From Pseudomonas solani (GTDB taxonomy: Bacteria; Pseudomonadota; Gammaproteobacteria; Pseudomonadales; Pseudomonadaceae), in assembly GCF_026072635.1 (NCBI RefSeq), contig NZ_AP023081.1, forward strand, positions 3,373,850 through 3,397,849: a stretch of DNA of 24,000 bases, given 5' to 3'. Positions 1 through 24,000 of this stretch are shown here, piece after piece. The notes under the pieces were generated by a model. That model saw only the letters and a program-made list of their open reading frames with translations, was not told the DNA's origin and did no database searches. Numbering within the stretch: position 1 is the first letter of the stretch; the number at the start of each line of letters is the position of its first letter. Both the position numbers and the translations under genes were made by a program.

Positions 1-1002
1 GATAACGTCGCCGGCTGGATCCTCGAACTCGACCGTGGCGCGGGCATCCCCTACGAGGGCAACTACTCCGGTTGGCTGGAGACCAAGTCGGCCCGTCTGG
101 CCCAGGAATCCAAGCAGCAGTCGGCCCATGAAAAGGCCATGAAGGAAGAACTGGAGTGGGTGCGCAAAGGCGCCAAGGCCCGCCAGTCGAAATCCAAGGC
201 CCGCCTGCAGCGCTTCGAGGAAATGCAATCCCAGGAATTCCAGAAGCGCAGCGAGACCAACGAGATCTACATCCCGGCCGGTCCGCGCCTGGGCGACAAG
301 GTCATCGAGTTCAAGAACGTCACCAAGGGCTACGGCGACCGCGTGCTGATCGACAACCTGTCGTTCTCCATGCCCAAGGGCGCCATCGTCGGCGTGATCG
401 GCGGTAACGGTGCCGGTAAGTCGACTCTGTTCCGCATGCTCATGGGCAAGGAGCAGCCGGACTCGGGCAGCATCGAGATCGGCGAGACCGTGCAACTGGC
501 CTGCGTGGACCAGAGCCGCGACGACCTGGATGGCAGCAAGACCGTGTTCCAGCAGATTTCCGACGGCTCCGACCAGATCCGCATCGGCAACTACGAGATC
601 CCGTCGCGCACCTACGTCGGTCGCTTCAACTTCAAGGGCGGCGACCAGCAGAAGTTCGTCAAGGACCTGTCCGGTGGTGAGCGTGGCCGCCTGCACCTGG
701 CCCTGACCCTGAAGGAGGGTGGCAACGTCCTCCTGCTCGACGAACCGTCCAACGACCTCGACGTCGAAACCCTGCGCTCCCTGGAAGAAGCCCTGCTGGA
801 CTTCCCCGGCGCCGCCATCGTGATTTCCCACGATCGGTGGTTCCTGGACCGCGTCGCCACCCACATCCTGGCGTACGAAGACGACTCGCAAGCGGTGTTC
901 TTCGAAGGCAACTACACCGAGTACGAAGCCGATCGCAAGAAACGCCTGGGCGATGCCGCTGCCCAGCCGCACCGCGTGCGTCACAAGAAGCTGGCCCAGT
1001 GA
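1..1002 (+). CDS. ettA: ABC-F translational throttle ATPase EttA (YjjK), C-terminal ~333 aa; the 5' end lies upstream of the window
   Basis: Frame 1 is open from base 1 ([29 protein letters not shown]...) and runs into the 139..1002 ORF. Second ABC cassette has Walker [10 protein letters not shown], signature LSGGERGRL and Walker [12 protein letters not shown]. Stop at 1000-1002. Confidence 0.93.
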
Positions 1003-1044
1003 CCTGAGGTCAGCCCCCGGTTGATGCCGGGTGGGCCGCAAAAG

Positions 1045-1070
1045 AAAACGGAGCCGAAAGGCTCCGTTTT
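1045..1070. terminator. Bidirectional intrinsic terminator between convergent ettA and the 135-aa gene
   Basis: AAAA-CGGAGCC-GAAA-GGCTCCG-TTTT: 7-bp GC-rich stem, GAAA tetraloop, A-run upstream and T-run downstream, so it can terminate either strand. Confidence 0.8.
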
Positions 1071-1086
1071 CGTTTCCGCTCCCGGC

Positions 1087-1494
1087 TTACTTCACCTTGC
1101 GGGCCAGGTCGTCCAGGCTGCGTTGCAACTGGTCGGTCTTGCGTGCCTGCTCATCCAGCCCGCGCTGGATGCCGGAGATGTCGTTGGCCGAGCCGCTGTC
1201 GCGCTTGAGGTCGTCCACCTGGCGCCTCAGGGCGCTGATGGTGTCGGCCTGATCGCTGCTCAGCTGATTCAGCTTGTTGATGTGCTTCTGCATCTCCTTG
1301 AGATCGCCGACGCTGATGTTGCTCTCCGTCAGTTGGCCCCCGTGGGAGGTGCTATCCACAGCGGCGAGGTTGTCATAGCTGCTGGCCGAGCCTGCCATCT
1401 CGACACCTGCTCGGGCCTGGCCGATGCCGGCGAGCAGCAGGGCGGTGAGCGTGGTGGCGGCGAGGAGGGAAGGACGCATGCGCGAGCGGTACAT
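1087..1494 (-). CDS. Secreted coiled-coil protein of unknown function (135 aa)
   Basis: N-terminus MYRSRMRPSLLAATTLTALLLAGIGQARA looks like a Sec signal peptide. The rest is heptad-like and Q/D/L/K-rich. AGGAG lies 8 nt upstream of the ATG at 1494. Confidence 0.7.
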   Translation of the reverse strand: MYRSRMRPSLLAATTLTALLLAGIGQARAGVEMAGSASSYDNLAAVDSTSHGGQLTESNISVGDLKEMQKHINKLNQLSSDQADTISALRRQVDDLKRDSGSANDISGIQRGLDEQARKTDQLQRSLDDLARKVK

Positions 1495-1815
1495 GGATGG
1501 ACTCCTGGGAGTGAGTGCCGAAATGGCACATCGCTATGACTGGCGCGAATGTGCCGAGTTCTCCCGTGGAAATGGGTGGATACAAAGGCCAGGCGGCAGC
1601 GCCCCGCTCGCTCGGTGCTCGCGCGAATGCGCTATTTGAGAGCCTGGATTGCGCCGACAAGGTGCAAGCTTTGCTCGACGAAATCCCCGTTTCATAGGGG
1701 TTTATTCCCTTCGATTGCGGCGTCTTTTATAGATTTGCACCAAAAAGATTCAATAAAGCGTCATCTTGCACTTTTGTAGGGCGCATTTTCCTTGCTAGAG
1801 TCAGCGCCCTTTTGA

Positions 1816-3174
<1,359 letters not shown>

Positions 3175-3214
3175 GTCGCGACATCCCCTGGTGGGAGCGG
3201 ATTCATCCGCGACG

Positions 3215-3244
3215 AAAAAGGGCAGCCGAATGGCTGCCCTTTTC
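3215..3244. terminator. Bidirectional intrinsic terminator between convergent gdhA and the lipoprotein gene
   Basis: AAAAAGGGCAGCC-GAAT-GGCTGCCCTTTTCG: perfect stem flanked by an A-run and a T-run. Confidence 0.85.
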
Positions 3245-3271
3245 GTTTGCGCGACGGTTGTGCCCGGCCGC

Positions 3272-3643
3272 TCAATGGCCGGTCAGGGCGCGGTCCATGG
3301 CGCGGCGCTTGTCACGCTCCCAGTCCTCGTCGCGATCCTTGGATACCTGCTCGTGGAACTCCCGTAGCTCTTCGCTGCGCACCTGCTCCTTGCACTGCTC
3401 GAAGCCGTCGCCCCAGCCTTCGGCGTAGGTGCGCTCCTTGAGGTAGCGCGGCACGTCCTTGCGGAAGGCGCCGGTGATCACGCCTGCCGCCTGGCGGCCA
3501 CTGCTGCAGCCGTCGCGGAAGCCGTCGGCGAAGGCCGGTGGGTAGCCTTCGGCGATCAGGTGTTGGTGGGTGCTCTCGCAGCCGGCCAGCAGGGCGCAGC
3601 CGAGTAGGAGGGGGATGGCAAGGGCGGCGCGGAATGACGCCAT
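3272..3643 (-). CDS. Small lipoprotein of unknown function (123 aa from the internal Met)
   Basis: MASFRAALAIPLLLGCALLAGCES carries a lipobox (LLAGC). GGGAG lies just upstream of the ATG at 3643. The longer 3679 start has no SD and would sit inside a hairpin. Confidence 0.75.
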   Translation of the reverse strand: MASFRAALAIPLLLGCALLAGCESTHQHLIAEGYPPAFADGFRDGCSSGRQAAGVITGAFRKDVPRYLKERTYAEGWGDGFEQCKEQVRSEELREFHEQVSKDRDEDWERDKRRAMDRALTGH

Positions 3644-3698
3644 GTTCGACTCCCGTACGCCCGTTACCCGGGCGTACATGCGCTGATTTCATTGCGGC

Positions 3699-3720
3699 GG
3701 CCACCCCGGGAGGGGCGGCC
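3699..3720 (-). terminator. GC-rich stem-loop about 37 nt downstream of the rtcA stop (candidate operon-end terminator or 3' stabiliser, no U-tract)
   Basis: Minus-strand RNA GGCCGCCCC-UCCC-GGGGUGGCC forms 9 bp including one G-U wobble. On the plus strand the same position is an A-C mismatch, so the structure favours the minus-strand transcript. Confidence 0.4.
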
Positions 3721-3756
3721 TGGCGCAAGTATCGGCGGGAGGATGTCGTGGTTTCG

Positions 3757-4782
3757 TCAAACCGCCGTGATGGCGATGTCGTGGAAATCCTGCCGCTTAC
3801 TCTGTATCTGACAGCGGACGGGCAGGAATTGCTGGATCACCTCGATATTGCTCACCAGGTGGTCGCTGAGCACCAGGGTGCTGAAGCTGCCACCGCCGGC
3901 CAGGGCCATGGGCAGCAGCAGCTGGTCCGACAGGTGCTCGCCCACCGCGGTGCCAGAAGCCAGCCAGGCACGGGCCTCGTCCACCGCCAGGTCGGCGACT
4001 CGCTCCGCACCCAGGCGGGGCTGGCCGAAGGCGCTGAACACCTCGGTCAGGGTCGCGCAGCCGATCTCCAGCAGCAGGGCATTGCCCGGCCCCTGGTCAT
4101 TGTCGATGAACTGCAGGTGCAGCTCGTCCTCACTCCAGCCCAGGCGCTTGCCCACCCGTTGCAGCTCGCGTTCGCCGACATGGCCGGGAACCCCGGCGAC
4201 CAGCGCGCGTGCCTGGCGCTTCAACACCGCGCCCGGTGCCTCCAGGTGCAGCGGCTGCAGTTCGCCGGGTGCCATGCGCAACCGCACCACGCCGCCACCG
4301 GCCATCATGAAGCCGTGGCGCAGCAGCTCCAGCTCCACCTCGGCGCCCATGCGGCGCAGCAGCGGCAGCCAGGCGCACTGGAGAAAGTCCACCGGCGGCG
4401 CCAGCGGGTTGTGGGTGCCGCCGCTGACGTCCAGGGTGCTAGGCCCGTCGGCGAACAGCAGCGCCGGCAGCAGGGTCTGCAGCACCAGGGTGCAACTGCC
4501 CCCGCTGCCAATGGCGAAACGGTAGTCGCCGCCGCGTATCGGCCCGGGCGTGAAGCACAGCGTCTGCGAGCCCAGCTCCGCGCCCTCGACCACTGCCCCG
4601 GACACCTGCGCTGCCGCCAGTACCGCCGTCAGGTGCTGGCGCAACAGGCCCGGTCGGCTGCGCTTCGCACGGATATTGCGGATGCGGAACGCGCGCCCGC
4701 TGATCATCGACAGGCTCAGCGCGCTGCGCAGTATCTGGCCGCCACCGATGGCGCCGTCGAGTTCGAGAAAATCCTTGTTCAT
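3757..4782 (-). CDS. rtcA: RNA 3'-terminal phosphate cyclase RtcA (341 aa)
   Basis: LELDGAIGGGQILRSALSLSMISGRAFRIRNIRAKRSRPGLLRQHL N-terminal signature, and the C-terminal adenylylated-His context VGEHLSDQLLLPMALAGG. Confidence 0.95.
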   Translation of the reverse strand: MNKDFLELDGAIGGGQILRSALSLSMISGRAFRIRNIRAKRSRPGLLRQHLTAVLAAAQVSGAVVEGAELGSQTLCFTPGPIRGGDYRFAIGSGGSCTLVLQTLLPALLFADGPSTLDVSGGTHNPLAPPVDFLQCAWLPLLRRMGAEVELELLRHGFMMAGGGVVRLRMAPGELQPLHLEAPGAVLKRQARALVAGVPGHVGERELQRVGKRLGWSEDELHLQFIDNDQGPGNALLLEIGCATLTEVFSAFGQPRLGAERVADLAVDEARAWLASGTAVGEHLSDQLLLPMALAGGGSFSTLVLSDHLVSNIEVIQQFLPVRCQIQSKRQDFHDIAITAV

Positions 4783-4822
4783 GTCTTCAGTGTTCCGATC
4801 AATTGCTTCCGCTTGGGCGCTT

Positions 4823-6202
4823 TCACAGCAGCCGTATCAGGGCCGTCAGTTCTTCTTCGGGTATCAGTTGCCTGTCGCGCAGGCCTTCCAGGCGGGCCTT
4901 GAGTGGCGCGGCAGACGCCCAGTATCTGTTCGGTCGCCAGCGCTGACGCCAGGACTGGAACGCCTGTAGCCAGAGCTCGCGCTGGTCTTCAGCAGCGTTG
5001 CACAGGCCGTCCAGCAGGCTTTCCGACTGAGCGCCGGAGGGCAGCATCAGGATGAGGTGCAGGCTGCCCGGTATGTCCTCCACGGCACGACGGGCGATCT
5101 CTGCCTGCAGTGCCGGCTCGAATGCCGGGTGGCGCAGGCGCTTCAAGGCCAGGAGTGCCGCCACGATCACGCCCGGTGCGGCGTCGTCCAGCAGGACGAG
5201 GCTCGCCTCGCTTGCGTGTTCAGGGGCGAGCTCCATCAGCACCTGCAGGCCCTTGCGGCGTACGGAGGGCAGTGGCGTGGCGAGCGCCTGGTGGGCCAGC
5301 GGAACGGATTCCTCCATGCGCAGCTCAGCGGCCTGACCGAGCACGCCGTGCCAGTGCGCCCTGTCCTCCGGCAACTGCTCCAGGGCACGTCGCACCACGG
5401 CCGGGGCGTCGACGCCGTGGCGAGGCGCAGCCCAGCGCGCCAGGTCGCGAACGGCGGGCGAGCTGTCCAGCAGGGCCGTTTCCAGCCAGCTGTGCAGTTC
5501 TGCTGCGTCGGGTTCACCCTTGAGCAGCGCATACAGGGCCTTGGCGCGCAGGCGGCCGCTGCGGTCCATCAAGGCTCGGCGCCAGAGCGGGCCGGCCAAT
5601 TCGGACGGCGCCTTGCCCAGCGCGTCCATGGCCTGGGTGCGCAGGGTTGGATCGGGGTGTGCCAGGGCGGTCCCGAGCAGTTCGGCGTCGAGGTTGCCCT
5701 CCGCCATCAAGGTGCTGAAGACGAAGCGTGCCTCCCGCCCGCTCAGGCCTGGCAGCGCCTGAAGCAAGGTCGGGCGCAGCGCGGGCTCTCGCAGGCGTTC
5801 CTGGATGCTGGCCAGGGCCACGCTGTGGTCGGCGCGCATCTTGCGCTGCAGGTCCAGCAGCAGGTCGAGGTTGGCCAGCAGGCTCTCGGCAGACGCTGCG
5901 ACCAGACGTTGTTCCAGGGCACCCCGTGCCAGCTCGCGCAGGCTCGCTACTGAATCGTTCAGGCAGACGAGGCAATAGGCCAAAGCGGATTCGTCGCCCC
6001 GTTCGAGGTGCCGGCGCAGCACGCCCTCGCGGATGAAACCGTTGTGCTGCCGGGGCAGCTCGCGGGCGCTGAGGGCGACGCCGTTGGCCAGGGCGGTTTC
6101 GGCTTCGTCCAGCCGGTATCGCAGCCAGTCGGTGTATTCGCCGGCAGCCTGTTTCACGCGTAGCTGGTCCCGCCAATGGGCGAGCCATTGCGTTGTGTTC
6201 AT
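4823..6202 (-). CDS. HEAT/PBS-lyase-like helical repeat protein, function unknown (459 aa), inside the rtc operon
   Basis: Strong AAGGAG SD 8 nt upstream of the ATG at 6202. Recurrent units of the type D-x-x-x-x-(V/L)R-x-x-A-x-x-AL: HPDPTLRTQAMDALGKAP, LMDRSGRLRAKALYALLKG, LLDSSPAVRDLARWAA, TPLPSVRRKGLQVLMELAP, LLDDAAPGVIVAALLALKRLRHP. Same strand as rtcA, 40 nt upstream of it. Confidence 0.75.
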   Translation of the reverse strand: MNTTQWLAHWRDQLRVKQAAGEYTDWLRYRLDEAETALANGVALSARELPRQHNGFIREGVLRRHLERGDESALAYCLVCLNDSVASLRELARGALEQRLVAASAESLLANLDLLLDLQRKMRADHSVALASIQERLREPALRPTLLQALPGLSGREARFVFSTLMAEGNLDAELLGTALAHPDPTLRTQAMDALGKAPSELAGPLWRRALMDRSGRLRAKALYALLKGEPDAAELHSWLETALLDSSPAVRDLARWAAPRHGVDAPAVVRRALEQLPEDRAHWHGVLGQAAELRMEESVPLAHQALATPLPSVRRKGLQVLMELAPEHASEASLVLLDDAAPGVIVAALLALKRLRHPAFEPALQAEIARRAVEDIPGSLHLILMLPSGAQSESLLDGLCNAAEDQRELWLQAFQSWRQRWRPNRYWASAAPLKARLEGLRDRQLIPEEELTALIRLL

Positions 6203-6250
6203 TGGAGCTCTCCTTGGATGGGGATCAGGCCCAATCCCTGTCCCGCCGGC

Positions 6251-7156
6251 TTATGGCGTCGGGGCGGGTGTATTCAATAGCGGTGCCAGTGGCACGCTCT
6301 GTGGGCGCAGGGTCGCTGCGCAGTGGCCCAGGCGGGTGGTTTCCGCCTGGGCCTGGGAGGTGCTTTCCGCCACCTGCATCAGGGCGTAGCGGGTAGTGCC
6401 CGGGGTGCCGGTGTCGATGACCGCATAGGGCCCCAGGCACTCGGGCTGCCGGGTGCGTGAGGCATGGGCAGCGGTGATGCTGGCGTGGCGCTCGGCGATT
6501 ACCGCGAGCAGCGGCGCTGGCGGCGGAGTGGCGGCTTCGGCCAGGGCCGAGTGGTCGCCATTCCACTTCAGGTTGCGGGTTTCCAGGCGGTCTGGCGCGT
6601 TGTTCTCCGTGGCGTGGTAGCGCACCAGCAGCACCGGATTTTCACCGGTGGCGGCCAGCACCCAACTCTGGTTCGGCCCCGGGGCTTCGTCGTGGGACCA
6701 GGCCAGGCGCGGGCCCTGGGCCGTTGCCAGGTAGAGGGCGTGGCGGCGCTTGGGATGCTCGAAGCCTGCCATCTGGGTGACCAGCAGCGCCGGCTCGCCA
6801 TCCGCCAGCGGCAGCGGGCGTGCCGAAGCGCTGACCTGCCCTTCCTCCTCGCCGGTTATCCACACCCTTGGTTGGGCCGAAGCGCTCGCCAGGGGCGTAC
6901 TGGTGCCGTACAGGGGATCGGGCTCCGCTGGCTGGGCCGGTGCAGCCGTCGCCGACCAGGCCAGCGCCGCCGGGGCGCCCACCGGCTGGCCGCCACGCAA
7001 CAGGCGCAGCTCGAAGGGGCAGGGCGCCTGGGTGCAGGCGGGCAGCGACAGTTCGAAGGCCGTTGTAGCGTCCAGGGCGACGGTTTCCAGCCGCTGGCGC
7101 TCCTGGGCGGCCAGGCCGAGGAGCGCCGGCAGGGTGATAAGCAGTTTGAAGTCCAT
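6251..7156 (-). CDS. Hypothetical protein with signal-peptide-like N-terminus (301 aa), inside the rtc operon
   Basis: MDFKLLITLPALLGLAAQE (hydrophobic core plus an A-A-Q cleavage-like site). Natural-looking composition, unlike the R/G/A-rich opposite-strand ORF 6464..7333. GGGAG SD upstream. 29 nt downstream of the NTase gene. Confidence 0.65.
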   Translation of the reverse strand: MDFKLLITLPALLGLAAQERQRLETVALDATTAFELSLPACTQAPCPFELRLLRGGQPVGAPAALAWSATAAPAQPAEPDPLYGTSTPLASASAQPRVWITGEEEGQVSASARPLPLADGEPALLVTQMAGFEHPKRRHALYLATAQGPRLAWSHDEAPGPNQSWVLAATGENPVLLVRYHATENNAPDRLETRNLKWNGDHSALAEAATPPPAPLLAVIAERHASITAAHASRTRQPECLGPYAVIDTGTPGTTRYALMQVAESTSQAQAETTRLGHCAATLRPQSVPLAPLLNTPAPTP

Positions 7157-7185
7157 TTCCCGTGTTCTCCCTTTACTCGTTGGCG

Positions 7186-7983
7186 TCAGGCGGCGTGGGT
7201 CCGCACGCAGTGGCGCATGAATTCATCCAGCAGGGCGTCATCGCCCTCGCCCCGTGGCAGCTGTGGCGCTTCACCGGCGCTGGCCAGCTGGGTTTCGATG
7301 AAGGCGTGCAACACCTCGCGGCGAGGGCCGTAGGTGGCTTCGGTCCCCGCACGCTTGAGTTGCAGCAGCGCGTGTATTTCCTCCAGCAGTGCAGCGTCAT
7401 CCAGGGTCACCAGCAGGTCCTCGAAGGGCATCGGCGGGCGGCCGCGGCCTTGGTCGAGCCAGCGTACCGCCAGGAGCGGGCGCAGGACGTAGAGGTACTT
7501 CTTGAAACGCACGGTCTCGTCTTGCAGATAGCCCCGGAAGTTCTTCTTGGCCATGGACAGGTAGTGGTGACGCACGGCACGGGGCGACCAGAAGGCTTCG
7601 GCCAGTTCACGCAGGCGTGCGCTGGCGGCCTCGTCCTGGCGGTACACCAGAGGCGAGTCGAGCCATTCCAGCAGCGTGGGGTTGGAGTTGCGCAGCAGGC
7701 GCAGGGCCTTGCGCAGTTCCCAGCCGCTGACGTCCAGCTCGTCGTCCAGCGGGCGCTCGATCACGTCGCGCGGCTCACGCACCTGCAGGTACCAGTCGGG
7801 TTGCTCGACGTAGACGAAGCGCACGTCGTAGTCGCTGTCGCTGGAGGCGAAGCCCCAGGCGCGGCTGCCGGATTCGCAGGCGTAGAGCACGGTGACGTTG
7901 CGCTCGCGTTCGACCCGGTGCAGTTCCTCCAGCACCCGCTCGCGCATGGCGGCGGGGAGGGGATGGCGGTGGTCGCTGGTCAT
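7186..7983 (-). CDS. RlaP-type (RNA-ligase-associated) Pol-beta-fold nucleotidyltransferase (265 aa)
   Basis: Pol-beta NTase signature in LYACESGSRAWGFASSDSDYDVRFVY (G-S ... D-x-D), followed by the helical C-terminal region typical of the COG3541/PF10127 family that co-occurs with RtcB. AAAGGAAC SD. Confidence 0.85.
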   Translation of the reverse strand: MTSDHRHPLPAAMRERVLEELHRVERERNVTVLYACESGSRAWGFASSDSDYDVRFVYVEQPDWYLQVREPRDVIERPLDDELDVSGWELRKALRLLRNSNPTLLEWLDSPLVYRQDEAASARLRELAEAFWSPRAVRHHYLSMAKKNFRGYLQDETVRFKKYLYVLRPLLAVRWLDQGRGRPPMPFEDLLVTLDDAALLEEIHALLQLKRAGTEATYGPRREVLHAFIETQLASAGEAPQLPRGEGDDALLDEFMRHCVRTHAA

Positions 7984-8004
7984 TTCGTTGGTTCCTTTAC
8001 TGCT

Positions 8005-8583
8005 TCAATCGGTGGCGCTGGCGGCCAGCGCGCTGAGTGTTCGTCGTCTCGGGTTGTACAGGGTGAGGCACCAGATGCCCCACCATTCCTTGCCGTCATC
8101 GAAGTAGCTGCTCCAGGCGCTGCGCTGGGGTTCGTCGTCGGCGTTGCCCACCCAGTCCAGCACCTGCAGCCCTTCGCCGGCATGCAGCCGCAGGACCTCG
8201 CGCCATTCGCGGAAATCCTCCACCTGCAGCGTGCTGCCATAGGGCGGGCCGACCAGGGCCCGGTACAGCGGCCCATCGTCCCGCGCCAGGTCCTCGATGC
8301 GCGCGGCATCCAGGGCCTGCGGGCGGGCCCGGTCCAGGTCGGGGATCAGCTCCGGCCAGGGTTTATTGGCGTACTGCGGGTGTTCTTCCAGCAGCTTGCG
8401 GCGCCATGCCTGGGAGCGTTCGCGAATGCCTTCGAACAGCACCCGCAGCGCATCCTTGTGCTCGGCCTCGCCGGGGCGGGCGGTGGCATCCAGGCCCAGC
8501 ACGACGAAGTCGAAGACGCTGCCGGCTTCGTCGAGGCGGGCCTGGAGCTCCGTCACCCGGCGGTTTTCCAGTTTCTGCAGCAT
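8005..8583 (-). CDS. Hypothetical protein (192 aa; alternative start at 8598 gives 197 aa), first gene after rtcB
   Basis: The ATG at 8583 has AAGGGG 6 nt upstream; the ATG at 8598 has no SD. Trp-rich C-terminal half (DFREWREVLRLH, VLDWVGN, GKEWWGIWCLTLYNP). I recognise no family. Confidence 0.7.
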   Translation of the reverse strand: MLQKLENRRVTELQARLDEAGSVFDFVVLGLDATARPGEAEHKDALRVLFEGIRERSQAWRRKLLEEHPQYANKPWPELIPDLDRARPQALDAARIEDLARDDGPLYRALVGPPYGSTLQVEDFREWREVLRLHAGEGLQVLDWVGNADDEPQRSAWSSYFDDGKEWWGIWCLTLYNPRRRTLSALAASATD

Positions 8584-8642
8584 GAGTCGCCCCTTCATGA
8601 ATGTTGAAAAACGTTGGCGAGGCAGTCAGCGCAGATAGCTTT

Positions 8643-9866
8643 TCAACCTTTTACGCACACCACCTGGCGCAGGGTATGCACCACTTCCACCAGCTCGCGC
8701 TGGGCATGCATCACGGCGTCGATATCCTTGTAGGCCATGGGGATTTCGTCGATCACGTCTTCGTCCTTGCGGCATTCCACATGGGCGGTGGCGCGGATCT
8801 GGTCTTCCACGGTGAACAGTTTCTTCGCCTTGGTACGGCTCATGGTGCGACCGGCACCGTGGCTGCAGGAGCAAAACGCCTCCTCGTTACCCAGGCCGCG
8901 CACGATGAAGCTGCGCGCGCCCATGGAGCCCGGGATGATCCCCAGCTGGCCCTTCTGCGCCGATACCGCACCTTTGCGGGTTACCAGGACCTCCTGGCCG
9001 AAGTGCTGCTCCTTCTGCACGTAGTTGTGGTGGCAGTTCACTGCCTCCAGGTTGGCCTCGAAGGGCTTGGTGATCACCTGGCGTGCTGCAGCGATCACGG
9101 CATGCATCATCATCGCTCGGTTCTGCTTGGCGAAGTCCTGGGCCCAGCTCACGGCTTCCACGTAGTCGTCGAAGTGCTCGCTGCCTTCTTCGAAGTAGGC
9201 CAGGTCGCGGTCCGGCAGGTTGGCGATGTGCTGGCGCATATCGGCCTGGGCCAGTTCGATGAACAGGTTGCCGATGGCGTTACCTACGCCGCGCGATCCG
9301 CTGTGGAGCATGAACCAGACGCGCTGTGCTTCGTCCAGGCAGACCTCGATGAAGTGGTTACCGGTTCCCAGGGTTCCCAGGTGCTTGCGGTTGTTGGTCT
9401 TCTCCAGGCGCGGGTACTTATCGGTGATCACCTTGAAGCGCCCGGCCAGGGCCGACCAGGCGTGGTCCGCCAGCTCCGGCACGTCTTCCCAGGCGCCTTT
9501 GTCTCGGCCACCGCGGGAAACGCTACGCCCGTGGGGCACGGCTCTTTCGATGGCGCTTCGCAGGCCGGCCAGGTTATCCGGCAGGTCGGAGGCGGTCAGC
9601 GAGGTGCGCGCGGCGATCATTCCGCAACCGATGTCCACGCCCACGGCGGCCGGGATGATGGCGCCGACGGTGGGGATCACGCTGCCGATGGTCGACCCCT
9701 TACCCAGGTGCACGTCCGGCATCACGGCCAGGTGCTTGAAGATGAAGGGCATCTGCGCGGTGTTCATCAGCTGCTTGCGCGCGTCGTCCTCCACCGGTAC
9801 GCCCTGGGTCCAGAGCTTGATCGGTTTGCCGTTGGCGACTTCCAGCAGGTTGTAGTGCTTTTCCAT
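8643..9866 (-). CDS. rtcB: RNA-splicing ligase RtcB (408 aa)
   Basis: MEKHYNLLEVANGKPIKLWT start with AAAGGAAC SD. Metal/GMP-site motifs PDVHLGKG, DIGCGM, HSGSRGVGN, CHHNY, PGSMG, SCSHGAGR. The six-frame ORF extends to 10064 only because the ncRNA region has no in-frame stop. Confidence 0.97.
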   Translation of the reverse strand: MEKHYNLLEVANGKPIKLWTQGVPVEDDARKQLMNTAQMPFIFKHLAVMPDVHLGKGSTIGSVIPTVGAIIPAAVGVDIGCGMIAARTSLTASDLPDNLAGLRSAIERAVPHGRSVSRGGRDKGAWEDVPELADHAWSALAGRFKVITDKYPRLEKTNNRKHLGTLGTGNHFIEVCLDEAQRVWFMLHSGSRGVGNAIGNLFIELAQADMRQHIANLPDRDLAYFEEGSEHFDDYVEAVSWAQDFAKQNRAMMMHAVIAAARQVITKPFEANLEAVNCHHNYVQKEQHFGQEVLVTRKGAVSAQKGQLGIIPGSMGARSFIVRGLGNEEAFCSCSHGAGRTMSRTKAKKLFTVEDQIRATAHVECRKDEDVIDEIPMAYKDIDAVMHAQRELVEVVHTLRQVVCVKG

Positions 9867-9891
9867 GTTCTCGTTCCTTTCAATTTCAAAA

Positions 9892-10008
9892 CGGCGACAA
9901 CTGAGGTGAAACGTGCATCGCGCTCTATCCGTTGAGCTACGGCCCCGAAGAGCCGGCGGGAGTCGAACCCGCAACCACGACGTCCTGTAGTTCCACCGGC
10001 ATTCGCCG
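9892..10008 (-). ncRNA. Y-RNA-like module 5 (YrlA-type, complete permuted tRNA-like domain)
   Basis: Minus-strand RNA, in order. Closing helix CGGCGA/UCGCCG. Conserved 5' AUGC. Helix GGUGGAAC/GUUUCACC (8 bp). Helix CGUCG/CGAUG. Variable-loop-like UGGUU. T-arm GCGGG-UUCGACU-CCCGC. Acceptor-like hairpin CGGCUC-UUCG-GGGCCG. D-arm GCUC-AACGGAUA-GAGC. Conserved 3' UUGUCG. Confidence 0.72.
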
Positions 10009-10040
10009 GGTCGATCCTTTGGCCATTCGATGGCCCTGGT

Positions 10041-10147
10041 GCAGCGACGAGGTGACGCGGACATGAGACTGCTCTACCCACTGAGCTACCCGTTGCCGGG
10101 GCGGGGTTCGAACCCGCGACCAATGTAATGTCCGCTGCATTCGCTGC
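10041..10147 (-). ncRNA. Y-RNA-like module 4 (YrlA-type, complete permuted tRNA-like domain)
   Basis: Closing helix GCAGCGA/UCGCUGC. AUGCA. Helix GCGGACAU/AUGUCCGC (8 bp). UGGUC. T-arm GCGGG-UUCGAAC-CCCGC. Acceptor-like CCCG-GCAA-CGGG (GNRA tetraloop). D-arm GCUC-AGUGGGUA-GAGC. Confidence 0.72.
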
Positions 10148-10176
10148 CGGCCCATGCGGGCCGTGGTGAAACAGGT

Positions 10177-10305
10177 GCGACGACAAAAGGTGGTGAAACG
10201 TTTTCGTGTTCTACCGTTGAACTACGGCCCCGCAGTATTGGAGCCGACGGGATTCGAACCCGCATCTCGACCGTGGAAGGGTGTAGTTCCACCGGCATTC
10301 GTCGC
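10177..10305 (-). ncRNA. Y-RNA-like module 3 (YrlA-type, complete permuted tRNA-like domain)
   Basis: Closing helix GCGACGA/UCGUCGC (7 bp). AUGCC. Helix GGUGGAAC/GUUUCACC. T-arm GCGGG-UUCGAAU-CCCGU. 7-bp acceptor-like stem CGGCUCC/GGGGCCG closed by AAUACUGC. D-arm GUUC-AACGGUA-GAAC. 3' CACCUUUUGUCG. Shares an identical 20-mer with module 5 (plus strand TGTAGTTCCACCGGCATTCG at 9986..10005 and 10282..10301). Confidence 0.72.
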
Positions 10306-10317
10306 AAAACTCAAGGT

Positions 10318-10405
10318 GGCACGACAATGGAAGGCGACTGTTCCGCGTTGCCGCGGGCCGGAATCGAACCGGCTCAACCGATGTACAGCCACCTGCATTC
10401 GTGCC
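10318..10405 (-). ncRNA. Y-RNA-like module 2 (T-arm and acceptor-like hairpin, no D-arm)
   Basis: Closing helix GGCACGA/UCGUGCC. AUGCA. Helix GGUGGC/GUCGCC (with G-U pairs). T-arm GCCGG-UUCGAUU-CCGGC. Acceptor-like CCGCG-GCAA-CGCGG (GNRA). Only AACA where the D-arm would be. 3' CAUUGUCG. Confidence 0.62.
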
Positions 10406-10413
10406 GCGCGCTA

Positions 10414-10467
10414 CGGTGACAAAGGTGTGCAGGGACATCGGTGATGTAGTCCCGGCTGCATTCGCCG
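10414..10467 (-). ncRNA. Y-RNA-like module 1 (short hairpin, YrlB-like, no tRNA-like domain)
   Basis: Closing helix CGGCGA/UCACCG (one C-A mismatch). AUGCA motif. Inner helices UGCA/UGCA and GGGAC/GUCCC. Same 3' motif CACCUUUGUC as modules 3 and 5. Confidence 0.5.
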
Positions 10468-10524
10468 TCTCGCGCTTCAACTCGTTGCGGGCCCCGCCCC
10501 ATTGCGGGGCCCTTCATCTTTTCG

Positions 10525-12075
10525 CTACAGCTCGGTCGCCTCGATCAGCTCGACCCAGTGCCGCGCGCCGTATTCGCCGCTGGCGAACTGGGCGACCACA
10601 TCGAATACCGCATCGCCGAAACCGCCGACGTTGAGGATGTCAGCCCTCTCCTGCGCCTGGGTGGTGCCGTAGGGCTGGATGTCGATGCAGACCATCTTCG
10701 CCTTCGGGTTCAGCCGCTTCAGCTGCTGCCACTGGAGCATGGTTTCGGTGGCGCCGCGACGCTTGGCGTCGATCCAGGATTCGTTGTCGGAAACCAGGAT
10801 CAGCGTATCCACCTTGGCCTTCTCCTTCACCAGCTGCGCCAGCGGTGCCGAGCAGTTGGTACCACCGCCGCCGATCGAGGCCAGCTTCTGCGCGTTGCTC
10901 ATCACGCTGTCACGCGGGTTGAGTCGCACGTTCACCACGTGGTTCTCGAACGGCATCACTCGCGCCATCGGCTGCTTGCGCAGTACCGCTGCGGCCATCA
11001 GCGCCGCCACGTCGATGCAGCGCACGGTGCTGGTGGCGCCCGGGCGGTAGCCGGTGGCCGGGCTCTGCATGGAGCCGGACACGTCCGGGCACACCACCAC
11101 GTTGCCCCGCAGCGCCGGCACATTGGCCAGCGACATTTCCAGCGCGTCCTGCAGCGCCTCGCGCACCGGCTCCGGTACTTCGCTGCCGGCCATCTTGTAG
11201 GCAGTCAGCAACTGGTACGGGTAGACCCGTGCCTTGGCCACCGCTTCCCGGTCCGCCAGCCGCGCGGCAACCGTGTAGGCCGCGCCGCGCAACTGGAACA
11301 CACCGTGGCGTGCCAGGGTGTTGAGGTTCATCCGCAGTGCCTGCCAGCCCATTCGCTGTGCCTGTACCAGCCACTGTTCAGCGCTCAGCTGACGGTCACC
11401 CAGCAATTGGAAGGGCACGTCCGGCAGCTCGTCGCTGGCGCCGCTGCGGTAAGCCAGCAGGGCGCGGGTCAGCGGCGGCAGCGCGTCGGCGTCCGCCGGC
11501 TTGCCGAGTACCCAGGCGAAGAAGGCTTCACGCCAGGCTTCGCTCGGTTTCGGGTGAACCATCTTCAGCACGTCCGCCAGGGACGGTTGGTTGCCGATCG
11601 CGGTTTGCAGCAGTTGTCGCTCGCTGGCGGTGTTCAGCCACTCCTGTACCAGTCGCTTGGGTTGTGAACCGAGCGATTTACGGCCGGTCACACCGCTGCG
11701 CAGGATCTGCACGACGTTGCGCAGCATCTTGCCGTTATCCACCACCTGGCCGAAAACTGCCGGCAGCAGGGAGGAGCGTTGCGCCGCCAGAGCGGCCACC
11801 AGCAGGGCCGGCATGTCCTTCATGTGGCCGGCACGACGGGCGTACACGGCGGTCTTGGCCACGAAGGCCGCGTCCAGTTGAGCCACCAGGGCCAGGACCT
11901 CGGCCAGTTGCTCGGGAGCGTCGGCGTAGAAGGTCTGGTTCAGGCAACCGGTCATCGCCAGTTGCGCCAGCTTGTGCTTCGGCTGCAGGGCGTAGGCGCC
12001 GGCCTGGCTGTGGTTCAGTGCATCCACCTGCGGCAGGCCTGCTGCCTGGGTGTTGAAGAGTGCGGTGTTGGCCAT
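10525..12075 (-). CDS. rsr: Rsr, bacterial Ro 60-kDa autoantigen orthologue (TROVE + vWA domains, 516 aa)
   Basis: TROVE-like N-terminal two-thirds (LNQTFYADAPEQL, AVYARRAGHMKDMPALLVAAL). C-terminal vWA with MIDAS motif VVVCPDVSGSM and a later LILVSDNESW strand. Context next to Y-RNA-like RNAs and rtcB matches the Salmonella rsr-yrlBA-rtcBA arrangement. Confidence 0.93.
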   Translation of the reverse strand: MANTALFNTQAAGLPQVDALNHSQAGAYALQPKHKLAQLAMTGCLNQTFYADAPEQLAEVLALVAQLDAAFVAKTAVYARRAGHMKDMPALLVAALAAQRSSLLPAVFGQVVDNGKMLRNVVQILRSGVTGRKSLGSQPKRLVQEWLNTASERQLLQTAIGNQPSLADVLKMVHPKPSEAWREAFFAWVLGKPADADALPPLTRALLAYRSGASDELPDVPFQLLGDRQLSAEQWLVQAQRMGWQALRMNLNTLARHGVFQLRGAAYTVAARLADREAVAKARVYPYQLLTAYKMAGSEVPEPVREALQDALEMSLANVPALRGNVVVCPDVSGSMQSPATGYRPGATSTVRCIDVAALMAAAVLRKQPMARVMPFENHVVNVRLNPRDSVMSNAQKLASIGGGGTNCSAPLAQLVKEKAKVDTLILVSDNESWIDAKRRGATETMLQWQQLKRLNPKAKMVCIDIQPYGTTQAQERADILNVGGFGDAVFDVVAQFASGEYGARHWVELIEATEL

Positions 12076-12116
12076 GGTGGCGTCTCGCTCTGTTGTCCTT
12101 TCGTTGACAGGGATAT

Positions 12117-12133
12117 AGCGAGCGGCGTGCCAG
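12117..12133 (-). promoter_or_regulatory. Sigma-54 (-24/-12) promoter of the rsr-Y RNA-rtcB...rtcA operon
   Basis: Minus strand reads CTGGCACGCCGCTCGCTAT. TGGCACG-N4-TCGCT has the correct GG-N10-GC spacing against the consensus TGGCACG-N4-TTGCW. It lies 42-57 nt upstream of the rsr ATG and faces away from rtcR, which encodes a sigma-54 activator. Confidence 0.72.
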
Positions 12134-12161
12134 TTTCGTTTTCGTGGGTCGAATTAATTTT

Positions 12162-12174
12162 TAACTCATTGATT
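12162..12174 (-). promoter_or_regulatory. Candidate IHF site upstream of the sigma-54 promoter
   Basis: Minus strand AATCAATGAGTTA fits WATCAANNNNTTR at every specified position. It is centred about 38 bp upstream of the -24 element, within a 150-bp AT-rich block. Confidence 0.45.
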
Positions 12175-12317
12175 TATAAGTATTTAATTTTTATGCCCGC
12201 TGAATCCAAGGATCTCCATGGCGGCAGTCGTCATGGATATTCATATTCTTTGATATACGGATTTATCTTTTTGGATAAAATCGCCGTCACTGACGCGCCC
12301 TCGACAAGGACATGCCA

Positions 12318-12926
12318 ATGCGCTTTTCACTTTTTCTCGTCTTCAGCCTGTTTGCCGGCCTGGCCCAGGCGGTGCCGCTGCCCGAGGTGCACGAGGGCGA
12401 CATCATCTTCCACCAATCGCGCTCGGCGCAGAGCCTGGCGGTGCAGCAGGCCACCCACTCGCGCTACAGCCACATGGGGCTGGTGCTGGCGCGCAACGGC
12501 ACGCTGCAGGTGTTCGAGGCGGGGGCGAAGGTGCAGTACGTGCCGCTGCAGCACTGGATCGCCCGGGGCGAGGGTGGGCACTACGTGATCAAGCGGCTGG
12601 CCCGTGCCGATGAGCTGCTGACCCCTGACGTGCTGGTGCAGATGCGCCAGTTGGCGGAGGGCATGCGCGGGCGTCGCTATGACCTGGCCTTCGAGTGGAA
12701 TGACCAGCGCCTGTATTGCTCGGAGCTGGTGTGGAAGCTCTACGAGCGCAGCCTCGGCCTGCGCCTGGGCGAGCTGCAGCGCATCCGCGATTTCGACCTG
12801 AGTTCGCCGGTGGTAAAGGCGAAGATGCGCGAGCGCTACGGCCAGGCCATCCCGCTGGACGAGACCGTGGTATCGCCGGTGGCGATCTTCGAGTCGCCCC
12901 TGCTGATCACCGTGGCGCAGCACTGA
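12318..12926 (+). CDS. YiiX-family permuted papain-fold (NlpC/P60 superfamily) protein with signal peptide (202 aa; alternative ATG at 12312)
   Basis: MRFSLFLVFSLFAGLAQA signal peptide. GDIIFHQS...SHMGLV and the later RYDLAFEWNDQRLYCSELVWKLY (Cys after His, i.e. permuted order) fit the YiiX/DUF830-type pattern. AAGGA lies 7 nt upstream of 12318. Confidence 0.8.
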   Translation: MRFSLFLVFSLFAGLAQAVPLPEVHEGDIIFHQSRSAQSLAVQQATHSRYSHMGLVLARNGTLQVFEAGAKVQYVPLQHWIARGEGGHYVIKRLARADELLTPDVLVQMRQLAEGMRGRRYDLAFEWNDQRLYCSELVWKLYERSLGLRLGELQRIRDFDLSSPVVKAKMRERYGQAIPLDETVVSPVAIFESPLLITVAQH

Positions 12927-12928
12927 GC

Positions 12929-14533
12929 ATGGCGCGCAAGACCGTCGCCATCGGCTTTATCGGCGCCACCCTGGACCGCATGGGCAAGGGCGCCGAGCGC
13001 TGGAACAAGTGGCGCCCCAGCGTCGGCCTGTGCCAGCAGCCGGATCTGCTGCTGGACCGCCTGGAGCTGATCCACGGCAGCGATGCCCGCGACCTAGGGC
13101 TGGCCCAGCGCATCAAGGGCGATGTGGAGCAGGTGTCGCCGCAGACCGAGGTGGTGCTGCACGAGATGCCGCTGCACAACCCCTGGGACTTCGAGGAGGT
13201 GTATGCGGCGCTGCACGACTTCGCCAGTGCCTACCGCTTCGATACCGAGCGCGAGGACTACCTGGTGCACATCACCACCGGGACCCACGTAGCGCAGATC
13301 TGCTGGTTCCTGCTCACCGAGGCGCGTTACCTGCCGGCGCGCCTGGTGCAGACCTCGCCGGCCCGCCGCCGCGACGAGGATCGCCACGCCATCGGTACCC
13401 ACTCGCTGATCGACCTCGACCTGTCGCGCTACGACCATATCGCCTCGCGCTTTCAGCGCGAGATGCTGGAGAGCCTGGCGCTGCTGAAGTCCGGCATCGC
13501 CACGCGCAACGCGGCGTTCAACCGCAGCATCGAGCAGATCGAGCGGGTGGCGCTGCGTTCCCGCGCGCCCATGCTGCTGGTGGGGCCGACCGGGGCGGGC
13601 AAGTCGTTCCTGGCGCGGCGCATCTTCGAGCTGAAGGATGCGCGCCACCAGATCAAGGGCCGCTTCGTCGAGGTGAACTGCGCGACCCTGCGCGGCGACG
13701 GCGCGATGTCGGCGCTGTTCGGCCATATCAAGGGCGCCTTCACCGGCGCGCAGAACGCCCGCGATGGCCTGCTGCGCGCGGCGGACGGCGGCATGCTGTT
13801 CCTCGACGAGATCGGCGAGCTGGGCCTCGACGAGCAGGCCATGTTGCTCAAGGCCATCGAGGAGAAGCGCTTCTTCCCCATGGGCTCGGACCGTGAGGTG
13901 GAAAGCGATTTCCTGCTGATCGCCGGCACCCACCGCGACCTGCGCACGCGGGTGACCGAGGGGCTGTTCCGCGAAGACCTCTATGCCCGTATCAACCTCT
14001 GGACCTTCGAACTGCCGGGCCTGGCCGGGCGCCGCGAGGACATCGAGCCGAACATCGATTTCGAACTGGAACGCCACGCCCGCGAGCAGGGGCGCATGGT
14101 GCGCTTCAACGTCGAGGCGCGGCGCCGCTACCTGGCCTTCGCCTGTTCGGGGGAAGCGCGCTGGGCGGGCAACTTCCGCGAGCTGTCGGCCTCGATCACG
14201 CGCATGGCGACCCTGGCCGACAGCGGCCGCATCGACGAGGTGTTGGTGCAGGAGGAGATCGACCGCCTGCGCTACGCCTGGGGCGCCCAGGGGCAGGCGG
14301 ATGATGGCCTGGCGGCGCTGCTCGGCGAGCGGGTGGTGGAGCTGGACCGCTTCGACCGCCTGCAGCTGGCGGCGGTGGTCGCGGTGTGCCGCGAGGCGAG
14401 CAGCCTGTCCGAGGCGGGGCGGCTGCTCTATGACGTCTCGCGCCAGGCCAAGGCGCAGCCCAATGATGCCGACCGGCTGCGCAAGTACCTGGCGCGGTTC
14501 GGCCTGGAGTGGAAGGACCTGGCCGCCGGGTAG
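12929..14533 (+). CDS. rtcR: RtcR, sigma-54-dependent transcriptional activator with N-terminal CARF-type sensor domain (534 aa)
   Basis: MARKTVAIGFIGATLDRMGKG...WRPSV N-terminus typical of RtcR. AAA+ core with Walker A GPTGAGKS, sigma-54 contact loop GAFTGA, Walker B LFLDEIGEL. The ATG lies 2 nt after the yiiX-like stop. The upstream part of ORF 12716..14533 overlaps the yiiX-like CDS and is rejected. Confidence 0.95.
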   Translation: MARKTVAIGFIGATLDRMGKGAERWNKWRPSVGLCQQPDLLLDRLELIHGSDARDLGLAQRIKGDVEQVSPQTEVVLHEMPLHNPWDFEEVYAALHDFASAYRFDTEREDYLVHITTGTHVAQICWFLLTEARYLPARLVQTSPARRRDEDRHAIGTHSLIDLDLSRYDHIASRFQREMLESLALLKSGIATRNAAFNRSIEQIERVALRSRAPMLLVGPTGAGKSFLARRIFELKDARHQIKGRFVEVNCATLRGDGAMSALFGHIKGAFTGAQNARDGLLRAADGGMLFLDEIGELGLDEQAMLLKAIEEKRFFPMGSDREVESDFLLIAGTHRDLRTRVTEGLFREDLYARINLWTFELPGLAGRREDIEPNIDFELERHAREQGRMVRFNVEARRRYLAFACSGEARWAGNFRELSASITRMATLADSGRIDEVLVQEEIDRLRYAWGAQGQADDGLAALLGERVVELDRFDRLQLAAVVAVCREASSLSEAGRLLYDVSRQAKAQPNDADRLRKYLARFGLEWKDLAAG

Positions 14534-14620
14534 CGGCCGTGGCGTGAGCCGGGTGGCAGCCCAGGCCGCCGGGCTCGGCTATCCTGTGCGCCTTTCGAAC
14601 AGGCCGAGCAAGGACCGCCC

Positions 14621-15181
14621 ATGAACCTCCCTCACTCCGTCGAGCAACTGCGCGAGCGCTGCGCGGCGGGAGAATCCTTCGATTACCTGTACTTCTGGGG
14701 CCACAGCAGCGCCCCCGGCGCGCCGCTGGGCAAGGCCTGTTTCAGCCAGTGGTTCAAGTCGCCCTTCACCCTGGATGGCGTGCGCTACGCCACCGCCGAG
14801 CACTGGATGATGGCCGGCAAGGCACGCCTGTTCGGGGATGAGCAGGCGCTGGAGCGCATCCTCGCCGCCCGTACGCCGGCCGATGCCAAGGCGCTCGGTC
14901 GCGAGGTCCGTGGTTTCGATGACGCCCGCTGGCGGACCCACAGCTTCGACCTGGTGGTAGAGGGCAATCTCGGCAAGTTCGAGCAGAACCCCGACATGCA
15001 ACGGGTGCTGCTGGGCACCGGCACCAAGGTGCTGGTGGAGGCCAGCCCGGTGGACCCGGTCTGGGGCATCGGCCTGGCCGAGGCGGACGCGGCGGCGCGT
15101 GAGCCTGCCACCTGGCGTGGCCTCAACCTGCTGGGCTTCGCCTTGATGCAGGTGCGTGAGCGATTGGGAGGGCAGGCCTGA
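14621..15181 (+). CDS. NADAR (YbiA/DUF1768) family protein (186 aa)
   Basis: FYFWGH...FSQW...F..DG..Y.TAEHWMMAGKARLF...VEASP.D..WGIGL pattern characteristic of the NADAR/YbiA family. AAGGA SD. Confidence 0.9.
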   Translation: MNLPHSVEQLRERCAAGESFDYLYFWGHSSAPGAPLGKACFSQWFKSPFTLDGVRYATAEHWMMAGKARLFGDEQALERILAARTPADAKALGREVRGFDDARWRTHSFDLVVEGNLGKFEQNPDMQRVLLGTGTKVLVEASPVDPVWGIGLAEADAAAREPATWRGLNLLGFALMQVRERLGGQA

Positions 15182-16104
15182 TGTTCACCGACGACGAACT
15201 GCAACGCCTGCGCCGGCACGGATTGGTGCCTTTCGCCGGGCGCATCATTCACGAGGCCCGGCCGCCGATCACCGATGCCGAGCTGGCCGAGGTGGAGCAG
15301 CGCCTGGGGCGCCCGCTGCCGCCGACCCTGGTGCGGCTGTGGCGTGTCGCCTTCGGTGGCCGCCTCGATTACGACGTCCAGGTGGACTACCAGGGCCATC
15401 TGCATCCCTTCTCCCTGAGCGAGCTGTTCTTCCCCGGCAGTGACGGCTACCACGACCTGTGGGGCTGGGTCGAGCACGAGGAGGAGGGCGCTCGGGAGTT
15501 CGCCGAGGACGACGGCCGTGAGTGGGATGGGCGCCTGGCGTTCCTGCCCGTGGGCGGCTTCGAGTACCTGGAGCGCATCTATGTCCGCATCGAGCCGGGT
15601 GACAATTTCGGCGCTGTCTATGCCTGGAGCAAGGGGCTGCCGCCGGCCTGGCCCATGCGCCTGCACGAGGATTCCTTCGCCCGGGTGGCGGACGATCTGG
15701 AAGGGCTGTTCGCCCAACTGGTGTATTACAGCGACCCCTTTGCCGAGGGCGCCGACGGTACCGGCCTGGAGCTGGACGAGGCGCTGGACCCGCTGGCCGC
15801 CGAGGATGCCGGGTTGGCGCAGCGGCTGCGGGCTGGGATGAGCGCCCAGGTGCAGGACTGGCGCGGTGCGCTGGAGGACGGCCGGCTACTGGCCGCGCCG
15901 GCCTTGCAGCGCCTCGCTCTGGAACACGCCGTGGAGGCCGGTGACGAAGCACTGCTGACGCGTCTGGCCGATGCGGGTGTGGACCTCGGGCAGCTGATCC
16001 GCGGTGGGGCGAATGCGCCGGTATACGCCCGCCTGCTCAAGCGCGAGGCCGTGGTGGCCTGGTTCGCTGGACGCGGCATCGCCGAGCGCTACCTCGATCA
16101 GTAG
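15181..16104 (+). CDS. SMI1/KNR4 (SUKH superfamily) protein with a helical C-terminal extension (307 aa)
   Basis: ITDAELAEVEQRLGRPLPPTLVRLWRVAFGGRLDY is the classic SUKH N-terminal motif. The ATG overlaps the NADAR TGA (cTGATG at 15179-15183). Confidence 0.8.
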   Translation: MFTDDELQRLRRHGLVPFAGRIIHEARPPITDAELAEVEQRLGRPLPPTLVRLWRVAFGGRLDYDVQVDYQGHLHPFSLSELFFPGSDGYHDLWGWVEHEEEGAREFAEDDGREWDGRLAFLPVGGFEYLERIYVRIEPGDNFGAVYAWSKGLPPAWPMRLHEDSFARVADDLEGLFAQLVYYSDPFAEGADGTGLELDEALDPLAAEDAGLAQRLRAGMSAQVQDWRGALEDGRLLAAPALQRLALEHAVEAGDEALLTRLADAGVDLGQLIRGGANAPVYARLLKREAVVAWFAGRGIAERYLDQ

Positions 16105-17955
16105 TGGTACCAGCGCAGCTGCAGCATCACTTCGTTGTCATTGCCGCCGAGCTGGCTGAAGGAGCGCTCGGCGGAGAGGCGCAGGCCCAGGTCTGGGCCC
16201 AGCTCCCATTGCTGGTTGAGTGACAGGCGCCGGCGCACCTCGCCGTTGTGGAAGTAGTCGCCGGCCGCTTCCAGGCTGAGGGTGCCCAGGGGGTTGCGCC
16301 AGAGCAGCCCGGTATCGAAGCCGCCGGCCCCGGCGACGAAGGCGCCGAAATCCGGGTTGTGCTCCACCCGGGCGGTGGCCAGGGCGTAGTAGAGGGCGTC
16401 GTCCCCCAGTTGCCAGCTGCCGCCCACGCCGCCGTTGAGGTGGCTCACCAGGGTTTCGTCACCGTCCTTGCCGGGCACCCGTTCCAGGCCGCCGGCCACC
16501 TGCCAGGACCAGGGCTGCAGCAACTGGGTGCGCGGGGTCAGCGAGCGGATGGTGGCGAAGTCCAGTTGTTGCAGCTGCCAGTGGTTCTGCTCGTACTGGC
16601 GCAGCTTGAGCTGGAGGATTTCGATCTGCGCACCGAGGGGAAGCCGGCGAGGTTGTCGTTGAGGTCGTGGTAGGCCATGCGCAGGCCGTACTCGGCGTAG
16701 GCGCGGTCTTCACGGCTGCCTACGCCCAGTTGCCAGGTGCGCGACTCGTGGCCTTCCTCGGGCAGCGCCGGGCGTTCGGCCTGCAGCGGGGGCGGCGGGT
16801 TCTGGTTGATCGCCCGCAGCAGCTGGAAGCTGCGTTGCGCACGGGCGCCGCTGCGTTCCTCGCCGGTGGAGCGGTAGCGCTCGAGGCGGAAGGCGGCGTC
16901 CTGGATCAGCGCGCGGCGCGGGGCGGGCAGGGCGCGGAAGGCCGGGTCGTCCAGCAGGCCTTCATCTTCCGCCAGGCGCAGGACCCAGTCCTGCTCGTCG
17001 CCATCCAGTGGCGCGGCACGGGCCATCAGTTCCTTTTCCCGCGAGGGGCGGTAGTCGATCTGCTCCACCAGCCCGGCGTCCTTGATGGCGCGCACGGTGT
17101 CGGTGGGGATGGCGGTGAGCGGGAACTGCTCGGTGAGCTCGATGCCGGGGCGGGCGATCTCCAGCAGCTCCAGCAGGCGGTAGGAGCAGTTCTCGTCGAA
17201 GAAGAAGTAGTCGAAGCGCACCTGGCGCAGCTCCCACACGTGCTCGACCATGCGCCCGGTTTCCTCGGCGGTGAGATTGAGTCGGTACTCCCACAGGTCG
17301 CGGTTTTCCAGGCGGCTGTATTCCTTGAGCTTGTCGCGGTAGGGCACCAGGGCGAAGAGGCCGGGGTAGCCCCCATCAGGCCCTTCCAGGCGTAGAGGAT
17401 GCTGTTGTCCGCGCCTTCGATGAAGGCACCGAAGTTGAGCGCGTAGCTGAGCAGGGCAGAGTTGTTCTCCTGCACGTCGGGCTGGTCGATGCGCAGCAGG
17501 GTGTGGCCGAACATGGACGAGGGGCTGTTGAGGTAGGCCGCAGGGAAGATCAGCACCGTGCTGTGGGGGTTGATGTCGCGGTACCAGTTGGCGAATTCGC
17601 TGCAGGCCGGCGCCGACAGCCCGGTCAGCTGCAGGCGTTCGCGCAGCCAGCGGGTGCGCGCCGGGTAGAGGCATTGCGGGTGGCGATCGCCGAGGCTGGC
17701 GTCCTGGTAGAGGGCGTTCACCGTGGCGGCGAGTTCGGCGGCGGGGTCGCTGTCGCCGTTTTCGGCGAGGAAGAAGCGTTCGTCGTCGACGTAGCTGCGC
17801 CAGCCGCCGAGCTTGCCGGTTTCGTAATGGCCGAGGGCGATCCAGTAGGGGTCTTGCGCCAGGCGCTGCAGGGTTTGCTGGGGAATGGCGGGGGCCGCCA
17901 TCAGGTGTGTACAGGTGCAGAGCGCCAGGAGGGAGAAGATCCGTTTCAACTGCAC
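16098..17955 (-). pseudogene. DUF4105-type (Lnb N-terminal periplasmic domain) protein with a beta-barrel-like C-terminus, interrupted by two 1-nt frameshifts
   Basis: Three consecutive minus-strand ORF pieces (17955..~17372, ~17372..~16638, ~16638..16098) read through as one ~620 aa protein if one G is added to the run at 17370-17374 (..AWKGLMG|GYPGLFALVPYRDKL..) and one C is added to the run at 16636-16639 (..LAGFP|LGAQIEILQLKLRQYEQ..). Signal peptide MQLKRIFSLLALCTCTHLMA. Ends ...LQLRWYHY. Confidence 0.8.
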
Positions 17956-18167
17956 TGCTCGCTTTCGCCTGGGGAGGGGATGGGCGAGCTTTGGCGATGC
18001 CCGGGGTGGGTGTCAAGCAAGGCCAGAATGCACGATTGCGCAAGCCTTCCGATGCATTTGCGAAGCGCCTCGCGCTGCGCTCCGCTGAGGTCGGAACGCC
18101 TTGCAACGCGGACGAAGGCGGCGCCAGAATGCGGCCATTGCTTCCGCGTCACCCATAAGGATTTCCG

Positions 18168-20681
18168 ATGCCCGATCCCCTCGCCGCTTCCCTGCGCCTG
18201 GCGCCCGATGCGCTCACCCGCCCCTTCGACTCCAAGCAGTTCGCCTTCGCCACCACCGACGACCTCGAACCTTTCCGCGGCGTGCTCGGCCAGGAGCGCG
18301 CAGTGGAAGCCCTGCAGTTCGGCGTCGCCATGCCGCGCCCGGGTTACAACGTTTATGTGATGGGCGAGCCGGGTACCGGTCGTTTCTCCTTCGTGCAGCG
18401 CTACCTCAAGGCTGAAGGCAAGCGCCTGGAAACGCCGATGGACTGGGTCTACGTCAACAACTTCGAGGAGCCGCGCGAGCCCCGCGCCGTGCAGTTGCCA
18501 CCGGGTGAGGCGAACGCCTTCATCACCGACATCGGCCAGCTTGTGGATAACCTGCTGGCGACCTTCCCGGCGGTGTTCGAGACGCCCACGTTCCAGCAGA
18601 AGAAGAGCGCGATCGACCGCGCCTTCAACCAGCGTTACGACCGTGCCCTGGATGTGATCGAGCGCCTGGCGCTGGAGAGGGACGTGGCGCTCTACCGCGA
18701 CAGTGCCAATATCGCCTTCACCCCGATGAAGGATGGCAAGGCGCTGGACGAGGCCGAGTTCGCCCAACTGCCGGAAGCCGAGCGCGAACGCTTCCACGAG
18801 GATATCTCCAGCCTGGAGGAGCGCCTCAACGAGGAGCTGGCCAGCCTGCCGCAGTGGAAGCGCGAGTCCAGCAACCAACTGCGCCAGCTCAACGACGAGA
18901 CCATCACCCAGGCCCTGCAGCCGCTGCTGTGCGTGCTCTCCGAGAAGTACGCGGAGAACGCTGGCGTGGTCGCCTACCTGCAGGCCATGCAGGTGAACCT
19001 GCTGAAGACCGTGGTCGACCAGATGCTCGACGACAAGCCGGACCTGCAGCGCCGCGAGATGCTCGAGGAGCAGTACTGCCCGAGCCTGGTGGTGGGCCAT
19101 CCGGCCAGCGGCGGCGCGCCGGTGGTGTTCGAGTCGCACCCGACCTACGACAACCTGTTCGGCCGCATCGAGTACGGCACCGACCAGGGCGCCCTCTATA
19201 CCAGCTACCGGCAGTTGCGCCCGGGTGCCCTGCACCGCGCCAACGGCGGCTTCCTGGTGCTGGAGGCGGAGAAGCTGCTGAGCGAGCCCTTCGTCTGGGA
19301 CGCGCTCAAGCGCGCCCTGCACTCGCGCCAACTGAAGATGGAGTCGCCCCTGGCCGAGTTGGGCCGGCTGGCCACGGTGACCCTGACGCCCCAGGTGATC
19401 CCGCTGCAGCTGAAGGTGGTGATCATCGGTTCGCGCCAGCTGTATTACACGCTGCAGGACCTGGATCCGGACTTCCAGGAGATGTTCCGCGTGCTGGTGG
19501 ACTTCGACGAGGAGATCCCGCTGTCTGAAGAGACCCTCGAACAGTTCGCCCAACTGCTCAAGACCCGTACCTCGGAGGAGGGCATGGCGCCGTTGAGCGC
19601 TGCCGCGGTGGCGCGCCTGGCCACCTACAGCGCGCGCCTGGCGGAGAACCAGAAGCGCCTCTCGGCGAAGATTGGCGACCTGTTCCAGCTGCTCAGCGAG
19701 GCGGACTTCGTGCGCCAGCTGGCCGGCGAGAAGGTGACCGATGCCGAGCACATCGAGCGTGCGCTGAAATCCAAGGCGACCCGCACCGGGCGCGTTTCGG
19801 CGCGCATCCTCGATGACATGCTGGCGGGCATCATCTTGATCGACACCGATGGCGCGGCGGTGGGCAAGTGCAACGGCCTCACGGTGCTGGAGGTGGGCGA
19901 CTCGGCCTTCGGTGTTCCCGCCCGGATTTCCGCCACGGTGTACCCGGGCGGCTCGGGCATCGTCGACATCGAGCGCGAGGTCAACCTTGGCCAGCCCATC
20001 CACTCCAAGGGCGTGATGATCCTCACCGGTTACCTGGGCAGCCGTTATGCACAGGAGTTCCCGCTGGAGATTTCCGCGAGCATCGCCCTGGAGCAGTCCT
20101 ACGGCTACGTCGATGGCGACAGCGCTTCCCTGGGCGAGGTCTGCACCCTGATCTCTGCCCTGTCGCGCACGCCGCTGAAACAGTGCTTCGCCATCACCGG
20201 CTCGATCAACCAGTTCGGCGAGGTGCAGGCAGTCGGCGGGGTCAACGAGAAGATCGAGGGCTTCTTCCGCCTCTGCGAGGCGCGTGGCCTGACGGGCGAA
20301 CAAGGCGTGATCATCCCCCAGGCCAACGTCGCCACCCTGATGCTCGACGAGCGCGTGTTGCAGGCGGTGCGTGCCGGACGCTTCCATGTCTACGCGGTGC
20401 GCCAGGCCGACGAGGCGCTGAGCCTGCTGGTGGGCGAGGCGGCGGGCAGCCCGGACGACAAGGGCCGTTTCCCCAAGGGCAGCGTCAACGCCCGGGTGGT
20501 GGAGCGCCTGCGCGAGATCGCCGAGATGGGCATGGAGGAGGAAGAGAAACCCGATGCGGCCAAGGAAGCCGTCGCCGCGCTGGAGAAAGCGCCGGCGCCG
20601 GCCAAGCCTCCGCGCAAGGGACCGAAGAAGGAGCCCGGCAAGAAGACCCCGCCCGAGGACAAGATCCAGGGGCCGGCCTGA
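18168..20681 (+). CDS. Lon-like ATP-dependent protease, YcbZ/LonH-type (837 aa)
   Basis: AAA+ Walker A GEPGTGRFS. Long helical insertion. C-terminal Lon protease domain with catalytic Ser in VDGDSASLGE and Lys in GGVNEKIEGF. TAAGGA SD. From memory it corresponds to the P. aeruginosa 'probable ATP-dependent protease' near fklB. Confidence 0.93.
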   Translation: MPDPLAASLRLAPDALTRPFDSKQFAFATTDDLEPFRGVLGQERAVEALQFGVAMPRPGYNVYVMGEPGTGRFSFVQRYLKAEGKRLETPMDWVYVNNFEEPREPRAVQLPPGEANAFITDIGQLVDNLLATFPAVFETPTFQQKKSAIDRAFNQRYDRALDVIERLALERDVALYRDSANIAFTPMKDGKALDEAEFAQLPEAERERFHEDISSLEERLNEELASLPQWKRESSNQLRQLNDETITQALQPLLCVLSEKYAENAGVVAYLQAMQVNLLKTVVDQMLDDKPDLQRREMLEEQYCPSLVVGHPASGGAPVVFESHPTYDNLFGRIEYGTDQGALYTSYRQLRPGALHRANGGFLVLEAEKLLSEPFVWDALKRALHSRQLKMESPLAELGRLATVTLTPQVIPLQLKVVIIGSRQLYYTLQDLDPDFQEMFRVLVDFDEEIPLSEETLEQFAQLLKTRTSEEGMAPLSAAAVARLATYSARLAENQKRLSAKIGDLFQLLSEADFVRQLAGEKVTDAEHIERALKSKATRTGRVSARILDDMLAGIILIDTDGAAVGKCNGLTVLEVGDSAFGVPARISATVYPGGSGIVDIEREVNLGQPIHSKGVMILTGYLGSRYAQEFPLEISASIALEQSYGYVDGDSASLGEVCTLISALSRTPLKQCFAITGSINQFGEVQAVGGVNEKIEGFFRLCEARGLTGEQGVIIPQANVATLMLDERVLQAVRAGRFHVYAVRQADEALSLLVGEAAGSPDDKGRFPKGSVNARVVERLREIAEMGMEEEEKPDAAKEAVAALEKAPAPAKPPRKGPKKEPGKKTPPEDKIQGPA

Positions 20682-20799
20682 CCAGGCGATGACCGGTCAC
20701 GGCGCTTGCGGGCGTCGTGGCTGGTCAGTCATTGAGCGATAAGGGCCGGCCCAGCGCGGCTGCCGGTCCGACAGACTTTTCACCACTCCATCCACAGGC

Positions 20800-20822
20800 T
20801 TATCCACAGCTGGCGTGGATAA
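20800..20822. promoter_or_regulatory. 23-bp palindromic operator-like site (copy 1) containing a perfect DnaA-box 9-mer
   Basis: TTATCCAC-AGCTGGC-GTGGATAA: perfect 8-bp inverted repeat with a 7-bp spacer. TTATCCACA equals the DnaA-box consensus. It lies 70 nt upstream of the 113-aa ORF. A third partial box CCATCCACA sits at 20789-20797. Confidence 0.5.
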
Positions 20823-20891
20823 GGTTTCCTCACTTCCTCACGGTTGCATGCGGGTGTAGGCTGGCCGCAGGTCTACGCGAGGAACGCCGTT

Positions 20892-21233
20892 ATGTCCCGC
20901 AACCTCTGCCTTACCCGTCAATGCCTGGGGTTGGTTACGCGCATCGAGTGCGTGATCCTGCCACTGGCTGGAGAGAAGGGACTCTGGACGCTTATCTGCG
21001 CGGCCGGCATCTCCGGGGCGCAGCCCTCCGCGCTCAAGGCGCAGGGCCCATTCCACGGGCCTTTCGTCGCTGAATCGGTACTGTCTGCGATTGCCTCTTG
21101 CCTGGCCGAGCTGGGCTACTGCGAATGCGCGGACCCGATGATCTGGCGTATCCATGTGCAGGGTGAGTTGCGCCGGCTGAACGGCGAGCGGCGTCACAGC
21201 CTGGGCAGCTTCCTGTTCAGCCCGGAGACCTGA
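20892..21233 (+). CDS. Cys-rich hypothetical protein (113 aa)
   Basis: GAGGAA SD 7 nt upstream of the ATG at 20892. Codon third positions are GC-biased. The longer 20844 start has no SD. I recognise no family. Confidence 0.6.
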   Translation: MSRNLCLTRQCLGLVTRIECVILPLAGEKGLWTLICAAGISGAQPSALKAQGPFHGPFVAESVLSAIASCLAELGYCECADPMIWRIHVQGELRRLNGERRHSLGSFLFSPET

Positions 21234-21323
21234 CGGCCGTCGCGTTGAGCAGCTTTTGCGCAGCGCCCGACAAGCCCCGACTACGCCTGCTCCGGGCCAT
21301 CGTTCCCAAGACTGTTCACAGGG

Positions 21324-21346
21324 TTATCCACAGCTGTTGGGGATAT
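21324..21346. promoter_or_regulatory. 23-bp operator-like site (copy 2), degenerate right arm
   Basis: TTATCCACAGCTGTTGGGGATAT. The first 13 nt are identical to copy 1 and 19/23 positions match overall. It lies 83-105 nt upstream of the yqhA ATG. Confidence 0.45.
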
Positions 21347-21428
21347 TTCGAGGCATTACTTGCCTGTTTTTCTGTAGGAATGTGCTCGTTATACTCGCCG
21401 CCAGTTTTGATTCTGGATGCGAGGCTTC

Positions 21429-21923
21429 ATGGAACGCTTATTGGAAAACACGATGTACGCGGCGCGCTGGCTGCTGGCGCCCATCTACTTCGGCCTGTCC
21501 CTGGCGCTGTTGGCGCTGTCGCTGAAGTTCTTCCAGGAGGTCTATCACGTCCTCCCGCATGTTTTCGAGAAAACCGAAGCCGAACTGATCCTGGTGCTGC
21601 TGTCGCTGATCGACATGTCGCTGGTGGGCGGCCTGCTGGTGATGGTGATGATCTCGGGCTACGAGAATTTCGTCTCCCAGCTGGATATCGATGAAGGCAA
21701 GGAGAAGCTCAGCTGGCTGGGCAAGATGGATTCCGGCTCGCTGAAGATGAAGGTGGCCGCGTCCATCGTGGCGATCTCGTCGATCCACCTGCTGCGAGTG
21801 TTCATGGATGCGCAGAACATCGATAACGCCAAGATCATGTGGTACGTGATCCTGCACATGACCTTCGTGATCTCGGCGTTCGCCATGGGTTACCTGGACA
21901 AGATGACCAAGCACGATCACTGA
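21429..21923 (+). CDS. yqhA: UPF0114 inner-membrane protein YqhA (164 aa)
   Basis: [27 protein letters not shown]...[11 protein letters not shown]...KLSWLGKMD...[20 protein letters not shown] is near-collinear with E. coli YqhA as I remember it. GCGAGG SD before 21429. Confidence 0.93.
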
Positions 21924-21943
21924 TCGCCTTCCTGCTCCACCAT

Positions 21944-21985
21944 GACCGCCCGTCAGCGTCCTGCTCGCGGGCGGTCGTGTTTCTG
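21944..21985 (+). terminator. Candidate intrinsic terminator after yqhA
   Basis: GACCGCCCG (21944-21952) pairs with CGGGCGGTC (21968-21976), followed by GTGTTTCTG. The loop is long (15 nt), so confidence is moderate. Confidence 0.5.
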
Positions 21986-22053
21986 CCCGGCGGTTTTGAT
22001 CCTGTACAGAAACTGTATTTAACTTTTTCCTGTACAGACCGCGAGGTGACGCC

Positions 22054-22359
22054 ATGAACCTGCAGACCCTTTCCAGCGAAGCCCGTGCCGGGCATATCGA
22101 GGGGCTCGACCTCATCTCCATGGAAGGGGGCATCTACCTGTTGCAGGCGCATATCGATGGGCGCTGCCACACCCTGGACGATGGCCGTGGCCACGCGATG
22201 CAACTGCGCTCGGTGGAGCATGCGCGGGGGCTGTTGCACGAGCTGCCGCGCCTGCCTTTCTATCTGGTGCATGCGTCGGTGCACGACGAGATGTGCGGCA
22301 TCGCCCCCGATGGGCGCAGCGCGTTGCGGGTGCCGCTGTCGATGGGCTCCTGCCGCTGA
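22054..22359 (+). CDS. Hypothetical protein (101 aa)
   Basis: GAGGTG SD 6 nt upstream. GC3-rich codons. Sits between yqhA and fklB, as a small conserved hypothetical does in related Pseudomonas genomes (from memory). Confidence 0.6.
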   Translation: MNLQTLSSEARAGHIEGLDLISMEGGIYLLQAHIDGRCHTLDDGRGHAMQLRSVEHARGLLHELPRLPFYLVHASVHDEMCGIAPDGRSALRVPLSMGSCR

Positions 22360-22445
22360 ACGGGCGGGGTGCGATGCGGGGATAGGGCGCGGAAGGGGGG
22401 CTGTGCTAGTCTGGCCGACCTTTTTTCCAGAGCGGAGCCCCGGCC

Positions 22446-23063
22446 ATGTCCGAACTCGAATTTTCCACCGATGAAACCCGTGTCAGCTATGGCATCGGCC
22501 GCCAGCTGGGCGACCAGATCCGTGACAATCCCCCGCCCGGCGTGAGCATCGACGCCGTTGTCGCCGGCCTGCGCGATGCCTTCGCCGGCATCGAGAGCCG
22601 TGTGGATGGCAATGCCCTGTCCGCCGCCTTCAAGGTGATCCGCGAGCGTATGCAGGCTGAAGCCCAGGAGAAAGCCGATGCCGCCGCTGGCGAAGGTCGT
22701 GCCTACCTGGTGGAGAACGCCAAGCGTGAAGGCGTGACCCAGCTGCCGTCCGGCCTGCAGTACGAAGTACTGGTCGCGGGCGAGGGCGCCAAGCCTTCCG
22801 CCGAAGACACCGTGCGCACTCACTACCACGGCACCCTGATCGACGGCACCGTGTTCGACAGCTCCTACAACCGTGGCGAGCCGGCCGAATTCCCGGTGGG
22901 TGGCGTGATCGCCGGTTGGGTCGAGGCCCTGCAACTGATGAACGCCGGCAGCAAGTGGCGCCTGCACGTGCCCAGCGAGTTGGCCTATGGCGCCCAGGGC
23001 GTTGGCAGCATCCCGCCGCACAGCGTGCTGGTGTTCGACGTGGAGCTGCTGGAAATCCTCTGA
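22446..23063 (+). CDS. fklB: FKBP-type peptidyl-prolyl cis-trans isomerase FklB (205 aa)
   Basis: N-terminal dimerisation helix region (SYGIGRQLG). C-terminal FKBP domain VRTHYHGTLIDGTVFDSSYNRGEPAEFPVGGVIAGWVEALQLM...PSELAYG...IPPHSVLVFDVELL. Confidence 0.95.
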   Translation: MSELEFSTDETRVSYGIGRQLGDQIRDNPPPGVSIDAVVAGLRDAFAGIESRVDGNALSAAFKVIRERMQAEAQEKADAAAGEGRAYLVENAKREGVTQLPSGLQYEVLVAGEGAKPSAEDTVRTHYHGTLIDGTVFDSSYNRGEPAEFPVGGVIAGWVEALQLMNAGSKWRLHVPSELAYGAQGVGSIPPHSVLVFDVELLEIL

Positions 23064-23202
23064 GCCTTCTCGGGGTGATTGCCGGGCGCGTCGTCCCTGA
23101 CGGCCCGGGAACCGGTGGAGGCGCCTTTGCCTCCGCTCGCACGGCTGGTGCCCCGGGGCACCAACCATGCGGATGACGCGTCCTGCGTCATCTGAACCCC
23201 TC

Positions 23203-23451
23203 TCAGTGCAGCTGGATTTCGTTATGCGGACGCAGTGCCCGTGCATAGCAGAAGAGGAACAGGCTGCGCACCAGCTCCTTGAGTATCAAGGGCTCGCTGG
23301 ACGTCAGGCCGGCGAGGTCGAGATCCCCCTGGTCCCGTAGTTCGTCGAGGGCTTCCTCTTCGAGGATGGCGCACACTTCGCCGGTTTCACGGTGGAGGAT
23401 GCGCAGGTAGGGGTGCGGGCGATCCAGCCAGGCATCGATCAGGTAGGTCAT
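23203..23451 (-). CDS. Small conserved hypothetical protein (82 aa), probably iron-regulated
   Basis: AAGGAG SD 7 nt upstream of the ATG at 23451. Fur-box-like site in its promoter. It occupies the fklB-ispB position where P. aeruginosa has a small, strongly iron-starvation-induced gene (from memory). Confidence 0.7.
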   Translation of the reverse strand: MTYLIDAWLDRPHPYLRILHRETGEVCAILEEEALDELRDQGDLDLAGLTSSEPLILKELVRSLFLFCYARALRPHNEIQLH

Positions 23452-23479
23452 GGCTCATCTCCTTGAAAAGCAGTGAGAT

Positions 23480-23498
23480 GAGAATAATTCCTATTATC
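23480..23498. promoter_or_regulatory. Fur-box-like sequence upstream of the 82-aa gene
   Basis: GAGAATAATTCCTATTATC matches the 19-bp Fur consensus GATAATGATAATCATTATC at 13/19 positions, with the outer hexamers at 5/6 and 6/6. It lies 29-47 nt upstream of the ATG. Confidence 0.5.
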
Positions 23499-23630
23499 AA
23501 AATGGCAAGCGCGATTTGCAGCCTTTCGTCGTCTGCTTGATCCAGGTCACGCTGGAGGGTGCGCCCGAGTCTTCTCCCGCGTCCCGTATCCACTGCGTTG
23601 TGAGCTGGTTCGGAAGGAGTTGGCGATGGC

Positions 23631-23661
23631 GCAATAAAAAGCCCGTCGCGAGGACGGGCTT
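23631..23661 (-). terminator. Intrinsic terminator of ispB
   Basis: Minus strand AAGCCCGUC-CUCGC-GACGGGCUU followed by UUUAUUGC, 20 nt after the ispB stop. Confidence 0.85.
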
Positions 23662-23680
23662 CTGGTGATGCGGGGTTGGA

Positions 23681-24000
23681 TCAGTGCGTGCGTGCCACGG
23701 CGAAGCGAGTGAGCTCGATCAGGGCGTCGCGGTATTCGTTGCTCGGCAGCACTTCCAGGCAGGCGATGGCGCGTTCGGCGTAGTCGCGGGCGAGGCGGGC
23801 GGTGTAGTCCAGGGCGCCGGCGGCTTCGACGGCTGCGCGGACGCCTTCCAGGTCCTGGCTGCCGCCCTGCTGGATGGCCTGGCGGACCACGGCGGCCTGC
23901 TCGGCGGTGCCGTCACGCATGGTGGCGATCAGCGGCAGGGTGGGCTTGCCTTCGGCGAGGTCGTCGCCGACGTTCTTGCCCAGGGTGGCGGCATCGCCGC
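23681..24000 (-). CDS. ispB: Octaprenyl-diphosphate synthase IspB, C-terminal ~106 aa (5' end beyond the window)
   Basis: The reading frame is open to the window edge (..GDAATLGKNVGDDLAEGKPTLPLIATMRDGT..). This is the second aspartate-rich-region context of trans-polyprenyl synthases. C-terminus ..YRDALIELTRFAVARTH. Confidence 0.92.
   Translation of the reverse strand, partial: GDAATLGKNVGDDLAEGKPTLPLIATMRDGTAEQAAVVRQAIQQGGSQDLEGVRAAVEAAGALDYTARLARDYAERAIACLEVLPSNEYRDALIELTRFAVARTH

Follow-up and report, generated by a model that had tools for sequence, protein, structure and literature searches.

Five tandem modules between rsr and rtcB of Pseudomonas solani form an ordered array of bacterial Y RNAs

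We found that the spacer between rsr and rtcB in Pseudomonas solani very probably encodes five Y RNA genes, whose transcription, processing and Rsr binding are predicted. The modules are bacterial Y RNAs, a known kind of RNA, and they form a five-member array that is partly visible to public models. The original prediction had placed five Y-RNA-like modules here, and it was borne out by Rfam YrlA matches, by cross-detection with our own covariance models and by covariation in every helix.

Locus and organization of the array

The window, that is the whole 24-kb stretch of DNA that was analyzed, carries rsr (10525..12075, minus strand), which codes for a Ro60 orthologue of 516 aa (Pfam vWA_Ro60, 6e-21; TROVE, 4e-10). 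The product is 95% identical to the orthologue of Metapseudomonas otitidis, and the NCBIfam model RNA-bind_Rsr matches its residues 9-501 with 96.8 bits, which is under the equivalog cut-off. The RNA ligase gene rtcB (8643..9866, minus strand; 407 aa; Pfam RtcB, 4e-133) lies downstream, and its product is 98% identical to that of M. otitidis. Downstream of rtcB, no rtcA was recognized among the ORFs scanned; instead, there are an RlaP-family nucleotidyltransferase gene and unknown ORFs.

The spacer between the two genes (9867-10524) is 658 nt long, and the array takes up 9892-10467, from the 3′ end of the last module to the 5′ end of the first. All five modules are on the rsr strand, 58-633 nt 3′ of the rsr stop codon; the criterion for YrlA is a position within 4 kb of the Ro60/Rsr gene on the same strand, and each of the five lies there. 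The modules are consecutive and share one plan: a closing helix, CGAAUGC, a second helix, a YUACA motif and a 3′ UUGUCG. The basal module common to them consists of a closing helix of 6-7 bp ending in CGA, then AUGC, helix 2 and UUGUCG on the 3′ strand. In characterized Y RNAs, the basal module is the binding site of Ro60/Rsr.

The closing helices that had been quoted earlier were found again, GCGACGA...UCGUCGC in Y3 and GCAGCGA...UCGCUGC in Y4. The invariant CGAAUGC was also confirmed, with the plus-strand GCATTCG at 9999, 10137, 10295, 10395 and 10458; the remaining five copies in the window are elsewhere on the other strand. Shuffling gave 4.9 copies per 24 kb for both strands, and the expectation is about 0.07 in 658 nt of a single strand, against five observed (Poisson probability about 1e-8). 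Within the end-to-end helix, the presumed Rsr site, the 5′ motif is of the GNCGAAN0-1G type and CGAAUGC is invariant in 5/5 modules, with one C.A mismatch in Y1; the upstream G of the published motif GNCGAA occurs only in Y1 and Y5. In addition, a repeat search returned one five-copy family, TGTA-N9-GCATTCG-N3, with start-to-start distances of 138, 158, 100 and 63 nt, and an additional four-copy family corresponding to the T arm. The 20-mer reported as identical in modules 3 and 5 is indeed so (9986-10005 equals 10282-10301).

In the order of transcription, the array begins with a minimal hairpin (Y1), followed by a module with a T arm only (Y2) and three modules of full YrlA type (Y3 to Y5). 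Y1 (10414..10467, minus strand) is a Y RNA hairpin of 54 nt with the closing helix CGGCGA/UCACCG, which holds the mismatch, then AUGC, an 8-bp helix 2 and a loop beginning CUACAU; it has no tRNA-like domain. Y2 (10319..10404, minus strand; 86 nt) has a partial one: the closing helix GCACGA/UCGUGC and an 8-bp helix 2 are followed by a T arm (10357-10373) and a GNRA-capped hairpin, with no D arm (fold z = -3.35).

The complete tRNA-like domain, consisting of T arm, closed acceptor-like stem and D arm in this order, is present in 3/5 modules. Y3 (10178..10304, minus strand; 127 nt) has the closing helix CGACGA/UCGUCG, helix 2, a T arm at 10247-10263, the acceptor-like stem and a D arm at 10208-10224. 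It also has an extra hairpin, ACC-CUUCCAC-GGU, at 10269-10281; hairpins of this type covary, and their 7-nt loop fits the anticodon-loop rule Y-U-NNN-R-M in 37/42 cases. Y4 (10042..10146, minus strand; 105 nt; fold z = -2.28) has the closing helix CAGCGA/UCGCUG, a T arm at 10101-10117, the acceptor-like stem CCCG-GCAA-CGGG and a D arm at 10071-10088. Y5 (9892..10008, minus strand; 117 nt) has the closing helix CGGCGA/UCGCCG, a T arm at 9956-9972, an acceptor-like stem and a D arm at 9922-9939. The earlier reading overlooked this domain, which is the defining hallmark of YrlA. The apical half of Y3 to Y5 mimics the tRNA elbow.

Furthermore, hairpins were found around the modules. A 9-bp GC-rich hairpin stands directly 3′ of the rsr stop codon (10489..10512, minus strand; -23.1 kcal/mol, z = -3.8). 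In 14 loci its structure is kept and its sequence is not, with 6/8 pairs changed on both sides, and it may serve as a 3′ stabilizer or as a processing boundary. The Y3-Y4 linker contains the GC hairpin GGCCCG-CAUG-GGCC (10148..10163, minus strand; -12.1 kcal/mol, z = -2.5), and the majority of related spacers, though not every one, have a hairpin of other sequence in this position. Meanwhile, the hairpin of the Y4-Y5 linker, GGCCAU-CGA-AUGGCC (10021..10035, minus strand), is weak (z = -1.5), and related loci have GC hairpins of differing sequence at the same site.

Detection by covariance models

Searching with the Rfam model of YrlA (RF02553; Chen et al. 2014), whose gathering threshold is 69 bits, gave matches on four consecutive modules. 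Two of the five modules scored above the threshold, namely Y5 (82.2 bits, E = 5.7e-18) and Y4 (75.7 bits). Y3 was slightly under it (64.9 bits, E = 1.7e-14), and the match to Y2 (34.5 bits, E = 1e-5) left the D arm as a deletion. Y1 had no match to any Rfam model in the scan. The Salmonella YrlB model (RF02565, gathering threshold 97 bits) stayed under its threshold in the window, where its best match was 22.5 bits over the Y2 region and none fell on Y1. As a result of the gathering thresholds, three of these five genes are left unlabeled in annotation.

Two further covariance models were used. Model R2, trained only on full modules, with Y1 and Y2 outside the training set, detected Y2 with 48.8 bits (E = 3e-11) and Y1 with 31.9 bits (E = 9.5e-7). 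Conversely, model R1, trained on short hairpins, matched Y3, Y2 and Y5 with E-values in the range of 1e-8 to 1e-9, for instance 39.2 bits for Y3 (E = 4.5e-9) and 36.2 bits for Y5 (E = 3.2e-8). Neither R1 nor R2 had any other match with E < 0.01 across the 24 kb.

Covariation and selection on structure

To score the helices, MAFFT alignments that had not been fitted to structure were combined with structures set by hand, and these were compared with 500 shuffles and with slid controls. In the alignment of full modules (A1), 96.2% of cells were paired and 15/25 pairs had changed on both sides; its closing helix pairs in 97% of cells among 87 full modules, with 3/6 pairs changed on both sides, and the closing helices of the Y1 and Y2 types behave likewise. 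In the alignment of the Y1 type (A2, 30 sequences), 91.1% of cells were paired and 10/14 pairs had changed on both sides, and in that of the Y2 type (A3, 44 sequences) the values were 95.3% and 11/22.

The observed pairing and covariation scores of A1 to A3 were reached by 0/500 shuffles, and the slid controls paired in 17-60% of cells. For A2 and A3, 0/500 shuffles reached the covariation score, and 2/500 shuffles of A2 reached the count of pairs changed on both sides. RNAalifold on the raw MAFFT alignments recovered the helices partly; in A1 it left out helix 2, and in A2 the closing helix. Every helix is supported by covariation in A1, A2 and A3. The five modules are one RNA family under purifying selection on structure.

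Distribution and age of the array

The set of related loci comprised 80 loci, in which R2 gave 298 matches at E ≤ 0.01, with 1-7 per locus. All 298 are on the rsr strand and, like the five modules here, downstream of rsr and within 4 kb of it, and they are upstream of rtcB wherever rtcB is within the locus (72/80); no match was found outside the stretch between rsr and rtcB in the 80 loci. An exact-motif scan had missed Y1 orthologues reading CUGAAUGC and had given some spurious nested calls, and it was superseded by the covariance-model search. Five modules are present in 18/80 loci. Five copies are not exceptional, loci carrying 1-7. In Pseudomonas and related betaproteobacteria, an ordered array of 3-7 Y RNAs is the normal state, and not one or two.

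The ordered five-member array recurs in many Pseudomonas loci, with the order, lengths and closing-helix signatures kept and the linkers diverged. Each array position has its own orthologues in Pseudomonas lineages of only 73-78% Rsr identity. The original prediction had read the identical 20-mer as a sign of local duplication and diversification; the data do not support this as a recent event. The 20-mer is the family consensus, CGAAUGCCGGUGGAACUACA, and together with the position-specific orthologues, which extend across genera, it argues against a recent local duplication. As the ordered set of five is found again in different Pseudomonas lineages, the duplication is ancient and not local.

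Could only Y3 to Y5 be functional, and Y1 and Y2 be decaying remnants of duplicated copies? Both short modules fall below the Rfam thresholds. The fold of Y1 is not better than that of shuffled sequences (z = -0.66), and its C.A mismatch occupies a pair that is C-G in every full module (86/86 cells with letters on both sides). As for Y2, it has lost the D arm; among the Pseudomonas groups, one lacks its second hairpin and another has a degenerate T loop. However, the helices of both types covary, position and length are kept among lineages with Rsr identities of 73-78%, and Y1 orthologues stand first in the array in most Pseudomonas loci. Other Y1 orthologues have U-A or C-G at the mismatched pair, so that it gives the impression of being half-compensated and not of decay. 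In addition, some loci have short modules alone, such as six of six in Chitinimonas lacunae (L070) and both modules in each of L018 and L042, and the YrlB RNAs of Salmonella and of M. smegmatis are short RNAs bound by Rsr (PMC4201824). We regard decay of Y1 and Y2 as unlikely.

Promoter and transcription

The known features of the RtcR/sigma-54 RNA repair operon rsr-Y-rtcB are present: rtcR is divergent, a sigma-54 promoter is predicted and rtcB is downstream on the same strand. The divergently encoded activator has the RtcR and Sigma54_activat domains. Upstream of rsr, 43 nt from its ATG, a -24/-12 element of sigma-54 type (12118..12132, minus strand; TGGCACGCCGCTCGC) was found by pattern match with one mismatch. 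It reads TGGCAC-N5-CTCGC and is a putative promoter; 71 of the 78 related loci have TGGCAY-N5-YYGC upstream of rsr, in most cases at a distance of 53-60 nt to the start codon.

Between 8000 and 13000, no sigma-70-like promoter and no operon-strand terminator were found, and none of the five modules has a promoter or terminator of its own. The hairpin behind rsr was considered as an intrinsic terminator and rejected, since it is terminator-like on the plus strand only and has no U tract on the operon strand. The single RtcR-controlled transcript proposed earlier is probable, as the sigma-54 element is conserved and the operon strand is without a terminator. The formation of discrete RNAs would depend wholly on processing, because the modules lack their own promoters and terminators.

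The same lack is consistent with the array being a cis-acting structured part of the operon mRNA instead of a source of free small RNAs. Rsr would then have up to five binding sites on the transcript that encodes it, and these might form a multivalent scaffold or a feedback on the stability or translation of rtcB; released RNAs would be by-products. The position of the modules between two cotranscribed genes fits this, with the end of Y5 only 25 nt before the rtcB ATG, as do the structured hairpins that flank them. On the other hand, the homologues in Salmonella and M. smegmatis accumulate as discrete processed RNAs bound by Rsr (PMC4201824), and the 5′ and 3′ ends of every module pair with one another, as those of an excised unit would be expected to do. 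A cis-acting role is in our opinion distinctly improbable; it is compatible with the Y RNA gene reading and does not exclude it.

Relation to tRNAs and coding potential

The T and D arms are near the tRNA consensus, and weak partial matches to tmRNA, mascRNA and viral tRNA-like models were obtained. In one related locus (L005), the Rfam tRNA model was barely over its threshold, with a match that spanned two consecutive modules and took the D arm from the first and the T arm from the second. It is nevertheless very hard to regard the modules as degenerate tRNA genes or tRNA-derived repeats without a function of their own. ARAGORN found no tRNA in the window; the T arm comes before the D arm, a closed hairpin takes the place of an open acceptor stem and a full anticodon arm is absent. 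Moreover, the most conserved part is the basal module, which is not of tRNA kind and covaries, and the modules are confined to the rsr-rtcB spacer across the 80 loci. Genuine tRNA genes were rejected on the ARAGORN result, the permuted arm order and the closed stem. An identity as tmRNA, mascRNA or viral tRNA-like element was rejected too, the weak matches being explained by the T arm and the adjacent stem.

That the spacer encodes one or more small proteins can hardly be entertained at all: it is overlapped by mechanical ORFs (72-96 aa), 9767-10517 contains several ORFs on both strands (44-139 aa) and the spacer ORFs are intact in the closest relative (L001), but the high G+C content yields long spurious ORFs throughout the window, the ORFs mapped to orthologous spacers are broken by stops or frameshifts, indels are mostly not multiples of three (from 16/17 to 25/27 in L003-L055, and 17-20 of 24-26 in the five most distant loci) and RNA structure accounts for the conservation pattern, in agreement with the earlier statement that there is no credible CDS.

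Comparison with known systems

The closest likeness is to Salmonella Typhimurium, where rsr, the Y RNAs and rtcB are on one strand with a divergent RtcR and sigma-54 (PMC7790460, PMC4201824). There, rsr-yrlBA-rtcBA is a single RtcR-controlled operon (PMC7790460), and YrlA and YrlB are bound by Rsr (PMC4201824). The short Y RNA also comes first, followed by the tRNA-like ones. Both loci have the 5′ CGAAUG motif and the closing helix, together with a T arm, a closed acceptor-like stem and a D arm. However, Salmonella has two RNAs, whereas here there are three full YrlA paralogues, an intermediate with the T arm only, and Y1; and an RlaP-family gene and unknown ORFs follow rtcB, with no rtcA recognized among the ORFs scanned. 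The YrlB model fails to recognize Y1, and orthologues of the YrlB family are found only in Salmonella serovars (PMC4201824). By analogy, Y1 might work like YrlB, as a short Y RNA ahead of YrlA, while not being a member by sequence.

In Mycobacterium smegmatis, several Y RNAs adjoin rsr as well, YrlA and YrlB being processed from a single precursor, and the possible T arm of the short YrlB parallels Y2 (PMC4201824). In contrast, these RNAs are upstream of rsr and not downstream, and their YrlA is cleaved by RNase P, whereas the acceptor-like stems here are short closed hairpins, some of them GNRA-looped. Deinococcus radiodurans likewise encodes more than one Y RNA, Yrn1 and Yrn2, near rsr, and it provides the working model in which the basal helix of the Y RNA binds Rsr and the apical module tethers the effector PNPase; Yrn1 differs in that its likeness to tRNA is limited to a T-like stem-loop and partial D features, and searches by sequence found no homologues of it (PMC4201824). 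The metazoan Y RNAs, such as human Y1, Y3, Y4 and Y5, are also a small paralogous family with one Ro60-binding basal helix and differing apical modules. Unlike the modules here, they are Pol III transcripts of separate genes without a tRNA-like domain, and their motif is GGUCCGA instead of CGAAUGC (PMC4201824).

Proposed mechanism and implications

We propose that the RtcR-dependent sigma-54 promoter in front of rsr would drive one transcript of rsr, the five modules and rtcB, from which the modules would be excised as RNAs of about 55-130 nt. Processing boundaries may be marked by the conserved GC hairpins of the linkers. Each RNA would bind the Rsr ring via its basal module and would show a different apical module to partner proteins, in the way that the D. 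radiodurans Y RNA tethers Rsr to PNPase. It is analogy with Salmonella and Mycobacterium that suggests a function for these RNAs, their binding by Rsr and their processing into discrete species. A further trait by which the YrlA family is defined (Chen et al. 2014) is accumulation as a separate Rsr-bound RNA with modifications of tRNA type, namely pseudouridine 55 and dihydrouridine.

The five positions might represent a conserved division of labor around the single Rsr ring, and not redundant copies, with an apical adaptor that is absent in one, a T arm only in another and three distinct elbows in the rest; this is a tentative and rather doubtful idea. Fragments of tRNA made by anticodon nucleases switch on RtcR. 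If the Y3-type loop mimics an anticodon loop, Y3 could be a decoy or sensor for such nucleases; alternatively, it could deliver Rsr and RtcB to cleaved tRNAs. It is also a possibility that the Y3 hairpin is a fossil of the anticodon arm that is predicted by the dimeric-tRNA origin model.

Multiple YrlA per genome are reportedly listed in the supplementary tables of Chen et al. 2014. The present locus adds no new kind of element, and such arrays include short members that are missed by public models. Published work leaves open what bacterial Ro60 and its Y RNAs do beside the RtcB ligase (PMC7790460, 10.1101/312249), and even for model organisms it names no partner that recognizes the tRNA-like domain (10.1101/312249). 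The array is a natural series for experiments, from no tRNA-like domain through a T arm only to three different full elbows, and it could help to identify what is recruited by the tRNA-like domain and any differences in partners between the paralogues.

Architecture and Family Identity of the Y RNA Modules

Five minus-strand modules lie in the 658-nt spacer (9867-10524) that separates rsr (10525-12075), which has Ro60 vWA and TROVE domains, from rtcB (8643-9866); both genes are on the minus strand. Numbered in transcription order, the modules are Y1 (10414-10467, 54 nt), Y2 (10319-10404, 86 nt), Y3 (10178-10304, 127 nt), Y4 (10042-10146, 105 nt), and Y5 (9892-10008, 117 nt). All are built alike. 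The 5′ strand of their closing helix (6-7 bp) has CGA at its end; next come AUGC, a 7-8 bp helix 2, YUACA, an apical part, and the return strand of helix 2, and then a pyrimidine-rich stretch and UUGUCG, which closes the first helix. The closing helices quoted in the original prediction are present in the sequence, and GCATTCG occurs on the plus strand at all five predicted positions. Five copies are far beyond chance, since the shuffle rate gives about 0.07 in the spacer on one strand. In addition, a repeat search returned a five-copy family (TGTA-N9-GCATTCG-N3) and a separate four-copy family, which is the T arm.

The apical parts vary. In Y3, Y4, and Y5 they comprise, in order, a T arm (GCGGG-UUCGANN-CCCGY), a closed hairpin, and a D arm (UAGYUCA...AGARC). 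This permuted tRNA-like domain is the defining feature of YrlA; the original prediction had recognized the Y RNA architecture but overlooked the domain. In Y2, a perfect T arm and a hairpin with a GNRA cap are present but the D arm is missing, and Y1 is a plain hairpin.

With the Rfam YrlA model (gathering score 69), the predicted identity was borne out for Y5 (82.2 bits) and Y4 (75.7 bits), but Y3 (64.9 bits) and Y2 (34.5 bits) fell under the threshold and Y1 gave no match. Thus, Y4 and Y5 are YrlA members by the Rfam threshold, whereas Y3 misses it by 4 bits but otherwise has every feature of a member. The covariance model R2, made from 87 full modules of related loci with Y1 and Y2 outside the training set, matched Y2 (48.8 bits, E = 3e-11) and Y1 (31.9 bits, E = 9.5e-7). 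Meanwhile, R1, made from 30 short hairpins of related loci, matched Y3, Y2, and Y5 at E values of 1e-8 to 1e-9. Neither model had another match below E 0.01 across the 24 kb. By sequence, Y1 and Y2 fall outside the Salmonella YrlB family; by analogy, they may work like YrlB-type short Y RNAs.

The modules are not tRNA genes, as ARAGORN found no tRNA in the window. In one related locus (L005, 6846-6984), a hit with the Rfam tRNA model barely cleared its threshold (30.4 bits vs. 29); it spans two consecutive Y modules, linking the D arm of one to the T arm of the following one. Chen et al. 2014 had cautioned against a dimeric-tRNA false positive, of which this hit is the mirror image, and such joining could give spurious tRNA calls in these arrays.

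Inside Y3, directly after the conserved CUAC, lies a small hairpin, ACC-CUUCCAC-GGU (10269-10281, minus strand). Among the 45 distinct full modules in which YUAC is followed by a long insert, Y3 included, 42 have a 3-bp covarying stem that closes a 7-nt loop, and the hairpin recurs at this site in the Y3-type modules from many loci. Its stem variants include ACC/GGU, UCG/CGA, UCA/UGA, AUC/GAU, and AGC/GCU, and 37 of the 42 loops fit the anticodon-loop rule Y-U-NNN-R-M, with NNN variable. The region is named the 'less-conserved V stem-loop' in the literature, and an anticodon loop is described as absent from Salmonella YrlA (10.1101/312249). The Y3-type hairpin may be a relic of an ancestral tRNA, or it may act as a functional mimic.

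Covariation and Coding Potential

Covariation was tested on MAFFT alignments, none fitted to a structure. In the alignment of full modules (A1), 96.2% of the cells were paired and 15 of 25 pairs had changed on both sides; the values were 95.3% and 11 of 22 for the Y2 type (A3), and 91.1% and 10 of 14 for the Y1 type (A2). The observed pairing or covariation score was reached by 0 of 500 shuffles in each alignment, and pairing fell to 17-60% when the 3′ partner was slid by 1-3 columns. The predicted closing helices are themselves backed by covariation: among full modules, 15-21 sequences show two-sided changes in the three outer pairs. As the fourth closing-helix pair of Y1, most Pseudomonas orthologues have U-A (CUGAAUGC...GUCAG), Ectopseudomonas has C-G, and the window and its closest relative have C.A (site examined with the related loci L001 and L029); the counterpart of this pair never varies in full modules. 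The C.A pair looks like a half-compensated substitution.

A protein-coding spacer was ruled out, in agreement with the original prediction. When compared with orthologues of about 75% identity, the spacer shows indels whose lengths are in nearly all cases not divisible by three (e.g., 16 of 17), and the mechanical ORFs of the spacer gain stops and frameshifts.

Conservation of the Array

An Rsr search gave 80 loci from Pseudomonas sensu lato and betaproteobacteria, and the closest relative was Metapseudomonas otitidis (Rsr 95% and spacer 91% identical). R2 had 298 matches at E ≤ 0.01 in these loci. All were on the rsr strand downstream of rsr, and they lay upstream of rtcB in all 72 loci with rtcB inside the fetched stretch. 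There were one module in 3 loci, two in 4, three in 30, four in 22, five in 18, six in 2, and seven in 1. These are minimum counts, as a few short members score below the R2 threshold. At the gathering score, Rfam labelled two or three modules per array in loci where any scored.

The order by length in the window (about 54, then 74-86, about 127, about 104, and about 116 nt) and the closing-helix signatures (Y2 GCACGA, Y3 CGACGA, Y4 CAGCGA, and Y5 CGGCGA) recur in Metapseudomonas and several further Pseudomonas strains. They are also found in Ectopseudomonas and Phytopseudomonas, where Y1 was recovered by motif scan only, and the fluorescens/koreensis group keeps three modules. The same order and signatures across Pseudomonas lineages argue that the Y paralogues are old and orthologous by position. 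The 20-mer common to Y3 and Y5 had been taken to suggest local duplication; it is present, but it is the consensus of the whole family, and a recent local duplication is not supported. The original finding is real and was correctly interpreted.

Some arrays have a different build. The array of L070 (Chitinimonas lacunae) consists of six short hairpin modules and lacks the full tRNA-like kind, L051 appears to have a duplicated block in the motif scan, and in L044 (P. ovata) one full module is preceded by a duplicated pair of short modules.

Gene Neighbours and Transcription Context

An RtcR-type sigma-54 activator is encoded divergently, upstream of rsr. Its mechanical ORF (12716-14533, 605 aa) overlaps a 204-aa plus-strand ORF (12312-12926) between the rsr promoter and rtcR, which has a Peptidase_C92 (YaeF/YiiX permuted papain-like amidase) domain and a signal-peptide-like N terminus. 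Since the RtcR domain does not begin until residue 74, the protein probably has its true start near 12930. Just downstream of rtcR, a NADAR-domain protein is encoded (14621-15181, plus strand; Pfam 6.4e-54). Four minus-strand ORFs follow rtcB within 4823-8598, and no recognizable rtcA was found there on that strand. Two of them, of 197 aa (8005-8598) and 301 aa (6251-7156), have no assigned identity. Another encodes an RlaP-family 'RNA repair pathway' nucleotidyltransferase (7186-7983; Pfam 3.5e-99), and the fourth (4823-6202, 459 aa) is weakly HEAT-like. Elsewhere in the window, a match to the Rsm-family small RNA RsmW (Rfam RF02809; 23073-23197, minus strand; 72.4 bits vs. gathering score 52) has no relation to the array.

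The rsr ATG is preceded, at a distance of 43 nt, by a -24/-12 element, TGGCACGCCGCTCGC. Of 78 loci, 71 have the same element, which in most cases is 53-60 nt away from the start codon. No sigma-70-like promoter or operon-strand terminator was found between 8000 and 13000. A 9-bp hairpin without a U tract follows the rsr stop codon and is kept as a structure (6 of 8 pairs changed on both sides). Furthermore, the Y3-Y4 and Y4-Y5 linkers hold smaller GC hairpins of varying sequence in most relatives. From this promoter, terminator, and hairpin context, we infer that cotranscription and processing of the array are plausible.

Proposed Function

YrlA multiplicity is already known in principle, since Chen et al. 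2014, with 355 YrlA candidates in 276 genomes, listed all candidates where several adjoin rsr and named Pseudomonas fulva. In the literature consulted, we found no description of a conserved ordered array with short members.

The Salmonella genes rsr-yrlBA-rtcBA form a single operon, which is under RtcR control and responds to tRNA fragments as inducer (PMC7790460), and Rsr binds YrlA and YrlB (PMC4201824). In M. smegmatis, one precursor is processed into two Y RNAs, and a T arm may be present in its short YrlB (PMC4201824). The Y RNA of D. radiodurans tethers Rsr to PNPase. The partner of the tRNA-like elbow is not established even in model systems (10.1101/312249). By analogy with these Salmonella, M. 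smegmatis, and D. radiodurans findings, it is likely that the operon transcript is processed to set five RNAs free, and that each would bind Rsr through the common basal module (closing helix, AUGC, helix 2, and 3′ UUGUCG) and offer a different apical module.

What the first reader, a model, noticed from the sequence alone, without database searches (positions are those of the whole stretch)
9892..10405. Circularly permuted tRNA mimics with tetraloop-capped acceptor stems, in a graded series
Four modules contain textbook T-arms (GCGGG-UUCGAAU/UUCGAAC/UUCGACU-CCCGY and GCCGG-UUCGAUU-CCGGC), and three contain textbook D-arms (GCUC-AGUGGGUA-GAGC, GCUC-AACGGAUA-GAGC, GUUC-AACGGUA-GAAC). The order is T-arm, then acceptor, then D-arm, which is permuted relative to a tRNA. 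The acceptor stem is a closed hairpin capped by GCAA (modules 2 and 4), UUCG (module 5) or an 8-nt loop (module 3). There is therefore no free CCA end, and the anticodon arm is replaced by the Y-RNA helices. GNRA and UNCG caps on three of four stems argue strongly for a selected RNA fold rather than decayed tRNA genes. The modules form a series: no tRNA-like part (module 1), T-arm plus acceptor only (module 2), complete (modules 3 to 5). tRNA-like domains are described for YrlA. The graded multi-copy set is what looks unusual.
Basis: partly seen in the sequence, partly recalled or inferred. Interest (0 to 1): 0.8.

Follow-up and report, generated by a model that had tools for sequence, protein, structure and literature searches.

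The report
Five tandem Y RNAs, three tRNA-like
The region holds five tandem Ro60-binding Y RNA genes inside an RNA-repair operon, three of them the already described YrlA type that mimics a rearranged tRNA; this five-gene layout is real, selected and shared by many Pseudomonas relatives, so it is mostly known biology.

Summary
Between rsr (Ro60 ortholog) and rtcB lie five modules. Each has the Ro-binding stem (CGAAUGC...UUGUC).

- **M1:** hairpin only.
- **M2:** T-arm plus a GCAA-capped hairpin.
- **M3 to M5:** T-arm, closed acceptor hairpin, U8-A9, D-arm.

Rfam YrlA scores M5 and M4 above its gathering score, M3 just below it and M2 far below. ARAGORN finds no tRNA natively but calls all three full modules tRNAs after in-silico re-permutation.

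Comparison with 80 related rsr loci shows strong helix covariation in every class. The tertiary 15-48 pair covaries (G-C or A-U in 87 of 92 modules). GNRA caps dominate the tetraloops.

[quoted passage not shown] The graded five-module array is not peculiar to this window. About 20 species share the same ordered classes, other loci hold 1 to 7 modules, and modules group by position rather than by species.

One addition may be new. The M3 class has a 7-bp acceptor with G3.U70 and A73, the alanine and tmRNA identity set, closed by an 8-nt loop.

Verdict: new member of a known kind, modest interest.

The parts
12716..14533 (+). rtcR, a sigma54-dependent activator. This is the maximal ORF; the true start is probably downstream.
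   Evidence: Pfam RtcR (3.7e-84) and Sigma54_activat (9e-49)
12118..12132 (-). Sigma54-type promoter-like site TGGCACGCCGCTCGC, 43 nt upstream of the rsr ATG
   Evidence: A TGGCAC-N5-YNGC site lies within 200 nt upstream of rsr in 61 of 66 related loci.
10525..12075 (-). rsr, the Ro60 ortholog (516 aa)
   Evidence: Pfam vWA_Ro60 (6e-21) and TROVE (4e-10). It is 95% identical to the Metapseudomonas otitidis protein.
10489..10512 (-). G+C-rich hairpin just after the rsr stop codon. It has no U-tract on the minus strand.
   Evidence: Near-identical in L001 (one stem base differs, a G-C to G-U change).
10406..10476 (-). Module M1: a minimal hairpin-type Y RNA with a Ro-type stem, CGAAUGC...UUUGUC, and no tRNA-like part
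   Evidence: Fold of -27 kcal/mol, z = -2.5. The orthologous class in 45 loci is 92% paired, with 12 pairs changed on both sides.
10315..10405 (-). Module M2: Ro stem, T-arm (10373..10357) and a GCAA-capped hairpin (10356..10343). It has no D-arm.
   Evidence: Rfam YrlA 34.5 bits, E = 1.4e-5, below the gathering score. MFE z = -4.1. The class alignment A5 is 94% paired with 10 covarying pairs.
10174..10305 (-). Module M3: a full YrlA-type module. T-arm 10263..10247, 7-bp acceptor hairpin with 8-nt loop 10246..10225, UA, D-arm 10222..10208.
   Evidence: Rfam YrlA 64.9 bits against a gathering score of 69. The permuted form is called a tRNA. G3.U70 and A73 register.
10148..10163 (-). Spacer hairpin GGCCCG-CAUG-GGCCG between M3 and M4
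   Evidence: A hairpin is predicted at the same place in 6 of the 7 related loci compared (absent in L016, whose M3-M4 spacer is only 8 nt), with different stem sequences.
10038..10147 (-). Module M4: a full YrlA. T-arm 10117..10101, 4-bp acceptor hairpin with GCAA 10100..10089, UA, D-arm 10086..10071.
   Evidence: Rfam YrlA 75.7 bits, above the gathering score
10019..10035 (-). Spacer hairpin GGCCAU-CGA-AUGGCC between M4 and M5
9888..10009 (-). Module M5: a full YrlA. T-arm 9972..9956, 6-bp acceptor hairpin with UUCG 9955..9940, UA, D-arm 9937..9922.
   Evidence: Rfam YrlA 82.2 bits. The MFE reproduces all three arms. The permuted form, with its native 5-bp anticodon-stem analogue and 5-nt variable region, is called a tRNA.
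8643..9866 (-). rtcB RNA ligase. Its ATG at 9866 is 21 nt after M5.
   Evidence: Pfam RtcB 4e-133
7186..7983 (-). rlaP (PF10127 nucleotidyltransferase), further downstream in the same operon
   Evidence: Pfam RlaP 3.5e-99

Best explanation
The 600-nt gap between rsr and rtcB encodes an array of five Y RNAs, the noncoding partners of the Ro60 ortholog Rsr.

Shown here:
- Each module has the family's basal stem, with CGAAUGC on the 5' strand and UUGUC on the 3' strand.
- The distal ends differ by class. M1 is a plain hairpin. M2 has a T-arm plus a GNRA-capped hairpin. M3 to M5 have the complete YrlA tRNA-like domain: variable region, T-arm, closed acceptor hairpin, U8-A9, D-arm, with the Y RNA helix standing in for the anticodon stem.
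- Every class is conserved by position across species with compensatory changes. The G15-C48 / A15-U48 tertiary pair covaries, as expected for an L-shaped fold.

- The array is transcribed from the RtcR/sigma54 promoter as part of the rsr...rtcB...rlaP message when damaged tRNA fragments activate RtcR.
- It is then cut into separate 60 to 130-nt RNAs.
- Each RNA binds the Rsr ring through its basal stem.
- The distal domain acts as a tether or gate that brings Rsr to a partner: PNPase, or a tRNA-binding protein that recognises the T/D elbow.
- The three kinds of distal domain probably give Rsr different partners rather than simple dosage.
For: - Rfam YrlA hits: M5 82.2 and M4 75.7 bits (gathering score 69), M3 64.9, M2 34.5.
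- Gene context: rtcR, sigma54 site, rsr, array, rtcB, rlaP.
- No sigma70-like promoter and no minus-strand terminator inside the array.
- ARAGORN finds 0 tRNAs natively. It calls a tRNA after re-permutation for M3, M4 and M5, none for M2, and 0 of 300 shuffles.
- A covariance model built from M3 to M5 finds 278 hits. All but two weak ones inside rsr (19.4 bits, E 0.18, in L053 and L054) lie downstream of rsr on its strand, in 80 loci.
- In the 150 best hits, 93% of cells are paired and 32 of 36 pairs change on both sides, against 37 to 51% paired when partners are slid.
- The M2 and M1 classes were tested on plain MAFFT alignments: 94% and 92% paired, 0 of 500 shuffles reach the covariation score.
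- The 15-48 pair is G-C in 54 and A-U in 33 of 92 modules.
- Modules are 81% identical within a class across species, and 66% between classes within a species.
- Literature: YrlA architecture and its modification by TruB and DusA (PMC4201824); crystal structure of the L-shape (10.1101/312249); operon induction by tRNA fragments (PMC7790460).
Against: - No expression, processing or Rsr-binding data exist for this organism.
- M3, M2 and M1 fall below Rfam's YrlA gathering score.
- The MFE folds of M3 and M4 alone do not reproduce the canonical D-arm.
- The GNCGAA motif of Chen et al. lacks its first G in M4 (AGCGAA) and M2 (CACGAA).
- The function of YrlA's tRNA-like domain is unknown even in Salmonella, so the tether or effector step is analogy.
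- The 150-hit alignment was fitted to the model, which inflates pair counts.
Confidence: 0.88

Rival explanations
1. The modules are decayed or rearranged tRNA genes, remnants of a tRNA cluster with no function of their own.
For: - The T-arm and D-arm sequences are tRNA-like.
- Weak Rfam matches to tmRNA and other tRNA-like models.
- A tRNA-dimer origin has been proposed for YrlA (10.1101/312249).
Against: - All five carry the Ro-binding stem.
- The same ordered classes persist from Metapseudomonas to P. fluorescens-type genomes and Betaproteobacteria, with compensatory changes in every helix and in the 15-48 tertiary pair.
- They always sit downstream of rsr on its strand.
- GNRA caps are conserved.
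Confidence: 0.02
2. The array is a cis-acting structured spacer of the operon mRNA. It would control processing, stability or rsr-to-rtcB expression, and would not give rise to stable trans-acting RNAs.
For: - It has no promoter or terminator of its own.
- Conserved small hairpins lie between modules, and U-runs follow M2 and M3 in several loci.
- M5 ends 21 nt before the rtcB ATG.
Against: - The homologous Salmonella RNAs, in the same rsr-yrlBA-rtcBA position, are stable, Rsr-bound and modified like tRNA (PMC4201824).
- M. smegmatis YrlA and YrlB are cut from one precursor (PMC4201824).
- Conservation of tertiary tRNA contacts is not needed for a spacer.
Confidence: 0.05
3. All five are Y RNAs but functionally redundant. 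The copies would only raise dosage, and M1 and M2 would be degenerating copies, so the graded series has no meaning.
For: - The Ro-binding stem and the UACA motif are shared by all five.
- The number of modules varies from 1 to 7 among loci.
- The M2 T-loop drifts from UUCGAUU to UUAAGU or UAUGUU in P. fluorescens-type genomes, and some lineages lost the second hairpin.
Against: - Classes are kept apart for long periods: 81% identity within a class across species against 66% between classes in one genome. There is no sign of concerted evolution.
- Class-specific traits are stable. M4 has a 4 to 5-bp stem with GCAA and G15-C48 in 16 of 16. M3 has a 7 to 8-bp stem with a large loop and a GUUC/GAAC D stem.
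- M1 and M2 show compensatory changes, not decay.
Confidence: 0.12

Closest known systems
[quoted passage not shown] 2014, PMC4201824; Wang et al. 2018, 10.1101/312249)
   Same: - The Ro-binding stem with CGAA(U)G.
- The order variable region, T-arm, closed acceptor stem-loop, D-arm.
- The near-invariant T stem GCGGG/CCCGC and D stem GCUC/GAGC.
- U8-A14, G18G19 and the T-loop, and 15-48 contacts possible.
- Position next to rsr and rtcB under RtcR.
- Acceptor length varies between members, as published.
   Different: - There are three full copies in tandem rather than one.
- M3 scores just below the Rfam threshold and has a GUUC/GAAC D stem, a 7-bp acceptor with G3.U70 and A73, and an extra 13-nt insertion upstream of the T-arm.
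- No experimental data exist for this genus.
YrlB-type and Yrn2-type Y RNAs (S. Typhimurium YrlB, RF02565; M. smegmatis YrlB; D. radiodurans Yrn2)
   Same: They are second, smaller Y RNAs encoded beside YrlA and cut from one precursor. [quoted passage not shown]
   Different: There is no sequence homology to Salmonella YrlB. Rfam YrlB gives 22.5 bits against a gathering score of 97. M2 adds a conserved GNRA-capped second hairpin. Both grades sit in one array together with three YrlAs.
Permuted (two-piece) tmRNA precursors and circularly permuted pre-tRNAs
   Same: The T-arm is followed directly by the acceptor 3' strand, then a loop, then the acceptor 5' strand. M3 has the GGGG...CUCC-A acceptor with G3.U70, as in tmRNA and tRNA-Ala. 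Sub-threshold Rfam hits to tmRNA_permuted (26.1 bits) and cyano_tmRNA (22.9 bits) fall on exactly this part.
   Different: There is no mRNA-like reading frame, no pseudoknots and no encoded CCA. Nothing shows that the loop is excised. The scores are far below the gathering scores of 47 and 70.

Membership tests
YrlA (RF02553) | Scores at or above the Rfam gathering score (69 bits) | tested here: met
   M5 scores 82.2 and M4 scores 75.7 bits, so both pass. M3 scores 64.9 and M2 34.5, so both fail. M1 has no hit. By this criterion only M4 and M5 are members.
YrlA (RF02553) | Encoded within 4 kb of the Ro60 ortholog on the same strand (criterion of Chen et al. 2014) | tested here: met
   All five modules lie 50 to 640 nt downstream of the rsr stop codon on the minus strand.
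YrlA (RF02553) | GNCGAAN0-1G motif in the 5' strand of the basal stem | tested here: inconclusive
   M5 (GGCGAAUG), M3 (GACGAAUG) and M1 (GGCGAAUG) match. M4 (AGCGAAUG) and M2 (CACGAAUG) lack the first G. CGAAUGC is invariant in all five.
YrlA (RF02553) | T stem-loop, closed acceptor-like stem-loop and D stem-loop, in that order | tested here: met
   M3, M4 and M5 meet it and are supported by covariation. M2 lacks the D-arm, and M1 lacks all three.
YrlA (RF02553) | Nucleotides for tRNA tertiary contacts: U8-A14, G18/G19 with the T-loop, R15-Y48 | tested here: met
   UA comes before the D stem, A14 is the first D-loop base, GG is in the D-loop, and the T-loop is UUCGANN. The 15-48 pair is A-U in M5 and M3 and G-C in M4. 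Across relatives it is G-C in 54 and A-U in 33 of 92.
YrlA (RF02553) | Bound by Rsr and modified by TruB and DusA | not testable with these tools
   This needs immunoprecipitation and modification mapping.
YrlB (RF02565) | Scores at or above the Rfam gathering score (97 bits) | tested here: not met
   The best hit is 22.5 bits, E = 0.094, over M2. M1 and M2 work like YrlB-type RNAs but are not members of that Salmonella-specific family.
tRNA gene | Detected as a tRNA with 5' and 3' acceptor ends and an anticodon arm | tested here: not met
   ARAGORN finds 0 genes in the window and none in the Y RNA arrays of the 60 related loci scanned; the only tRNAs there lie elsewhere (tRNA-Pro far upstream of rsr in L036, L039 and L042, and a doubtful call far downstream in L058). 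Modules are detected only after artificial re-permutation.
tmRNA / permuted tmRNA | Scores at or above the Rfam gathering score; has a tag reading frame | tested here: not met
   26.1 bits against a gathering score of 47, covering only the T-arm and acceptor of M3. ARAGORN finds no tmRNA.

The most novel reading that the evidence does not exclude
The M3 class is more than a closed tRNA mimic. Its acceptor hairpin is 7 bp, the length that makes M. smegmatis YrlA an RNase P substrate. It carries G1-C72, G2-C71, G3.U70, G4-C69 and A at the discriminator place, which is the alanine identity set of tRNA-Ala and tmRNA. The hairpin is closed by an 8-nt loop.

M3 could be opened by RNase P, trimmed, given CCA and charged, or at least bound, by AlaRS. 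That would yield a two-piece, Rsr-bound tRNA-like RNA comparable to two-piece tmRNA, made inside an operon that also encodes an RNA ligase (RtcB) and a 3'-end nucleotidyltransferase (RlaP).
Probability: 0.1. Interest if true: 0.75.

Novelty: new member of a known kind. Interest (0 to 1): 0.3.

Why it matters
Bacterial Y RNAs are still poorly understood. The partner of the YrlA tRNA-like domain is unknown, and only three species have been studied experimentally.

A genetically tractable group such as Pseudomonas and its relatives carries five positionally conserved Y RNAs with three kinds of distal domain. That offers a natural dissection series: Ro stem alone, plus T-arm, plus the full tRNA elbow. 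It could be used to find what the elbow binds and why an RNA-repair operon needs it.

The alanine-type acceptor of the M3 class gives one concrete, cheap biochemical test. Otherwise the finding confirms published biology and does not overturn anything.

Tried and rejected
- **Plus-strand and ORF reading.** The long ORFs over the array (8643..10064, 9767..10186, 10211..10480) are artefacts of high G+C. The region is fully explained by RNA modules.
- **First regex scans.** My Ro-stem scans failed through an indexing error and were redone. The corrected scan still gives about 1 false hit per 9 kb on control strands, so its counts are approximate.
- **First T-arm parser.** It picked a false GUCGAGA loop in M3. 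It was fixed by requiring stem pairing.
- **ARAGORN test specificity.** The test is less specific than it looks. With only the D-arm shuffled, 146 of 200 constructs are still called tRNA; with only the T-arm shuffled, 11 of 200; with both shuffled, 0 of 200. The M3 and M4 constructs needed an artificial anticodon stem.
- **MFE folding.** Folding M3 and M4 alone did not give the canonical D-arm.
- **Literature gaps.** Supplemental Tables S1 and S2 of Chen 2014 list the YrlA copies per genome but are not held. Burroughs and Aravind 2016 is not held. I therefore cannot exclude that Pseudomonas multi-copy loci were already tabulated.
- **Neighbouring ORFs.** NCBIfam and Pfam gave nothing for the 197-aa and 301-aa ORFs downstream of rtcB.
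- **tRNA-Ala comparison.** No tRNA-Ala gene was present in the fetched loci to compare with M3.

Full report
**What is there**

The feature lies on the minus strand. Reading 5' to 3' on that strand, the locus holds:
- rtcR, divergent (12716..14533, plus strand; Pfam RtcR and Sigma54_activat).
- A sigma54-type site, TGGCACGCCGCTCGC (12132..12118).
- rsr (12075..10525; TROVE and vWA_Ro60).
- A G+C-rich hairpin (10512..10489).
- Five RNA modules.
- rtcB (ATG at 9866; Pfam RtcB 4e-133).
- A 197-aa ORF without family hits.
- rlaP (PF10127).

This is the RNA-repair operon type described for Salmonella as rsr-yrlBA-rtcBA (PMC7790460). The closest Rsr in the genome collection is from Metapseudomonas otitidis DSM 17224 (95% amino-acid identity). 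Its array is 94% identical in DNA.

| Module | Window (minus strand) | Content |
|---|---|---|
| M5 | 10009..9888 | T-arm GCGGG-UUCGACU-CCCGC; hairpin CGGCUC-UUCG-GGGCCG; UA; D-arm GCUC-AACGGAUA-GAGC |
| M4 | 10147..10038 | T-arm GCGGG-UUCGAAC-CCCGC; hairpin CCCG-GCAA-CGGG; UA; D-arm GCUC-AGUGGGUA-GAGC |
| M3 | 10305..10174 | T-arm GCGGG-UUCGAAU-CCCGU; hairpin CGGCUCC-AAUACUGC-GGGGCCG; UA; D-arm GUUC-AACGGUA-GAAC |
| M2 | 10405..10315 | T-arm GCCGG-UUCGAUU-CCGGC; hairpin CCGCG-GCAA-CGCGG; no D-arm |
| M1 | about 10476..10406 | Long stem with a 12-nt loop; no tRNA-like part |

All five share CGAAUGC on the 5' side, UUGUC on the 3' side and an invariant UACA after the second helix. The motif counts are far above chance: 4 T-arm motifs against 0.22 expected per 24 kb, and 3 D-arm motifs against 0.04 expected.

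**What it is**

Rfam's YrlA model matches all four tRNA-like modules end to end. M5 scores 82.2 bits and M4 75.7, both above the gathering score of 69. M3 scores 64.9 and M2 34.5.

MFE folds reproduce the T-arm and the capped hairpin in M2 to M5, and the D-arm in M5. In a fold of the whole 646-nt spacer, M1 to M4 still fold as separate units.

- ARAGORN finds nothing in the native sequence.
- It calls a tRNA for each of M3, M4 and M5 once the acceptor loop is cut and the Y RNA helix is closed with a 7-nt loop.
- For M5 the native helix already supplies a 5-bp anticodon-stem analogue, a G26/U44 position and a 5-nt variable region.
- Controls: 0 of 300 shuffles are called, M2 is not called, and 0 of 200 are called when both arms are shuffled. 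ARAGORN tolerates a shuffled D-arm (146 of 200), so the test mainly reports the T-arm and acceptor geometry.

**Comparative evidence**

I fetched 80 loci encoding Rsr relatives. I built a covariance model from M3 to M5 and searched all loci with it.

All but two of the 278 hits lie just downstream of rsr on its strand; the two exceptions are weak hits inside rsr (19.4 bits, E 0.18, in L053 and L054). Loci hold 1 to 7 hits, most often 3 to 5. A separate scan for Ro-type stems gives the same picture.

The window's series of module lengths is 56, 88, 129, 107 and 119 nt. It recurs in the same order in about 20 species of Metapseudomonas, Ectopseudomonas and Pseudomonas. P. fluorescens-type genomes keep M1, M2 and one full module. 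A Rhodocyclaceae MAG (L048) has seven modules.

Modules are more alike within a class across species (81%) than between classes in one genome (66%). The classes are therefore old paralogs kept apart, not recent duplicates.

Covariation is strong in every class:

| Alignment | Cells paired | Pairs changed on both sides | Control |
|---|---|---|---|
| 150 best hits (fitted to the model) | 93% | 32 of 36 | 37 to 51% paired when partners are slid |
| M2 class, plain MAFFT | 94% | 10 | 0 of 500 shuffles reach the covariation score |
| M1 class, plain MAFFT | 92% | 12 | 0 of 500 shuffles reach the covariation score |

Other comparative points:
- The D stem is GCUC/GAGC in 73 modules and GUUC/GAAC in 16, a double compensatory change.
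- The base at position 15 of the D-loop and the base before the T stem (position 48) form G-C in 54 and A-U in 33 of 92 distinct modules, with 5 exceptions. This is the Levitt pair of tRNA, and it argues for the L-shaped fold.
- Of the 92 acceptor hairpins, 47 have tetraloops. Of those, 35 are GNRA (31 are GCAA) and only 2 are UNCG.
- Class traits are stable. M4 has a 4 to 5-bp stem with GCAA. M3 has a 7 to 8-bp stem with a large loop.
- In M2, which has no D-loop partner, the T-loop drifts in some lineages (UUAAGU, UAUGUU) and the second hairpin is lost in others.

**How it probably works**

- **Shown here:** the sequence, fold potential, conservation and gene context.
- **Inferred from Salmonella, M. 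smegmatis and D. radiodurans** (PMC4201824, PMC7790460, 10.1101/312249): the array is co-transcribed from the RtcR/sigma54 promoter. No sigma70-like promoter or minus-strand terminator was found in the array, and a sigma54-type site lies upstream of rsr in 61 of 66 loci.
- **Also inferred:** the transcript is processed into single RNAs. Each is bound by the Rsr ring at the basal stem, and its distal domain acts as a tether or gate.
- Conserved small hairpins between M3/M4 and M4/M5, and U-runs after M2 and M3 in several species, may mark processing or 3'-end protection sites. This is speculation.

**Comparison with the literature**

The T, closed acceptor, D order is the published definition of YrlA. 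The papers also cover the missing CCA end, the variable acceptor length and the Y RNA helix standing in for the anticodon stem. [quoted passage not shown] They showed P. fulva YrlA. They also described hairpin-type partners and an M. smegmatis YrlB that has a T-arm only.

Every grade of the series thus has a precedent. I did not find a description of the conserved five-class array, but the supplementary tables that might list it are not held.

**One thing that may be new**

In tRNA numbering the M3 acceptor hairpin reads G1-C72, G2-C71, G3.U70, G4-C69, C5-G68, C6-G67 and G7-C66, then A at position 73. By textbook knowledge this is the alanine identity set shared by tRNA-Ala and tmRNA.

- It is kept in all 11 distinct Meta- and Ectopseudomonas orthologs, while pairs 4-69 and 5-68 vary.
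- Related forms occur in an Andreprevotia locus and a Rhodocyclaceae locus.
- It is not kept in P. fluorescens-type genomes, where the 3-70 pair is C-G.
- It explains the sub-threshold Rfam hits of this stretch to permuted tmRNA models.

A 7-bp acceptor is the feature Chen et al. gave as the most likely reason that M. smegmatis YrlA is cleaved by RNase P and then receives CCA. M3 could therefore be opened and charged, or be bound by AlaRS. That remains open, and I rate it unlikely but testable.

**Verdict**

The kind is already known. This is a well-preserved multi-copy member of the bacterial Y RNA and YrlA family, and the multi-copy layout is common among its relatives. Interest is modest.

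Noticed in passing
window 10225-10246 (-), within M3; orthologs in L002-L016, L048, L052: The acceptor hairpin of the M3 class carries G1-C72, G2-C71, G3.U70, G4-C69 and A73, the alanine and tmRNA identity set. The stem is 7 bp with an 8-nt loop. The set is kept in 11 Meta- and Ectopseudomonas species but not in P. fluorescens-type genomes.
   Followed up: partly
window 23073-23197 (-): Rfam RsmW (RF02809) match at 72.4 bits against a gathering score of 52. This is an Rsm-family sRNA unrelated to the finding, and it is consistent with a Pseudomonas-group genome.
   Followed up: no
window 10148-10163 and 10019-10035 (-); same places in L001, L005, L008, L010, L020, L038: Small G+C-rich hairpins sit in the spacers between M3/M4 and M4/M5. 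Their position is conserved while the stem sequences differ between species. U-runs follow M2 and M3 in several species. They may be processing or 3'-end protection signals.
   Followed up: partly
window 10489-10512: A 9-bp all-G-C hairpin lies right after the rsr stop codon. It looks like a terminator only on the plus strand (T-run on that side), although no gene converges there. It is near-identical in M. otitidis (one stem base differs, a G-C to G-U change).
   Followed up: no
all five modules, e.g. window 9986-9989, 10122-10125, 10280-10283, 10380-10383, 10443-10446 (-): An invariant UACA follows the second helix in every module, including M1, which has no tRNA-like part. M2, M3 and M4 all end in CACC after the basal stem. 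Neither motif appeared in the passages of the three Y RNA papers that I read.
   Followed up: no
L048 5734-6703; L070 5605-6314; L044 5597-6023: Array composition varies widely in other lineages. A Rhodocyclaceae MAG has seven modules. Chitinimonas lacunae has five short (65 to 68 nt) hairpin-type modules and no full YrlA hit. P. ovata has four short modules and one full module.
   Followed up: no
L007, L011, L012, L014, L015, L018, L021, L025-L028 and others (M2 class): In P. fluorescens-type genomes the M2 T-loop is no longer T-loop-like (UUAAGU, CUAACC, UAUGUU), although the stem is kept. In another group the GNRA hairpin is deleted (79-nt form).
   Followed up: partly
window 8005-8598 (-), 6251-7156 (-), 4823-6202 (-): Three ORFs downstream of rtcB have no informative family match: 197 aa and 301 aa with no Pfam or NCBIfam hit, and 459 aa with weak HEAT repeats. 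No RtcA cyclase was seen among the ORFs tested, unlike the rtcB-rlaP-rtcA order reported for P. fluorescens and P. aeruginosa (PMC12776372).
   Followed up: partly
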